Source: an uncultured Nitrospiraceae bacterium | GTDB lineage: Bacteria; Nitrospirota; Thermodesulfovibrionia; Thermodesulfovibrionales; Dissulfurispiraceae | Direction of reading: 5' to 3' | Assembly: GCA_963705105.1 (NCBI GenBank) | Contig: CAVPIW010000006.1 | Location: 896,001 to 960,000 of the forward strand | DNA: 64,000 nucleotides | Shown: positions 1 through 64,000 of the stretch, in pieces | How positions within the stretch are numbered: the first letter of the stretch is position 1 | Layout: every line of letters starts with the position of its first letter | The notes under the pieces: model-generated | Told to the model about the DNA's origin: nothing | The model's database searches: none | The model's input: only the letters and a program-made list of their open reading frames with translations | Translations under genes and position numbers: made by a program

Positions 1-450
1 CTCGCTGCAGAAGAGGTGTTTGCCCTTCCAGAAGGCGATCAGCTCCTCCTTGAAGACGTCGTAGGATTCCTTGCTGAAGATGACGCTCAGTCCCTCGCGG
101 AACTCCTCTACCCCCTTTGCTTCAAAGAGATCAAGGGTCGCCCTGTTGACCCTCACGACTTTGACCATGCGGGCAAGGGAAAGGACCTCCCCGGGGTGCT
201 TCCTGAAGTGCCTTCTGAGATCCTCAACTCCGCTCCTTCTGAGACTGTCAAAGCGCCGCTTGATTTCGGAGAAATCCTCATCCCAGAGAGAGACGGGTGC
301 CTGCTCAAACACGTCTGTACGATGATTGTCTTCGAGGCAGTTCTCATCGTGCCTCGCCCGTGAGTCAGCTCCCGTGCCCGGAGGCCGGACGGCAGATGCC
401 CCTCCCGGCGGGAGGGAACCCTCAGAGTCTACCTTTGGATCCTTTCTCAT
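1..450 (-). CDS. PAS-domain sensor protein, N-terminal part (runs off the window edge)
   Basis: Not in the ORF track. Manual translation from ATG 450 is open to base 1: ...DVFEQAPVSLWDEDFSEIKRRFDSLRRSGVEDLRRHFRKHPGEV...VKVVRVNRATLDLFEA...FKEELIAF, a PAS-type pattern seen in sensor kinases and GGDEF proteins. Confidence 0.75.
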   Translation of the reverse strand, partial: MRKDPKVDSEGSLPPGGASAVRPPGTGADSRARHDENCLEDNHRTDVFEQAPVSLWDEDFSEIKRRFDSLRRSGVEDLRRHFRKHPGEVLSLARMVKVVRVNRATLDLFEAKGVEEFREGLSVIFSKESYDVFKEELIAFWKGKHLFCSE

Positions 451-784
451 ATTGTCGTGCCCCAACGTTTGTGCTGTTCGGTAAATCGTTTGCAGCGTCT
501 TATTGAAAAGGTACCATAAAATGCGGCTGCTGTCTATGCGTCCTGGCTGCTTCGGATTTCCAAGAGATACCTTCGCAGTTGTCAAACTGATCGATGATGA
601 GGACTTCGGGAAGAACGTGGGAAAGGCCTTCAATTCCCCAAATCGCGGCGTTGTAGAGAAATTTTCATGTCGGCGTACAACCGCGTTGCATACTTTCTCG
701 AGTCACCTCGTCACAACCATACGTGATTTTTTTACTCCCAATTGTGGTACTTTATCTTTAACATTTTTCTCTCGGGAGCTGTCT

Positions 785-1468
785 ATGGCAATGATTGAAC
801 TGATTGCAGGGATTCCGCTGTTCCGGGGCCTCACAAAGGATCAGCTGAGCGAGCTCGCCGACATCGTGATCGACCAGACCTTCCAGCGCGGCCAGACGAT
901 CTTCAATGAAGGAGAGGATGCGACGGGGCTGTACATAGTCGTCTCGGGGCGGATCAAGGTCTTCAAGCTCTCCGCCGACGGCAAGGAGCAGATCCTGCAC
1001 ATCTTCGGTGCGGGAGAGCCTTTCGGCGAGGTCCCCATGTTCATGGGCGGGCGGTTCCCGGCCAATTCCGAGACGCTCGAAAAAAGCCGCATCTTCTTCT
1101 TTCCACGGAAAGCCTTCGTCGATCTCATCAGGCGGGAGCCTTCACTCGCAATGAACATGCTTGCGGCCCTCTCGCGGCTCCTGCGTCAGCTCACCCGCCT
1201 GATCGAAGACCTGTCGCTGAAAGAGGTGCCGGGCAGGCTTGCCGCGTATCTCCTGTTATTAAGCGAAAGGGAAGGCGGATCGACGGATGTCGAACTCGAC
1301 ATCTCGAAGGGTCAGCTGGCAAGTCTCATCGGCACCATCCCCGAGACATTGTCGCGCATGCTCGCGAAGATGAGCGGTCAGGGTCTGATCAGGGTGCAGG
1401 GCCGGCAAATCTCCATCCTCGACAGGGAGGCGATTGAGGACCTTGCCGCCGGGGGAAAGCTTATCTGA
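785..1468 (+). CDS. Crp/Fnr family transcriptional regulator
   Basis: cNMP-binding domain (IFNEGE...GRIKVFKLSADGKEQIL...FGE) and C-terminal HTH (LASLIGTIPETLSR). Start moved to ATG 785 behind GGGAG. Confidence 0.92.
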   Translation: MAMIELIAGIPLFRGLTKDQLSELADIVIDQTFQRGQTIFNEGEDATGLYIVVSGRIKVFKLSADGKEQILHIFGAGEPFGEVPMFMGGRFPANSETLEKSRIFFFPRKAFVDLIRREPSLAMNMLAALSRLLRQLTRLIEDLSLKEVPGRLAAYLLLLSEREGGSTDVELDISKGQLASLIGTIPETLSRMLAKMSGQGLIRVQGRQISILDREAIEDLAAGGKLI

Positions 1469-1632
1469 CCTCCCGATTGTCCGCTTTCACGGTGACGTAT
1501 TCGGGTCAGATGCCCCAGGTGCCGGTTTGTTCGCTCTTTCTTTTCCCATTCCTTCAGTGCCCTGGCGGACGATACGGGAAAGCCCAGACCTCTTTGAACT
1601 CGAAATTCCGAGCGACGTTCAGGCGAATTGAT

Positions 1633-2139
1633 TTAGAATTGTCTCTGCCACCCGTCGAAGGCGAACAGATCAGCGACGATGACACCATAGGACAGCATGT
1701 TCCCCAAAATGAAGACGGGAAATGTTTTCCGTAACGGGTACTTCCAGACACCCCGTGCAACCAGCATTTCAAGGCATGTGCTTCCGATCAGCATAAGGCA
1801 GATTGTCGCTATTTTATTGAATGACGCGAAGGTCCCCTTTACAAAAATGTCGGCGATGAGATGCCATCCCAGCATGCCGAATGCCAACAGATATATGCCC
1901 ACTGTCGCGGAAAAAGCATTGACGATAAAAGAGACGAGCAATGCTTTCTTGGTATCGGAAATGAGACGCCACCGGAGGACGCCGGCCTCAAGCAGAAGGC
2001 CTATAACGACGACGTACCAGTAACGGAAATGAGAGTCGGTGACATACAGTGCCGGCCAAATGACATCCGCATGAGCCACTGACGGCATGAGAGCGGCAGT
2101 GACAGCGAAAAAGACCCGTCTCGTTCTCTGTCTTGTCAT
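1633..2139 (-). CDS. Hypothetical membrane protein
   Basis: 168-aa ORF with a signal-like N-terminus and several hydrophobic segments. Confidence 0.7.
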   Translation of the reverse strand: MTRQRTRRVFFAVTAALMPSVAHADVIWPALYVTDSHFRYWYVVVIGLLLEAGVLRWRLISDTKKALLVSFIVNAFSATVGIYLLAFGMLGWHLIADIFVKGTFASFNKIATICLMLIGSTCLEMLVARGVWKYPLRKTFPVFILGNMLSYGVIVADLFAFDGWQRQF

Positions 2140-2215
2140 GTATCCATTTGCCTTGCTCTATCGCCGCACGCTCGGGAGCAGGCGCGGCGGAGCGTCATGA
2201 TGCGCAGAATTAAGC

Positions 2216-3028
2216 TCACAGAAAATATACCGGCTCCTTTCGCGTTTGACATGCCTGGCTTAAATGCAGGGCGATATTCTTGATCATGTCATTGTTAATC
2301 TTTCGCGCATGCTGGGGACACACCTTGATGCAGGCGTTGCACACGATACATTTCCCTCTGTCGATCGATGAGCTCTCTTCCGGATCAATCGCGCCGACGG
2401 GACAATGCTGCGCACAGGCTCCGCACTGCACACAACTGTCATCAACGGCAATGAACTCAATACCGGACAGCCTCTTTCTGCTCTCTGCCATATCTTTGTA
2501 CGGGTAAGTGCCGGGTACGGTTATAGCGGCAATGTGATTGACCGACTGAAGGGCTGATATTTTCTCTTTTATTTTCCGGCCGAATGACATCGCGCAGCTC
2601 AGATCGTTCGCATCGGGCCGGCCCGGGGCAATGGGCGTTTCGACACCGGAAAAGGAATGCTCCCCTATGAATGCGGCACAGGCAACAGGCAGGCAGCCGG
2701 CTTTCACCGCGGTGTCCCTGAGTTCGAGCAACGCGTCGTCATATTCCCGGTTGCCATACATGACCACACAAACGGCAGGGGTATTATGAGCTTTGATCGT
2801 CCGGAACCATTCGATTGCGTCGGTCTGCACCCTGCCGAAATACACGGGCGCCCCGATGAGAAGCAGTTCATCTCCCGATGCCTGCAGTTGCCGGTTTCTT
2901 CCCTCGGGTGTCGTTATATCCACCATCTCCGCGGCGATGTGATCCATCCCCTGAGCAATCGCCTCAATGATCCTTTTCGTCGTGCCTGTCGGGGAAAAAT
3001 AAACGAGTTTCAGAGATCGAATTTTCAT
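2216..3028 (-). CDS. EFR1-family flavodoxin/4Fe-4S ferredoxin protein
   Basis: YFSPTGTT flavodoxin-like start, YGNREYDDAL, and two CxxCxxCxxxCP motifs. Confidence 0.9.
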   Translation of the reverse strand: MKIRSLKLVYFSPTGTTKRIIEAIAQGMDHIAAEMVDITTPEGRNRQLQASGDELLLIGAPVYFGRVQTDAIEWFRTIKAHNTPAVCVVMYGNREYDDALLELRDTAVKAGCLPVACAAFIGEHSFSGVETPIAPGRPDANDLSCAMSFGRKIKEKISALQSVNHIAAITVPGTYPYKDMAESRKRLSGIEFIAVDDSCVQCGACAQHCPVGAIDPEESSSIDRGKCIVCNACIKVCPQHARKINNDMIKNIALHLSQACQTRKEPVYFL

Positions 3029-3075
3029 TTGGTTTCAACTCCGTAACGGAAAGCTTCCATTATGACGGACGAACA

Positions 3076-3242
3076 TTGACAGCCTTGTAAAAAAAAGTCC
3101 TGTAAAGGGCTTATCCGTCATTCCCGTGCAGACGCGAATCCAGTCCTATCAAGTAGTTATTTGTACTCTGGATACCCGCTCCCCGCTTACTATCCGCGGG
3201 GACAAGCTTCGCGGGTATGACGACTTTTTACGAGATGGTCAA
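3076..3242. repeat. Small palindromic element (TTGAC..GTAAAAA..GTC / GACTTTTTACGAGATGGTCAA ends) containing a GTCATTCCCG-type REP doublet
   Basis: Imperfect terminal inverted repeats with internal gtcattcccg...cgcgggtatgac inverted halves. Confidence 0.6.
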
Positions 3243-3320
3243 CACTGGGAACGATGAAATCCCCCGTCGGATTAAGCCACGATATTCTTTCATGCCAAGG
3301 GAGCGCCTTGGACGCCGGTT

Positions 3321-3794
3321 TTATTTATCAGCCGGCTCTACCACTCGGGCGGCAACGCTTCCGCACTTCTTGCAAGTTCCCCGCAGCACCAGGGAGCGTC
3401 CCGACATCTCTCCTTCCTGCAGTTGGAGCGAGGTCACTGCCCGGCATTTCGGACACCAGGCGTTGTCAAGAATGTCTTTTCTCATCTGTGCCGGTATTTG
3501 CTCCCACCGCTTCTTTGCCGGAGGCGTCAGTTTCGGAAAGGGTATCGTTTTTGTTTCCTTGACAAAATACCGTTCAAAGAGCTCTTTTGCCCTGAGAAAG
3601 CCCTCCTCAGTCATGATCACCGATTTCGTCTTGCCGACCGGATTCGATATGTACCCCTTCTCGTGAAGCCTGTTTAGCGTGTCCCAGTCGAACCCCTTCC
3701 AGGCCCTCGCTCCCAGTCCTTCCTGTCTGTCATGGGCAACGAGGTAAAGAAGCGCCAGAGTGTATTCGTCTATCTTGTCTTCGTCGTAGTCCAT
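3321..3794 (-). CDS. DUF6429-like protein with C-terminal CxxC...CxxC zinc ribbon
   Basis: RAWKGFDWDTLNRLHEKGYISNPVGKTKSV motif; CPKC and CKKC. Confidence 0.75.
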   Translation of the reverse strand: MDYDEDKIDEYTLALLYLVAHDRQEGLGARAWKGFDWDTLNRLHEKGYISNPVGKTKSVIMTEEGFLRAKELFERYFVKETKTIPFPKLTPPAKKRWEQIPAQMRKDILDNAWCPKCRAVTSLQLQEGEMSGRSLVLRGTCKKCGSVAARVVEPADK

Positions 3795-3823
3795 ATGTTC
3801 TCCTTGCGTCGAAGGGTTAACCA

Positions 3824-3956
3824 GGGTCTGTCCATAAAGTAAACTTCATCTGTCATTCCCGCAAGAGAAGCGCGTCGGGAATCCTTCTGAAAGAACGATT
3901 CCGGACAAGACGGAATGACAAACAAACTACAACTTCATGAGTTTATAAACAAACTC
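3824..3956. repeat. REP-doublet-like palindromic repeat
   Basis: gtcattcccgcaag...gggaatcc...ccggacaagacggaatgac; related sequence at 14562-14652. Confidence 0.55.
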
Positions 3957-4139
3957 TAATTATACGGCCGCCGCATCGGAAAATTGTGAGATACTCTCAA
4001 TCGCATGCTGTACTTCTCGATGAACACGATTCCAAGCCAGGACTTCGCCAGTCTATTTACTTTAGATTCTCCCGTTTTATTTCTCTCCGGCGTGATACTC
4101 AAAGCAGATTGAGCCATCCATTCGCACAATGCGCGGCGT

Positions 4140-4382
4140 TCATCGGGAAGCCCGCTTCCTGGGCAATTCTGCTGAACGTCTTGCTCTCCCTGCAACACGT
4201 CTTCTGAGCTCGTCAATCCCGACGGTCGGGGCGTTCTTTTCGTCCGCCTTTGCTTCTCTAAGACAGCGAAGGTCCTCATAGTCGTCCAGTTTTTCCTGAA
4301 TTCTCAGAAATTCTTCATAAGGGATGACGGCATATTCATTCTTCCCCTCCCTTTTTATGATTTGGGCATGTAGCTCAACCAT
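4140..4382 (-). CDS. Putative antitoxin of a type II TA pair
   Basis: Small protein (YAVIPYEEFLRIQEKLDDYEDLRCLREAKA) directly downstream of a RelE-like gene. Confidence 0.75.
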   Translation of the reverse strand: MVELHAQIIKREGKNEYAVIPYEEFLRIQEKLDDYEDLRCLREAKADEKNAPTVGIDELRRRVAGRARRSAELPRKRASR

Positions 4383-4400
4383 CTTGTTACCCCCCATCTA

Positions 4401-4646
4401 TCAGTATGCCTCTCGGCGATGAGTAATACGATAAATAACGACTGCATCCTTTTCAATTTCAAAAAGTATTCTGTAATCACCTATGCGCAATCGATACTCA
4501 GGCGTCGAATCGGTAAGGCGTTTGACATCTCCGCTCAAATTATCACTCATCTTTTTAATCCCTGCAAGGATGCGCTGTTGATTTTTTATGGGAAACTCTT
4601 CAAGGTCTTTAACCGCCCGTGGTTTGAATTGAATACTGTATTTCAT
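4401..4646 (-). CDS. RelE/ParE family toxin
   Basis: MKYSIQFKPRAVKDL...DVKRL...YRLRIGDYRILFEI...HRREAY. Confidence 0.9.
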   Translation of the reverse strand: MKYSIQFKPRAVKDLEEFPIKNQQRILAGIKKMSDNLSGDVKRLTDSTPEYRLRIGDYRILFEIEKDAVVIYRITHRREAY

Positions 4647-4699
4647 CTCTTATTCTGGACAAACGGATCAGGCGGGATGCTTCATCCCAGCCATCTTTT

Positions 4700-4909
4700 C
4701 CTTATCATTGCAATAGGGTCTCCGGGAAGGCGGGGTGTATGCGCCGAAAACCTTGCTGCTGCGACACCGTAACCCTCACAGAAGACAACCTTTCAAGCTA
4801 ATGGTCGATCACATAAAGAGTGGAATCCTGAAAGACAAACCTGGCGAGGCGTATGGTCGCCTTCAGCAAGGCTTTGAGGCGCTTCGCCCCGCCTTTCTAC
4901 GCAACAAGG
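4700..4909 (+). mobile_element. CCTT...AAGG MITE-like element (arms LY-RY), TSD TTTT
   Basis: TTTT at 4696-4699 and 4910-4913, long imperfect terminal inverted repeats, and close similarity to 25371-25583 and 15209-15426. Confidence 0.85.
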
Positions 4910-5050
4910 TTTTCTCTGTTCCCTATGCACAGTATAGCACACCTTAAGGGTGAGCGAACAATGAGTCCTCATAAGAAACAAGGAGTTGACTATTTCGACA
5001 TTGTCGTGCAATGTGCCGGTGTAAAAAAGAAAATCCAAAAAGGAAGGATT

Positions 5051-5731
5051 TTACCGGTCGAAGGCGTCGAGGAGCTCGCTGAAGTCTTTGAGGACGGGGA
5101 ATTCGTCGGTGTGGCTCTCGGTCTTCTTCGAGTTCGCCCGCGTTTTGAGAAGGAGGTGCCCGATGCCGAAATCGCGGGCCGCCCTCAGAACATCAATCGT
5201 ATCGTCGATGAAGAGGGTCCGGCGCCGGTCGAAATCGAGCATCTTTTCCGTGAGCCGCCAGAATTCCTGCATCTCCTTGGGATAGCCCATCTCGAAGGAG
5301 GTGACGCAGCGGTCAAAGTAGCGGCCGATCTGCGTCTTCTTCAGCTTGATATCGAGGACCTTGTAGTGGGCGTTTGTCACCATGTAGACTTTCTTCCGGT
5401 GGTGTTTCAGCATGCGCAGGAAGTCCTCGACATGGGGATGGACTTCGATGAGGTGCTTGATCTGCTCCTTGAGGGCGGGGATATCGATGTCGAGTTCCTG
5501 CGACCAGAAGTCGATGTCCGTCCAGTTCAGGGTGCCTTCGTGGGCCTTGTACAGGGAGAAAAGCTCCTCACGGGCCTTCCCGAAGGTGATGCCGTGCTTC
5601 TCCGAGAACTTCTCGGGGACGAGGTGCTCCCAGAAATAATCATCGAAGTATTTGTCCAGGAGCGTCCCGTCCATGTCGAGCAGGACGCACCGGATTTCAC
5701 GCAGGGGAACGGTCAGTTTTCCCGGTACCAC
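5051..5731 (-). CDS. HAD-family hydrolase (GMP/IMP nucleotidase YrfG-like)
   Basis: LLDMDGTLLDKYFDDYFW, VTNAH, SFEMGYPKE and LFIDD motifs. Confidence 0.88.
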   Translation of the reverse strand: MVPGKLTVPLREIRCVLLDMDGTLLDKYFDDYFWEHLVPEKFSEKHGITFGKAREELFSLYKAHEGTLNWTDIDFWSQELDIDIPALKEQIKHLIEVHPHVEDFLRMLKHHRKKVYMVTNAHYKVLDIKLKKTQIGRYFDRCVTSFEMGYPKEMQEFWRLTEKMLDFDRRRTLFIDDTIDVLRAARDFGIGHLLLKTRANSKKTESHTDEFPVLKDFSELLDAFDR

Positions 5732-6270
5732 GAGAGATCGATGTAGTCTTTGATCCGCTTGTAGACAAGATCGAGGATACCCCGCAGTTCTTCGAATATC
5801 TCGTCGTAGAGCTCGCTGTCAGCCAGGTCGTCACCTTCGAGATCATAGGAGTAGGAGATCTCGTATTCCTTGGAGGCGCCGTTGCCGGGAAGGATTTCCT
5901 TGATGACCATGATCGCTTCCGTATCGGGATAGGTCTCCTCGACCTCTTCGAGAAGGGCCTCGATGTCCGGATACCCCTCGAGGATCGGGAATTTAACGGT
6001 CACCTCGAGTTCGATCGACGTGTCCATGTCGGTGCTCTCTTCTTCCGTCGAGGTGTCTTCGAAAAGGGCCATTCCGGTCTGGAAGGCGTCATAGATGAAA
6101 GAGACCGTCGCCGTCAGCGGATAGGGAAGCTCGAAACCCGGAAGGGTGAGGAAGAAGCGGTTTTCCCTCTCGAGGGTGAACTGCTCGATAAACACCTGCA
6201 TATTGAAAATCTCGAGGTACTTTTTTGCAGATTCGGCGATCTTCATCTGGATCTCTTCAAATCTCTTCAT
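5713..6270 (-). CDS. Acidic hypothetical protein
   Basis: ORF from MKRFEEIQ with host-like codon usage, overlapping the HAD gene start. Confidence 0.75.
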   Translation of the reverse strand: MKRFEEIQMKIAESAKKYLEIFNMQVFIEQFTLERENRFFLTLPGFELPYPLTATVSFIYDAFQTGMALFEDTSTEEESTDMDTSIELEVTVKFPILEGYPDIEALLEEVEETYPDTEAIMVIKEILPGNGASKEYEISYSYDLEGDDLADSELYDEIFEELRGILDLVYKRIKDYIDLSWYREN

Positions 6271-6305
6271 GGTTGCCCCTTTCGGAAATAGTTTAAAATT
6301 ATAGC

Positions 6306-7031
6306 ATGAAGAGCAGCGGGAGCGCGAACAGGGTCGCCGTCGTGACGGGCGGCTCCGGAGGTCTCGGGAGGGAGATCGCCGCACAACTCTGCAGGGAGGC
6401 ATGGCATGTCGCCGCCGTGTATCATACGGCTGAATCCGTCGCTTCGGGGCTTCAGGAAGCCTTTGGTGACCTCATCCTGCCCTGCCGGGCCGACGTGACA
6501 GAGAAAGATGACATGGAGAGGGTCGCAACCGATGTGGTCAGTGCCTGGGGACACATTGATGCCCTCATCGCCTGCGCGGGCATAACCCGCGACGGCCTCA
6601 TCGTCAGACAGGGCGTCGGGGATTGGGAGAGTGTGATGGAGGTCAACCTGAAAGGCCTCTTTCACGCAGTCAGGGCCGTCGCCCCCAGGATGTCAGCGGG
6701 TGGTCATATTATCACTATATCCTCCTATTCCGGGCTGAAAGGAAGGGCCGGGCAGGCTGCGTACAGCGCCTCAAAGGCATCTCTCCTGGGCCTCACCGTG
6801 TCTCTCGCCGGAGAAATGGCGCCGCTCAACATCAGGGTAAACGGGGTGCTGCCCGGATACATGGAGACGCCAATGGGCGTCCGCTCTCCGTCTGCTATGG
6901 CTGCGGCGAAACGGGAGAGCCTGCTCGGATGCCTCTCCGATCCCGCTGAAGTCGCCCGGTTCATCGCCTGGCTTGTCGGGACGGAGCGCATAACCGGACA
7001 GGTCTTCACCCTCGACAGCAGGATTGTGTGA
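6306..7031 (+). CDS. SDR family oxidoreductase (FabG-like)
   Basis: TGGSGGLG, AGITRD and YSASK motifs. Confidence 0.9.
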   Translation: MKSSGSANRVAVVTGGSGGLGREIAAQLCREAWHVAAVYHTAESVASGLQEAFGDLILPCRADVTEKDDMERVATDVVSAWGHIDALIACAGITRDGLIVRQGVGDWESVMEVNLKGLFHAVRAVAPRMSAGGHIITISSYSGLKGRAGQAAYSASKASLLGLTVSLAGEMAPLNIRVNGVLPGYMETPMGVRSPSAMAAAKRESLLGCLSDPAEVARFIAWLVGTERITGQVFTLDSRIV

Positions 7032-7032
7032 A

Positions 7033-7431
7033 CTTTGCAGTTGCATGGAAAGGCGGGGCGAAGCACTCTGAAAAGCAGTGACAGTGTGAGTGTGAGTGTC
7101 AGTGAAAGGAATCGTTCTTATATCTACGCTGCCTCCGGGAAGGCTGATATGGGTCAAAGCCTTTCCAATGCGATGCTGAGACTTCTCCAGGTGTTTAGCG
7201 CCTGTTGCCTGACGGGCTCTCGTCATCGGTCGACACGGCAAAGGGTGGTCTGGTGATAGATAAGGTATCTTAGAGGAAAGGCTTTTCACCACATCAGCCT
7301 TCCCGTCCTGGTATTCATGACCTTGCTCCGACTGTCGATTGCCGACAATGACTTTAATGACTCAATGACTTAATGACTCTTACGGTGGCATCTTCGCTCC
7401 GCCTTTCCGGAGAGCGTATACAACGATAATG
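7033..7431 (-). mobile_element. MITE-like element (LX-RX) carrying the 168-bp hairpin module at 7137-7304, TSD TGAA
   Basis: TGAA at 7029-7032 and 7432-7435; shares GTCATT and CACTGA arms with other copies; ends are slightly degenerate. Confidence 0.8.
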
Positions 7432-7569
7432 TGAAAGCTCCAAAAATGTCTCGCCTTTTTATGCTGCCCTTCCCGTCCCGGTGTTCGCGGCCTTTTTCCG
7501 GCTGCCGATTGCCGATGGCAACTGACTTGGGGTTGACAGTCCGCTCCGCTTCTGGTAGGTTTATTATCT

Positions 7570-8760
7570 ATGACACAAATCCCGGCTGAAGAGGTCCTCA
7601 GAAAGCTCGAGGCAGGCTATTTCCTGCCCTCCCTGTCCGCCGTCGCTCTCAGGCTCGTCGAACTGGCTTCCAATGACGCTGCCACGGTGCGCGACCTCGC
7701 AACGCTCATCGAAGCGGACCCGTCCCTGACGGTCCGTCTCCTGCGCCTGGCCAACAGCGCCATGTTCAGGCGAGGCGAGCCCGTCACGTCCATGGAGCAG
7801 GCCCTGTTCAGGGTGGGTTTTCATCGCCTCAGGATCATGGCTCTTTCCATATCTCTGAGGGATACCTTTCCCATGGGCAGGCACGGCCTGATGGATTATG
7901 AACAATTTTGGAGGCATTCCCTGTACAGGGCGACAATCGCCCGTTCTCTCGCCCATTTTCTGCGCAATTGCAATCCCGAAGAGGCCTTTGTCGCGGGACT
8001 CACCCAGGAAATCGGCCTTCTCATCCTCCATGACATCTTTGTCAAGGGCAAGGATGAGCATGTCCGTCTCGATATCTCTCCCCTCATGGAACTCCTCAAG
8101 ATGGAGAGGGAAAGGTTCGGCATCGATCACCGTCAGGTCGGGGAGGCCGCATTCCGGTACTGGCAATTTCCCGACGAGATCATTGCCTGCCAGAACATTG
8201 AAGCCGGCAGCGGGCCGGGTTCTCCCGCGCCGCTGTGCTGTGTCTGTAACGTGGCAAGAGAGCTTTCATCGGTCATCTGTCAGGACGACCGGAACCTGAG
8301 CCGTGTTTTTGCCCGGATGGACGCAGTCTACGGCTTATATCACGGTCTCATCAGTGACATCATCGTCAGGACTTTTCAGGAGGTGCAGGAAATCGCCGAG
8401 AGCCTCAACGTCGGAATCAACAGGGACAGGGATGTACTGGACATTATGGAAAAGGCGAATGCCGCCCTCGCCCGCCTGACGGAGCGCATCGATGCCGGCC
8501 AGGCTGAAGCGTCGTCACCGCAACACCCCTCTTTCCGGAATGTCAGCGACGGACAACCGCCGGGGAAGGTCGATCAGACCCTTCAGGCCGTCGCCCATGA
8601 GATACGAAATCCTCTCACCGCCGTCGGCGGATTCGTGAAAAGACTATCGAGGACGCTCGATCCCTCGTCTCAGGGCTGGGAATACGTCCAGGTCATCCTG
8701 GAAGAGACGAAAAGACTGGAAGACGTCCTGGCGCATATGGAAGGGAAGACGCCGCGCTGA
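7570..8760 (+). CDS. HDOD domain protein with C-terminal HisKA-like helix pair
   Basis: LPSLSAVALRL, DPSLTVRLLRLANSA, FWRHSL, EEAFVAGL; C-terminal VAHEIRNPL H-box. Confidence 0.88.
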   Translation: MTQIPAEEVLRKLEAGYFLPSLSAVALRLVELASNDAATVRDLATLIEADPSLTVRLLRLANSAMFRRGEPVTSMEQALFRVGFHRLRIMALSISLRDTFPMGRHGLMDYEQFWRHSLYRATIARSLAHFLRNCNPEEAFVAGLTQEIGLLILHDIFVKGKDEHVRLDISPLMELLKMERERFGIDHRQVGEAAFRYWQFPDEIIACQNIEAGSGPGSPAPLCCVCNVARELSSVICQDDRNLSRVFARMDAVYGLYHGLISDIIVRTFQEVQEIAESLNVGINRDRDVLDIMEKANAALARLTERIDAGQAEASSPQHPSFRNVSDGQPPGKVDQTLQAVAHEIRNPLTAVGGFVKRLSRTLDPSSQGWEYVQVILEETKRLEDVLAHMEGKTPR

Positions 8761-8767
8761 TAGGGCG

Positions 8768-9316
8768 CTAACGGTCCGGCGGATCGCAGATACTCTTCCC
8801 CTTCGTTTTCCTCATCGTCGCCCTCTCCATAGTCATCTTCACTTCCCCGTAGAGATCTTCGTAAGCCGCCTGCAGGGCGTCGTGAAACGTCACGATTTTG
8901 CCGCCGTGCAGCCGCGTGAACGCCTGCGCGTCCGCCTTGTCCGCAAAGGCCCATTTGGCCCTCTGCGTCATCACACCGGGTCTGTCGCCTCCGATCACCC
9001 AATGAGCCGACGCCGCTTCAATCAGCTTCCGTGTGGCATAATCACCCACCATGACGTCACAGGGCACGAGGCTCATGTTCACCGTCAACTCGATAGCCGT
9101 GCAATGAAGGCTGCAGGTCCCCACCATCGTCGTATCCGTGTACCGGAGAAACATCCTGCTGTAGGAGAAAGTCTCCCTGTCCATGCCACAGTATTTGCAG
9201 GACCGGTGCTCCCGGATGTCGTCACGGGCAAAACACGGTGCGGTGACAAGAAGAATGAGCAGTACCGCGGAAATCCACGCGAACATCGATGGGACTTCTC
9301 TCAAGCGCGGCTTCAC
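8768..9316 (-). CDS. NosL-like exported metal-binding protein
   Basis: Signal peptide, CKYCGM, CSLHC, and WVIGGDRPGVM...AFADKADAQAF. Confidence 0.8.
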   Translation of the reverse strand: MKPRLREVPSMFAWISAVLLILLVTAPCFARDDIREHRSCKYCGMDRETFSYSRMFLRYTDTTMVGTCSLHCTAIELTVNMSLVPCDVMVGDYATRKLIEAASAHWVIGGDRPGVMTQRAKWAFADKADAQAFTRLHGGKIVTFHDALQAAYEDLYGEVKMTMERATMRKTKGKSICDPPDR

Positions 9317-9798
9317 AGGCTCAGCACCGAGTAGATGATGTCCTTGACGACACCGGCCGTTTCGAGCCGCTCCAGCACCGGGTCGAGGTCACTGGGGGAG
9401 GCCGCGAGGAAATAGACCCAGCCGCCCGGACTGCTCTTGATCAGTTCCGTCGTCAGGAACGTCTTTTTTCCGACCACATCGCGGGGCTTCAATTCACGGG
9501 ACGTCAGAATGAGCGTCGCTTTCCGCAGGCTCTGCGACTCATAGGGGTGTTCTTCGAGTTTCGTCACCTTGCTGAGCCGCTTGATCTTGCGGACCATCCT
9601 GTCCTTTTCCTCGTGGCTGCAGCAAAAGGTGAGCACGACGCTTCCGTCGGTGCCGGCTTTCGCTTCAGACCCGTGGCCTACGACCGTGTCGATGCTGACT
9701 CCTTCATTACTGAAAGCCGATGCAATGCTGGTCAGAGCCCCGGCGCGGTCAACGACATGGGCCCGGAAGACCCAATGACTCCTGGCAGTTTCGTTCAT
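9313..9798 (-). CDS. ACT-domain protein (IlvH/IlvN-like N-terminus)
   Basis: VVDRAGALTSIASAFSNEGVSID ACT signature; start taken at MNETARS. Confidence 0.7.
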   Translation of the reverse strand: MNETARSHWVFRAHVVDRAGALTSIASAFSNEGVSIDTVVGHGSEAKAGTDGSVVLTFCCSHEEKDRMVRKIKRLSKVTKLEEHPYESQSLRKATLILTSRELKPRDVVGKKTFLTTELIKSSPGGWVYFLAASPSDLDPVLERLETAGVVKDIIYSVLSL

Positions 9799-9799
9799 G

Positions 9800-11959
9800 T
9801 CAGCGTCCTCTCCTGTTTTTTTGACGATCACGCCCCTTGTAGCGAAGGGGCTGAGCGCGGCCGGACAATACGTCCGTCACCCCTGCCGCCAGCGCCGCCA
9901 TCTCGAGTGAGCCTTCGTAGACGATGACGGGAGCCAGCCGGATGATGCGCCGCCGCAGTGCAGACCGCACCCAGGCACTGCGGGTCAGTCCGCCGGTCAG
10001 TACGATGGCATCGACGTCACAACCCGCCGCGACGAAGGCCTTGCCGATCTCTTTCGCTATCTGGTAGACCATCGCGTCGGCAGCGAGAAATGCCTGTTTG
10101 TCACCTGCTGCGATCCTCTGCTCGATCTCATCCATGCGGTCCGTACCGAGGTAGGAACGCAGCCCTCCCCTTTTTGTCAGCTCGGCGACCAGTTCGTCGC
10201 GGGTGAAACGGCCGGAATAGCACAGGTCGATCAATTCTCCCAGGGGAAGGTCTCCGGCCCGCTGGGGCGTAAAGGGGCCTCCGCCGAGGAGGGCGATGTT
10301 GTTGTCGACCATCTTGCCGCCCTGGATCGCCGCCACGGTGATGCCGCCCCCGAGATGGGCGACGACGAGGTTCACGTCTTCAGGCCGGCGGCCCGTGTCC
10401 CTTGCCGCCCGCCGTATCGCGGCCCGGACACTCAGGGCGTGGGACGTGCTTCGCCTGGTGATGGATGCATAGCCGGAGAGCTCCGCCTCGGGGACGAACT
10501 CATCGACGACTACAGGGTCGACGATCATCGCGGGCACGCGGAATTTTTCGGCCAGCGCGGCGGCGACAGGAGCGCCGAAGTTGCTGGCATGGGGCTTCTC
10601 CGGGTGGTCCAGCACGGCAGAAACGATCGTCTCGTCGATGACGATCCCCTCATCCCGCTTCTCGGCAACGAGATAGGCGCCGCCGGACAGTTTGCCTTCA
10701 GGCCGCGGAAGAAAGCCGCCCCGCGCCGCAATGGCGTCAATCCCGCCCTCACCCCACTGGTCTAGAAGGCCTCTGACAAGGCCGGTCAGTTCATCGACCT
10801 GTGCCTTTCGCCGTGCCGGCGGACCGCTGAGGGCGATGTCGCAGGAGACTTCCGATTCCTTCAGGCAACGGTCATTCTCATAAAGGGCGACTTTCATCGA
10901 CGTCGAGCCCGGATTGATAGCGAGGACACGATAAACTTCTGCAGCGGGTACAGCGGCGACGATCGTTTCGCGGGCCGCCTGCTTCTGCGGATTCCGGTAG
11001 GCATAGACGGCGGACAGGGCAATCGACACGATGCGCGTTTCGAGGCTGTCCGACCTTGAGAGAATGATGTACGGCACGGGAAAGCCGACGGTCATGCTTG
11101 CGAGGGACGCCTCGCCGTATTTGTTCATCGCCGATATCGCCTTATACAGCACATTGGCGGTGTCGATGCTCGGGCAGACGACCACATCGGCCTGCCCGGC
11201 CACTTCAGCGGCATTGGGGAGGTCCGGCAGTCCCTTGACGGAGACCGAATCGGGATCGGTGGCAAGGTCGAAGGACAGGGGGCCGCAGACGACGGCGTCG
11301 GGCCAGGAGCGCTTCGCCATTTCCAGGCCCATCCAGGTCGAGGGAAGAGAGGGGACCTGCTTCTCATTGGCCGACAGGATCGCCACCTTGGGTCGCTCGA
11401 TCCCCAGAACGGTCTTTGCCACGTCAACGGCGTTGCGCGTGAGATCCTGCAGCCTGCCGAAATTGCAGACCGTCGTGACACCTGCGTCAGTCATGACGAT
11501 CGGCCTGCCGTTGGCGATGCAGACGGCGTCGAAGACCGTGGCGAGGCTGACGGTGGAACGGATGGCAAGAGGGATCATATGTCTGTTGATGACGGGTGTC
11601 GAGATGCCTCCCTTCAGCACGATGTCGACGGCGCCGGACCTGATGATTTCCACCGCCGCCCGCGCCATGCTCTCGTCGTTGTCCGCGGGCACGATGTCGC
11701 CGGGGTCGACATCGATGCGGACTTCACCGACGGCCTTCTCGATGCGGTCCTTCGGCCCCACAAGGATGATCCTGTCAACGATTCCGTGGTCACGGGCCGA
11801 TTCGACGAGGCGGAGGTCGCCGACGCGGTGACCGCCGACGACGATGACCGATGTGGCCGGCAGCTTGCCGGCGACGTCGATCAGGTCAACGACCTTCTCT
11901 ATCCGATCCACCGTCGGGGGGGGCATCGGTCTGCAGATATCAGGGCACATACTGTTCAT
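9800..11959 (-). CDS. Phosphate butyryltransferase-butyrate kinase fusion
   Basis: N-half Ptb-like (LKGGIST, TDAG, GPLSFDLA, ILSRSDS); C-half Buk-like (INPGSTSMKVA, HASNFG, VDPVVVDE, AHLGGGITV, GPFTPQRAG). Confidence 0.9.
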   Translation of the reverse strand: MNSMCPDICRPMPPPTVDRIEKVVDLIDVAGKLPATSVIVVGGHRVGDLRLVESARDHGIVDRIILVGPKDRIEKAVGEVRIDVDPGDIVPADNDESMARAAVEIIRSGAVDIVLKGGISTPVINRHMIPLAIRSTVSLATVFDAVCIANGRPIVMTDAGVTTVCNFGRLQDLTRNAVDVAKTVLGIERPKVAILSANEKQVPSLPSTWMGLEMAKRSWPDAVVCGPLSFDLATDPDSVSVKGLPDLPNAAEVAGQADVVVCPSIDTANVLYKAISAMNKYGEASLASMTVGFPVPYIILSRSDSLETRIVSIALSAVYAYRNPQKQAARETIVAAVPAAEVYRVLAINPGSTSMKVALYENDRCLKESEVSCDIALSGPPARRKAQVDELTGLVRGLLDQWGEGGIDAIAARGGFLPRPEGKLSGGAYLVAEKRDEGIVIDETIVSAVLDHPEKPHASNFGAPVAAALAEKFRVPAMIVDPVVVDEFVPEAELSGYASITRRSTSHALSVRAAIRRAARDTGRRPEDVNLVVAHLGGGITVAAIQGGKMVDNNIALLGGGPFTPQRAGDLPLGELIDLCYSGRFTRDELVAELTKRGGLRSYLGTDRMDEIEQRIAAGDKQAFLAADAMVYQIAKEIGKAFVAAGCDVDAIVLTGGLTRSAWVRSALRRRIIRLAPVIVYEGSLEMAALAAGVTDVLSGRAQPLRYKGRDRQKNRRGR

Positions 11960-12042
11960 CTCCTTCTTTCACCGCCCCATGCTGAAGTTGTCGTACGGGG
12001 CGAAATTCACGTAATCGGATCATTGGTGTCCAAAAGGCCCAT

Positions 12043-12227
12043 CCTCGCGTCAAGACGCCAAGGTCGCCAAGAACGGCAAATGCACAAGTGCATAAAATCT
12101 TTTGTTAGGATGACGGTCTGTATCTTTACTTTGCGCTCTTTGCGGCTTTGCGTGAGAATAAACAATCATGCTCGCTATCAGCAAGGCTTTGAGGCGCTTC
12201 GCCCCGCCTTCTTATGCAACGGCAAGG
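12043..12227 (+). repeat. CGCCAAG/CGCAAAG short-repeat palindrome followed by the right arm (RY) of the MITE family
   Basis: caagacgccaaggtcgccaag ... ctttgcgctctttgcggctttgcg, then cagcaaggctttgaggcgcttcgccccgcc...gcaac..aagg; left end not resolved. Confidence 0.65.
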
Positions 12228-12237
12228 TTCTCAATCC

Positions 12238-14157
12238 CTATCGACCGATAAGGCAAATGGAGATCTTGTCGAAATCGTCCGCCTTCGCCCAGACGTATTT
12301 CTCCCGGAAGAGACCGTCTATCTTGCTGGGCGAGTTTTTACTCTGCCGGGCCAGAAACTTTCTAAACTGTCCGGGACCGCCGTTATACATCGCATAGACC
12401 GACCTCGCAAGGATATCCTGGTCAAGACCTCGGGCCTCCGGGCGTTTCAGCGCGTATCTGCGCATATAAAGGCTTAATATTTCACAGCCCGCCGTTATAT
12501 TGTACCGGGTGTTCCAGCGCAGGTTATCGGGCCGGTAAATGCCCCTCCAGACGCGCTCGTTGATCTGCATCAGCCCGACGGAGGTCTGGTTGTACGACAC
12601 GATAGGCCGCACTCTGTTCTTTGCACCGATGAACTGTCGCCAGCAGCTCTCCTGCCATGCAGTCGCCAGGACAAGACGCTGATACAGGGGCTGATAGGCG
12701 GAACCGATGCCTGTCCTGGGGCCGACATCAGCAGACGACCGGTCGAGGGTCTGCCTCACCCTGTCGAGGTAGCTCCCCATTTCTCCGGTCGTCAGGATCC
12801 ACTGCTTCATCTCCTCTTTCGGCGCTGATGCCTTTGCCGTCGGGGCAGGCGCGAGGAGCGATTTCTGCATGGTCCAGCCGCCGCCGGGGGTCGCATCCTC
12901 CGGAAAGAATTCCGTGAGATCCATCTCCGTCACATCCGGGGGAAGCCCGGGTTCCTCGATGACGGCGCCGAGACCGAAAAACGAGCGCAGCCCCGTGTTG
13001 ACGCCGGACGTATATTCCAAAACCGGTTCCGTCCCCGGCCCCCGCAGCAGTCGCGAAAGATCGAGAAGCCCTTCGCGGTTGACGGCAAGACCCAGGCCGG
13101 GCCCGAGGCCCCCGAGTGAAGCGAGAGCATCGGAGACGGCAAGAAAGGACAGGTAACGCGAGGGATCCTGGGACAACTGCTTCATTGCATGACGCCGGAA
13201 CAGAGGCCCGAGCTTCCGCCAGTTCTCCGCGAACTGACGCACGATGAATCCGTGATCGGCCTTTCCCTCTTCAGCCGCCTCAATGAACCCGTAGCGGGCA
13301 TCGAGGAGCGTCTCCAGGACATCGTCCCTCTCCTGCTCGGTGACGGGCTGTCCGATGAGAGATTCAATCAGGGACACTGCAAAGGAATCCCAGTCCTCCC
13401 ATACTTTAGTCAGACCGTCGATGTCCGCCGGCGTCGCGGGTTCCGGCACCGGTCCTCCCGGCGGCTCCGGTGTCTCCACATCCATCAGCAGGTCCACAAG
13501 GATCCCTTCCTGCTTCACCTGTACCTGCCCCACCCTGAGTGTGTTGACCCATGAGCCGGCTTTCTCCCTGACCCCGGGCAGGGCGAATTTCGGAAGGATG
13601 TTCTGAATTCCCTTGATCGGCGTCGCCAGATCAAGGTTCACCTTGTTCAGGTAGGGATTCACGGAGGACGTTGTCAGGTCCGAGAGAATCCTGTCAATGC
13701 CGACCTGCTTCCGGTCGGGGCTGAAGGTCTGGAATCCCTTCGTCTCCATGCCAAGACGCCCTTTTGCCTGATCGAAGACGACCTGCTGCAGCACCTCTAT
13801 GGCGCCTTCCCATTCCCCCATTTTCAGGCACGTTCCCGCGAGGGGCAGGCCCGCCTGGATCCTGATGTTGCTCGCCAGCTTGATCAGCGATTCCGCCGGT
13901 CCCACCGTCGGGTTCCAGAGCTCGATGCGGGAACATCCTCCTGCCGTATCGAGAGGAACGGCCCTCTCTCCGGGCTGCGTGAACGCCTGCCGGACAAAGA
14001 CGGACTGCAGGAAGGGATAATCAATGGACAGGGGGATGCTGACGGTCTGCCTCGCGGCGTAAACAGCCGCCGGATGGAGGAAGCACGGGGCGAAGCACAG
14101 GATCAGAGACAGCAGTATCCTCCTGATTGTAAAAAAATGGAATGCACGAAATAACAT
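12238..14157 (-). CDS. Exported lytic transglycosylase (C-terminal SLT domain)
   Basis: Signal peptide; ATAWQESCW, SVGLMQIN and YAMYNGGPG SLT motifs. Confidence 0.85.
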   Translation of the reverse strand: MLFRAFHFFTIRRILLSLILCFAPCFLHPAAVYAARQTVSIPLSIDYPFLQSVFVRQAFTQPGERAVPLDTAGGCSRIELWNPTVGPAESLIKLASNIRIQAGLPLAGTCLKMGEWEGAIEVLQQVVFDQAKGRLGMETKGFQTFSPDRKQVGIDRILSDLTTSSVNPYLNKVNLDLATPIKGIQNILPKFALPGVREKAGSWVNTLRVGQVQVKQEGILVDLLMDVETPEPPGGPVPEPATPADIDGLTKVWEDWDSFAVSLIESLIGQPVTEQERDDVLETLLDARYGFIEAAEEGKADHGFIVRQFAENWRKLGPLFRRHAMKQLSQDPSRYLSFLAVSDALASLGGLGPGLGLAVNREGLLDLSRLLRGPGTEPVLEYTSGVNTGLRSFFGLGAVIEEPGLPPDVTEMDLTEFFPEDATPGGGWTMQKSLLAPAPTAKASAPKEEMKQWILTTGEMGSYLDRVRQTLDRSSADVGPRTGIGSAYQPLYQRLVLATAWQESCWRQFIGAKNRVRPIVSYNQTSVGLMQINERVWRGIYRPDNLRWNTRYNITAGCEILSLYMRRYALKRPEARGLDQDILARSVYAMYNGGPGQFRKFLARQSKNSPSKIDGLFREKYVWAKADDFDKISICLIGR

Positions 14158-14267
14158 GGCTCCCTCGCCTCAGGCTATTTTGGACACCAATGATGTCCCA
14201 TATTGTGAATGCTATCACAAGTAAGCGCTGAAGGCAAGGGACGGCGCGGCTGTTATGCACAGCGATA

Positions 14268-14459
14268 CCTTTCGGTTGCATCGAAAGTCGGGGCGAAGCG
14301 CTCTGGAAAAAAGTGTCAGTGACAGTGTGAGTGTCAGTATAAGGTTCACTTCTTTAACCGTCAGCCTGAAATGATCCTCCTGTGAGGGTTATGGTGTCGC
14401 CGCATCAAGGTTTTCGTCGCATACACCCGCCTTTCGATCGGGCGTATGCGACGATACGT
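14268..14459 (-). mobile_element. MITE-like element, chimeric LY-RX type
   Basis: Near-identical to 20053-20244; TSD not conserved. Confidence 0.75.
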
Positions 14460-14561
14460 TAATACAGGCTACATCCCCAGCCTCCGAAGAGGGTGTATTG
14501 GACAGGTGAGGAAAGGGAAGTACAATTACTTAGGATGTCATGAGATGGGACCTCACAGGTT

Positions 14562-14652
14562 GTCATTCCCGCAACCCCGCACTTGATGCGGGGGCGTCGG
14601 GAATCCTTCTGAAAAAAGAAAAATTCAGGACGAGCCGGAATGACGGAATGAC
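14562..14652. repeat. GTCATTCCCG-type REP doublet
   Basis: gtcattcccgcaacc...gggaatcc...ccggaatgacggaatgac, similar to 3852-3919. Confidence 0.55.
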
Positions 14653-14758
14653 ATTTGGATTGAGGTTTTACGAAACGACTGCACGAATAGTCAAAATCGA
14701 GGAATCGCGGAGAACCGCTCCGGACAAGAGTGACATTGTGCGGAAAGGAGAAATTGTC

Positions 14759-15208
14759 ATGTCAGATCAGGAGAAGGAGGCCGTTGACCCCGGAGGAGAC
14801 AGCGTTGTCGAGAGCTCTGAAGAGCTCGTCGTCGTGCGGCCTCCCGCCGAGACGATGTCGAAGCAGAGGCTGCCTTACTTTATCGGCGTTTCCGAGGCTT
14901 CGGCCGGCGCAAAGGGCTTATCCATGAATCTCGTTATCATCCCGCCCGGCGGCGCCGCCGAGCCCCACCTGCACCGCGGCTTCGAATCGGCCATCTACGT
15001 TATAAGCGGACGTGTGGAAACCCATTATGGTCCGGGCCTGAAAAAAAAGACCATCACTGAGGCGGGCGATTTCCTGTTCATTCCGCCCGACGTCCCTCAC
15101 CAGCCCGTGAATCTCAGCATGACCGAACCGGCAAGGGCCATCGTGGCGCGCAATGATCCCAACGAGCAGGAGCATGTCTATTTGCTCAGCGAAAAAAAGA
15201 AGGGTTGA
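14759..15208 (+). CDS. Cupin domain protein
   Basis: IPPGGAAEPHLH and GDFLFIPPDVPHQP; start at MSDQ behind AAGGAG. Confidence 0.85.
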   Translation: MSDQEKEAVDPGGDSVVESSEELVVVRPPAETMSKQRLPYFIGVSEASAGAKGLSMNLVIIPPGGAAEPHLHRGFESAIYVISGRVETHYGPGLKKKTITEAGDFLFIPPDVPHQPVNLSMTEPARAIVARNDPNEQEHVYLLSEKKKG

Positions 15209-15426
15209 CCTTATCGTTGCAATACACTCCCGGGAAAAGCGGGGTTGGGGTGAATGCGCCGAAAACCTTGCTGCGGCGACACCTGAATCAAAACGAGAGA
15301 TGACCTATAAGCCAATGGTCGATGACACAGAGAGTGGAATCCTGAAACACGAAGCTGACAATGCGTATCGTTGCCTTCAGCAAGGCTTTGATGCGTTTCG
15401 CCCCGCCTTTTCATGCAACTGAAAGG
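15209..15426 (+). mobile_element. CCTT...AAGG MITE-like element (LY-RY), TSD TTGA
   Basis: TTGA at 15205-15208 (includes the cupin stop codon) and 15427-15430. Confidence 0.88.
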
Positions 15427-15485
15427 TTGACCATGGCGGATGCCTCGGGGCGACCTGCATCTGCCCGGTGGTATAATGATGACGT

Positions 15486-16217
15486 ATGAGCATCATTACG
15501 GCGACAGACCTCGTCAAGACCTTCGGGAACCTTCGGGCCGTTGACGGCATCACCCTTACGATCGACAAGGGGGAGTGTTTCGGCTTTCTCGGCCCCAACG
15601 GAGCCGGCAAAACGACGGTCATGAGCATCATCTCCTGCTTTATTCCACCCACGTCCGGCACGGTGACCGTTTTCGGCATGGATGTCCGCGAGGCTCCCAG
15701 TAAGATCAAAGCGAGGCTCGGCGTCATGCCCCAGGATGACAATCTCGATCCCGACCTCACCGTGACGGAAAACCTCTTCGTCTATGCCCGCTATTTCGAC
15801 ATCCCGAAGAAGAACTCCCTGCCCTCCATCAGGGAGCTTCTCGGTTTTGTCGAACTGACCGAAAAGGCCGATGCGAACATCAAGAGCCTGTCCGGCGGGA
15901 TGAAGAGGCGCCTCCTCCTTGCGCGGGCACTCATCAACTGTCCCGAGATCCTCATTCTCGACGAGCCCACAACGGGGCTCGACCCGCACAGCAGGCGCTC
16001 GGTCTGGGAAAAGCTGAAACAGCTCAAGACCTTCGGCACGACCCTCCTGCTGACGACGCATTACATGGAGGAGGCTGAACACATCTGTGACCATGTGGCG
16101 ATCATGGATACGGGCAGGATTGTGACCATCAATTCGCCCCGGTCGCTCATGGAGATCCATGGAGGCAACCTCGAAGATGTCTACCTCAAACTGACGGGGA
16201 GGTCCCTTGCAGGTTAG
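15486..16217 (+). CDS. ABC transporter ATP-binding protein (NodI-like)
   Basis: GPNGAGKT, LSGGMKRR, ILDEPT and TTHYMEEAE motifs. Confidence 0.92.
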   Translation: MSIITATDLVKTFGNLRAVDGITLTIDKGECFGFLGPNGAGKTTVMSIISCFIPPTSGTVTVFGMDVREAPSKIKARLGVMPQDDNLDPDLTVTENLFVYARYFDIPKKNSLPSIRELLGFVELTEKADANIKSLSGGMKRRLLLARALINCPEILILDEPTTGLDPHSRRSVWEKLKQLKTFGTTLLLTTHYMEEAEHICDHVAIMDTGRIVTINSPRSLMEIHGGNLEDVYLKLTGRSLAG

Positions 16218-16962
16218 ACGGGCACTCAGGGTCTGGCAGCGCCATCTGACGGTCTACACAAAACTCTACCGGTCGAGCATCGCCCTCAACTTTGTCGAGC
16301 CCGTCCTCTATCTTTCCGCACTGGGACTGGGTCTTGGCGCTTTCATCCGCGAGATCGACGGCATGCCCTATGTCAATTTCATCGCCCCCGGCATCATCGC
16401 ATCGTCATCGATGTTCTCCGCCATCTACGAGTGCACCTACGGCACATACGTCAGGATGACCTACCAGAAGACATTCGACGCCATCCTCGCCACGCCGGTC
16501 AACCTCGACGACCTCATCGCGGGGGAGCTTCTCTGGGGCGCCACAAAGAGCGTCCTGTACGGCACAATCATCATCATCGTCATCTCCCTCTTCGGGCTCG
16601 TCAGCTCTCCCCTCGTCATCCTCATCATTCCCGTCCTCTTTTTCAGCGGCCTCATCTTCGCCGAAATATCCGTCATGGCCGCCGCCATCGTGCCGGGCAT
16701 CGAATCGTTCAACTACTTCTACACCCTGCTCATGACGCCCATGTTTCTCTTTTCGGGCATCTTCTTTCCCCTCAACACGCTGCCGCCCATGGTCGCCCAG
16801 ATCGCCTTCTTCACCCCCCTCTATCATCTCGTGAACATCTGCCGCGCCCTTGCAACGGGGAGACCCCTCGCCGCGGCGGCAGACGTGGTCTGGATCGTCG
16901 TTGTTGCCGCGCTCCTGTCGCCCTACCCTTTTCGTCTCATGAGGAGAAGGATCATAAAGTGA
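16207..16962 (+). CDS. ABC-2 transporter permease (NodJ-like)
   Basis: EPVLYL, FIAPG, and PMFLFSGIFFP...PLYH ABC-2 signature. Confidence 0.9.
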   Translation: MQVRRALRVWQRHLTVYTKLYRSSIALNFVEPVLYLSALGLGLGAFIREIDGMPYVNFIAPGIIASSSMFSAIYECTYGTYVRMTYQKTFDAILATPVNLDDLIAGELLWGATKSVLYGTIIIIVISLFGLVSSPLVILIIPVLFFSGLIFAEISVMAAAIVPGIESFNYFYTLLMTPMFLFSGIFFPLNTLPPMVAQIAFFTPLYHLVNICRALATGRPLAAAADVVWIVVVAALLSPYPFRLMRRRIIK

Positions 16963-16981
16963 CACGACAGTCATGAATCAG

Positions 16982-17180
16982 CCTTGCGTGAAAAGTCGGG
17001 GCAAAGTGCCTTAACGCCTTGCTGATAGCGACATTGATCTTTGTAGGGTCTGCTCCCCGAGCAGACCGCTTCCTCGTCTTCATTACTATACGCTGTTCTG
17101 CCGGGAAGGCAGCGGCACATTCACTGACACTGAAACGGTCGTTGAATTTTTCCGGCAACCTGCGATAGGCTTAAAAAGGG
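16982..17180 (-). repeat. Degenerate MITE-family copy (RY arm) containing a GTAG-type REP hairpin
   Basis: ccttgcgtgaaaagtcggggcaaagtgccttaacgccttgctgatagcga matches the reverse complement of 12172-12220; GTAGGGTCTGCTCCCCGAGCAGACC at 17043-17067; right boundary uncertain. Confidence 0.55.
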
Positions 17181-17239
17181 CATCCCGCAATCTCTGCAAT
17201 AGTTCATGACCGGGACGGCTCACTAAAGAAGGGAGAATC

Positions 17240-18082
17240 GTGGACATCTACGAAGAGGTCCTGAGGCTGAAGAGAGCAGGCATCCCCTGCGCCCTCGCGA
17301 CGATCGTCCAGTGTGTCGGGTCGGCCCCTCAAAAGGAGGGAGCCAAAATGATCGTCAAAGCCGATGGCACCATTACGGGAACCCTCGGCGGTGGCTGCCT
17401 CGAGGCTGAGGTCATCGAGGCGGCCCGGTCAGCCCTTTCGGAAGGCACACCGCGGACGATACCCATTCAACTGACGGAAAAGCACGGGGGGCTCGTCTGC
17501 GGCGGCAAGATCCTCGTGTATATCGAACCGGTGGTGCCCGAGCCCCGTCTCGTCATACTGGGCGCCGGTCACGTGGGACAGAGACTTTCGACCCTCGCCC
17601 GCTTTGCAGGATTCCTCGTCACCGTCGCCGATGACCGCGCCGAGTACGCCAACAGCGATCTTCTTCCCGATGCGGACGAGATCGTCGTGAGCGATTTCGA
17701 TAAGGTCTTCTCTCATCTCGCAGCCGCCGGAGACACCTTTGTCGTCGTGGCGACGCGGGGACACACCCATGACCTCGAAGCGCTCAGGGCAGCCCTCGGC
17801 ACGGATGCCCGCTATATCGGGCTCCTGGGGAGCAGGAGAAAGAGGGCGCTCCTGTTCGGTATCCTCGAGCGCGAGGGGTTCAGCGCAGCCGACAGGGCGC
17901 GCATCATCACCCCCGTCGGACTTCCTATCGGCTCGGTGACACCCGAGGAGATCGCCGTAAGCATCATGGCGCAGATCATTCAGCAGAGGAGGGAAGGTGC
18001 CCCCGGCAATAGCGGCCATACTCCTTGCGGCGGGCTCATCGCGGAGGATGGGGCGGCTCAAGCAGCTTCTTCCCCTCGGTGA
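17240..18082 (+). CDS. XdhC/CoxI family molybdoenzyme maturation factor
   Basis: GTLGGGCLE, CGG, GAGHVG, ATRGH.HD, YIGLLGSRRK and TPEEIAVSI motifs. Confidence 0.92.
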   Translation: MDIYEEVLRLKRAGIPCALATIVQCVGSAPQKEGAKMIVKADGTITGTLGGGCLEAEVIEAARSALSEGTPRTIPIQLTEKHGGLVCGGKILVYIEPVVPEPRLVILGAGHVGQRLSTLARFAGFLVTVADDRAEYANSDLLPDADEIVVSDFDKVFSHLAAAGDTFVVVATRGHTHDLEALRAALGTDARYIGLLGSRRKRALLFGILEREGFSAADRARIITPVGLPIGSVTPEEIAVSIMAQIIQQRREGAPGNSGHTPCGGLIAEDGAAQAASSPR

Positions 18083-18623
18083 CAGACCGGCCGTCAGACA
18101 TTGCCTCGAAAAAATCTTCGCCGCCGGAATCGATGAGGTCGTCATCGTTCTCGGCTCCGACGGAGAGAAGATCCTGCCGGTCTGCGAAGGACTGACAGTC
18201 AAAGTGGCCTGGAACAGGATTCCCGAAAGCGACATGGCGGCATCGCTCACGGCAGGACTGGCCTGTGTCAATGAGACTGCAGATGGTGTCCTCGTCAGCC
18301 TGTCGGACCTGCCCCTTGTGACGGCCGGGACCATTACGACGATCCGGGAGGAGTACCTGAATCATCCCGATTCCATCATTATCCCTGCCTTCCGCGGGAA
18401 ACGGGGACACCCGAACCTCTTTCCCCGCCGTTGCCTGACCGGCATCGGGCCCGGCATGACCCTGAAGGACGTGAAGCTGATATACGCCGGATCGGTCAGG
18501 ACGATCGACGTCCCCGACGAGGGGATCCTCCTTGACATGGACACGATGGACGACTACCGCGTGATCTGCGACAAATTCCGTGAGCGCCTGCAGGGGGGCG
18601 CCGCCGGAGGCCCCGCACTGTGA
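17997..18623 (+). CDS. MocA-like molybdenum cofactor nucleotidyltransferase
   Basis: ILLAAGSSRRMG..KQLL, GHP and DMDT motifs; adjacent to xdhC. Confidence 0.88.
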   Translation: MPPAIAAILLAAGSSRRMGRLKQLLPLGDRPAVRHCLEKIFAAGIDEVVIVLGSDGEKILPVCEGLTVKVAWNRIPESDMAASLTAGLACVNETADGVLVSLSDLPLVTAGTITTIREEYLNHPDSIIIPAFRGKRGHPNLFPRRCLTGIGPGMTLKDVKLIYAGSVRTIDVPDEGILLDMDTMDDYRVICDKFRERLQGGAAGGPAL

Positions 18624-19744
18624 GCCTCTTTCTCATCGCCTTCTTCCTCATCTACGGGTCCATGCATCTTTATGTCTTCGTCCGTGCGAAGCGGGCCATC
18701 GGCTTTTCCCGGTGGGCAGGCATCGCCGTCGCCCTTGTCATGGCAGTCATGATCCTCACCCCCCTTCTTATCCGGCTGTTTGAGCGGGCCGGTTTCGAGA
18801 CCCTGCCGCGCATCATGGCCTATGCCGGATATACCTGGACCGGCGTCATCTTCCTCCTCGTCTGCAGCCTTATGCTCACCGACATCTGCCGCGTTATCCT
18901 GTCCCTGGCTGGAAAAGTCACATGGACCCGTCAGAGCGGGTGGACCTTTTATCTCCCCCTCGTCATTTCACTGACGGCGTCACTGTACGGGTATTTCGAG
19001 GCCCTGAACATCCACAACGATCACATTACGATCGCCTCTCCCAAGATCCCGAAAGAGAGCGGCAGGATCAGGGTCGTGCAGATCTCCGATGTTCACCTCG
19101 GCCTGATTGTGCGGGAGGAAAGGCTGCGGCGCATCCTGAAGGTCGTCAAGAATGCAGACCCTGACATCCTCGTTGCGACAGGAGATATCGTCGACGGGCA
19201 GATGGACGGGCTGGACGGCCTGTCGACCCTCCTTGCCGACCTGCGTCCCCGCTACGGAAAGTACGCCATCACGGGGAATCACGAATTCTACGCGGGACTT
19301 GAGCAGGCCGTCACATTCATCGGAAAGGCGGGATTTACGATGCTCCGGGACGATCTCGCCATCGCAGACAGCCTCATCACCATCGCCGGTGTCGATGACC
19401 CGGCGGGAAAGTCATTCCCGGGTCACAGCGGCGTCCCCGAAAAGACCGTCCTCTCCCGTGCTCCCGACGGCATGTTTGTGCTCCTCCTCAAGCACCGGCC
19501 CCTTGTGGACGCAGACGCGGCGGGTCTCTTCGACCTGCAGCTCTCCGGCCACGTTCATAAAGGGCAGATCTTTCCCTTCAGCCTTCTCACGCGCGTCTAT
19601 TACCCCAATTACGCGGGCCTGCTCCGGCTGAACGAAGGATCCTTCCTCTACGTGAACCGGGGGACGGGGACATGGGGGCCTCCGATCCGTCTCTTTGCCC
19701 CACCGGAGGTGACGGTGATCGACCTCGTTCACGGCGAGTCATAG
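18620..19744 (+). CDS. Membrane-anchored metallophosphoesterase
   Basis: N-terminal TM helices; SDVHLG, TGDIVD, GNHE and SGHVH motifs. Confidence 0.9.
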   Translation: MSLFLIAFFLIYGSMHLYVFVRAKRAIGFSRWAGIAVALVMAVMILTPLLIRLFERAGFETLPRIMAYAGYTWTGVIFLLVCSLMLTDICRVILSLAGKVTWTRQSGWTFYLPLVISLTASLYGYFEALNIHNDHITIASPKIPKESGRIRVVQISDVHLGLIVREERLRRILKVVKNADPDILVATGDIVDGQMDGLDGLSTLLADLRPRYGKYAITGNHEFYAGLEQAVTFIGKAGFTMLRDDLAIADSLITIAGVDDPAGKSFPGHSGVPEKTVLSRAPDGMFVLLLKHRPLVDADAAGLFDLQLSGHVHKGQIFPFSLLTRVYYPNYAGLLRLNEGSFLYVNRGTGTWGPPIRLFAPPEVTVIDLVHGES

Positions 19745-19764
19745 ATCCGGGGTGGACGGATTGA

Positions 19765-20050
19765 AACTTTCGTGAGAAGGCGGGGAGAAGGTGTCACCAT
19801 AACAGTCATTAAGTCACTCAGTCCTTGAGTCATTCGTGGATAGCCGAAACGAACATCCAGGAGGGAAGGCTGATGTGGTGAAAAGCCTTTCCGCTAAGAT
19901 ACCTTGTGTATCACCAGACCACACTTTGCCGTGTCTATTGATACCAGAAGCCCGTCAGGCAACAGGCGCTGAACACCTTGAGATGTCTCATCATCGCATT
20001 GGAGAGGCTTTGAACCATATCTGCCTTCCCGGCACAACAGCGTCTATACT
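19765..20050 (+). mobile_element. Degenerate MITE-family copy (LX arm plus 168-bp hairpin module 19863-20030)
   Basis: Module matches 37819-37986 and the reverse complement of 7137-7304. Confidence 0.7.
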
Positions 20051-20052
20051 GC

Positions 20053-20244
20053 AGTTGCATGAATAGGCGGGGCGAAGCGCTCTGGAAAAAGTGTCAGTGA
20101 CAGTGTGAGTGTCAGTATAAGGTTCACTTCTTTAACCGTCAGCCTGAAATGATCCTCAATGTAAGGGGTATGGTGTCGCCGCAGCAAGGTTTTCGGCGCA
20201 TTCACCCCAGCCCCGCCTTTCCGGAAAGCGTATCAACGACAAGG
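20053..20244 (-). mobile_element. MITE-like element, chimeric LY-RX type
   Basis: Near-identical to 14268-14459; ends AAGG|TTAA at the neighbouring gene's stop codon. Confidence 0.78.
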
Positions 20245-21033
20245 TTAATCTGACGTCCAGAGATAGTTTCTCAGGTTCTCCACACTTCTGAGTGCGCGCT
20301 CGGCGGTGTGGGCCTCGACTGTGTAAATGCAGGCATGGTCCCTGATCAGCTCAAAGAGGGCCGGGAAATCGAAGCTGCCTTCGCCGACAGGCAGGTGTTT
20401 GTCGGCAGTCTTGTCATTGTCGTGGAGATGGAGTTCTATGATATAGGGCTTGAGCATGCCGATCCATTCGTCAAGGGGGATCCTCGAAAAGAGGTTGAAA
20501 TGCCCCGAGTCGAAACAGACGCCGAAGGAGTCCGATCGCATCTCCTCCATGAGGAGCCTGAGGTTCGTCGGCTCGTCCTCGAAGACGTTCTCGATGGCGA
20601 TCTTGATCCCCATGCCGACGGCCCGGTCAAGAACGGGTTTCCACGTCTCGACGCTCTTTTGCAGCCAGGGATCGATTTTCAGGGCGTATTTCCATTTCTC
20701 ATACCCCGAATGGAAGACGATGCTGACGGGATTGAGCTGCTCCGCCACGTCAAGGATTTCGTTGAACCGTTCGATGGTCACCTTCCTGATCCGTGCGTCG
20801 GCGGCGCCCGGTGACAGGTCCATGAAGGGCGCGTGGAACGAGACGGCCGGACCGTAATGAAGAGCGTCCTTCAGCGCCCTCACGTCGTCACCGGTCATCG
20901 CATCCATGGTATCGGCGTTGAAAAAGATCTCGAGATTGAAACGGTGCTCCCTGATCAGGTCGATGTGGTCCATCACCTTCTCAAAGGGCACGTGGACGTG
21001 AGGCGTGATAAGATTACTCTGAAGGGACGGCAT
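20245..21033 (-). CDS. Sugar phosphate isomerase/epimerase (xylose isomerase-like TIM barrel)
   Basis: HAPFMDL, IENVFE, FDSGH and HLHDN motifs. Confidence 0.85.
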
Positions 21034-21325
21034 CCTTTTTCGTTTCCGCCTTCTGCTCCTGCTTCGCCTCTTTTTTCTGCTCCGATGGAGTCGAATCCTT
21101 TGCCGCCTGCGACTCCTTCTCCGCCCCCTCCGATTTCTTGCGGTCCGGCGAGGCATAGTCGGTCTTGTACCAGCCGGTTCCCTTTAGGATAAAGGATGTA
21201 TTGGAAATGAGCTTCCTGAGGGAGCCGCCGCATACGGGGCAGACCGACAGCGGTTCGTCGCTGAACTTCTGCATCACCTCATGCTTCCTCAGGCAGTCCT
21301 GACACTGATACTCATAAATCGGCAT
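21014..21325 (-). CDS. FmdB family zinc-ribbon protein
   Basis: [11 protein letters not shown]...CPVCGG...[13 protein letters not shown]. Confidence 0.92.
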
Positions 21326-21431
21326 TGAATCCTCCTGAATTTACAATAACTTTACTATAATAGACCGGCAGAGCTGCGGTCAATAGAGGTGGGTGCAACA
21401 GTGTCAGTATCGGTTCTATCTCCAGCCACTC

Positions 21432-21666
21432 GTGTCCAAAACAGCTGACATCGAGACCTTGAAAACGAGGATAGGGTTTGTTTTCTGAAGCAAAATTCAC
21501 GGGTAACGTGAACGGTGGCGGGAGTCGAAGGCGCAAGCCGCAGCGGAAGCCGCACAGTGTACCGGAGAAGGCAAAGGTTTTCATACCAAAGGCATACACA
21601 TGAGCATAGGGAGTTTATTTTGCGAAGAAAGCATGCCCTATCCTCGTGTCAGATTATTTTGGACAC
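21432..21666. mobile_element. Second MITE-like family element (GTGTCCAAAA ends)
   Basis: Outer IR gtgtccaaaa..ctgaca / tgtcag..ttttggacac and inner IR cgaggataggg...gcaaaat / attttgc...ccctatcctcg. Confidence 0.65.
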
Positions 21667-21797
21667 CGGTGATTTAATAGTTCAAATTAAAGAGTACCTA
21701 TAGACAACCGATAATAATCTAAGCGCCGGGTGTGGGAAGCGGGAGTTTCCTGCTGCCCGCCACATTCTGGATAGCGCACAAAACAGGAGGATCGTAC

Positions 21798-22883
21798 ATG
21801 GAGATTATTGATATCCTGAGTGCCTCCGTCGAGGCGAAGGCATCGGACATTCACATCGTCGTCGGCAAACCGCCGATGGTCCGGGTCTTCGGCCACATCA
21901 GGCCGCTGGCTTCATTTCCCGCAATCGATGCCGAAACGGCGAAAAGTCTCATTTACAGCATGCTCTACCAGGACCAGATCTCCCGTTTTGAGGAGCGCCT
22001 CGAACTCGATTTTTCCTACAACGTGCCCGGTGTAAGCAGGTTCCGCGTCAACGTGCTCTCCCAGATCAACGGTATCGAGGCCGTGATGCGTCTCATTTCG
22101 AGCAAGATCCCGACTCCCAAGGAAGTGCGCATTTCAGACGTCATCATATCCCTTACGAGGCTGGCCCGCGGTCTCATACTCGTGACGGGGCCGACGGGAA
22201 GCGGCAAAACGACCACTCTTGCTTGCCTCATCGATATCATCAACAACGAGCGTCGCGACAACATTATCACCATTGAGGACCCTATCGAATTCGTCTTCGA
22301 AAACAAAAACTGCGTCGTGCGGCAGCGGGAGGTGGGCATGAACACCCATTCCTTCACGGAAGCACTGAAGCACTCCCTCAGGCAGGACCCCGACGTGATC
22401 CTCGTCGGCGAAATGCGGGACCTCGAAACGATCTCCCTGGCCATCACGGCGGCTGAAACGGGCCACCTTGTCTTCGCGACCCTTCATACGCAGGACGCCC
22501 CCCAGACAGTCGACAGGGTGGTCGACGTCTTCCCGCCCCATCAGCAGCAACAGGTGCGGGTGCAGCTCGCCTCGACGCTGAAGGCCGTCGTCTGCCAGCA
22601 GCTCATCCCGCGGGCCGATAAACGGGGCAGGGTTGCGGCCCGTGAGACCATGATCGTCACTCATGCCATTGCGAACCTCATCAGGGAGGGAAAGACCCAC
22701 CAGATTTACAGCGCCATCGAAACGGGGGCGAAACTCGGCATGTGCACTCTCGAGACCTCACTGGCCGAACTCGTCAAGGAGAGGCTGATCTCCATCGAGG
22801 ATGCTTTCAGCAAGGCGAACAACCAGGATACCCTGAGGCTGAAACTATCGGCCCTGGGAGTGAACCTCGGAATAAGGAAATAG
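21798..22883 (+). CDS. pilT: Type IV pilus retraction ATPase PilT
   Basis: ASDIHI, GPTGSGKTTTLA, TIEDPIEF, LRQDPDVILVGEMRD and AIANLIREGK motifs. Confidence 0.88.
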   Translation: MEIIDILSASVEAKASDIHIVVGKPPMVRVFGHIRPLASFPAIDAETAKSLIYSMLYQDQISRFEERLELDFSYNVPGVSRFRVNVLSQINGIEAVMRLISSKIPTPKEVRISDVIISLTRLARGLILVTGPTGSGKTTTLACLIDIINNERRDNIITIEDPIEFVFENKNCVVRQREVGMNTHSFTEALKHSLRQDPDVILVGEMRDLETISLAITAAETGHLVFATLHTQDAPQTVDRVVDVFPPHQQQQVRVQLASTLKAVVCQQLIPRADKRGRVAARETMIVTHAIANLIREGKTHQIYSAIETGAKLGMCTLETSLAELVKERLISIEDAFSKANNQDTLRLKLSALGVNLGIRK

Positions 22884-22894
22884 GAGTCTAAAGC

Positions 22895-24043
22895 ATGCAG
22901 ACAGTAAATCATTACCTGAAAATGCTCGTCGATCAGGGCGGCTCCGACCTTCACCTCAAAGTCGGCAGGCCGCCGCTCATTCGCATAAAAGGCGATCTCT
23001 TTCCGACAGAACTCCCGCCGATAAAAAGGGACGAGATGGAGCAACTCCTGTCGCCGGTCCTGACCGATGCCAGGAAAAAGAAGCTCCGTGACGACGGTGA
23101 ACTCGACTTTTCCTACCTGATCGAGGGACTTGCCCGTTTCAGGGGAAACATCTTCTACCAGCTCGGCAACATGGGCGCAGTGTTCAGGCTCATCCCGATC
23201 AAAATCGAGACGCTGGACGATCTCGGACTGCCCGATGTGCTGAGGGATATCATCATGAGGGAACAGGGCCTCGTCCTCATTACGGGACCGACGGGAAGCG
23301 GCAAGTCGACAACACTTGCGGCCCTCGTCGACTACATCAATGAGCGGATCCATAAGCATATCATTACCATCGAGGACCCGATCGAGTTCATCCATGCCGA
23401 CAAGAAATGCACGATCAACCAGCGTGAGGTGGGGACCGACACACAGTCCTTCTCGTCCGCCCTCAAGAGGGCGCTGAGGCAGGACCCGGACGTGATCCTC
23501 GTCGGTGAAATGCGCGACCCCGAGACGATCCACATAGCCCTCACCGCATCGGAGACGGGGCATCTCGTCCTCAGCACCCTCCACACGACATACGCGAAGC
23601 AGTCCATCAGCAGGATCGTCGATGCCTTCTCACCGGAGCAGCACCACCACGTCCGCGTCCGCACAGCCGCATCGCTTTACGCCACGATCGCTCAACGGCT
23701 CGTGAAAAAATCTGACGGTTCAGGACGCGTGGCCGTGATGGAGGTCATGATAAACACACCGACGATCCGGAAGCACATCTCAGAGGAGCACCTCGACCAG
23801 ATCGACAAGACCATTGCGGAATCGGCGCAGCTCTATAAAATGCAGACCATGAACCAGCACCTCTTCCAGCTCGCCCAGGACGGCGTGCTGACCAAGGAGG
23901 ACGCCCTCAGCGCGAGTTATAACCCGAACGACCTGAGGATCATGTTCCAGACCCTCGGAGGCAAGGCCCCTGCCGCGGATCCGAAAAAAGTGGCGGCCAT
24001 GCCTCAGAGACCGCCATGGATGAAGGACAAGGAGATCCGCTGA
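22895..24043 (+). CDS. PilT/PilU family ATPase, second paralog
   Basis: GSDLHL, GPTGSGKSTTLA and ALRQDPDVILVGEMRD motifs. Confidence 0.88.
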   Translation: MQTVNHYLKMLVDQGGSDLHLKVGRPPLIRIKGDLFPTELPPIKRDEMEQLLSPVLTDARKKKLRDDGELDFSYLIEGLARFRGNIFYQLGNMGAVFRLIPIKIETLDDLGLPDVLRDIIMREQGLVLITGPTGSGKSTTLAALVDYINERIHKHIITIEDPIEFIHADKKCTINQREVGTDTQSFSSALKRALRQDPDVILVGEMRDPETIHIALTASETGHLVLSTLHTTYAKQSISRIVDAFSPEQHHHVRVRTAASLYATIAQRLVKKSDGSGRVAVMEVMINTPTIRKHISEEHLDQIDKTIAESAQLYKMQTMNQHLFQLAQDGVLTKEDALSASYNPNDLRIMFQTLGGKAPAADPKKVAAMPQRPPWMKDKEIR

Positions 24044-24070
24044 CGGCTTTGCGGGAAACGCCTCGCGACT

Positions 24071-25183
24071 TCAGACTCCGGCCGCATCCATGAGCCTGTC
24101 GAGGCGTTCCGCCCCCTGTCCGCCCGTCGAGTCCTGAGTCATCACCCACTGCTTCAACTTTGCGAGACTGCGGCCCGAGTCGATGGCATCCCTGCTCATC
24201 TCCACACCCGTCCTGATGTCGTCACACCTGCCCGCGACGGTCAGTATGGCCGCGGCATTGAGGCAGGTGAAATCGATGCAGCCGTCGTGACCCCTGCCTC
24301 CGAGCACCTGGAGAAATCGAAGCGCTTCCTGCCGGAGGTCTCCCGTTGGAACGATCTCTTCAGAGCGGCTCCTCCTGAGACCGGCATCTTCCGGTCTCAG
24401 GGTGTATGTGATGCGTTCATCTCCCGAGAAAGTGCATACCATTGACTCACCCGTGACGGACAGCTCATCCATCCCGAGCCCCGACCGGTCATCGCGCCCA
24501 TACACGACCATTCCCCGTTCATATCCGATCATCGTCATGATATCTGCGGCCTTCCCGACGAGCCTCTCAGCATAAACACCCCTGACTCCCTGCGTCGGCT
24601 TGCAGGGGTTTGCAAGGGAGGCGGCGATATTGAGCGTCGAGCCGAACCGTATCTGACTCAGGATCCGCCCGAGCGCCCCCGGGTGCACACGGGGACTCAT
24701 CCCGTTCAGCAGGCCGATCCCGGCCCGCCTGATACTCTCCTCGACGGTACCGATGTCGCATTCGACATCGAGGCCGAGCGATTCCAGGATATCGACGGTC
24801 CCGCAGAATGAGGTGATGGCCCGTGCGCCGTGTCGCGCCATGGTGACGCCGCATGCGGACGCCACAATGGCCGCTGCGCTGCTGACGTTGAACGTCTTGA
24901 GGCCGTCCATGCCCGTGCCGGAATTTTCGAAAAGGGGCCGGGGGAGGTCATCGGAGACCTGCACCGTATCGAATTCCGAGATGGCCCGCCAGGCCCCGGC
25001 GATTTCCTCCGCCGTCTCGCCCTTGGCGACGAGGGCCGCCAGGAAAGCACCCTGCTGGAGATCAGGCTGCTCGTTGAGCAGCACCTCCCTGAACATCCCG
25101 TATGTCTCCTCCCCGGTCAGGTGCTTTCCGTCGATGAGACGCTGTATCTTCTGCCCGAAATCCTTCAGTTTTCGTGTGTCCAT
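24071..25183 (-). CDS. Divergent anthranilate phosphoribosyltransferase-like (TrpD-like) protein
   Basis: GAFLAALVAKGETAEEIAG, GTGMDGLKTFNVSS, RHGARAITS, GMDELS and LNAAA; not in a trp operon. Confidence 0.82.
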   Translation of the reverse strand: MDTRKLKDFGQKIQRLIDGKHLTGEETYGMFREVLLNEQPDLQQGAFLAALVAKGETAEEIAGAWRAISEFDTVQVSDDLPRPLFENSGTGMDGLKTFNVSSAAAIVASACGVTMARHGARAITSFCGTVDILESLGLDVECDIGTVEESIRRAGIGLLNGMSPRVHPGALGRILSQIRFGSTLNIAASLANPCKPTQGVRGVYAERLVGKAADIMTMIGYERGMVVYGRDDRSGLGMDELSVTGESMVCTFSGDERITYTLRPEDAGLRRSRSEEIVPTGDLRQEALRFLQVLGGRGHDGCIDFTCLNAAAILTVAGRCDDIRTGVEMSRDAIDSGRSLAKLKQWVMTQDSTGGQGAERLDRLMDAAGV

Positions 25184-25200
25184 CTGTGCCTCCCTATTAT

Positions 25201-25646
25201 CCTTTCTGTTGCATGAAGAGCCGGGGCGACGCGCTCTGAAACGCAGTGACAGTGCGAGTGTGAGTGTCAGTGAAAGGAATCGTTCTTATATCTACGCTGC
25301 CGTCCTGGTATTCATGACCTTGCTCCCACTGTCGATTGCCGACAATGACTTTAATGACTCAATGACTTAACCTTATCGTTGCAATACACTTCCGGGAAAG
25401 GCGGGGCGTATGCGCCGAAAACCTTGCTGCGGCGACACCATAACTCTCACAGAAGACAACCTTTCAAACCAATGGTCGACCACACAAAGAGTGGAATCCT
25501 GAAAGACAAACCTGACGAGGCTTATCGTCGCCTTCAGCAAGGCTTTGAGGCGCTTCGCCACGCCTTTCTATACAACTACAAGGTTAATGACTCTTACGGT
25601 GGCATCGTCGCTCCGCCTTTCCCGGGAGTGTATTGCAACGATAAGG
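25201..25646 (-). mobile_element. MITE-like element (LX-RX), TSD TTAT, interrupted by a nested copy
   Basis: TTAT|CCTT at 25197-25204 and AAGG|TTAT at 25643-25650. Confidence 0.9.
25371..25583 (+). mobile_element. Nested MITE-like element (LY-RY), TSD TTAA
   Basis: TTAA at 25367-25370 and 25584-25587; removing it restores the aatgacttaatgactc seen in uninterrupted copies. Confidence 0.92.
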
Positions 25647-25661
25647 TTATGATCAGCCGGG

Positions 25662-26633
25662 TTAACGATCCGGATAAAGATGGATTTTCATGCATTCCCG
25701 TTGCTCCACGAGGCCGAGTGCTTCGTCGAGGTCCCGGAGGGGAAACCGGTGCGAGATGAGATCGCAAACCTGAACGGCGCCCGATGCGAGGAGCGACAGC
25801 GCGTCCTCACCATGGCGGTAGCTGCAGCCATAGGCGCCGACGACGGTCTGCTCGAAATAGTGCAGCCTGTTGAAGTCAACGGAAACGACTGCCCTGTCGG
25901 GGGAAAGACCCGAGAAGACGACAAGCCTTCCCCGCGGACTCAGACATGCAAGGGCCTCGTTATATGCTTCTGCGGAGCCGACGGCGACGACGGCGACATC
26001 ATAATGACGGCCCGTCGGCCTGGTGTTGCCCCCGATGAGAGCACAGCGGCGCGGGTCCGGGTCGATGACCGTCGGGACGCCCCCCATCGCGATGGCAGCC
26101 CTGTTCAACAACGTACCGGCCGGACCGGCGCCCCAGATGCAGATCGTCTCGCCCTCTTTCAGCCGGCTCAGTTCAAGGGCATTGAGACAGCATGAGAGGG
26201 GCTCGGCGAAGACGGCCTCCTCATCGGTAAGACTTTCCGGAATGGGGATGACGCTCTGTGCCGGTGTGCTGACATATTCGGTGAAGCCGCCGTCGCGGTG
26301 AAATCCCATTACTTGCATCTGCTCACAGAGGTTCCCGGCGCCGGCCCGGCAGGGCCGGCAGGTGCCGCAGGAGATCCCGGGATAAACATAGACGCGCTGA
26401 CCCGTCTGCAGCCCCCCGACTCCCTCACCGGTTTTGCAGACCGTCCCGACAACCTCCTCTCCGGGAATGCGGGGCAAAATGAGATCGCGGTGCCCGACGC
26501 GGATGAGCTTGAGGTCCGTCCGGCAGAGCCCTGTGACGGTCACCCTCAGAAGCGCCTCGCCCGGTCCCGGTTCCGGCACGGACCTGTCCGTGATGACGAA
26601 TGATCCGACCTGCTCGACGACAACTGCCTTCAC
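25662..26633 (-). CDS. Zn-dependent alcohol dehydrogenase (threonine/sorbitol dehydrogenase-like)
   Basis: GLCRTD, PGEE, CGTCRPC..C, EPLSC and GAGPAG motifs; GTG start behind GGAGG. Confidence 0.88.
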   Translation of the reverse strand: MKAVVVEQVGSFVITDRSVPEPGPGEALLRVTVTGLCRTDLKLIRVGHRDLILPRIPGEEVVGTVCKTGEGVGGLQTGQRVYVYPGISCGTCRPCRAGAGNLCEQMQVMGFHRDGGFTEYVSTPAQSVIPIPESLTDEEAVFAEPLSCCLNALELSRLKEGETICIWGAGPAGTLLNRAAIAMGGVPTVIDPDPRRCALIGGNTRPTGRHYDVAVVAVGSAEAYNEALACLSPRGRLVVFSGLSPDRAVVSVDFNRLHYFEQTVVGAYGCSYRHGEDALSLLASGAVQVCDLISHRFPLRDLDEALGLVEQRECMKIHLYPDR

Positions 26634-26660
26634 AGATCCCTCCATGGCCGCTGCTGTTAT

Positions 26661-26707
26661 AAAACAAAAAGGGTTCCTGCGGACGAACAGCATCCACAGG
26701 AACCCTT
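26661..26707 (-). terminator. Intrinsic terminator/attenuator in the riboswitch expression platform
   Basis: Minus strand AAGGGTTCCTG...CAGGAACCCTT hairpin followed by a T-rich tail. Confidence 0.8.
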
Positions 26708-26734
26708 TGCCATCGGATTCCCAAAATCTTCATG

Positions 26735-26895
26735 TCCCAGCAGGTCTTCTGGCTCTCGGATCTACCGGGGGACCCGGCCTTCCCGGTCAGGGTATGCCCT
26801 GACAGTGGCTGTCGTGTCGACGTGAGTCCCCGTCCCCGATCACAGCGGCGGGACCGCCACGGATTTTCACCGTGTTCCGGATTGCTGGAACGGCG
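26735..26895 (-). promoter_or_regulatory. Cobalamin (B12) riboswitch
   Basis: Minus strand GGAACACGGTGAAAATCCGTGGCGGTCCCGCCGCTGT...GCCACTG...GGGAAGG...AGCCAGAAGACCTGC (B12-box consensus). Confidence 0.92.
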
Positions 26896-27256
26896 TTATT
26901 ATACACCGGGAGAGTGCTCCGGTTTCAAGAGGTGCTTCTTATCCTGGCATCACGAAGCCCTCGGAGAAACGGATTTTCATTACCCTGCGATCCTCCCCTC
27001 CAAATCTTTCATATCACCGCCAGACGCGCAGTGGAATTTACACCCGCAAATCTTGTCCGGGGCCATTTCATCAAGAGCGCGGATTTCCGAAGAAGTCCAT
27101 CCTTATCGAAACGATGTCGCAACGAGCCTGTCCTTCCGAAGGTCCGCAGAGAACGCCAGTGCCGATAAAGGCCAGAGAGTCCTCTGAGAAATCAATGTGT
27201 CACCATGGGGTGTTGCAGAGGCTTTCCAGGCATAGGCCGGATAAGCAAAGAAACCC

Positions 27257-27285
27257 TTGACAGATGGTCTTTTCTCGGATATGAT
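27257..27285 (+). promoter_or_regulatory. Sigma70-type promoter
   Basis: TTGACA-17-TATGAT. Confidence 0.6.
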
Positions 27286-27434
27286 TGACTCAGGAATGAC
27301 GCAGCTTCCCGACAAAGCCACACCACCCGAGAGGTTGGGACGGAAAGTAGAGGGTTGTGCATCTGTCCCGTCTCAGGCGGAGGGACAGGAATGGTCGGGC
27401 TGCCGACGGCAACGTGCCAACAGGGAGGGAAATC

Positions 27435-28778
27435 ATGAAACGAACGATACGTGTCGCCTCAGCATGCTTCGCAGCGATCTGCATTATATCTCTATCAGTA
27501 TGTATCGACTCAGCCCGGGCAGTGAAGTTTCCCATCACCTACGAAGGGACGGTCCAAGTCAAAGCTTCCTTTCCACACGGCAGCTGCCAGGGAGATGCGA
27601 AGATGAAAATCACCCTTTATGCTGACGGGAGATTGCAGGAAACCACCGATGCAATCATCATCGAAAACGCGACAGGCTGCGAGATTGCCTCAATCGACAG
27701 CATGCAGCAACCGTGGAGAGTGCACCAGGGTACACATGACAAAGCCGGCAGTTTCTCGCTCAAAATGGCCTATGTCACCGTCACCGGAACTTTTGGTGAT
27801 CAACAGATCAGCGGTACGGGAACGTTCTCCGACGCCTATATGACCGAGACCTATACCTTTACGCTCTTCGTGCAGGGCAGTGCCCAGAACCGGCAGCCCG
27901 AGATCGCCCTGTCGCCTGCCGACTATCCCTTTTTTCAGTTAAACGTGCTGATGAATAATGGATTCACCATCGCCATCCGCGACGAAGACGGCCTGCAAGA
28001 CAGCACGGGCAACTGGAAGATCGATTGGGGAACCCTTCGGCTGACGATGGACGGCATCGATATCACCGGCCACTTCCTGGACAAGATAACGAAGAATAAC
28101 ATCTTCTCCGTTGAGACGACGAGCAAGGAGCTGCGGCTACACATCACACCCGACCCGGTGAAGTTCATGGTGGAGCACGACGTCTTCTTCATCCTCAAGA
28201 ACGGCACCCACATCATCGAGCTCAGCATCTGCGATACGGGCAAGCTCTGCGGAAGATCGGCATACTCCATCTACTTCGGCCCCTTCATCCTGACAGGGCC
28301 GGTAGATCACCAGAACTGTGACGTGACACTGACGCCGGACCAGCCGTTGAGTTGGGGAAATTACTTCACCCCTGATTTCCTTGTTCTCGGGAACACCGGG
28401 CTCGACTACGGGAAAAACGCTCTATTCTTCGTTTTGATGAACACAGCTCAAGAACTGGAGGCAAGTTTCCAGTTTGACACACGCCGTGTTCCATTTCACG
28501 GCCTCACACCTAACCAGGAGGCCTTGGTGCGTCTGGGATTAAACGGTTGGAGAGATACGATAGTTCCTGTCTTTGACTCACAGAGTATCCCGACTGGTCA
28601 TCTTGAGTACATTCTCAAGACTGATCTTACCCAAGATTCTGCCCTGCGGGCAACGGGCCTTTTCGCCACCAATCCGCGGCTTCATGGACCTCTGAAACTC
28701 TACTCAACGGTCATTGACCAGGAAGACCAGGCGTACCAACTCGGCATCATCGATTTTACATTGTGCCCGGGGAACTAA
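27435..28778 (+). CDS. Exported hypothetical protein (beta-rich, multi-domain)
   Basis: GGGAGG RBS, signal peptide ending ARA, long ORF. Confidence 0.75.
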   Translation: MKRTIRVASACFAAICIISLSVCIDSARAVKFPITYEGTVQVKASFPHGSCQGDAKMKITLYADGRLQETTDAIIIENATGCEIASIDSMQQPWRVHQGTHDKAGSFSLKMAYVTVTGTFGDQQISGTGTFSDAYMTETYTFTLFVQGSAQNRQPEIALSPADYPFFQLNVLMNNGFTIAIRDEDGLQDSTGNWKIDWGTLRLTMDGIDITGHFLDKITKNNIFSVETTSKELRLHITPDPVKFMVEHDVFFILKNGTHIIELSICDTGKLCGRSAYSIYFGPFILTGPVDHQNCDVTLTPDQPLSWGNYFTPDFLVLGNTGLDYGKNALFFVLMNTAQELEASFQFDTRRVPFHGLTPNQEALVRLGLNGWRDTIVPVFDSQSIPTGHLEYILKTDLTQDSALRATGLFATNPRLHGPLKLYSTVIDQEDQAYQLGIIDFTLCPGN

Positions 28779-28920
28779 GATGCATCGTCGGAGGAACGGG
28801 GAAAGGAACCCATAGCCCGCCGCACGCGGACTTCTGTGAGCATTAAAGGTTCAAAATGACGGAGAATGGATAACGAGAAAAACTTGGAAAGGAGACGGCC
28901 CGGCTATCAGGCTGCCGATC

Positions 28921-29604
28921 TTATTTCCTGAAAGTATAGGACTTCACTTTTATCCTCACGGCATGGTTGCGCAGCTCGATGTTCAGCCGCGACGGATACC
29001 ATTGGAGTATCGGCGACAGGTCGGCCGCCTCACCCTCCTCGACATCGATCCTTGCCGGCTCATTGTAGGTAATCCTGAGAGAGTCGCCGTTATTCAGTTC
29101 TATGACCTGTTCCACCGGCAGCAGGGTGTCCTTGCTGACCGTCACCTTCGTGCTCGAATTTCTCAGCATATAGAGCCCCGCCTCTTCCGTGACGGCGTAA
29201 TCGGGAACGTTCCACCAGAAAATGCCGCTCCTCAGGCCGTCGACGAGGAGGGTGCTCCTGTTCCGGTCAATCTTCGGCGTGCTCCTGATGGCACCTTCCT
29301 CCTCATGGATCTCCCCTGCAAGAAAACCGAGGTAATAAAGCCTGAGGGTCAATGCCTTCTCCGAGAGGGATAGGAAGGCGTCGCCGGTCATGACGGAGTC
29401 CTCCTTCCTGTATTCAACGGCGAGCACCGCCTCAATGGACTTGATACTCCTCAGGTCCGCAAGGGCCTGATCGAGGGTTATGCCTTCATGGCGGGGGACG
29501 TCGGCCCGTTTCACCGCGCAGGAAGCCATGAGAGAGAGGGCCACCAGCATGGCCGTCAGCACGACAACCGCACGCAACCGGGACATGCTCACCTTATTGT
29601 TCAT
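28921..29604 (-). CDS. Putative lipoprotein (possibly LolA/LolB-like fold)
   Basis: Lipobox MASC after a hydrophobic stretch; fold assignment is a guess. Confidence 0.7.
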   Translation of the reverse strand: MNNKVSMSRLRAVVVLTAMLVALSLMASCAVKRADVPRHEGITLDQALADLRSIKSIEAVLAVEYRKEDSVMTGDAFLSLSEKALTLRLYYLGFLAGEIHEEEGAIRSTPKIDRNRSTLLVDGLRSGIFWWNVPDYAVTEEAGLYMLRNSSTKVTVSKDTLLPVEQVIELNNGDSLRITYNEPARIDVEEGEAADLSPILQWYPSRLNIELRNHAVRIKVKSYTFRK

Positions 29605-29673
29605 GAGCCATACCTTTTTCCGGACCTCCGACTCTTAGAATCACCTGTTCCCGCCCCTTCTCATCGTCCCTCC

Positions 29674-31035
29674 TTATACCGATAACCGCTCCAGGGCATC
29701 CTCCACATTGTGAACGCCCTCCACGGCAAGTCCGAGGTCGTCCTTCAGCCTCTCGGCATTTCCCCTGGGAATGACGGCCCTGCGGAAGCCGATCTTCGCC
29801 GCCTCCCTGAGCCTCGCCTCGGCCTGCGCAACGGCACGCACCTCGCCCGACAGGCCGACCTCACCGACAACAACCGTCGCCGCGTCGATGATCCTCTCCC
29901 TGAACGAGGAGACGATGGAGGCGACGACTCCCAGGTCCGCCGCAGGCTCGGCGATCTTAAGGCCGCCCACGATGTTGACGAAAACGTCCATCGTCCCCAG
30001 GTGAAGGCCCGCCCTTTTTTCGAGGACGGCGATGAGGAGATTGACGCGGTTGAAATCGATGCCCATGCTCGTCCTGCGCGGCATGCCGAAGGTCGTCGGC
30101 GAGACGAGGGCCTGCACCTCCACGAGCAGGGGACGGGTCCCCTCCATACTCGCGATGACGGCCGAACCGGACACGCCGGCAGGCCGCTCCGACAGGAAGA
30201 GCTGCGACGGGTTGTCGATCTCGATGAGACCGCGGTCCGTCATCTCGAATATGCCGATTTCATTGGCCGCGCCGAAGCGGTTCTTGATGGCGCGGATGAC
30301 GCGGTAGCTGTATCCGCGGTCCCCCTCGAAGTAGAGGACCGTGTCGACAATGTGCTCCAGCACCTTCGGCCCCGCGATGGCGCCCTCCTTCGTGACGTGG
30401 CCGATCAGGAACAGGGGGATCTCTTCCTTTTTCGCGAAGACCATGAGCTTCGCCGCGGACTCCCTGATCTGGCTCACCGACCCGGGGGCGGAGGTAAGCT
30501 CTTCGGTGTAGACCGTCTGGATCGAGTCGATGACGATGACCCGTGGTTTGATCTCACGGGCGACGTCGATGATCCTCTCGATGACCGTTTCCGGGTAGAG
30601 GACGATGGACGGGTCGGCGACGGAAAGCCTGTCGGCCCTCAGCTTTATCTGGACAGGAGACTCTTCACCCGAGACATAGAGGACCTTCTTCCGCTGCGCT
30701 GCGATGCGTGAAACAGCCTGCAGAAGGAGTGTCGACTTCCCTATCCCCGGGTCTCCGCCGATGAGAACGACGGCGCCTTTGACGAGACCTCCCCCCAGCA
30801 CCCGGTCGAACTCCCTGATGCCGACGGCATCCCGTTCCTCGCCGCTGCTCGGGATCGAGTCAAGGGACTGAAGAACCGCCGCGCGTTCCTGCCCCCCCGA
30901 GGTTCTCAGTGATTTCGGCGGCTGCCGCTCCTCGGAGAAGCTGTTCCAGGCCCCGCAGTCGGGACACCTGCCGAGCCACTTGTGACTCACGTGGCCGCAC
31001 CCCTGGCACTGAAAGACGTTCCTGGCCTTAGACAT
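29674..31035 (-). CDS. radA: DNA repair protein RadA/Sms
   Basis: C4 zinc finger, GGDPGIGKSTLL, KNRFG and Lon-like C-terminus. Confidence 0.97.
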   Translation of the reverse strand: MSKARNVFQCQGCGHVSHKWLGRCPDCGAWNSFSEERQPPKSLRTSGGQERAAVLQSLDSIPSSGEERDAVGIREFDRVLGGGLVKGAVVLIGGDPGIGKSTLLLQAVSRIAAQRKKVLYVSGEESPVQIKLRADRLSVADPSIVLYPETVIERIIDVAREIKPRVIVIDSIQTVYTEELTSAPGSVSQIRESAAKLMVFAKKEEIPLFLIGHVTKEGAIAGPKVLEHIVDTVLYFEGDRGYSYRVIRAIKNRFGAANEIGIFEMTDRGLIEIDNPSQLFLSERPAGVSGSAVIASMEGTRPLLVEVQALVSPTTFGMPRRTSMGIDFNRVNLLIAVLEKRAGLHLGTMDVFVNIVGGLKIAEPAADLGVVASIVSSFRERIIDAATVVVGEVGLSGEVRAVAQAEARLREAAKIGFRRAVIPRGNAERLKDDLGLAVEGVHNVEDALERLSV

Positions 31036-31819
31036 GGAGAAGCCTCATCCCCGTGCCTAGACTGACGGAAAGACGGATGCATTCGTCGACATATTCCTTC
31101 GCTTTCCGGGCCGCCTCATGGACGGACGATCCCCTTGCGAGAAGGGCCGTTATAGCGGCGGAATAAGCGCAGCCCGTGCCGTGATAGACTCCCTTCGCAC
31201 GCCTGCCTGTGATGGGATGAAACCGGCTTCCGTCGAAAAGAAGATCAAGGGTCTGTCCCGCGCCGGGCCTTCGTCCTTGAAACTCGTCGGTATGGCCTCC
31301 TGTGATGATGACGTCCCCTGCTCCCCTGTCCCTGATGGCGACTGCGGCCCTCTCCATATCTTCCTCGCTCCTGATGGAGATGCCGGAAAGTACCGCCGCC
31401 TCGGAGATGTTCGGCGTGATCACCCTGGCCAATGGGAGGAGCTCGTCCCTGATCACATCGATGACGCCCGGTTCGGCGAGGTGCGTGCCCGTCGATGAGA
31501 CCGTGACGGGGTCGATGACGAGATTCTCCAGATCGAATCCCCTGACGACCTTCACGACGGTCCTGACGGCGCCCGCCGTATAGAGCATGCCCGTCTTGAG
31601 TGCATCGGGCCTGATATCGTTGATGAGCACCGTGAGCTGCTCATCGAGGAAAGCATCCGTGACGGGCACGACGGCGGCGACCTGAGACGTGTTCTGGGCT
31701 GTCAGGGACGACACCGCCGAGAGGCCCCAGACGCCGAAGTGCCTGAAGACCCTGATGTCCGACTGGAGACCAGCCCCTCCCGTGGGATCGGAACCTGCTA
31801 TGGTAAGGGCGACTTTCAT
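31028..31819 (-). CDS. thiD: Hydroxymethylpyrimidine/phosphomethylpyrimidine kinase
   Basis: [26 protein letters not shown] and HGTGC motifs. Confidence 0.93.
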
Positions 31820-31935
31820 GGTTATGCTTGATTTTATTATATCAGCCGGTGCAAACGATTGACAAACGTGCGTCTCATAGAGTAAATTACATATCTATTT
31901 TGCGTTCCCGCGTAATTTTTAAGGAAGGTGCATAC

Positions 31936-32370
31936 ATGAAGACGGCATTTGCGAAGAAGGAAGACATCGAACGGAAATGGTATGTGGTCGATGCGAACAA
32001 CCTCGTCCTCGGCAGGATGGCCACAAGGATAGCATCATTCCTCAGGGGCAAACACAAACCGATATTCACCCCCCATGTGGACACCGGGGATTTCGTCATC
32101 GTCGTCAACGCCGACAAGGTGAGGGTGACGGGGAACAAGCTGAACGACAAGAAATACTACCATCATACCGGGTATATCGGGCATATCAAGGAAAAGACCC
32201 TGAAGGACAGGATGAAGAGCGAACCCGAAAAGGTGATCGAAGACGCCGTGTGGGGCATGCTTCCCAAGAACCGCCTCGGCAGGCAGATGATCAAGAAGCT
32301 CAAGGTTTACCGCGGCCCTGACCATAGCCACAGCGCCCAGAAACCGGAACCGATCGACGTAACCAAGTAA
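31936..32370 (+). CDS. rplM: 50S ribosomal protein L13
   Basis: [23 protein letters not shown] and GMLPKN motifs. Confidence 0.98.
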
Positions 32371-32384
32371 GGAGAACAGAATCG

Positions 32385-32777
32385 ATGGCGTCAATCCAAT
32401 ACAGCGCAACAGGGAGAAGGAAACGGTCCGTGGCCAGGGTGGCCCTCATCCCCGGCACCGGCAAGATATCCGTCAATGAGAGGGATGTGGATTCGTATTT
32501 CCCCCGCGAGACCCTCAGGATGATCATCAGGCAGCCCCTCCAGATTACCGGGGTGATCGGCAAATACGATATCGTCGCCAATGTCCACGGCGGCGGCCCG
32601 AGCGGCCAGGCGGGCGCATTGAGGCACGGCATCGCCCGCGCCCTTGTCAACGTCGACACCGATCTCAAGCCGAAGCTGAAAAAGGAAGGTCTTCTCACGA
32701 GAGATCCCAGAGAGGTGGAGCGGAAGAAATACGGTCAAAAGGGAGCGAGAAGCCGGTTCCAGTTCTCCAAGAGGTAA
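32385..32777 (+). CDS. rpsI: 30S ribosomal protein S9
   Basis: [20 protein letters not shown] and [10 protein letters not shown]...QFSKR motifs. Confidence 0.98.
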
Positions 32778-32818
32778 ACGCGTCACCGTCGCCGGTACGC
32801 CTATACTGTATAGTTATG

Positions 32819-32849
32819 AGGCCCGTCTCCGGACGGGCCTTTTTGTTTT
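32819..32849 (+). terminator. Intrinsic terminator after rpsI
   Basis: AGGCCCGTC-TCCG-GACGGGCCT followed by TTTTGTTTT. Confidence 0.85.
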
Positions 32850-32850
32850 C

Positions 32851-33077
32851 CCTGTCGTTCGTTGTGAAAAGGCGGGGCGAAGCACTCTGAAAAGCAGTGA
32901 CAGTGTGAGTGTGAGTGTCAGTGAAAGGAATCGTTCTTATATCGACGCTGCCGTCCTGGTATTCGTGACCTTGTTCCGACTGTCGACTGCCGACAATGAC
33001 TTTAATGACTCAATGACTTAATGACTTGTGCGGTGGCATCGTCGCCCCGCCTTTCCGGAAGGAGTATGCAACGACAG
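32851..33077 (-). mobile_element. MITE-like element (LX-RX), TSD TTTC
   Basis: TTTC|CCTGTCGTT ... AACGACAG|TTTC. Confidence 0.82.
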
Positions 33078-33103
33078 TTTCTTTTCAAGAGGAGGGAACA
33101 AAA

Positions 33104-34144
33104 ATGCTGAAGGTTGCTATATGCGGGGGAAGCGGGTACACGGGAGCGGAGTTGTTGCGGATTCTTGCCCATCATCCCGAAGTGGAGATCACCGCCGTCA
33201 CGTCCGAGAAGTCCGCCGGCAAGAGGGTAACGGACCTCTTTCCCCATCTCCGCCGGTATCATGACCTCACCTATGAGGGATTGGACAAGTCCACGCTCCT
33301 GTCGAAGGCCGACCTCTTTTTCATGGCCCTGCCCCATGCCGCCTCGCAGGAGGCGGTGGACCTCTTCTTCCGCGAGGGCAGGAAGGTCATCGATCTCTCC
33401 GCCGACTACCGCCTGACGGACCCCTCGGTCTATGAAGAATGGTACAAAACGCCGCATAACTGCCGGGAGACGCTGAAATCGGCCGTCTACGGCCTGCCGG
33501 AACTCCACAGGGAGGAGATCGGGAAATCCTGTCTCATCGCAAACCCCGGGTGCTATCCTACAAGCGCCATCCTCGGTCTCTGCCCCGCCATTCAGCAATC
33601 GATCATCGATACCGGCAGGATCATCGTCGACTCTAAATCGGGCACGTCCGGCGCCGGGAGGAAGGCCGAAACGGCCTTCTCGTACTGTGAGGTCAACGAA
33701 GGGTTCAAGGCATACGGCATCGGCGTGCACCGTCACACACCCGAGATAGAGCAGGAGCTGTCCGGCATTGCAGGAAAGCCGGTCCGCATCACCTTCACAC
33801 CCCACCTCGTCCCCATGGACAGGGGCATCGTCTCGACCATATACGCGCCTCTCCTGAAAGACATCGACACCCCGGACGTCCTGTCCATATACAGGGACCG
33901 GTACGCGAATGAACCTTTCGTGACAGTCCTGGACGAGGGCAGATACCCGAACGCCAAGGACGTGCGGGGCACGAACGCCTGCATGATCGGCGTCAAGGTT
34001 GTGAAACGGACGGGGACGCTCGTCATCGTATCGGCCATCGACAACCTCGTCAAGGGCGCATCCGGGCAGGCCGTGCAGAACATGAACATCCTGGCGGGAT
34101 TCGGGGAGACGACGGCACTTGAGGCGATGGGGCTGTTTCCGTAG
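33104..34144 (+). CDS. argC: N-acetyl-gamma-glutamyl-phosphate reductase
   Basis: GGSGYTGAEL, ANPGCYPT, SGTSGAG and DNLVKGASGQAVQNMN motifs. Confidence 0.97.
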   Translation: MLKVAICGGSGYTGAELLRILAHHPEVEITAVTSEKSAGKRVTDLFPHLRRYHDLTYEGLDKSTLLSKADLFFMALPHAASQEAVDLFFREGRKVIDLSADYRLTDPSVYEEWYKTPHNCRETLKSAVYGLPELHREEIGKSCLIANPGCYPTSAILGLCPAIQQSIIDTGRIIVDSKSGTSGAGRKAETAFSYCEVNEGFKAYGIGVHRHTPEIEQELSGIAGKPVRITFTPHLVPMDRGIVSTIYAPLLKDIDTPDVLSIYRDRYANEPFVTVLDEGRYPNAKDVRGTNACMIGVKVVKRTGTLVIVSAIDNLVKGASGQAVQNMNILAGFGETTALEAMGLFP

Positions 34145-34180
34145 CGGTACGACAGTGTCAGTGAGAGTGTGAGTGGAATG

Positions 34181-34212
34181 GAGGGGGCGAGGCGAAACCT
34201 CGCCCCCTTGTT
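34181..34212. terminator. Hairpin between convergent genes
   Basis: AGGGGGCGAGG-CGAAA-CCTCGCCCCCT. Confidence 0.7.
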
Positions 34213-34230
34213 GTGTGAAGTGTCTGAAGC

Positions 34231-36867
34231 TTAAGGCGCGACGAAGCCGGTTGCCCAGAGGTAATAGCCGCTCAGACTCCCTGCAGGGGTCACGACCGTC
34301 AGCAGGAAATAGTTGCCCGTCGGGAAATAGTGGAGCGGGAAAGTCGCATAGAGATGCTCGTCGATGGGTCCCGTCGTATTGGACCTCCACTTGGGCAACG
34401 GGAGGGCTGCCGGCTGGAGGCCCAGGTCCTCCCGGATCATCCAGATGAGATCCCCGCTAAGGGCGGGTGCGACCAGGGCAAGGTAAATATCCACAGGACC
34501 GGTGAATTCCGGGAACCCCACCCGCAGATTGAGCACACCGCCCTCAGGCGTCCCTCCCGTGAACGGCCGGGCGAGAGACGGATTGGGATCGTAGACCGGC
34601 GCCGCCAACGGAAAATAGGTATCAATGAAAGCCCCCGTCGGCACCGCCATGGGGTTGCAGCCCGTCTCCGCAGCGCCGTGGGTCAGGTCGCCGCTGTAGT
34701 AAACCCAGGCCTTCGTTGTCCCCGAGGGCAGCCCGCTGACGACAAATGTGCCTTCGGCGCTGGCGTTCACGTACCGGATCTCCTTCGTGCCGCCAACGAG
34801 CAGTTCGACGGCAATCCTGGCGTTCGGGACTGCAGGGATGAGCCGCCCTGAGAGGATCGCGATCGGCGCCGCCACCGCCTGCCTTGCCTCGCATTCGATC
34901 CTCGTCCTGTTCACGAGATGCGTCCAGAGATCTACGCCGCCGATGGGGATGAAGGTGTCGGCATAGGGCACATAGGCCTCGATCTTCGGCTTCCCGATGA
35001 ATCCGGGACGCTCGTCCATCTGCCTGGAATCGCGCGGATTTTCAGGTCTCCCCGACGGCAGGGCCATAAAGAAGACCGTCTCCTTGCCGCCCGGCGGCAG
35101 GTCCAGGGTTTCGGGCTCGACGATGACGGCCCATCCCGGAGGGATGTCCTTGACACTGAAGTGGACCGGCGTCCGGCCGTCGGTGAAGGGATTGAACACG
35201 GTGATCGACTGACCGGCGCCATCATAAGGACTGCCGGCGCTCGTGTCGAAGTGGCTGACGTTCTCCTGGGCCACATTATTCGCCGTGCTCAGCTCACCGG
35301 CGATGTCCTCGATCTCTGCCTTGATACAGGTGTGCTGTCCTACCGAAGGCTTCCAGATCACATAGTCCTCGACAGTGTCGCCGGCTGCGACGGTCGGGAA
35401 GATGATCGTCCCGAGAAACCCCCAGTCCGGTCCTGCATCACCCATGCCGGGAGGGTCGTTCTGGAACACCTGGACGCGTACGTTCGTGGCGACGCCGGGC
35501 CCGATGTTCCGTATCCGCACATAGACACGGTTGTCATGATCTACCCAGGCGTCGTCTCCGTTGCCCGTGGGATTCCCGCCGCCGTCTGTGTAGCGGTAGG
35601 TGTCGAAGCCGTTCTTTGCGCTGTCGATCCAGATATCGACTGTCTCATGGGGAGGCGCTCCCCAGGGGATGATCATGGGATCGGGTTTGGCCGACGGAGG
35701 CAGCAGGTACCGGATGCGGACGGTGTAATTGTTCCCCGTCTGGCTCAGAACGTCCACCGTGAGGTTCCGCGAGGGATCCGTAAAGGATTCGCCGACGCCG
35801 AGGGGCGCCTGGTCGAGGTTCAACGCCGAGGGGTTCTCCAGCACGATACATTTCAGGATGTTCATGGGGTCTTCGTTGACGATGGAGACGAGGACACCCT
35901 CGCTCGGCAGGTTCTCGTCGCCGCTTATCTGCCGCCGGTTTTCAATGACGTACCCGTTGAAGGGGGACCCGCTTGTGAAGGGGATCCTCACGATCTGCGT
36001 GCCCCCGGCTGTAAAGAGCTCCTGCGGTGCGATCGTTATCGTCCTGTCGATGTCGGCGCCCACGGGAGGCCCGACGGTCTCTATTCTCGGGGAGGCCGCG
36101 CCGGTCCATCCCGGTATCCATCCCCGCTGCGACTTCGCGTAGCCGATGAAGTGATTGATACCAGGGCTGAGCCCCATGATGTCCCAGGGAGTGATGACGT
36201 CACGGGTCAGGCCGGGGTTCCAGCGGATGTCACCGTAATGCGTCGGCAACCCCAGTTCGTGCCCCAGTTCATGGGCAGCCACGGAACCGGCCTGATCGAA
36301 ATTCCGTGCCTCTCCGACCGTCGCGCCCAGCCATTCGTTGACGATCGCCATGGTCATGAACCGTTTTCCGACGGAGGAGCCGCCCTCGACGAAATAGCTC
36401 TCGATCCCCTCATTGACCCGCCACCACCAGGGGCCGCCGCCCTGGCCGCCGAAACCGTCCCAGTTGGTGATGACGAGGACGCGGTCGTAGTTCGCCATAT
36501 TGACGTCCGGATCGATGAGGTTGATGGCGTCCTGCCCCGTTTTGGAGAAGTCGTAGGACGCCGAGGCGTAGCCCAGGTTGTACCAGGTCCCGGCAGGGGA
36601 CGTCTCGAAAATGAAATTCGTCTGGTTGAATGTTGCACCGTTGTAGAAAGTGTTGACCTCGTTGTTGAGAAGATTCACCCAGTCTGTGCAGGTGCCAAGC
36701 CTCGTCGTTGCATCATCGCTCCACCTCACACAGATGACGAGGACAGGCTGGTTCACGCCGATGTGGCTCCTCGACGCAGCATAGACATCAGATACCGCTG
36801 CGACGAGAGACAGAACAACTGCCAGTACAAGAAACACCCGAAAACAGGATCGCTTCAATGCTCTCAT
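34231..36867 (-). CDS. Secreted M6/immune-inhibitor-A-like zinc metalloprotease with Ig-like/CARDB-like domains
   Basis: Signal peptide, AAHELGHELGLP, WDIMG Met-turn, and YVIENR; start MRALKR behind AAGGAGG. Confidence 0.82.
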   Translation of the reverse strand: MRALKRSCFRVFLVLAVVLSLVAAVSDVYAASRSHIGVNQPVLVICVRWSDDATTRLGTCTDWVNLLNNEVNTFYNGATFNQTNFIFETSPAGTWYNLGYASASYDFSKTGQDAINLIDPDVNMANYDRVLVITNWDGFGGQGGGPWWWRVNEGIESYFVEGGSSVGKRFMTMAIVNEWLGATVGEARNFDQAGSVAAHELGHELGLPTHYGDIRWNPGLTRDVITPWDIMGLSPGINHFIGYAKSQRGWIPGWTGAASPRIETVGPPVGADIDRTITIAPQELFTAGGTQIVRIPFTSGSPFNGYVIENRRQISGDENLPSEGVLVSIVNEDPMNILKCIVLENPSALNLDQAPLGVGESFTDPSRNLTVDVLSQTGNNYTVRIRYLLPPSAKPDPMIIPWGAPPHETVDIWIDSAKNGFDTYRYTDGGGNPTGNGDDAWVDHDNRVYVRIRNIGPGVATNVRVQVFQNDPPGMGDAGPDWGFLGTIIFPTVAAGDTVEDYVIWKPSVGQHTCIKAEIEDIAGELSTANNVAQENVSHFDTSAGSPYDGAGQSITVFNPFTDGRTPVHFSVKDIPPGWAVIVEPETLDLPPGGKETVFFMALPSGRPENPRDSRQMDERPGFIGKPKIEAYVPYADTFIPIGGVDLWTHLVNRTRIECEARQAVAAPIAILSGRLIPAVPNARIAVELLVGGTKEIRYVNASAEGTFVVSGLPSGTTKAWVYYSGDLTHGAAETGCNPMAVPTGAFIDTYFPLAAPVYDPNPSLARPFTGGTPEGGVLNLRVGFPEFTGPVDIYLALVAPALSGDLIWMIREDLGLQPAALPLPKWRSNTTGPIDEHLYATFPLHYFPTGNYFLLTVVTPAGSLSGYYLWATGFVAP

Positions 36868-37053
36868 GTAATGCACCTCCTTGCGATTAGAAAAAACAGG
36901 TTGTGTTTCCTGAAATCCCGCTTCATCCCCATGATCAAAAATACCTGTGCCGGGGTCAACAAAAGACCGACAAAAGTTCATACTCACGAATACCACAGAA
37001 AATGCCCATTGTCAACAAAAAAATGTTCTCATCATCTGATATCCGATTTTTTG

Positions 37054-37082
37054 TTGACATCCCTGACTTTCATCCCTATACT
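37054..37082 (+). promoter_or_regulatory. Sigma70-type promoter
   Basis: TTGACA-17-TATACT. Confidence 0.6.
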
Positions 37083-37116
37083 TGATGCAAGGTCACCAGA
37101 AAAAAGGAGGGTACAC

Positions 37117-37606
37117 ATGAGAAAAGTCATTATCGCGGCATTTTTCCTCGGCATTCTGCTCTTCAGCGTCTCACCTGCCCCGGCACTTGATATCATCGAA
37201 CATCCCCGTTTTTGTCCTCGATCCGTGTCTCTTCGCAACTGCGACGGTCGATGTGACCCCCGAGACATGGTACGACATTTCGGGCACACCGCCAGGCCCG
37301 TACTTCAGCTCCATCATCAGGTACGACATAAGTCAGTCCGGCACGACGATCGGCAACGTGATCAGCAGCTACAAGAGGGTGACCATCGGCGGCGAAAAGA
37401 AAATATCCATGGAAGACACGATAATCGCGGGTGATGTGGTCATCTACGGCAGGTCGTCGAAAACCGGCTCCGGGATCATGGGGGCAAGGGGGATCGTCGT
37501 CGGCATCACCGACAGGGGCAGACCCATCACAGGCAATACCATCACCTATCTTCTGTCGAGCTTCGGCGGAAACAACAGGCTCTGCTTCTTCGTCACAACA
37601 CCCTAA
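37117..37606 (+). pseudogene. Exported hypothetical protein with an apparent +1 frameshift near 37190
   Basis: RBS AAGGAGG and signal peptide MRKVIIAAFFLGILLFSVSPAPA lie in one frame; the protein-like mature part (ORF 37187-37606) lies in the next frame. Confidence 0.6.
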
Positions 37607-37690
37607 GCATTTCTCAGCGAGGGACGGCCTGTCGTCGTCCCTCGCCTGGTGACCTCCCCCCTTCCACTCCCATTCGACAGGCAAAGTCAA

Positions 37691-38045
37691 CCTTATTGTT
37701 GCAATACACTCCCGGGAAAGGCGGAGCGACGATGCCACCGCAAGAGTCATTAAGTCATTGAGTCATTAAAGTCATTGTCGGCAGTCGACAGTCGGAACAA
37801 GGTCACGAATACCAGGACGGGAAGGCTGATGTGGTGAAAAGCCTTTCCTCTAAGATACCTTGTTTATCCCCAGACCACCCTCTGCCGTGTCTATTGATAC
37901 CGGAAGCCCGTCAGGCAACAGGCGCTGAACACCTTGCAATGTCTCATCATCGCATTGGAGAGGCTTTGAACTATATCTGCCTTCCCGGAGGCGCGTCGGT
38001 TTCAGCGGGGCCTTGAGGCGCTTCGCCCCGCCTTTCTATGCAAGG
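37691..38045 (+). mobile_element. MITE-like element (LX, 168-bp hairpin module, RY), TSD TCAA
   Basis: TCAA at 37687-37690 and 38046-38049; CCTT...AAGG ends. Confidence 0.88.
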
Positions 38046-38050
38046 TCAAA

Positions 38051-40001
38051 CCCATCTTCTACAGTTGGACCCGAAAAGCGCTCCGAATCAGACATAAGAA
38101 TCTATGAGAAACAGGGTGATATGAGGAGAGGAATTGGAAAGAAGCTCAAAACATAGTGCCACGTCATAGCCATTATAAGCTTGCCAATAGGGATTAGAAT
38201 GGGTATAATATTAATGTCATGTTCATCAGAATCAAACCATCCGGCCCCCGCTCCTATCTGCAGATCGTTGAAAGCCGATGGGAAAACGGCAAGGTCCGCC
38301 AGAAAGTCATCGCCACCCTGGGGCGTGTCGATAAACTCCGGGAATCGGGAGCTTTGGACAGCCTCGTACGCTCGGGGGCGCGGTTTTCAGAAAAGCTTGC
38401 CCTGCTTGATGCCTATGACAAGGGAGAGGTTCCGTCTGTGGGACAGCAAAAGATCGGACTGCCTCTGGTGTTTGGCCGACTATGGAAGGAACTCGGCATC
38501 CCGGACGTGATCACCCGCGTGCTGTCGCAGAGGAAGTATCAGTTTGCCGTGGAGAGGGCGATCTATCTGACGGTGCTGCACCGGCTCAGCGCATCGGGCT
38601 CTGACAGGGCGGCGGACAAGTGGAAGGACGACTACCGGATTGAGGCGGCGGAGGGGATCGAGCTGCACCACCTGTACCGGGCGATGGCATGGTTAGGGGA
38701 GGAGTTGCCGGAGGACGACCAGGAAGGGGCGACACCCTTTGCCTGCCGGTGCACGAAGGACCTGATCGAAGAAGGGATCTTTGAGCGCCGGAGGGACCTG
38801 TTTACAGATCTCACCCTGGTGTTTTTTGACACCACGAGCATCTATTTTGAAGGAAATGGGGGAGAGGAGATCGGGCAGTTGGGCAACAGCAAGGACCACC
38901 GGCCTGACCTTCTGCAGATGGTGGTGGGTGTGATCATCGACAGCGCGGGTCGGCCGTTGTGCTGTGAGTTGTGGCCGGGCAACACGACGGACGTCAAGAG
39001 CCTTCTTCCCGTCACCGAGAGATTACGCAAGCGGTTTGGGATCCAGCGGGTCTGTGTCGTGGCGGACCGGGGGATGATCAGCGCGGCGACGGTCAAGGAG
39101 TTGCAGACGGGGGAGGTCCCGTACATCCTGGGCGCCCGGATGAGGAGACAGAAAGAGGTCACCCAGGAGGTGCTCAGCCGGGCGGGCAGGTATGAGGAAG
39201 TGTATCCCAAGGGTGCGGACAGCAAAGCGCCCTCACCGCTGAAAGTCAAGGACGTGCGTGTTGACGACAGACGGTACGTCGTCTGTTACAACGAGGATCA
39301 GGCCAAGAAAGACGCTCTTGACCGGCAGAGTATCGTTGCCTCCCTGCGGGACAAACTGCAGCAGGGACACAAGACATTGGTGGGCAACAAGGGGTACCGG
39401 AAGTACCTCAAGGCGACGGGGCAGAGGTTCGGGATCGATGAGGACAAGATCAAGGCGGAGGGACGGTATGACGGCAAGTGGGTCCTCAGGACGAACACGA
39501 CACTGCCGGCGCGGGAGGTGGCGCTGCAGTACAAGCAGCTGTGGATGGTGGAGCAGATCTTCCGGAGCATGAAGAGCATCCTCAGCACGCAGCCCATCTA
39601 CCACAAGTGTGACGAGACGATCCGGGGGCATGTGTTCTGCAGTTTCCTTGCATTGGTGCTGATCAAGGAACTGCAGGGGCGGATGGAAAGGAAGGGGTGG
39701 CAGGCGGAATGGGCTGATGTGATCCGTGACCTGGAGAGGGTCGAAGAAGTGACGATCCGGACCGGTACGAAGGAGGTCCTTCTCCGGAGCGACCTCAAGG
39801 GACAAGCCGGCAAGGCGTTTCAGGCGGCGGGCGTGGCTGTGCCGCCGACAGTCAGGATACTGAATCAGACTGCATTGGACATGGAGACGTCATGACAGTG
39901 AGCGTGAAGCTGACAAGGGGATTCCTAGTGCCACGCCCTTCTTGCGCCCTCATATCCCCTTGTTATAAGAAAGTTATTTTCTTGCTACTGTAGAAGATGG
40001 G
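38051..40001 (+). mobile_element. IS1634-family insertion sequence, complete
   Basis: 15-bp perfect IR CCCATCTTCTACAGT / ACTGTAGAAGATGGG; 5-bp TSD TCAAA at 38046-38050 and 40002-40006; promoter TTGCCA-17-TATAAT at 38181. Confidence 0.92.
38219..39895 (+). CDS. IS1634-family DDE transposase
   Basis: YLQIVESRW.NGKVRQ, FFDTTSIYFEG, GNSKDHRPD, VADRGM and VEQIFRSMK motifs. Confidence 0.93.
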   Translation: MFIRIKPSGPRSYLQIVESRWENGKVRQKVIATLGRVDKLRESGALDSLVRSGARFSEKLALLDAYDKGEVPSVGQQKIGLPLVFGRLWKELGIPDVITRVLSQRKYQFAVERAIYLTVLHRLSASGSDRAADKWKDDYRIEAAEGIELHHLYRAMAWLGEELPEDDQEGATPFACRCTKDLIEEGIFERRRDLFTDLTLVFFDTTSIYFEGNGGEEIGQLGNSKDHRPDLLQMVVGVIIDSAGRPLCCELWPGNTTDVKSLLPVTERLRKRFGIQRVCVVADRGMISAATVKELQTGEVPYILGARMRRQKEVTQEVLSRAGRYEEVYPKGADSKAPSPLKVKDVRVDDRRYVVCYNEDQAKKDALDRQSIVASLRDKLQQGHKTLVGNKGYRKYLKATGQRFGIDEDKIKAEGRYDGKWVLRTNTTLPAREVALQYKQLWMVEQIFRSMKSILSTQPIYHKCDETIRGHVFCSFLALVLIKELQGRMERKGWQAEWADVIRDLERVEEVTIRTGTKEVLLRSDLKGQAGKAFQAAGVAVPPTVRILNQTALDMETS

Positions 40002-40138
40002 TCAAACAATACATTTTTTCGCAAAGCCGCAAAGAGCGCAAAGAAAGCCGGAGTGCAGGCACGTTGAAACTCCCCTCCGGAATGGCGCATTATAAAAGCC
40101 TGTCGATTATCCATTCTCATACACGGGGATAACGAACA

Positions 40139-41335
40139 ATGAAAAAAAAGCTGACAGTGAAGATTCCGAAGGGATACCTCTTTTCAGCCGTCGAGGCGGC
40201 CGTCAAGAAGCCCGGAAGAAAAGACGTGGCCCTCATCGTTTCCGAATGCGAGGCCGTCATGGCCGGCATGTTCACGATGAATACCGTCAAGGCTGCGCCG
40301 GTGAAGCTGGACATGAGGCGCATCAGGACCGGCAGGGGACAGGCCATTGTCGTCAACAGCGGCAATGCCAATGCCTGCACGGGCGAACGGGGCATGCGGG
40401 ACGCCAAAGAGATGGCCGTACTCACCGGCCGCGCGCTCAGGATGAAATCCTCCGCCGTCTACGTCTGCTCCACGGGCGTCATCGGCACTCCCCTGCCCAT
40501 GGAGAGGGTCGGGTCCGCAATACCCGGACTGGCCGCAGCGCTCGGGCAGGGGACCTTTCAGGACGTTGCCGCCGCCATAATGACGACCGACACATTCCCG
40601 AAGTTGTTCAGCAAAACGGTAAGGATCGGGAGCAAGGATGTCACTATTGCGGGTGTCTGCAAGGGGGCGGGCATGATCAGCCCGCACATGGCGACGATGC
40701 TCTGCTTCATCATCACCGATGCGCTCATCGACCACGGGTCCCTCGACGCCTCTCTCAGGAGCGCCGTCGCAACGTCCTTTCACAGGATCACCATCGACGG
40801 AGACATGTCGACGAACGACACCGTCCTCGTCATGGCCAACGGCATGGCGGGAAACGCCCCCATCATGACGGGCTCCCGGTCGTACCGGATCTTCGCGTCG
40901 GCGCTCTCGGACGTGGCCTCTACGCTGGCGGCAATGGTCGCGCGCGACGGCGAGGGCGCGACGAAACTCGTCGAGATCGAGGTCAGGAATGCCTTCAGCA
41001 AGGCCGAGGCAGAGAGGGGGGCCTTTGCCGTGGCGAATTCGCTTCTCGTCAAGACCGCTATTTACGGCAATGACGCCAACTGGGGAAGGATCATGGCAGC
41101 CCTCGGCTATTCCGGCATCCGCATGCGGGAGGACAGGACGGACATTTCCCTGAACGGTCTCAGGATCGTCAGCAGGGGTCTTGGAACGGGCAGGGACGCC
41201 GATGCAAATGAGCGGCTCAGGGCGAAAGAGGTGAAGATCGTCGTCGACCTTCGCATCGGTAAGGGATCGGCGAAGGTGCTCACCTGTGACATGACGGAGG
41301 ATTACGTCAAGATCAACGCCGAGTACAGGACTTAA
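40139..41335 (+). CDS. argJ: Bifunctional ornithine acetyltransferase/N-acetylglutamate synthase
   Basis: NSGNANACTG, STGVIG, IMTTDT, KGAGMI.P.MATML, DMSTND and DGEGATK motifs. Confidence 0.97.
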   Translation: MKKKLTVKIPKGYLFSAVEAAVKKPGRKDVALIVSECEAVMAGMFTMNTVKAAPVKLDMRRIRTGRGQAIVVNSGNANACTGERGMRDAKEMAVLTGRALRMKSSAVYVCSTGVIGTPLPMERVGSAIPGLAAALGQGTFQDVAAAIMTTDTFPKLFSKTVRIGSKDVTIAGVCKGAGMISPHMATMLCFIITDALIDHGSLDASLRSAVATSFHRITIDGDMSTNDTVLVMANGMAGNAPIMTGSRSYRIFASALSDVASTLAAMVARDGEGATKLVEIEVRNAFSKAEAERGAFAVANSLLVKTAIYGNDANWGRIMAALGYSGIRMREDRTDISLNGLRIVSRGLGTGRDADANERLRAKEVKIVVDLRIGKGSAKVLTCDMTEDYVKINAEYRT

Positions 41336-41342
41336 ACCTTAA

Positions 41343-41576
41343 CCTTATCGTTGCAACACACTCCCGGGAAAGGCGGAGCGATGATGCCACCGCAAAAGTC
41401 ATTAAGTCATTGAGTCATTAAAGTCATTGTCGGCAGTCGACAGTCGGAACAAGGTCACGAATACCAGGACGGGAAGGAAGCGTCGATATAAAAACGATTC
41501 CTTTCACTGACACTGACACTCACACTGTCACTGTTTTTCAGAGCGCTTCACCCTGTCTTTCTGCACAACTTGCAGG
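41343..41576 (+). mobile_element. MITE-like element (LX-RX)
   Basis: Near-identical core to the 50622 and 52164 copies; right end degenerate. Confidence 0.82.
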
Positions 41577-41582
41577 GGAACG

Positions 41583-42818
41583 TCAGAACAGACGGACCTG
41601 CACGGTCTCGCCTTCATCGACGCCGAGTTTGGCCGGCGGGACCACGACGATGCCGTCGGCCTTCACCAGGGTCGTGATGAGGCCCGACTTTCCGAGGACC
41701 GGCACCGCGACGACCACACCGTCCCGATCTTCCAGGGCCACCCGGACATGGTCTTCCCTGCCCGCAGCGGAGGCGACGCCCTTGGCCATCGTCGCAGTCA
41801 CCTGCGCGGAGACGGGCAGCCTTTCCTCAACCCCGCCCAGTCGATCGAGCAGGGGACGGATGAAAAGGTCAAAACAGACAAAGATGGCCGCCGGGTGACC
41901 GGGAAGTCCGAAAACGGGCTTCCCCGACACGATCCCGCCGATGACCGGCTTTCCCGGCTTGAGCGACGCCCCGTGGAAGAGGACGCCCGGCGTGCCGGCT
42001 TCATTGATGATGCGGGCCGTCATGTCCTTTATCCCCGCCGAAGTCCCTCCACCGACGAGAATGATGTCCGAATCCCGGATCGACTGCCCGATCACCGCGC
42101 CGATATCATCGGATCGGTCGGAAATGATCCCTTTCCGGACGGGGATTCCGCCGTGTTCGGCGATGAGACCGGCAAGCGTGTATGAGTTGATATCCCGCAC
42201 CTGGCCGGGTCCGGGCGTGCTGCCCGCCGGGACGATCTCGTCACCCGTCGCGATGATCGAGACGACAGGTTTCCGGAAAACGCCGACCCTCGTCATCCCC
42301 AGGCCGGCAAGGGCGCCGATGTCCTGGGGACGGAGCCTGCGGCCTTTCATGAGCACCGTCTCGCCCCGCCTCACGTCGTCTCCGCGCTGAATGACGTTTT
42401 CATAAGGGGCGACGGCATGCACCACCTCGATCATGTCATCGGAGACCGCCTGGGTGTGCTCCACCATGACCACCGCGTCGGCGCCGTCGGGCAGCATGCC
42501 GCCCGTGGGCATGCGCGCCGCCTCTCCCGGTCCGAGGGTGAAGCCGGGAGCAGCTCCCATGAATACCTCTCCCGTGACAGTGATATAGACCGGGGCGGTC
42601 TCCCTGGCGCCGAAGGTGTCCGCCGCCCTGAGGGCGAAACCGTCGACGGTGGAACGCGAAAAGGCGGGAAGGTCTTCCGGCGACAGGAAATCAGAAGCAA
42701 GGACGCGCCCGCAGCAGTCCTCCAGCTCCAGGGTCTCCGTCCCGGGCGACGTGGTCGCGAGACCGGAGATGATGAGGTGAAGGGCCTCGGAGGGGGAACG
42801 GTAGGTCTTGTCGAACAT
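41583..42818 (-). CDS. moeA: Molybdopterin molybdotransferase MoeA
   Basis: PAFSRSTVDGFA, TGG.LPDGADAVVMVE, TGDE and KPGKP...GLPGHP motifs. Confidence 0.93.
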   Translation of the reverse strand: MFDKTYRSPSEALHLIISGLATTSPGTETLELEDCCGRVLASDFLSPEDLPAFSRSTVDGFALRAADTFGARETAPVYITVTGEVFMGAAPGFTLGPGEAARMPTGGMLPDGADAVVMVEHTQAVSDDMIEVVHAVAPYENVIQRGDDVRRGETVLMKGRRLRPQDIGALAGLGMTRVGVFRKPVVSIIATGDEIVPAGSTPGPGQVRDINSYTLAGLIAEHGGIPVRKGIISDRSDDIGAVIGQSIRDSDIILVGGGTSAGIKDMTARIINEAGTPGVLFHGASLKPGKPVIGGIVSGKPVFGLPGHPAAIFVCFDLFIRPLLDRLGGVEERLPVSAQVTATMAKGVASAAGREDHVRVALEDRDGVVVAVPVLGKSGLITTLVKADGIVVVPPAKLGVDEGETVQVRLF

Positions 42819-42842
42819 GGGGACGGAAGAAAACGCGCTCCC

Positions 42843-43529
42843 TCAGAGGGGGCGCCTCGTCAGGACGGATGCTTCCCTGCCGTTCTGCAGAAGGTCGAGC
42901 ATCCTGGCGACGGACTCGTCATGGAGGCCTGCAATGTATTCCCTGTCGATGCTCCTCGCCCTCCTCCTGTTCAAAAGGGACAGCAGGACGATCCCCTTGT
43001 AGATCCTCCTGTTCGTCTTGAAGGAAAATATGAACCGGTCGAGGGAGCCCTCGAGGAATAAATCATTGCGCTTCTGGACGGTCTTGCTGATGCCGATGAA
43101 CTGAAGCCAGTGGACTTTGTCGATGATGCTGTCGGCCTTCAGCTCGACCCAGGTGTGACCGACGTCCCACTTCTCTTCCGTGAGCGTCTCGTGGGCGACC
43201 GTATCTGCCGCGAGGTGGCTCAGGTAGCCGTAGACGAATGATTTCGACGGCCCGTCATCGGCCTGATCGAGGAGGCGGAGAGCCACGTCCCAGCTGTGGG
43301 AGCTCCGCTCATCGGGAAGGTATTTCTTTCCCAGAATAATATCGGCCATGAGGTTGCCGTACAGGAAATCCTGCCTGTACTGCCTCATCACCGCATAGAC
43401 GGCTGCCGGGATGAGAGGGCCGTATGAAAAAAGCTCGCTTCCCAGGTAGAGGTGCGTCATCGGCCCCCAGGCCCATGCCGACGAGGGCAGAAGGATGATT
43501 GAGAAGAGGAGGACGAACGGCATCGTCAT
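42843..43529 (-). CDS. Zinc-dependent phospholipase C family protein
   Basis: AWA|WGPMTH and YGYLSHLAAD..AH motifs. Confidence 0.82.
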   Translation of the reverse strand: MTMPFVLLFSIILLPSSAWAWGPMTHLYLGSELFSYGPLIPAAVYAVMRQYRQDFLYGNLMADIILGKKYLPDERSSHSWDVALRLLDQADDGPSKSFVYGYLSHLAADTVAHETLTEEKWDVGHTWVELKADSIIDKVHWLQFIGISKTVQKRNDLFLEGSLDRFIFSFKTNRRIYKGIVLLSLLNRRRARSIDREYIAGLHDESVARMLDLLQNGREASVLTRRPL

Positions 43530-44998
43530 GACGACATCTCCTTCAGAACGTGCAGCAGAAGCCTCACGCCGATTCCCGTCGCGCCCTTCGGGAGATAGGG
43601 TTTGTCCTTGTCGTTCCATGCCGTCCCGGCGATGTCGAGATGCACCCAGGGCGTCTCAGCGGCACATTCCTTCAAAAAATAGCCCGCAGTGACGAGGGAC
43701 CCCGTCTTGCCGCCCGAATTCTTCAGGTCCGCCACATCGCTCTTTATGTATTCCTTGTATTCGTCGTACAGAGGCATCCGCCAGACCCGCTCCGATGTCT
43801 CTTCTGAAGCCTTCCTGATCGCATCCATAAGCGCCTCCCCCGTTCCCATCATGGCGATCGCCTCGTTGCCGAGGGCGACAGAGCAAGCTCCCGTGAGGGT
43901 CGCGATATCGATGACGGCCGCCGGCCTGGCATGCCGCAGGGCATACCCGATCCCGTCGGCGAGGGCGAGACGGCCTTCGGCATCGGTGTTTATGATCTCA
44001 ATCGTCTTTCCCGCGATTGTCTTCACCACGTCGCCGGGCTTCGAGGCCCTCCCCCCGGGGAGGTTCTCCGTCGCCGGCAGGACGGCCATGACATGAACGG
44101 GCAGCGCCAGCTCAGAGACGGCCTTGATGACGCCGAGGACTGCAGCCCCCCCGGCCATGTCATACTTCATCTTTTCCATGCCTTCGGCCGGCTTCAGGGA
44201 GATCCCGCCGCTGTCGAAGGTGATGGATTTACCGATGAGAGCGATGGGCGGCTTCCTGGCGCCCTTGTATTCGAGCACGATGAATTTGGGTGGCTCCTCC
44301 GATCCCCGGGCCACGGAGAGATAGGACTCCATCCCCTCGCGCTCCGCATCGCGGCGCTCCAGAACGGTCACCTTCACCTTCCTCCCCGCAAGTGTCTTCG
44401 CCGCCTCGGCAAGCACGCCGGGCGTCATGTCGTTCGACGGGGTGTTGATGAGGTCACGGGCAAAGTTCACCGCCGAAAGGGTTGTCCTGAGCCACTTCAG
44501 GTCCGGGTCTCCGCCGCCGAGGACGATGACCTCTTTGAGCTCCTTCGGCTCCTCCGGCTTCTTATACCTTTCATAGAGGTACAGGCCGAGGAGTCCGCCC
44601 TCCAGGAAGTAATAGACAGGTTTTCGGGCCGTCGGCTGAGCAAGGGTGATGCGCTGCAGGAGTCTCGTCGACAGGGCGACTTTCCCGGCGCCGATATCCC
44701 TCAGAAGAGTGAGGGCCTTTCCGCCGGCCTGCCGGAGTTTCTCCGGAGAGACCAGGGACTCCTTTCCGAAGCCAACGAGAAGAAGGCGGGCTGCGTTGAG
44801 GTTCCTGACATGGATCAGTGTGAGCTGGTTCTGCTTCCCCTTGAATTCGCGCGAGGCGATGGTCCGCCCGATGAGCCCCCCGATGACTGTGTCGATGTCT
44901 CCGTAGATGTCGGGGTTCGGGTCTTCGAAGCAGGGCAGGATGACCGCGTCCGCCCCTGTATCGAGTTCCGTGACGGCGTCAATCCTGATGTCTGTCAT
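43526..44998 (-). CDS. pepA: Leucyl aminopeptidase (M17)
   Basis: GKSITFDSGG, MKYDMAG, NTDAEGRL and HLDIAGT motifs. Confidence 0.95.
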   Translation of the reverse strand: MTDIRIDAVTELDTGADAVILPCFEDPNPDIYGDIDTVIGGLIGRTIASREFKGKQNQLTLIHVRNLNAARLLLVGFGKESLVSPEKLRQAGGKALTLLRDIGAGKVALSTRLLQRITLAQPTARKPVYYFLEGGLLGLYLYERYKKPEEPKELKEVIVLGGGDPDLKWLRTTLSAVNFARDLINTPSNDMTPGVLAEAAKTLAGRKVKVTVLERRDAEREGMESYLSVARGSEEPPKFIVLEYKGARKPPIALIGKSITFDSGGISLKPAEGMEKMKYDMAGGAAVLGVIKAVSELALPVHVMAVLPATENLPGGRASKPGDVVKTIAGKTIEIINTDAEGRLALADGIGYALRHARPAAVIDIATLTGACSVALGNEAIAMMGTGEALMDAIRKASEETSERVWRMPLYDEYKEYIKSDVADLKNSGGKTGSLVTAGYFLKECAAETPWVHLDIAGTAWNDKDKPYLPKGATGIGVRLLLHVLKEMSS

Positions 44999-45602
44999 CG
45001 TCCTCCCCCTGAGGTTCCCGGTGCCGTTTCAGCGGCCTGTTGAACTCGTTCATCGCCCCGTCGAGGCCCCGGATAATGATGGCAGTGACGGCATCAACCG
45101 CCTTTATTATAGCATCTTTGACAAGGTCCTGTTCAGAGGGGGAAAACTTCGACAGGACAAACTCATGGGCGGGTGCATCAACAGTCCTGCCGATGCCGAT
45201 CTTGACCCGGGCAAAATCCTTCGTGCCGAGCGACTGGATGATCGACTCGATGCCGCGGTGACCGCCCGAAGAACCGCTCCGCTTTATTTTGACCCTCCCG
45301 ACGTCCATATCGAGGTCATCGTGGACGACGATAAGGGCTTCGCCGGTCCCTTCCCTCTCCCGTCCTGCTCTTCTCATGACGCCGAGAACAGCCGCGCCGC
45401 TCCTGTTCATGAAGGTGAGCGGTTTCAGGAGGACGATGTCACGCCCGTCGACAACACCCCGTCCGAGGCAGTATTCCTGTTTTTTTTCAAGGGAAATGCC
45501 CCACTCCCCGGAAAGGGCATCGATGACCATGAACCCGACGTTATGACGCGTTCGTGCGTATTTCCTGCCGGGATTCCCCAGCCCGGCGATAATCGTCATC
45601 AA
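44979..45602 (-). CDS. pth: Peptidyl-tRNA hydrolase
   Basis: GLGNPG..Y..TRHNVGF, KPLTFMNRSG, HDDLD and GGHRG motifs. Confidence 0.96.
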   Translation of the reverse strand: MMTIIAGLGNPGRKYARTRHNVGFMVIDALSGEWGISLEKKQEYCLGRGVVDGRDIVLLKPLTFMNRSGAAVLGVMRRAGREREGTGEALIVVHDDLDMDVGRVKIKRSGSSGGHRGIESIIQSLGTKDFARVKIGIGRTVDAPAHEFVLSKFSPSEQDLVKDAIIKAVDAVTAIIIRGLDGAMNEFNRPLKRHREPQGEDDDRHQD

Positions 45603-45620
45603 GGCCTTCGGACCGGCCTG

Positions 45621-46265
45621 TTAGCCTTCGGCCTCCTCTGCTTTCTTGCCCTTCTTGATAATTTCGGGCTCCGCCGTCTCCACCTCCTCAACAACAGGAG
45701 CAGCGGCCTCTTCCTTGATCGCCGTCACCGTGACGATAAGCTCCTCGGGATCGGTGAGCACCCTGATCCCTTCGGCGAGTTTCAGATCGCCCACATGAAT
45801 GGACTGCCCGATGCCGAGGGGGCTGACGTCGACATCGACGTGGCCCGGGATCTTGTCGGGCAGACACTCGATCTCGATTTCCCGGATCCCGTGCTGAAGC
45901 AGCCCGCCGTCCCTCTTGACGCCGACGGCTTCGCCGCTCGTCACAATATGCACCGCGATTTTCAGCATCTCCGTCGCCAGGATCTCCTGAAAATCGACAT
46001 GGATCAGGCTGCTCGTTATCGGGTCGATCTGGTAATCCTTCATGATCGCCTGCCGCGTCTTGTCGGCGAAATTGAGATTGACCACGACCTGCTCCCCCCC
46101 GGACCTGCTGATAAAGGACGTCAGCTCACGCTTCGAGATCTGTATGGGTTGGGACGTCCCTTCCCTGTAAAGGACCGCGGGGATGACGTTGTTCCTCCTC
46201 AGGTCGCGCGCGGCGCCCTTGCCCTTTCTCTCCCTCTTTTCGACATCAAGTGTCACTCTTTCCAT
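45621..46265 (-). CDS. rplY: 50S ribosomal protein L25/Ctc
   Basis: GKGAARDLRR..IPAVLY, HVDF and GVKRDGG motifs; lies between prs and pth. Confidence 0.95.
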   Translation of the reverse strand: MERVTLDVEKRERKGKGAARDLRRNNVIPAVLYREGTSQPIQISKRELTSFISRSGGEQVVVNLNFADKTRQAIMKDYQIDPITSSLIHVDFQEILATEMLKIAVHIVTSGEAVGVKRDGGLLQHGIREIEIECLPDKIPGHVDVDVSPLGIGQSIHVGDLKLAEGIRVLTDPEELIVTVTAIKEEAAAPVVEEVETAEPEIIKKGKKAEEAEG

Positions 46266-46298
46266 GTATCCTCCTCATGATCATTCATTCGAGTATTA

Positions 46299-46560
46299 CC
46301 GTATCGTTGCATGGCTACCCCGGAAAGGCGGAGCGAAGATGCCACCGCACAAGTCATTAAGTCATTGAGTCATTAAAGTCATTGTCGGCAGTCGACAGTC
46401 GGAACAAGGTCACGAATACCAGGACGGCAGCGTCGATATAAAAACGATTCCTTTCACTGACACTGACACCCACACTGACACTGTTTTTCAGAGCCCTTTC
46501 ACTGACACTGACACTCACACTGTCACTGTTTTTCAGAGCGCTCTGCCCTGTCTTTTCAGC
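46299..46560 (+). mobile_element. MITE-like element (LX-RX) with a 45-bp tandem duplication
   Basis: Core near-identical to other copies; duplication at 46450-46494 and 46495-46539. Confidence 0.8.
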
Positions 46561-46567
46561 GCCCGCA

Positions 46568-47509
46568 TCAGACGAAAAGCGAGCTCACCGACGACTCGTC
46601 GTGTATCCTCTCGATCGCGTCGCCGAGCAGAGATGCAACGCTCAGGACTTTAAGCTTCCTGCAAATGACGGCCTTGTCTTCAAGGGGAATCGTGTCCGTC
46701 GCGATGACCTCCTCGAGAGCCGACGCATTGATCTTGTCGATCGCCGGTCCGGACAGAACGGCGTGGGTACATGCCGCAAGCACCCGGTTCGCCCCGCCTT
46801 CCTTCAATGCGAAGGCCGCCTGTGCCATCGTCCCGGCCGTATCGATCATGTCGTCGAGAATGACGGCGTCTTTCCCCCGGACGTCGCCGATGACGTGCAT
46901 CACCTTTGACACATTGGCTGCCTCCCGTCGCTTGTCGATGATGGCGAGATGGGCGTCGAGCCTCTTCGCAAAGGCCCTGGCACGCTCCACACCTCCCGCG
47001 TCGGGCGAGACGACGACGAGGTCCCTGTATTCACCCCGCTTGATAAACTCGAGCAGGACCGGCGCCGCATAGAGATGATCGACAGGTATGTTGAAGAAGC
47101 CCTGGATCTGCCCGGCATGGAGATCGATCGTCAGGATCCGGTGCGTCCCCGCCGCTGTGAGAAGATCGGCGATCAGCTTCGACGTGATCGGTACCCTGGG
47201 CTGGACCTTCCTGTCCTGACGCGCATACCCGTAATAAGGAATGACGGCGGTGATCCTCCGGGCCGAGGCCCTCTTCAGGGCGTCGATCATGATAAGCAGT
47301 TCCATGATGTTCGTATTCACGGGCGTGCAGGTGGACTGGATGACGAAAACGTCGTAGCCGCGGATGTTCTCGTTGATCTGGACCTGGATCTCTCCGTCGC
47401 TGAACGTGTTGACCATCGCGTCCGCAAGGGGTATCCCAAGGTGCTTGCTCACCTTCAGGGCGAGGGCTCCGTTCGAATTACCGGTCAACAACTTAATGCC
47501 GTTTGCCAT
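46568..47509 (-). CDS. prs: Ribose-phosphate pyrophosphokinase
   Basis: [32 protein letters not shown] and DDMIDTAGT motifs. Confidence 0.97.
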
Positions 47510-47610
47510 GCATACCTCCGGGAAATATTCCATATCACACCGGCACGACGCCCCTTCTCATTCCGTCCTGATCCGGACAAAGAAATATGAAGCGCTGCCT
47601 GCCTGATCAA

Positions 47611-47682
47611 CTGGGGCGCCAGGATTCGAACCTGGGAATGGCAGATCCAAAATCTGCTGACTTGCCGCTTGTCGACGCCCCA
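47611..47682 (-). tRNA. tRNA-Gln (TTG)
   Basis: TGGGGCG...CGCCCCA acceptor stem, GCAGA-TTTTGGA-TCTGC anticodon arm and GGTTCGAATCC T-loop; canonical ispE-tRNA-Gln-prs position. Confidence 0.96.
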
Positions 47683-47740
47683 TATAGTCGTCTGGAACAC
47701 GCGATATGCCCCGTGATCAACATCGGGACATCTCCGGCCC

Positions 47741-48607
47741 TCACAGGGACCGGTCCGTCAGGGTTTTCACCACCCTGCTCCAGCAGTCGGGGAACCTCCC
47801 CGCCGCCCTGCCCGCATCTTCGCTGCTGTCGAAAAGGCCGAAAAGGGCGGACCCGCTGCCGCTCATGAGGGCAGCCGCAGCGCCCGCATCGAGAAGCCGC
47901 TTCTTCAGATCCCCGGCGACGGGATGGTCGTCGAAGACGGTCTCTTCAAAGTCATTGTGCAGCAGGGATGCCAGGCGGGACCTGTCCCGCGATTCAATGT
48001 ACCGGTAAAGTAAGTTGATATTATGATATTCATCCCTTTTGTTTGTCAACGCAGCCGGCCCCCTGTTCAGCCTCCGGTAAGCCTCCGCCGTCGACACGGA
48101 CAGGGCCGGTTTGACGATCAGGAGATCATATGATACGGTAGCCGGCAGCGGCTCCAGTTTCTCCCCCCTCCCTGCCGCGATCGCGAGAGGGCCGGCCATG
48201 AAGAACGGCACGTCCGAACCGAGTGACGCCCCGAGGGCCATGAGCTCCGGATCGGGCAGGGACAAGCCCCACAGGGCGTTCAGCCCCCGGAGAGTCGTCG
48301 CCGCATCGCTGCTCCCGCCGCCCAGCCCCGCGCCGGCGGGGATCTCCTTTCGCAGTGTGATCCGCGCGCCTTCGCGACAACCCGTGTATTCCCGCAGCGC
48401 CCGGGCGGCCCGGCAGACGAGATTGTCCTCTGCAGGCAGCGCCATGTCCGACTCCAGGTGAAACGTGCGGGAGGGCAGAAAGATCAGGACATCGCTGAGA
48501 CTGACGCGCTGCATCAGGGACAGGATATCGTGATATCCGTCATCCCGCCTGCGCAGAACGTAGAGGGTCCAGTTTATTTTTGCGGGTGCTTCGAGCGTCA
48601 GGGTCAT
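47741..48607 (-). CDS. ispE: 4-diphosphocytidyl-2-C-methyl-D-erythritol kinase
   Basis: APAKIN, KEIPAGAGLGGGSSDAA, LGSDVPFF and MSGSGS motifs. Confidence 0.96.
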   Translation of the reverse strand: MTLTLEAPAKINWTLYVLRRRDDGYHDILSLMQRVSLSDVLIFLPSRTFHLESDMALPAEDNLVCRAARALREYTGCREGARITLRKEIPAGAGLGGGSSDAATTLRGLNALWGLSLPDPELMALGASLGSDVPFFMAGPLAIAAGRGEKLEPLPATVSYDLLIVKPALSVSTAEAYRRLNRGPAALTNKRDEYHNINLLYRYIESRDRSRLASLLHNDFEETVFDDHPVAGDLKKRLLDAGAAAALMSGSGSALFGLFDSSEDAGRAAGRFPDCWSRVVKTLTDRSL

Positions 48608-48633
48608 CGATCCTGAGGAAACGGGAGAGGGGC

Positions 48634-50400
48634 TCAGCGCTCCCCGGATTGACGAAGCTCCTTCAGCTTCTGCTCGACCCGGTCTTTCAGCCCCTCCTCC
48701 TTCTCGTGCTGGCGGAGGGACTTTTCATAACTTTCGATCGCCTTCGCGGGATCTCCCAGGGTCTTGTACACATCGCCGAGATGCTCAAAGAGAACGGGGT
48801 CGTCCTTCACCAGCTCCTGGGCGCGCAGCAGGGTCTTGAGAGCGTCGTCATGCCTCCCGAGCCTGAAATAGACCCAGCCGAGACTGTCGATGATGTACCC
48901 GCTGTCCGGCTTCAGATCAAGGGCCCGCTGAATGAGGGCAAGGGCTTCCTCGAGGTTGATCCCCTTGTCCGCATAGGAATAGCCGAGATAGTTGAGGGCA
49001 TCGGCATGCTTCGGGTTCAGCTCGATCGTCTTTTTGAGTGTGGCCACCAGCTCATCGAACTTCCCCGTTTTTTCATACACGACGGCCATGAGAAAGTTGA
49101 GCTCGTCATTGTCGGGGAACTTTCCGAGCGCTCCCGTCACCACCTCACCGGCCTTGCCGTAGTCCTTGAGCGATATGTATGCATTCGCCAGAAAGGCATA
49201 GATATCAGGTTTATCCTTCTCGAAGGTGAGCACCTCCTCGTAAATCCGTGCCGCTTCAGCGTACTTGTTCTGCTTGCCATAGACCGAAGCCAGGGTGAGA
49301 AAAGCGCTCACATTTTTCGGATCTGCAGCAAGGATTTTTTTCAGTTCCGCCGCCGCCTCTTCATATCGCTGCAGCTCGGCCAGGACAAGGGCGAGGTAAT
49401 ACCGGGCCGACGCGTTGTCCGGGCGGGCTTCGAGTACGAGCCTGAACTCGTCGATCGCCTTGTCGAACTGGTTCTCCTGGACATACAGGAGGCCCAGCCG
49501 CTGGTGCAGGTCGATGTTCAGAGGCATGTCCTTCGCCGCCTCTTCGAGCTCCCTGATCGCCTTTTCGTAAGACTTGTCGGCCACGTAAAGCTGGGCGAGA
49601 CGCTCCCGGGCATAGAGATTGTGAGGGTTGACGACAAGCACCTTCTTGTAATACTCCTCAGCCTCAGCGGGTTTGCCCCTGAGCTCGTTGATTATGCCGA
49701 GATTGAAATAGGCGGCATCGAAGGAGGGGTTGATCCCGATGATGGTGATGAAGCGCTCTTCAGCCTTTTGATATTTCTTGTCCTCGAGATCCATCGAACC
49801 GAGGTAATACAGGGCCATGATATTTTCAGGCTCCTTTACGAGCACGTCGTCGAAGACCGCCCGGGCCTTCCCGCTCTCCCTTTTCGTCGCGTACATCGCG
49901 CCGAGATGGAGCCTCGCATCTATCCTCTCAGGGTCTTTTGAGATCACCTTTTCGTAGAGTGGAATCGCTTCGTCGAGCTTCTTCTGTGAGCCGTAGAGCT
50001 CGGCCAGCAGCATGAGGGCCGGGATGTGATCGGACGTCTCCTGCAGGACCTTCTCGAGTCCCGCGACGGCGTCCGATATCCTGCCCAGCTTGACGTACAT
50101 CCGGCAGATCTGCGTCTTGACATGAGCTGACGACGGATCGATCTCGAGCACCTTCCCGTAATGTTCCAGGGCCGCCTCCCACTTCCCCCTGATCTCCGCT
50201 TCATATCCCAGAAAGTATTCGAGATAGGCCGACTGCACGTACTTCTCCGCTGTGTCAGAGCGCTGCGGTTTCGTTATTTCGGCATAAAAAGCGAAGACGG
50301 GGCCGCTCTGTGCAGTCAGAATGACGGACAGAAAGAGGGACAGCGAGACGATATATGCAGACATCAATAGTCTTCTCCGGCGAAAGGATTGATCTATCAT
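48634..50400 (-). CDS. Exported tetratricopeptide repeat protein
   Basis: Many TPRs and ALNYLGYSYAD...IIDSLGWVYF; typical neighbour of ispE. Confidence 0.92.
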   Translation of the reverse strand: MIDQSFRRRRLLMSAYIVSLSLFLSVILTAQSGPVFAFYAEITKPQRSDTAEKYVQSAYLEYFLGYEAEIRGKWEAALEHYGKVLEIDPSSAHVKTQICRMYVKLGRISDAVAGLEKVLQETSDHIPALMLLAELYGSQKKLDEAIPLYEKVISKDPERIDARLHLGAMYATKRESGKARAVFDDVLVKEPENIMALYYLGSMDLEDKKYQKAEERFITIIGINPSFDAAYFNLGIINELRGKPAEAEEYYKKVLVVNPHNLYARERLAQLYVADKSYEKAIRELEEAAKDMPLNIDLHQRLGLLYVQENQFDKAIDEFRLVLEARPDNASARYYLALVLAELQRYEEAAAELKKILAADPKNVSAFLTLASVYGKQNKYAEAARIYEEVLTFEKDKPDIYAFLANAYISLKDYGKAGEVVTGALGKFPDNDELNFLMAVVYEKTGKFDELVATLKKTIELNPKHADALNYLGYSYADKGINLEEALALIQRALDLKPDSGYIIDSLGWVYFRLGRHDDALKTLLRAQELVKDDPVLFEHLGDVYKTLGDPAKAIESYEKSLRQHEKEEGLKDRVEQKLKELRQSGER

Positions 50401-50421
50401 GGACAGATCTTCAGCCCTGCA

Positions 50422-50451
50422 GAAAAAGAAGAGGGGTCTCGACGAGACCCC
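50422..50451 (-). terminator. Intrinsic terminator downstream of the small peptide gene
   Basis: Minus strand GGGGTCTC-GTC-GAGACCCC followed by TCTTCTTTTT. Confidence 0.8.
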
Positions 50452-50475
50452 CGATGTAATCCAAAGCCCCGGTGT

Positions 50476-50538
50476 TTAGCAGGAGCTCTTGCACTTGCAG
50501 GTTGTTGATACCTTCTTTGAAACTTTCCTGATCACCAT
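50476..50538 (-). CDS. 20-aa Cys-rich peptide MVIRKVSKKVSTTCKCKSSC, putative RiPP precursor
   Basis: Manual translation; SD GGAGGTG about 10 nt upstream, extended -10 upstream, terminator downstream, adjacent rSAM/SPASM gene. Confidence 0.72.
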   Translation of the reverse strand: MVIRKVSKKVSTTCKCKSSC

Positions 50539-50593
50539 GTTGACTCTTCACCTCCCCTTCAAAGGGAATACGAAGGCTTCATGCCCCGCTGAC

Positions 50594-50602
50594 ATTATAC
50601 CA
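50594..50602 (-). promoter_or_regulatory. Extended -10 promoter element for the peptide gene
   Basis: Minus strand TGGTATAAT. Confidence 0.6.
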
Positions 50603-50621
50603 TAAATCAGGTTCTTCTTTA

Positions 50622-50849
50622 CCTTATCGCTGCAATACATTCCCGGGAAAGGCGGAGCGAAGATGCCACCGCAAGAGTCATTAAGTCATTGAGTCATTAA
50701 AGTCATTGTCGGCAGTCGACAGTCGGAACAAGGTCACGAATACCAGGACGGCAGCGTCGATATAAAAACGATTCCTTTCACTGACACTGACACTCACACT
50801 GACACTGTTTTCAGAGTGCTTCGCCCCGCCTTTTCATGCAACGCCCCGG
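50622..50849 (+). mobile_element. MITE-like element (LX-RX)
   Basis: Near-identical to the 41343 and 52164 copies; TSD not conserved. Confidence 0.82.
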
Positions 50850-50850
50850 A

Positions 50851-52026
50851 TCATGCCGGAAAATCCTTGAGCCCGTAAGCGGAGCATTTGTAAGGATCGC
50901 GTCTCCCCTGCCCCAAAGATGTCTCCGCCCTGAAACGGCAGCCCCCACGGCATACATCGATGTGGCCGCAGGAGATGCGCGCACATTCCAGCTCATCGAG
51001 ACGGACGGGACTGACCCGGCCCCACGCTGCGCGGAGCCCCCCGCTTACCTTCCCTGCCGGTTTGTCCCCGTAGAAGGCGCATTTGGCGACCGTTCCGTCC
51101 GCCAGGACCGAGGCGAGATGGAGACCGCAGCCGTAACCTTTACCGCCGCCATGGAGCCCTCCCCCGAATCCATAGGAAAAATAAGGGCCGGCGATCTCGG
51201 GAGGGACCTGGAAGAGCGCGTTTTCAGCGAAGCTTCCCGAGACGCAGGGGACATCGACGGTCCAGTCCCTGATGCCCATGCCCCTGAAAAGGAGATCCAT
51301 TCCGTCGAATTCCTCCAGGTTTTCCCGGTGCACCATCGTGGCGACCGAGACGGACATCCCTTCAGAAAGGGCGTCACCGATCCTGTCCATCACCTTACCG
51401 TATGTCCCCTTCCCCCTCAGGGCCTCGTGGCCGTGCTCCATGCCGTCGACACTGAACTGGATCTCGTCGACGTTGAGCCCCCTGATGAGGTCCTTCCGGA
51501 GCAGGAGACCGTTTGTAAAGAGGACCTTCCTGAAGGCGTAAAACGGCAGATCGTTGTTGAACTCCTGAAAGCTGCTGTGCAGGAGGGGCTCACCGCCGCT
51601 GATGAGGAGCCGCAGCCCCTGCATCTCCTCGAATTCGCGGAGCACGCGACGCAATGAGTCGATGGGGAGTTCTCTGTCCGAAGGCTTTCCGATGTAACAA
51701 TGCCTGCACCGGAGGTTGCACTTCGTCGTGATCTGGAGCTCGAGGTACCGCAGGGACGGGACGGGGGATTTCAGCAGAGGCGGTCTCCTGACGGCAACAC
51801 GCCTCTCCGTCAGCAGGCCCTCGGAAAGACAGTCGTCGATAAAAGACCGGTCGGCCTGCGAGCCGTCGCACCCTTCGTCGGAGGCGCATCCCTGCAGGAA
51901 GGAGAAGGCACTGTCGTCGACCTCATAGAGTTCGTCATTCTCAATATCATAGACAGAGGGTTCTTCAAGCCGTTTAAGGGCACATCTGTCTGAAAGATAG
52001 TATCGCACCATGTATTCTACCATCAT
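50851..52026 (-). CDS. Radical SAM/SPASM enzyme with putative N-terminal RRE (PqqD-like) domain
   Basis: CNLRCRHC, SGGEPLL, FTNG and FSVDG; Cys-rich C-terminus GCG...KC...EC..SC..VCRGGC...DPYKC; about 80-aa N-terminal extension. Confidence 0.9.
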   Translation of the reverse strand: MMVEYMVRYYLSDRCALKRLEEPSVYDIENDELYEVDDSAFSFLQGCASDEGCDGSQADRSFIDDCLSEGLLTERRVAVRRPPLLKSPVPSLRYLELQITTKCNLRCRHCYIGKPSDRELPIDSLRRVLREFEEMQGLRLLISGGEPLLHSSFQEFNNDLPFYAFRKVLFTNGLLLRKDLIRGLNVDEIQFSVDGMEHGHEALRGKGTYGKVMDRIGDALSEGMSVSVATMVHRENLEEFDGMDLLFRGMGIRDWTVDVPCVSGSFAENALFQVPPEIAGPYFSYGFGGGLHGGGKGYGCGLHLASVLADGTVAKCAFYGDKPAGKVSGGLRAAWGRVSPVRLDELECARISCGHIDVCRGGCRFRAETSLGQGRRDPYKCSAYGLKDFPA

Positions 52027-52163
52027 CCCTCAGCATCGGGGATCATGGTACAGCGATGCGAAATGCTTGCCCCTTCCGACACCAGGACCATGAGGGGGAT
52101 CGCTTCAGCACTCAAGAAGAGACGGATCGGCGGCCTCATAGTCCACCGGGGCAGCGAGATAAA

Positions 52164-52386
52164 CCTTATCGTTGCAATACACTCCCGGGAAAGGCGGAGC
52201 GAAGATGCCACCGCAAGAGTCATTAAGTCATTGAGTCATTAAAGTCATTGTCGGCAGTCGACAGTCGGAACAAGGTCACGAATACCAGGACGGCCGCGTC
52301 GATATAAAAACGATTCCTTTCACTGACACTCACACTGTCACTGTTTTTCAGAGCGCTTTGTCCCGCCTTTGCATGCAACAGAAAGG
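52164..52386 (+). mobile_element. MITE-like element (LX-RX)
   Basis: TAAA|CCTT ... AAGG|TTAA (imperfect TSD). Confidence 0.85.
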
Positions 52387-52524
52387 TTAAGAAAGAAACT
52401 GTCGGAACCCGGGTATGGGCCGTCCCGTCAAGGCGGCTGTTCATCGCCTGTTCGAGACAGAAACATTTTCCCGTGAGCCCGCCGCCGGGTCACTGGCAGA
52501 GCCGACGGTCGAGACCCCTGCACG

Positions 52525-52974
52525 TCACGTTCCGCGCCGCCCCACGGCGTCGCGCAACGTGGTGATCATGTGCTGCAAGATCGCCATCAACGCCGCGGCG
52601 GTCATACCGAGCATCAGCACGCCGTTCACAGCCTCGAGCGGGCCGAGCAGCCTGCGCTCGCGGCTCATCACGATGTCACCGTAACCGAGCGACGTGAAAT
52701 TCACGGCCGAGTGGTAAATCGCGTCGTACGGCTGCTCGAACTCGCCGAGTCCAAGGAAGAGCCCGCCCCACAGAGCGATTTGCACAAAGTTGCCGACCAT
52801 CATCACCACCGTCACGACGATCAACGGGGCAATGCCCACCAGGAAGCCGCGGCCACTGCCGATCACCGACGATCGCCCCACGTAGTAGCGCACGCACCAG
52901 AAGGCCACGGCCACCTGCACGATCAGGCACAGCAACGTCACCGGAAGGCCGATCAGAAAATTGACCAGTGTCAT
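52525..52974 (-). CDS. Two-TM potassium channel family protein
   Basis: YHSAVNFTSLGYGD pore motif. Confidence 0.88.
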   Translation of the reverse strand: MTLVNFLIGLPVTLLCLIVQVAVAFWCVRYYVGRSSVIGSGRGFLVGIAPLIVVTVVMMVGNFVQIALWGGLFLGLGEFEQPYDAIYHSAVNFTSLGYGDIVMSRERRLLGPLEAVNGVLMLGMTAAALMAILQHMITTLRDAVGRRGT

Positions 52975-54017
52975 GGTGTCTCCTTCGATAGGATCATAGA
53001 GGTCGCTGCCGGAGGCGATCTCCGGTCGCGCCAGCGCTCGAGCGCCCACACGGTCGCCCATGCGTAGAACGCGACACCGACGAAGAGGCTCACGCGCATC
53101 GCGGCGCCTTCAAGCACGCTCTTGCCGCTTGCGCTGTCCTCGATCGCCGGACCGAGCAGGATCAGCGCGGTGATCAGGGCGTTGCTCCAATAGGACGGCG
53201 GGTACCGGGTGCGCCGCATGCGGTAGAGCGCCGAGCCCGCCCAGAGCGACGCGGCCATCAACCACAGCACGAGCATCCACAAGCTCGGCCAAAGCGACAG
53301 GCCAAGCCAGACCGCGAGCGCGATCAGCGCTCCCATCAGCGTCGAACCGACCAGCTCACGTCCGGCGGTTCGCGCATCGGTCTCGCCGGCCTGCTGGCCG
53401 AGCGCCACCGTCTTCATGATCGCCGCCAGGTAGAATGACGGGTCCGTCAGCGCGAGCACGAACACCGGCATCACGATCAGCGTGCCGCGCAGCGCGATCC
53501 AGCGCGCCATCGCGGGATCCGGCCGGATCCCTTGCCGTGTGGCCCCCGGCGTCGGCGGGTCAGGAAAGACGGCTGCCGACACTGCGCCGACGAGCGTGCC
53601 GACAAGCACGCCGACCGCGAAGGTCTTGCTGAGTACGCCGACCAGAGCCTGCTCGGATACGCCGGCCACCGGAACCAGCGTGAAAGCCAGAACCAGGACC
53701 GTGGTCAGCGGGTTGCGCCTCAACCGCCCGACGAAGAACAGCGCGAACAGCAGCGCCGCGGTCACGAGCAGGCCGGCGAACGCGAAGTGCTGGAGCAGGG
53801 GGACCATCGTTACGCCGGCAGCGACCATCAGCGACAGCGCGCACGCGACGACCACCGCCTTCAGCAGCGGCAGCGGCGGTCCCGGCTTGGATAGTACGAG
53901 CACCGCGAGGATGCAGACGAGGTACGGAGCCTGCAGCGCCATTCCGTAAGCGACAAACGCCGCCAGGCCTGTGCCGACCGTCAGCCGCAGCGCCGCCTTG
54001 TCGCCCCGGGACATCAT
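52971..54017 (-). CDS. DUF2955/FUSC-like inner membrane protein
   Basis: Multiple TM segments; position after HlyD. Confidence 0.75.
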   Translation of the reverse strand: MMSRGDKAALRLTVGTGLAAFVAYGMALQAPYLVCILAVLVLSKPGPPLPLLKAVVVACALSLMVAAGVTMVPLLQHFAFAGLLVTAALLFALFFVGRLRRNPLTTVLVLAFTLVPVAGVSEQALVGVLSKTFAVGVLVGTLVGAVSAAVFPDPPTPGATRQGIRPDPAMARWIALRGTLIVMPVFVLALTDPSFYLAAIMKTVALGQQAGETDARTAGRELVGSTLMGALIALAVWLGLSLWPSLWMLVLWLMAASLWAGSALYRMRRTRYPPSYWSNALITALILLGPAIEDSASGKSVLEGAAMRVSLFVGVAFYAWATVWALERWRDRRSPPAATSMILSKETP

Positions 54018-55183
54018 CAGTACAGGTAGGTGACCCAGCTGACGAACCGCATGTAGAACGCGGCGAGCGCATTCATCAGCGGATGGTCGCCGGTGTAGAC
54101 CAGCACGTCGGCCTGGCCTCCGACACGCGCCATCTTCAGCCGCGGGAGTTCGGCGGGGTCGAATTCGACGGCGACCGGGATGCGCTGCGCCTGGCGCAGC
54201 CAGTCGCGGCTGTTCTTCACGACCGGCAGCGTTCCGGGCGGCGAAGTCTGCTCGCCGCCGACGCCGATGCCGATGCTGCGTACGCGACCCTTCAGCACTT
54301 CGCCCGGCAACACGTCGAGCACGATCGCGACCTCGTCGCCGGGACGGACATTGCCGATGTTGTTCTCGGTCAGGTCGGCGCTGATCCAGAGGTCCTGCAT
54401 CGCAACTAGCGTCATGACCGGCGCACCGGGCTGCGCGAACTGCCCCACTTCGGTGCGCAAGTCGGTGACGACGCCGCGCACCGGCGCCAGCACGCGGGTG
54501 TGGCGCAGGTCCAGTTCCGCCTTCTCGACAGCCGTCACCGCGCCGCGCAGCTGCGAGTTCTCGCCGCCGCTGCTCCCGGCCGCCTCCTGGGCTTGCCGCA
54601 GGTCGGCTTGCGCACGGTGCACCTTGCTGCGCGCTTCTTCCCGAGAGGCCTGCGCCATTTCCAGCCGGCGCACCGAGATCGTGCCCGGATCTTCCCGGTA
54701 GAGACCTTCCAGGCGACCCGCATCGCGCTCGGCGAGGTCGAGGCCGGATTCGGCCACCGCAAGCGAGGCCCGCGCCGCGTCGACGGCCGCCGCCGACGCT
54801 TGGACCGAACTGCGGACCGATTCGAGGTCGGTGCGCGCCCGCTCCAACGCGATGCGATAGGGCTGCGTGTCGATGTCGAACAACCGCTGGCCGGGCTGCA
54901 CCTCGTCGTTGTTGCGGATGTGCACCGCCGTGACCTTGCCCGCAACCTCGGCCGCCACGGGCACGACAAAGGCCTGCAGGCGCGCCTGCGACGTGCTTGG
55001 CGTCAGGCGGTCGCCGACGAAATAGAACGTGAGGCTCCCCACGATGAGCGCCGCGATTACGACTGCACCCACACGGGTCCCGCGTCCCGTCGGCGAACTC
55101 TTCGCCGGCTCCGCCGCTGTGGTTGCATCCCCAGCCTGGCCGGCGGCCGGCGGAGCGGACGTTGACGCTGGATCCTGGTTCAT
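54017..55183 (-). CDS. HlyD family membrane fusion protein
   Basis: VAAEVAGKVTAVHIRNND.V..GQ.LF.ID, APVRGVV and WLRQAQRIPV; start MNQD behind GGAGGAG. Confidence 0.9.
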   Translation of the reverse strand: MNQDPASTSAPPAAGQAGDATTAAEPAKSSPTGRGTRVGAVVIAALIVGSLTFYFVGDRLTPSTSQARLQAFVVPVAAEVAGKVTAVHIRNNDEVQPGQRLFDIDTQPYRIALERARTDLESVRSSVQASAAAVDAARASLAVAESGLDLAERDAGRLEGLYREDPGTISVRRLEMAQASREEARSKVHRAQADLRQAQEAAGSSGGENSQLRGAVTAVEKAELDLRHTRVLAPVRGVVTDLRTEVGQFAQPGAPVMTLVAMQDLWISADLTENNIGNVRPGDEVAIVLDVLPGEVLKGRVRSIGIGVGGEQTSPPGTLPVVKNSRDWLRQAQRIPVAVEFDPAELPRLKMARVGGQADVLVYTGDHPLMNALAAFYMRFVSWVTYLY

Positions 55184-56784
55184 CTTGTCTCCTCCGGCAG
55201 CGGTGGAAGGAATTCGGTCGCCGGTGACGGAAGGGGCGCCGTCAGCAGATTTCGCCAGTCGCTGCGCTCGGACATCGCTGCCTGCGTGGCATCGTCGAGC
55301 ACGGGCCGCAGCCGGCCAGCCTCCCAGCCGCCCCCCAATGCCTTGTACACGGCGATCAGGTTCTTCGCGACGTTGCCCTCGCTTGTCACCAGGCGCTCTT
55401 GCTGGTTGAACAGCGCGCGTTGCGAATCGAGCACACGCTGAAAGTCGACCAGCCCCTCGCGATACTGAAGGGTGGCGATGTCCAGCGAGCGGCGCGCCGC
55501 CTTTACCGCCTCGCGCAGGATGTCGACCTGCGCGCGACTGCGTGCGAAGCCCGTGGCGACGTCGTCCAGTTCGCGAGCGGCCCGCAGCACCACGTCCTGA
55601 TACTGCTCGTACAGTTGCTGGAAGCCGGCATCCTGTACAAGCACCTGGTTCGTTAGGCGGCCGTAGTCGAACACGTTCCACACCAGCGCCGGCCCGAGCA
55701 CCCAGCCGAGCGTGCTGCCCGTCGAACCGACCGAGGCGGCCGACAGCGCTAACGATCCGGCGAGGGCGATCGAAGGATAGAGCGCCGCCTCGCTGACGCC
55801 GATCTGCGCCGACTGCGCGGCCAGCTGCAATTCGGCCGCGCGCACGTCGGGACGCCGGCGCAGCAGCGCAGCGGGCAGCCCGTCGATCACGCTTAGCGGC
55901 GCATCGGGAATCTTCGCACGCCCACTGCTCATCTCTGTCAGCGGTCCTGGCGGGCGCGCGAGCAGCACGCACAACGCGTTCTGCGCCTGGCGCAGGCTGC
56001 TTTCCAGCTCCGGAATCGTGGCCAGCGTGCTCAGGTACTGCGACCGCGCCTGCTGCACATCGAGTTCCGAGTCGTTGCCGCTGCGGAACAGCCGTTCGGT
56101 GATCTCCAGACTCCGTTGCTGGAGGGCGGCGTTATCGTGCGCAAAGTCAAGGTGGCGCTCGATTGTGCGGATTGCCGCGTAGAGACTCGCCGTCTGCGCT
56201 GCCACCAGCACCTGGACGTCATCGTACTGCGCGATGCTGACGAAGTACGCGGCGTCGGCGGATTCGATGCCACGCCTGAACTTTCCCCAGAAGTCGATCT
56301 CCCAGGCGATGTCGAAGGCCACTCCCGCAGACCAGTAAGATTGGCCGCGGTCGTCTTCCGCGCGCCTGAAAACCGCTTCGCGGCTGCTGCTGCCCTCGCT
56401 GCCCACGCGCAGCACCTCGCCCGTCACCTGTTGCAGCTGCGGATACAGTGCACTGCCGGCGATGCCGAGCCTGGCGCGCGCCTCCATGATGCGCATGCCG
56501 GCGATCAGCACGCCGGGATTCACGCGCTGCGCCTCGCCGACCAGGCGGTCGAGCGCAGGGTCGCCGAACGTGCGCCACCACTCGTCGTGCGGCACCGGGG
56601 CGCGAGGCGGCGCGGCGTCGACGAGCGCACGCCACTCCCCGCCCGGCCAGTCCCGCAACCACGGCACCTGCGGGCGCGCGAAATCAGGTCCGACCGTTGT
56701 GCACGCGCCGAGCGCGAGCGCGGCAGCCAGTGCCATCAGTGACAACAGAGGGCCGCGCATCGCGGCCGTCGCCGAGCGTATCAC
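55180..56784 (-). CDS. Outer membrane efflux lipoprotein (NodT/TolC family)
   Basis: Lipobox LGAC, WW..FGDP.L, WEIDFWG, RRPDVRAAE and YKALGGGW motifs. Confidence 0.92.
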   Translation of the reverse strand: MIRSATAAMRGPLLSLMALAAALALGACTTVGPDFARPQVPWLRDWPGGEWRALVDAAPPRAPVPHDEWWRTFGDPALDRLVGEAQRVNPGVLIAGMRIMEARARLGIAGSALYPQLQQVTGEVLRVGSEGSSSREAVFRRAEDDRGQSYWSAGVAFDIAWEIDFWGKFRRGIESADAAYFVSIAQYDDVQVLVAAQTASLYAAIRTIERHLDFAHDNAALQQRSLEITERLFRSGNDSELDVQQARSQYLSTLATIPELESSLRQAQNALCVLLARPPGPLTEMSSGRAKIPDAPLSVIDGLPAALLRRRPDVRAAELQLAAQSAQIGVSEAALYPSIALAGSLALSAASVGSTGSTLGWVLGPALVWNVFDYGRLTNQVLVQDAGFQQLYEQYQDVVLRAARELDDVATGFARSRAQVDILREAVKAARRSLDIATLQYREGLVDFQRVLDSQRALFNQQERLVTSEGNVAKNLIAVYKALGGGWEAGRLRPVLDDATQAAMSERSDWRNLLTAPLPSPATEFLPPLPEETR

Positions 56785-57913
56785 TCGAGGTGCCCGGCGT
56801 CCGCGTTGGCCGGCGGGAGCTTCGCCTCCGATTTTTCTCCGCGACCCAGCTCATGAAGAGCTGGTAGCCCAGCGCCAGCAGCGTCGCGCCGACGAACATC
56901 CCGAGAATGCCCGCAGCCGCCATCCCGCCGAGAGCGCCGAGCAGAATGACCGGCATCGGCGCCTCGACCCCGCGGCCCAGCATCAACGGCTTGAGGACGT
57001 TGTCGGCCATGCCCGAGACGATCAACAGCACAGTGTAAGCGATCGCCTCGAACGTCCCGTAGGTGCCGGTCCACCAGATATAGCCGATCGCCGGCAGAGT
57101 GACGATGAGCGCCGGCACTTGGGCGATGCCGAGCACCAGGACGATGGCCGCCAGCGCGCCCACCCAAGGCACGCCGGCGATCAGCAGGCAGACGCCGACG
57201 ATGATGGCCTGAATGAACGCGACACCGATGACGCCTTGAGCGACCGCGCGGATCGTCGCGGTGACAAGCACGGTATACTCGGCGCCGCGCTCATCGCCCG
57301 CGAAGCGCCTGAAGATCGACTCGCAGCTCCGCGCGCCTGCCTCCCCGAAGGCCATGACGATCCCGGCGATGATCAGCGCGGCGACGAACAACAGGAGCCC
57401 GGTGCCGATGCTGGCGACAAAGCCGAGCGCAGCCTTGGCGATTTCGCCGAGCTTCGGCTGCATGCTCTGCACCAATCCCGGCAGATCCGCGTAAGCCTGC
57501 GACCAGACGGCGTACACCTTACCGCCGACCACCGGCCATTGAGCCACCGATTCGCGCGGTGCCGGAATCTTGAGCGTGTTGTTCTGCACGTCGATGATTA
57601 ACTGTTGCAAGGAGTCGCCCAGCGAACTCATCAGCAGGGCGGTCGGCACGACGATCACCATGAAGCCGAGGAGCACCAGCAGCGTAGCCGCCAGCCCCTG
57701 CTTGCCGCCGATCTTGCGAGCCAACGCCTGATGCAGCGGATACAACGAAACGGCCAGGATCACCGCCCAGATCATCAGCGTCAGGAACGGCGAAAAGACC
57801 TTAAAGCACAGGAGGGCCAGGGCGAGGATCAGGCCGGCACGAATCAGGACATCCAGCAAAAGGGATGCTAACCGGTGTTCGAGTTCTTGATCAAGCTGGG
57901 GGGGGGTGTTCAT
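56684..57913 (-). CDS. AI-2E family transporter
   Basis: PFL...WAVILAV..YP and DNVLKP.MLGRG...GG...GILGMFVG motifs; the C-terminus may be frameshifted. Confidence 0.88.
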   Translation of the reverse strand: MNTPPQLDQELEHRLASLLLDVLIRAGLILALALLCFKVFSPFLTLMIWAVILAVSLYPLHQALARKIGGKQGLAATLLVLLGFMVIVVPTALLMSSLGDSLQQLIIDVQNNTLKIPAPRESVAQWPVVGGKVYAVWSQAYADLPGLVQSMQPKLGEIAKAALGFVASIGTGLLLFVAALIIAGIVMAFGEAGARSCESIFRRFAGDERGAEYTVLVTATIRAVAQGVIGVAFIQAIIVGVCLLIAGVPWVGALAAIVLVLGIAQVPALIVTLPAIGYIWWTGTYGTFEAIAYTVLLIVSGMADNVLKPLMLGRGVEAPMPVILLGALGGMAAAGILGMFVGATLLALGYQLFMSWVAEKNRRRSSRRPTRTPGTSSDTLGDGRDARPSVVTDGTGCRARARRVHNGRT

Positions 57914-57983
57914 GGTTCATCTCCAGTAGTTTAGGAATTTCTTTCAGCATATAGTTGAAAATGTCGCAGGGTCCGTCATACGA

Positions 57984-58230
57984 TCATTCCCCCTTCGGGA
58001 GGTCGGCGTCTCTCGCGACGTATGAAAACCTGAAGAGGGGAAAAGCATGACATCGGCTGCAACCGGCGTTTGCAGGGTCTTTTTTCCGATAACTTAGATT
58101 GACTGCAGCGTGAAAAGGAATGCCCCGCCAAGTGCGGAATACCCGCTTCAAGATGTTCGGGAAGGTGCAGGTCCGCCGAAAGATCCAATAGTAACCGTGC
58201 TGCAATTCCTCCGCGGTCATTCTGTTGTGA
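57984..58230 (-). pseudogene. Possible C-terminal remnant of a B12-binding radical SAM gene
   Basis: MTAEELQHGYYWIFRR...ILKRV resembles the tail of that family; no N-terminal part is present. Confidence 0.4.
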
Positions 58231-58731
58231 TACTTTGACCGATTTTGCTCCGACACGCCTTATCCCATCTATTCGATCTTATCGGAAGAAATAGGGTAAG
58301 TCAAGGAGACAGGCAGCCTTTTGCATCGTTTGGGGGGGAAAGTAACTGTCTCATATTACCGAAACGGGATATCATGCAGCCACTGCATGAAAATCAGAAT
58401 CTGTTATTCAGAGACTACAAGAGTTCCTCTGAAGAAAGCAGCATGACCCCGAAAAAGCAGTTCCGTGAGCGCGCTGATTCCCAGTGATAGAACTAAACCG
58501 CTGCGCGGTGGTGATGAGTGGTCAGCGCAGTGAAACTGAATAGAGCTTTATTCTCTTTGTAGAGGCGTCCCGTTCGGCTCCCCTTGTTGAACAATCCCCA
58601 TCGTCTTACAATCTCCTTTTGGTGTACCTGACGGCATGAGCTGTCGGATATTGATACCAGAGGAGTATCTGCTCTTTCAATGTGCTCATGCAACTGTGCT
58701 CAGCATCGCATTCCCCCCGAGCGAAGCGAGG

Positions 58732-58797
58732 GGGGAACGCTGAAGCTCATGGGGAGGCGTGAGCATCACGCCGATCCCATGAAGCGCCACGTTATAG
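58732..58797 (-). other. attC-like integron recombination site
   Basis: Minus strand CTATAAC...GTT imperfect palindrome (gcgcttcatgggatcggcgtga/tcacgcctccccatgagcttcagc) just downstream of a lone ORF. Confidence 0.7.
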
Positions 58798-58832
58798 TTC
58801 ACCGTTTCGTTTCATATTGAATAGATACAACC

Positions 58833-59192
58833 TCACGAAAACAAGAAAGAACATACAATAAGCAATATGCCAGCTACGGATGTAAACGCGGCAAACCTAT
58901 AGCTACTGTCGAGCAAGTCCATGTTATTCCGCAGTCTTCGATATTCAGCCTCTGAATTCTCAGCGTACTTGTATTCACTATCAAAAAGCCCGCTCCTTCC
59001 TGAGCTACCGATAAAGCTTAATGTGCCCAGTGCCATCACTATTGCCCCGGTCACAAATAATGCCTTTGAAACTTCAGCCATTGACCTTATCCCTTGCCAC
59101 CAATACGCCAGCCAAACAATAACTATTATTCCTATGTCAAAGAGCATGATCCACAGGAAGAACCGTAATAATCTTGAGAGGATCACTTGCAA
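58833..59192 (-). CDS. Hypothetical membrane protein, putative gene cassette
   Basis: AT-rich 119-aa ORF with 3 TM segments, flanked by attC-like sites. Confidence 0.65.
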   Translation of the reverse strand: MQVILSRLLRFFLWIMLFDIGIIVIVWLAYWWQGIRSMAEVSKALFVTGAIVMALGTLSFIGSSGRSGLFDSEYKYAENSEAEYRRLRNNMDLLDSSYRFAAFTSVAGILLIVCSFLFS

Positions 59193-59219
59193 TCACTTTC
59201 CCGATATCGTTTTGTTTGA

Positions 59220-59268
59220 CTCAAACGTTCTGATAACCGGCGAGGAACGAGTCCGGTTGATTAGATGT
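59220..59268 (-). other. attC-like site interrupted by a group II intron
   Basis: Plus strand ctcaaacgttctgataaccggcg...gtccggttgattagatgt| (bottom-strand pattern) cut at TGT|T. Confidence 0.7.
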
Positions 59269-59663
59269 GTACGCCCGGCATGGGCGTGAGCTTATGGGGT
59301 GAAAGTCCCCTGTACGAGAACCTGAGAGTGTTCATACTAATGGATGCTATCACAAGTGCGGGCCGAAGGCAAGAGCCTGCCCCGGACCTGATCCGGGGAA
59401 CAGAAACCACATACAAGGCTCAGTCCCCGGGCGAGTTGGCACAACACAACGAAGCCCTCAGGTTCAGGGGATAGGGTAAATGCGGCGGTTGTGCATGGAC
59501 AGTTCACGCTCCCGGATCGGAGTCCGGGACAAGCCTTATCCGGGGAGATCTGCGCGTCATGCGACAGGAGGTTCATGAGCAGAATCCGGACGAGGTCTAT
59601 CCGGTTGACCAATGGCCCGGAGCATCCGGTCAGCACGCAGAAGTCAGCAGACGACATAGTGGT
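59269..59663 (+). mobile_element. Class C group II intron 5' fragment (no RT ORF)
   Basis: GTACGCCCGGCATGGGCG 5' end, GGGGTGAAAGTCCC, GGTAAATGCGGCGG and CAGAAGTCAGCAGA motifs; truncated. Confidence 0.8.
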
Positions 59664-59667
59664 CCCT

Positions 59668-59694
59668 CCGATCCCGCGCAGCGACTCGTTATGC
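59668..59694 (-). other. Half attC-like site
   Basis: Minus strand GCATAAC containing the upstream gene's stop codon; ccgatcccgcgcagcgactcgtta resembles 58771-58794. Confidence 0.55.
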
Positions 59695-59910
59695 TGCCGT
59701 TAATTCTAATTTTTCTTTAGTTTCGGAAGGCAGGCGGACGGGTGAGAAATAATCTTCTGGGTACAAATAATCTTCTCCCGATTCATCTACCACCCTTAGT
59801 TGATGATGTTGTGCTGCTATTTTGTCCGATAGTACTTCGTATATTTTTCGGACCTCAAGTGATGCCTCGTACCCCCGATTGTTAACGCAGATCATAAAGT
59901 GTCTTTTCAT
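59689..59910 (-). CDS. Small hypothetical protein, second gene of a TA-like pair
   Basis: MKRHFMICVNNRGYEASLEVRKIYEVL...RVVDESGEDYLYP. Confidence 0.75.
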   Translation of the reverse strand: MKRHFMICVNNRGYEASLEVRKIYEVLSDKIAAQHHQLRVVDESGEDYLYPEDYFSPVRLPSETKEKLELTAA

Positions 59911-59924
59911 AATCAATTGCTCCG

Positions 59925-60155
59925 TTAGAGATATCTTTTGATTTTGATTTCTTTTTTTCCTATGCCGTGCCCTTCGTACCAATGAACTTCAGCGTTCATC
60001 ACTGCTCCATCGCTGAGCTTCACACGACATATTCCCTTTAGTTTTCGCCAATTTGCATTGCCGTATGTTCTATTCAGTCGTTTCAGATTCTTGATGCCGT
60101 GACCAGAAGCAATCGTTTCGATGTTCCTGATTTGACCAGTTATCTTGAAGTGCAT
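59925..60155 (-). CDS. Small basic hypothetical protein, first gene of a TA-like pair
   Basis: IETIASGHGIK.LKRL...YG...WRKLKG...AEVHWYEGHGIGKKE. Confidence 0.75.
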   Translation of the reverse strand: MHFKITGQIRNIETIASGHGIKNLKRLNRTYGNANWRKLKGICRVKLSDGAVMNAEVHWYEGHGIGKKEIKIKRYL

Positions 60156-60272
60156 GACTTATTTTATCACTATTCCATTTACTTCACGCGAATAATGCGG
60201 ACGTAACCCGTTTAACGGGTTGACGGATTGGTTGGAAATTGGCACACTTTCACCCTTGCTGGGCGGATAGTC

Positions 60273-60662
60273 CTACCATTTTTCGACTGTCAAATTATCA
60301 ATGCCGTCGAAGTGGGCATCGTTTGTGACAAGTATCAAGGAATGGTGTTGAGCAATCGCAGCAATCCAGACATCATTCTCAGGTATGGGCTGGCCCTTAA
60401 CTTTCAAGTCATTCTTGATCGTCCCATAGCGTTTTGCAATGTCTGCAGTGCAAGACAAAACACTATTGTTGAGAACAAAGTCGTCTATGCGGGCAATATT
60501 TTCTTGAACCTTGGTAGATTTGTACGCACCGAAATAGAGTTCACCGATAGCAATGCAGGAAACGAATACTTCCTCTGCTTGAGTTATCCGATCATGAGTC
60601 AGGGGATTCTTTGCAAAGAGAGAGATAACAACGTTAGTGTCAAGAAGATATCTACCACTCAT
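60273..60662 (-). CDS. VapC/PIN domain toxin
   Basis: YLLDTNVVI, GEL..G, IPENDVWIAAIA and LVTNDAHF motifs. Confidence 0.92.
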   Translation of the reverse strand: MSGRYLLDTNVVISLFAKNPLTHDRITQAEEVFVSCIAIGELYFGAYKSTKVQENIARIDDFVLNNSVLSCTADIAKRYGTIKNDLKVKGQPIPENDVWIAAIAQHHSLILVTNDAHFDGIDNLTVEKW

Positions 60663-60873
60663 TTACATCAATGCGCTCGCAGTTTTCTTCGATTGCCTTC
60701 GACATTAGGCGCAGGTCATCATCGGAGATTGCTCCCTCAAAACGCAGGAGACTTTTCCCGGATACGCCTTTCGGCATAAGGGAGTTTACAAAATCCAATA
60801 CACGTAACTGCAGATCGTATGGCAGCTTATCCACTTGGGCAATAAGACTGTCTTTTATAAATGCTGTTGTCAT
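60652..60873 (-). CDS. Putative antitoxin (DUF2281-like)
   Basis: Small ORF overlapping the vapC start; LP...Q.RVLDFV.SL. Confidence 0.78.
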   Translation of the reverse strand: MTTAFIKDSLIAQVDKLPYDLQLRVLDFVNSLMPKGVSGKSLLRFEGAISDDDLRLMSKAIEENCERIDVNEW

Positions 60874-61384
60874 AAGCCACCTCTTTCACTTGTTCCATTC
60901 TACCATGCCTGAATACGCCAGTGCACATAAAATGTGGCATCTTGCAAAGAGAGGTGGTCCCCATTGGTTGGACAGTTTGATGGCTGATTTAAGGTTGGAA
61001 CCACCCTTCATCATGCCACCATCAGTTGTGCAGAATAGCCTGCACGGGGTAACTTCCAGTATGCCTCATAGGGCATCCTGTCTCCAGAGATGAATGCGGG
61101 CGCTCCTCATTGTATTCCCCGATCCATTTGCCTATGCCATTCCTGCGGAGACAAACAGGGACAACTTTTTATCATGCTAGTTATACTCCTGCTAAACCTA
61201 GTCGCGAACAGGTCTGACTGAAACGATAGAGGGTTCTTTGTCAAGAGTCAAGACGCGGACCATTTTCGCTTTTTATTCCTAACTGAGTGTGACCTCTCTT
61301 CCCCGCTGCACTATTTTTTACCATTTAATGATGTTTATCGAAAAATTGCGGAAGAAGAACCAGTCGCCCGTGGGTGAAGTTGAA

Positions 61385-62413
61385 GGGGTCAGCCCTTGAA
61401 TCTTGACAATATTTCTGCCCCTTCCTTCTCCCACTTCTTCCTCACCGTGTCCTCCTGCTCGAGCATTTTCATGATCCGTGAGTACCTGTGCGCAACCGCC
61501 GAAAAGGTGACTCCCCCGGCCTTCTGCCCTATCTCCCCGTTCAAAGCCGTCGTGCACTTCTTTGCGAGATACACGAACATGTCCCGGCTCCGTCCCCCTT
61601 CTCGTCCCTTCGTAATAACCTTTTCCCCGTAATAATCGCGGACTGCGTCAAGGAGTTTCTGCAGGTCAGGGGATCGAACATAATGACGCTTCGAGACAAC
61701 GTCCCCGAGCTCTCCTTCCTTCTCTATGCCCTCAACTACACGCTCGACAAATTCATTGCTTCCCAGCATCGCCTGTCCCACCACTTGATCGGCAGGAAAC
61801 CCGGGTGCTGATTCGATGCCCGCCTCGATAAACTGCCTGTATCTCCTTTGCGCCGCCCAATAGGTCGTCCCGTATTCCTGAAGGAGCCACTCCAGGGATA
61901 ACCATCGCGGTTTTTCCTCCTTTGCCAGATAAAAGCGGTAACTGCTCCAGGGATAGTCCTCGGGTCGCTCCACTATTCCGGCCCGGACGGGGTTGAGGTG
62001 GATGTACCTGCTTAATTCAAGAAGGTAGCCCTCCTTCTCGACGCAGAGGGATTTATACCTCCCCGCAAAGACGTGCCCGATCCATTCCCTTTGTCTTCTC
62101 AGATGGCTGCCGTAGGAGGACTGTATCATATGCATGGCTTTGCTGAGCATCCCTACAGGAATTCCCGTGAGCAGGTGATAATGATTGCCCATAATGCAGT
62201 AGGCGTAAACCTCGAGACCGTACCTTTCGACTGCTCTTGCGATGATCTGAAGAAAGAGATCCTTGTCTGAATCGTCCTGGAAAATAAATTCCGCCCTGTT
62301 GCCGCGGGACAGGATGTGATAGACGGCGCCCTCGTGCTCTATTCTGAGTGGTCGTGCCATGTAGACAGCTTAAGCGTTGCTCGCCACTCTGTCAAGATTC
62401 AAGGGCTGACCCC
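61385..62413 (-). mobile_element. Y1/HUH transposase element with perfect 24-bp terminal inverted repeats
   Basis: GGGGTCAGCCCTTGAATCTTGACA at 61385-61408 and its reverse complement at 62390-62413; no TSD seen. Confidence 0.85.
61389..62360 (-). CDS. Y1_Tnp (IS200/RAYT-like HUH) transposase with C-terminal DnaA-C-like HTH
   Basis: MARPLRIE..GAVYHILSRGN, YCIMGNHYHLL (HUH), GHVFAGRYKS, YIHLNPVRAG and YPWSSY; tail RDMFVYLAKK...EIG..AGG..FSAV. Confidence 0.9.
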   Translation of the reverse strand: MARPLRIEHEGAVYHILSRGNRAEFIFQDDSDKDLFLQIIARAVERYGLEVYAYCIMGNHYHLLTGIPVGMLSKAMHMIQSSYGSHLRRQREWIGHVFAGRYKSLCVEKEGYLLELSRYIHLNPVRAGIVERPEDYPWSSYRFYLAKEEKPRWLSLEWLLQEYGTTYWAAQRRYRQFIEAGIESAPGFPADQVVGQAMLGSNEFVERVVEGIEKEGELGDVVSKRHYVRSPDLQKLLDAVRDYYGEKVITKGREGGRSRDMFVYLAKKCTTALNGEIGQKAGGVTFSAVAHRYSRIMKMLEQEDTVRKKWEKEGAEILSRFKG

Positions 62414-62416
62414 ATT

Positions 62417-62667
62417 ACACCCCACACGCGTGAACGCCTGATTTATAAAACACACCCTTTCGCAGATGGAGGACTTCGCCGTCACGTGCCGGCTCGTCCG
62501 AAGTGTGTCACACCTCATATCCGGTTCCTGTTCGTCGCCCCGCGCTTTCGGATTGGGCTTCCTCCAAACTTTGCCTCACGACAAAGCCCTTGCCCTTCTC
62601 CTTGCCTTCTGCTTCTACCTGGCACGGGGACTTCCACCCCGTAAGTTCTGTGCCATGTCCGGCACAC
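62417..62667 (-). mobile_element. Class C group II intron 5' fragment, truncated at the Y1 element
   Basis: Minus strand GTGTGCCGGACATGGCAC, GGGGTGGAAGTCCCC, GAAGGCAAG and GACGGCGAAGTCC motifs. Confidence 0.78.
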
Positions 62668-62723
62668 ACGGCCCGGTTCAGCGGCGGCGCCTAAGCGCCG
62701 TCCGCTGCAGCCGGTTGTTAGCT
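62668..62723 (-). other. attC-like site interrupted by a group II intron
   Basis: Minus strand AGCTAACAACCGGCTGCAGCGGACGGCGC-TTAG-GCGCCGCCGCTGAACCGGGCCGT|, a classic attC top-strand pattern. Confidence 0.82.
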
Positions 62724-62783
62724 GCGACGTGGTTACCTATCTCCCCGCCCGGTCAGGTCTTGCTGACGGAACCCAGCCCTTCA

Positions 62784-64000
62784 TCAGCCACCAGAAGTGT
62801 CCGCCGGCTCATGCGCCTGCATCGGATCCTTGGCCGTTGGTGCGGTGGCTGGGACAGTCTTGGTGCCGGGCAACAACTCGAAGTCTGGCGTGAACGTGAC
62901 CAGGATGGCCCTGAGCTGATCGAAGGGCTTGCGATCGCCATCGAATTTCGCCTTGCCGGCTTTGATCAGGTCGTCGAACGTGGCTTTGCCGCCCATCACC
63001 GACTCCAGGTCGGAGCGGTTGACCGTGATGGTCAGGTCCGGATTCTTCGCTTGCTGGCCCTTGATGTTGGTCAGCGTCGCGTTGCTCATCTCCACCACGT
63101 ACTTTTCGCCGTTGTCAGGCGTCACGAGATTGATGACGAACTTCAGGTTCTCAGCCTTCTTGCTGTCGAGCCGTATGCCAAGGAAGTTGAGCCAGAGATC
63201 CGTCGACATGCCGCGGATCGTGTCCGGACCGCTGGTCTTGGGTGATGCACCGCCGGGCATGCCATGACGCAGCTCATAGGCCGCCCCCAGGAAGCTGTTG
63301 CGCACGCTCGGGCTTTCCTTCTGGTAGCCGATTTGCTCGTAGACATCGGCCAGCAGGTCCTTCGCAGGCTGGTTACCGGGTTCGGCGTAGACCAGCTTGT
63401 TCAGAATCTCTGTGGCTTCGCGGTACTTGCCCTGATCAAAGAGTTGTTTACCCTTGGACATGATCTTCTCCGAGCCGCCCATCATCTCGACGTACAGCGG
63501 CGCGGATTCTCGAGGCGAGAGCGGCATCAGCGTCGCCGGATTGGCGTCCCAGTAGCCAAGATAGCGATTGAGCACGGCGCGGCTGTTGTGCTCCGATGAG
63601 CCGTGGTAGCTGTGGGCCGCCCACTGGTCCTGGAGGCTCTTGGGTTGAGTGTAGACGTTGTGGATCTCGTTGATCGTCACACCCTGGTTGGCATGATGGA
63701 GCACATTGTTGTTCAAGTGGGCATAAGCGTCTCGCTGGGTGCGCATGATCTCCTGGATACGGTCGTTGCCCCAGCGCGGCCAGCTATGCGAGGCAAACAT
63801 GTATTCGGCCTCGATTCCATAACGGTACAGCGCCACGTTGATGTGCTTGGACCACGCCAGTGCATCGCGCACCAGCGCCCCGCGCAAGGTATAGATGTTA
63901 TGGATGGTGCTGGTGATGTTCTCGGCTGCCCAGAAGGCCTTGAACTGCGGAAACCAGGTGTTCATTTCCGCCGGCGCCTCGGTGCCGGGGGTGTTCTGAA
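62784..64000 (-). CDS. Alkyl sulfatase (SdsA1-like MBL fold, dimerisation and SCP2 domains), C-terminal part
   Basis: TPGTEAPAEMN, HNIYTLRGALVRD, SHSWPRWG and YLGYWDANP motifs; starts beyond the window. Confidence 0.92.
   Translation of the reverse strand, partial: QNTPGTEAPAEMNTWFPQFKAFWAAENITSTIHNIYTLRGALVRDALAWSKHINVALYRYGIEAEYMFASHSWPRWGNDRIQEIMRTQRDAYAHLNNNVLHHANQGVTINEIHNVYTQPKSLQDQWAAHSYHGSSEHNSRAVLNRYLGYWDANPATLMPLSPRESAPLYVEMMGGSEKIMSKGKQLFDQGKYREATEILNKLVYAEPGNQPAKDLLADVYEQIGYQKESPSVRNSFLGAAYELRHGMPGGASPKTSGPDTIRGMSTDLWLNFLGIRLDSKKAENLKFVINLVTPDNGEKYVVEMSNATLTNIKGQQAKNPDLTITVNRSDLESVMGGKATFDDLIKAGKAKFDGDRKPFDQLRAILVTFTPDFELLPGTKTVPATAPTAKDPMQAHEPADTSGG

Follow-up and report, generated by a model that had tools for sequence, protein, structure and literature searches.

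A 20-residue peptide with three cysteines, the radical SAM/SPASM enzyme encoded beside it, and a third, Cys-rich protein make up a single co-inherited system that spans bacteria and archaea. The reading that we favor, by a modest degree of belief, is that this system is an undescribed intracellular RiPP family whose product is likely thioether-crosslinked and metal-binding. The locus lies in a stretch of 64,000 nucleotides from an uncultured Nitrospiraceae bacterium (the window). The first-pass annotation of the window proposed the peptide and the enzyme as a minimal RiPP system; what it observed is, as a whole, confirmed, and its interpretation is partly supported. The features of the locus are as follows.

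50432..50452, minus strand: intrinsic-terminator-like hairpin with T-rich tail, 3' of the peptide gene (hairpin scan)
50476..50538, minus strand: precursor peptide gene, 20 aa, with a basic N-terminal part M-x-I-K/R-K-V-x-K and a core C14-K-C16-x-x-S-C20-stop
50549..50555, minus strand: Shine-Dalgarno GGAGGTG of the peptide gene, 10 nt 5' of the ATG (read from sequence)
50552..50587, minus strand: two-hairpin leader motif, putative cis-regulatory RNA, with loops AUGAA at 50582-50578 and UUGAA at 50562-50558
50594..50602, minus strand: extended -10-like element TGGTATAAT (read from sequence)
50618-50845, no strand assigned: dispersed composite repeat between the enzyme and peptide genes, with a second copy at 52163-52379
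50851..52026, minus strand: radical SAM/SPASM enzyme gene, 391 codons, with a putative N-terminal RRE at about residues 6-70 (profile matches, structure model, conservation)

The peptide gene and its surroundings

We begin by considering the peptide gene, which is unannotated. Its reading frame (50538-50476, minus strand) translates as MVIRKVSKKVSTTCKCKSSC, with no aromatic residue and no signal sequence, and starts 312 nt past the stop of the enzyme gene on the same strand. A scan of the flanks of enzyme homologues for a conserved short Cys-rich reading frame finds the peptide in 50 of the 78 loci with an enzyme relative, 49 times shortly downstream and once upstream. The tiny frame with its GGAGGTG, which the first pass had picked out although the ORF track missed it, is therefore a real gene by its conservation. 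Some of the 28 enzyme loci lacking the peptide stop at a contig edge, and in 23 of the 27 genomes behind these loci the peptide is located elsewhere (21 by pattern, 2 by HMM); the linkage of peptide and enzyme outlasts their physical separation on the genome. In Thermodesulfovibrio, for example, the peptide gene has no enzyme gene at its side and precedes the TPR gene that follows it in the window too.

The variation by codon position in the core is likewise more than chance would give: in 173 distinct peptide genes, collected by a pattern that fixes the C, C, S and C of the core (so that the invariance of these four residues in the set is partly circular), the core codon entropy is 1.21 at the third position versus 0.29 at the first and 0.24 at the second. 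A first DNA pattern for the peptide was dropped because of false matches (9 of 113 genomes) and an HMM is used instead, with searches that are independent of the position of the enzyme. Extra Cys residues are tolerated at positions 17 and 19. Selenocysteine read-through was considered and set aside, the Cys codons being ordinary in the peptides collected, with no TGA at the Cys positions. An exact look-up of seven peptides in a collection of 15 billion proteins returns none of them, and none of 38 family peptides reaches any family of Pfam or NCBIfam, the best result being a single row with an E of 0.25.

Nearly all homologous peptide genes are preceded by a similar Shine-Dalgarno element, and many by a similar -10-like element that often overlaps the last codons of the enzyme gene. 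The extended -10 noted earlier thus stands as an element (TGGTATAAT, 50602-50594) with counterparts in relatives, but a two-hexamer scan that requires both the -35 and the -10 hexamer gives no promoters and does not pick this element up. As to the gene's own terminator, the hairpin at 50452-50432 is detected, but the four terminator-like sites found compare with a shuffled mean of 2.0, so this hairpin alone is not beyond chance. Two metatranscriptome or metagenome runs cover small shares of the stretch, and the peptide gene falls outside every contig.

The second stem of the leader motif overlaps the Shine-Dalgarno of the peptide gene, so a protein bound there could gate translation. Hairpins with an A-N-G-A-A loop are present in the 80 nt before the peptide gene in 69 of 177 distinct genes, against 2.1 expected from shuffles, and 27 of those 69 genes have two or more. 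Over 31 leaders, pairing holds in 90% of the cells and both partners vary in 8 of the 12 pairs, figures that are inflated because the 31 were chosen for showing the motif. In the window itself the leader has no folding advantage over its shuffles (z -0.78), and a search of 50300-52600 against Rfam gives no match near the gathering score. Elsewhere in the same genome there is a single pair of tandem ANGAA hairpins; since it is unlike the leader motif, no regulon is found.

The repeat between the two genes had been called a MITE, a name that it has not earned: no inverted repeat of 14 nt or longer pairs the ends of either copy, the second of which lies just upstream of the enzyme gene. Of its two end modules the genome has 128 and 210 copies, and of the near-full-length unit 9. 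The loci of relatives have no intervening repeat, and it is not part of the peptide-enzyme system.

An exporter had been said not to be adjacent. In the window, an outer-membrane-efflux/HlyD operon does lie about 500 nt upstream, but it is richer in GC (0.675 vs 0.598) and is absent from all 78 homologous loci. Near the enzyme relatives an ABC motif occurs at 2 of the 78 loci and a C39 motif at 0 of 78; because no protease or exporter is conserved there, the peptide product is probably intracellular. This much of the earlier suggestion of an intracellular or housekeeping role is retained, while the position beside core genes from which it was partly drawn proves to be lineage-specific (the downstream TPR gene is found at 17 of the 98 loci tested).

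The enzyme

The enzyme gene, with a likely start at 52011, is the CxxxCxxC radical SAM gene with a Cys-rich SPASM tail that it had been taken for. It passes Pfam Radical_SAM (PF04055) with 65.9 bits against a cut-off of 29.5, and the three Cys of the motif (C103/C107/C110 in the 391-aa numbering) are invariant in 58 of 58 sequences. The SPASM model TIGR04085 is passed marginally (27.3 bits, cut-off 27) and the Pfam scan of the enzyme does not match SPASM; in a structure comparison the C-terminal domain aligns with the SPASM domains of CteB and anSME. Seven SPASM Cys (C300, C316, C348, C353, C359, C363 and C381) are invariant in the 58 sequences, as is H292. The enzyme reaches no maturase cut-off in NCBIfam, and since it is in no curated maturase family, its chemistry is not readable from membership.

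A structure model built from the 58 sequences (pLDDT 94.9) predicts N-terminal strands at residues 3-6, 10-14, 18-22 and 27-30, followed by helices at 33-42 and 55-63, with a pLDDT of 94-97 in this region. The best structural match of the model is SkfB (Z 25.9, rmsd 4.8, 319 aligned, residues 8-360), with SuiB (Z 25.3, rmsd 4.1, 350 aligned, residues 4-381) and CteB (Z 23.8, from residue 84 on) behind it. An RRE consists of a three-stranded sheet with helices after it. The N-terminal domains of SkfB and SuiB are RREs (PMC6231123), and since both alignments span the whole length of the enzyme, its N-terminal domain aligns with them; the alignment to CteB is partial because the RRE of CteB sits elsewhere (PMC6231123). 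The RRE that had been suspected in the N-terminal extension of about 80 aa is thus borne out by the predicted sheet and helices, and the enzyme as modeled is of RRE-bearing radical SAM/SPASM architecture. SPASM domains with seven Cys have been associated with a vacant site to which a Cys of the substrate binds (PMC6231123). In the present enzyme, however, C261 (conserved in 49 of 58 sequences) or the invariant H292 could be the fourth ligand of the first auxiliary cluster, which makes an open site uncertain.

Co-inheritance and the third gene

The next question is whether the peptide follows the enzyme from genome to genome. Among 251 Nitrospirota genomes, 113 have the enzyme and 111 the peptide: both are present in 110, the enzyme only in 3, the peptide only in 1 and neither in 137. 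As kin are not independent, the test of co-occurrence is repeated in three distant groups. In the archaeal phylum of Methanoperedens (161 genomes), the same seven genomes have enzyme and peptide, and in five of the seven the genes are adjacent in the order peptide, small protein, enzyme. The phylum of a 'Deltaproteobacteria' MAG (201 genomes) has the enzyme in 22 genomes and the peptide in all 22 (21 by HMM, 1 in a flank); the peptide HMM also matches one enzyme-negative genome, where the match has an internal stop. In the class of a Gaiellales MAG (106 genomes), all 14 genomes with the enzyme have the peptide (11 by HMM, 3 in flanks), and the peptide HMM has no match in the 92 enzyme-negative genomes. 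The peptide is often unlinked from the enzyme in these archaeal, deltaproteobacterial and actinobacterial groups.

By record titles the relatives of the enzyme are nearly all Nitrospirota, with close homologues in Promethearchaeota too (by source name), and none is found in viral contigs and plasmids. The cultured Thermodesulfovibrio and Dissulfurispira carry the enzyme. The peptide is a near-universal single copy in several Nitrospirota families (19/21, 10/10 and 45/54), and the three-gene trio is patchy, with whole families that lack it and losses inside families.

That the system is not the minimal, two-gene one first proposed follows from a third conserved gene, encoding an eight-Cys protein, that is inherited with the other two. 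In this genome it is on another contig (G000:C2, locus L285:5971-6282). The archaeal form of the protein has 50-60 aa and three Cys, and its gene lies between those of peptide and enzyme; the deltaproteobacterial/Nitrospirota form has 105-130 aa, made of two such units, and eight Cys that are invariant in 45 sequences. A profile that may miss the short form finds the third protein in 107 genomes of the Nitrospirota set (251 genomes), and the enzyme is present in 104 of these 107; all three genes are present in 103 genomes and none of the three in 135. It is fused to the N-terminus of the enzyme in the relatives P0125, P0131, P0132, P0135 and P0145. The protein has no family match in Pfam or NCBIfam, only unnamed Atlas clusters being matched, and no solved fold comes above Z 3.2, which is not proof of a new fold. 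The gene cutA is directly before the third gene in this genome; it is not counted as metal evidence because it is found there in 0 of 98 other loci tested.

Extra peptide copies and metal genes

We turn our attention to the extra copies of the peptide, of which the Nitrospirota HMM search gives 22; 20 were fetched and 19 have the peptide by pattern. A motif of a heavy-metal P-type ATPase, YHS, MerR or multicopper oxidase lies within 4 kb of 15 of these 19 copies, which are not 15 independent events, since the same genes recur from one metal cluster to the next and the clusters may go back to a few mobile islands. The same test is positive for 1 of 50 enzyme-linked copies and for 0 of 20 unlinked main copies, the latter with short flanks, and the background of metal motifs in the window's own genome is 3.8%, by looser motifs. 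Of the 206 ORFs at the extra-copy loci, 78 were chosen for a Pfam scan, which identifies heavy-metal-type ATPases (with a YHS, HMBD or HMA domain or an N-terminus rich in His) in nine loci and a multicopper oxidase in one, as well as MerR, outer-membrane efflux proteins and YHS-reductase fusions. The peptide has His17 at 18 of the 19 extra-copy loci versus 0 of the 50 enzyme-linked ones.

In other settings the metal link is rarer. One archaeal trio (L213) is directly behind a heavy-metal ATPase gene, and with 1.5 kb flanks a metal marker is found at 1 of 7 archaeal and 2 of 24 deltaproteobacterial peptide loci. The window's copy is the only one of its genome and has no metal genes nearby. We infer the copper specificity of the neighboring pumps from their domain make-up, in which YHS is not copper-specific. 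The siting of the extra copies in metal clusters suggests that the product may be an intracellular copper ligand, and we give even chances to a role of the peptide system in the handling of copper or another soft metal.

Proposed mechanism and alternatives

How would such a system work? The peptide is very probably the substrate of the enzyme. By analogy with CteA on CteB, the RRE would bind the basic N-terminus of the peptide, residues 1-9 adding a beta-strand. Cleavage of SAM would then lead to H-abstraction from a core residue, for which K15, residue 17 and S19 are the candidates; the case for S19 as acceptor is weakened by its replacement with Cys in two actinobacterial peptides. The radical would be captured by the thiol of a Cys bound to an auxiliary cluster, forming a thioether, the product that we consider somewhat favored, and giving a small cyclic peptide that stays intracellular. 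The remaining Cys, together with His17 in the extra copies, would bind a soft metal such as Cu(I). The Cys-rich third protein would be the enzyme's partner and bind a metal or an Fe-S cluster, a role suggested by the fusion of the two.

A more detailed picture, which we offer tentatively and regard as possible but doubtful in its entirety, is that of a cytoplasmic copper-buffering RiPP, a 'radical-SAM-made metallothionein', common to anaerobic bacteria and archaea (Thermodesulfovibrionia-type Nitrospirota, sulfate-reducer-type deltaproteobacteria, Methanoperedens and other archaea). One maturase would serve scattered precursors, with His-variant copies on copper-efflux islands, a metal-binding partner of no known fold, and a two-hairpin leader that gates translation.

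While the thioether is the product assumed above, the same trio could instead form thiooxazole-type heterocycles from the core Cys, in the manner of SbtM, or introduce some other non-thioether change, giving a bufferin-like copper chelator. The heavy-metal context of the extra copies would fit thiooxazole RiPPs, in which the heterocycle is needed for metal binding (PMC11626156); a radical SAM/SPASM enzyme can form the thiooxazole ring (PMC11002830), and the Ser-Cys end of the peptide is conserved. We nevertheless find this chemistry unlikely: the enzyme reaches 37.7 bits against the SbtM model (TIGR04082, cut-off 350), which two other genes of the genome pass, the closest solved structures are SkfB, SuiB and CteB, and the peptide lacks the signal sequence that bufferin precursors carry. 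A different function is conceivable for the modified peptide, namely that of an intracellular cofactor-like or signalling peptide of anaerobes, with the metal-island copies a secondary offshoot or passengers. Such a function would suit the near-universal single copy in several Nitrospirota families, the 49 of 50 enzyme-linked copies that have no metal marker nearby, and the promoter-like element, leader hairpins and terminator, which suggest separate regulation. It appears quite unlikely to us, as the patchy distribution, with absences at the family level and losses, speaks against an essential role, and the change to His17 tracks the position in metal clusters, which a passenger would not need.

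Least probable of all, and in our judgment very much so, is that the peptide stays covalently unchanged as a plain Cys-rich metal or Fe-S ligand or subunit, the real substrate being the eight-Cys protein or a small molecule. Crosslinking of larger Cys-rich proteins by radical SAM/SPASM enzymes has a precedent in CrpC acting on CrpA (PMC13692751), the peptide tolerates the extra Cys mentioned above, and its core begins only about 5 residues past the putative leader. Yet a Cys-rich protein that is fused to the enzyme looks more like its partner than like its substrate, the putative RRE is paired with a conserved leader-like N-terminus on the peptide, and the peptide tracks the enzyme more tightly (110/113) than the Cys-rich protein does (104/113).

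If the favored reading of an intracellular, modified and metal-binding peptide is true, the trio represents a RiPP family that crosses the divide between bacteria and archaea, has a precursor among the shortest that any radical SAM maturase acts on, and requires an unclassified Cys-rich partner. Because the three genes are often unclustered, mining based on clusters would miss them. The system would also give a testable answer on how Cu(I) is buffered in the cytoplasm of oxygen-avoiding, Fe-S-rich microbes, and it is small enough for such tests: three small genes, a synthesisable 20-mer and cultured carriers of the enzyme.

Comparison with known systems

SkfB (PDB 6efn) and CteB/SCIFF (5wgg, 5why), which are top structural matches to the enzyme, share with the present system the combination of an RRE, a radical SAM domain and a Cys-rich C-terminal domain, and a Cys-containing precursor with a basic N-terminus. 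The seven SPASM Cys of the present enzyme are as in thioether formers (PMC6231123). In contrast to both, the present precursor has 20 aa and three Cys, ends at a C-terminal Cys and belongs to no HMM family; the system has a co-inherited Cys-rich third protein, genes that are often scattered and members in archaea, and it has no conserved protease or exporter. The CKSSC tail had been heard as an echo of the SCIFF motif CKTSC, a kinship that the models do not support: TIGR03973, the model of the SCIFF peptide (about 45 residues, six of them Cys), finds nothing at the peptide gene at E <= 10, and the enzyme is not among the seven matches of TIGR03974 (the SCIFF maturase) in its own genome at E <= 0.001, none of which exceeds 425 bits. 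The geopeptide model TIGR04229 is likewise unmatched at the peptide gene at E <= 10.

The streptide precursors of SuiB/StrB are similarly short; the SuiB/StrB enzymes join Lys to Trp. SuiB, an equally good match in structure, makes C-C links, which are thus another product that an RRE/SPASM enzyme can form. The structural match to SuiB (PDB 5v1q) covers the whole length of the enzyme including the N-terminal domain, whereas the present peptide has no aromatic residue and no exporter is conserved nearby. SbtM is an RRE/SPASM enzyme that makes thiooxazoles on Cys of a small peptide, and the SbtA/SbtM pair (TIGR04081/TIGR04082) is thus alike in joining a radical SAM/SPASM enzyme to a small Cys peptide (PMC11002830). 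The present enzyme, however, is about 130 aa shorter than the 516-position SbtM model, and the peptide has no TGA at its Cys.

Bufferins are copper-binding RiPPs made by MNIO/DUF692 enzymes, with modified Cys, a partner protein and a link to copper stress (PMC11626156). A Cys peptide, a partner protein and a link to copper, the last here only from gene context, are found in the present system as well; the enzyme class is another, and bufferins are exported by a Sec signal peptide that the present peptide does not have. In Methanococcus voltae, the RRE/SPASM enzyme CrpC places ranthionine links on the large Cys-rich protein CrpA (PMC13692751). CrpA/CrpC (TIGR04463) resembles the present system in its archaeal RRE/SPASM enzyme and Cys-rich substrate and differs in the size of that substrate; TIGR04463 is absent among the best 25 NCBIfam matches of the enzyme, and the main text of PMC13692751 has no mention of Archaeoglob-, Methanoperedens, Nitrospir- or Desulfo-. 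In a sactipeptide the Cys sulfur is joined to an alpha carbon, and in a ranthipeptide to a non-alpha carbon (PMC10114670).

Full-text literature searches, the exact motifs included, turn up no account of the family, and the supplementary tables of radical-SAM RiPP atlases could list the peptide. The present system belongs to none of the families tested and yet would work like the RRE/SPASM RiPP systems.

Neighbours of the peptide and its probable maturase

The His17 copies, extra peptide genes lying mostly near heavy-metal genes, are flanked recurrently by a fusion of a YHS domain with a pyridine nucleotide-disulphide reductase, which could maintain the peptide cysteines in the reduced state, and by a Met-rich protein without a Pfam family. 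A single heavy-metal gene cluster in another genome (L275, on G262:C77) holds two different peptide copies, at ~3407 and ~5091 (-).

Features around the peptide, enzyme and third genes (L, fetched loci; G000, genome of the window)
L265:3810-4874, L273:8191-9255, L274:6091-7275, L275:5217-6410, L276:3705-4793, L284:3419-4477: YHS/reductase fusion and Met-rich protein, recurring
window 52528-57913 (-): efflux operon, GC-rich (0.675)
L285:5660-5974 (G000:C2): cutA, overlapping the start of the third gene
window 50618-50845 and 52163-52379: composite dispersed repeat
G000:C6:928860-929056, 937339-937560, 942296-942493: further near-full copies

The efflux operon, which encodes an outer-membrane efflux protein and an HlyD-type protein together with a membrane protein and a protein that has an ion-channel domain, was found at none of 78 homologous enzyme loci and was probably acquired separately. 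The overlap of cutA with the co-inherited 8-Cys third gene was not seen at 98 other loci. Near-full-length copies of the composite repeat are clustered within ~20 kb here, and its modules are scattered genome-wide in hundreds of copies.

Three AUGAA-loop leader hairpins stand in tandem upstream of the lone peptide gene at L088, L089 and L117 (Thermodesulfovibrio-type genomes).

Relation to known peptide-maturase systems

In a profile search of G000, two genes exceed the cut-off of the SbtM model TIGR04082 (thio/seleno-oxazole maturase). The geopeptide model gives two weak tandem matches, below its cut-off of 30 bits.

G000:C12:184426-185961: SbtM-type gene 1, 698 bits
G000:C17:55840-57381: SbtM-type gene 2, 694 bits
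G000:C2:60867-60929 and 61060-61122: weak geopeptide-model matches, 16.9 bits each

Both weak matches lie immediately upstream of another radical SAM/SPASM gene (~G000:C2:61451-62422), with which they possibly form a second peptide-maturase pair.
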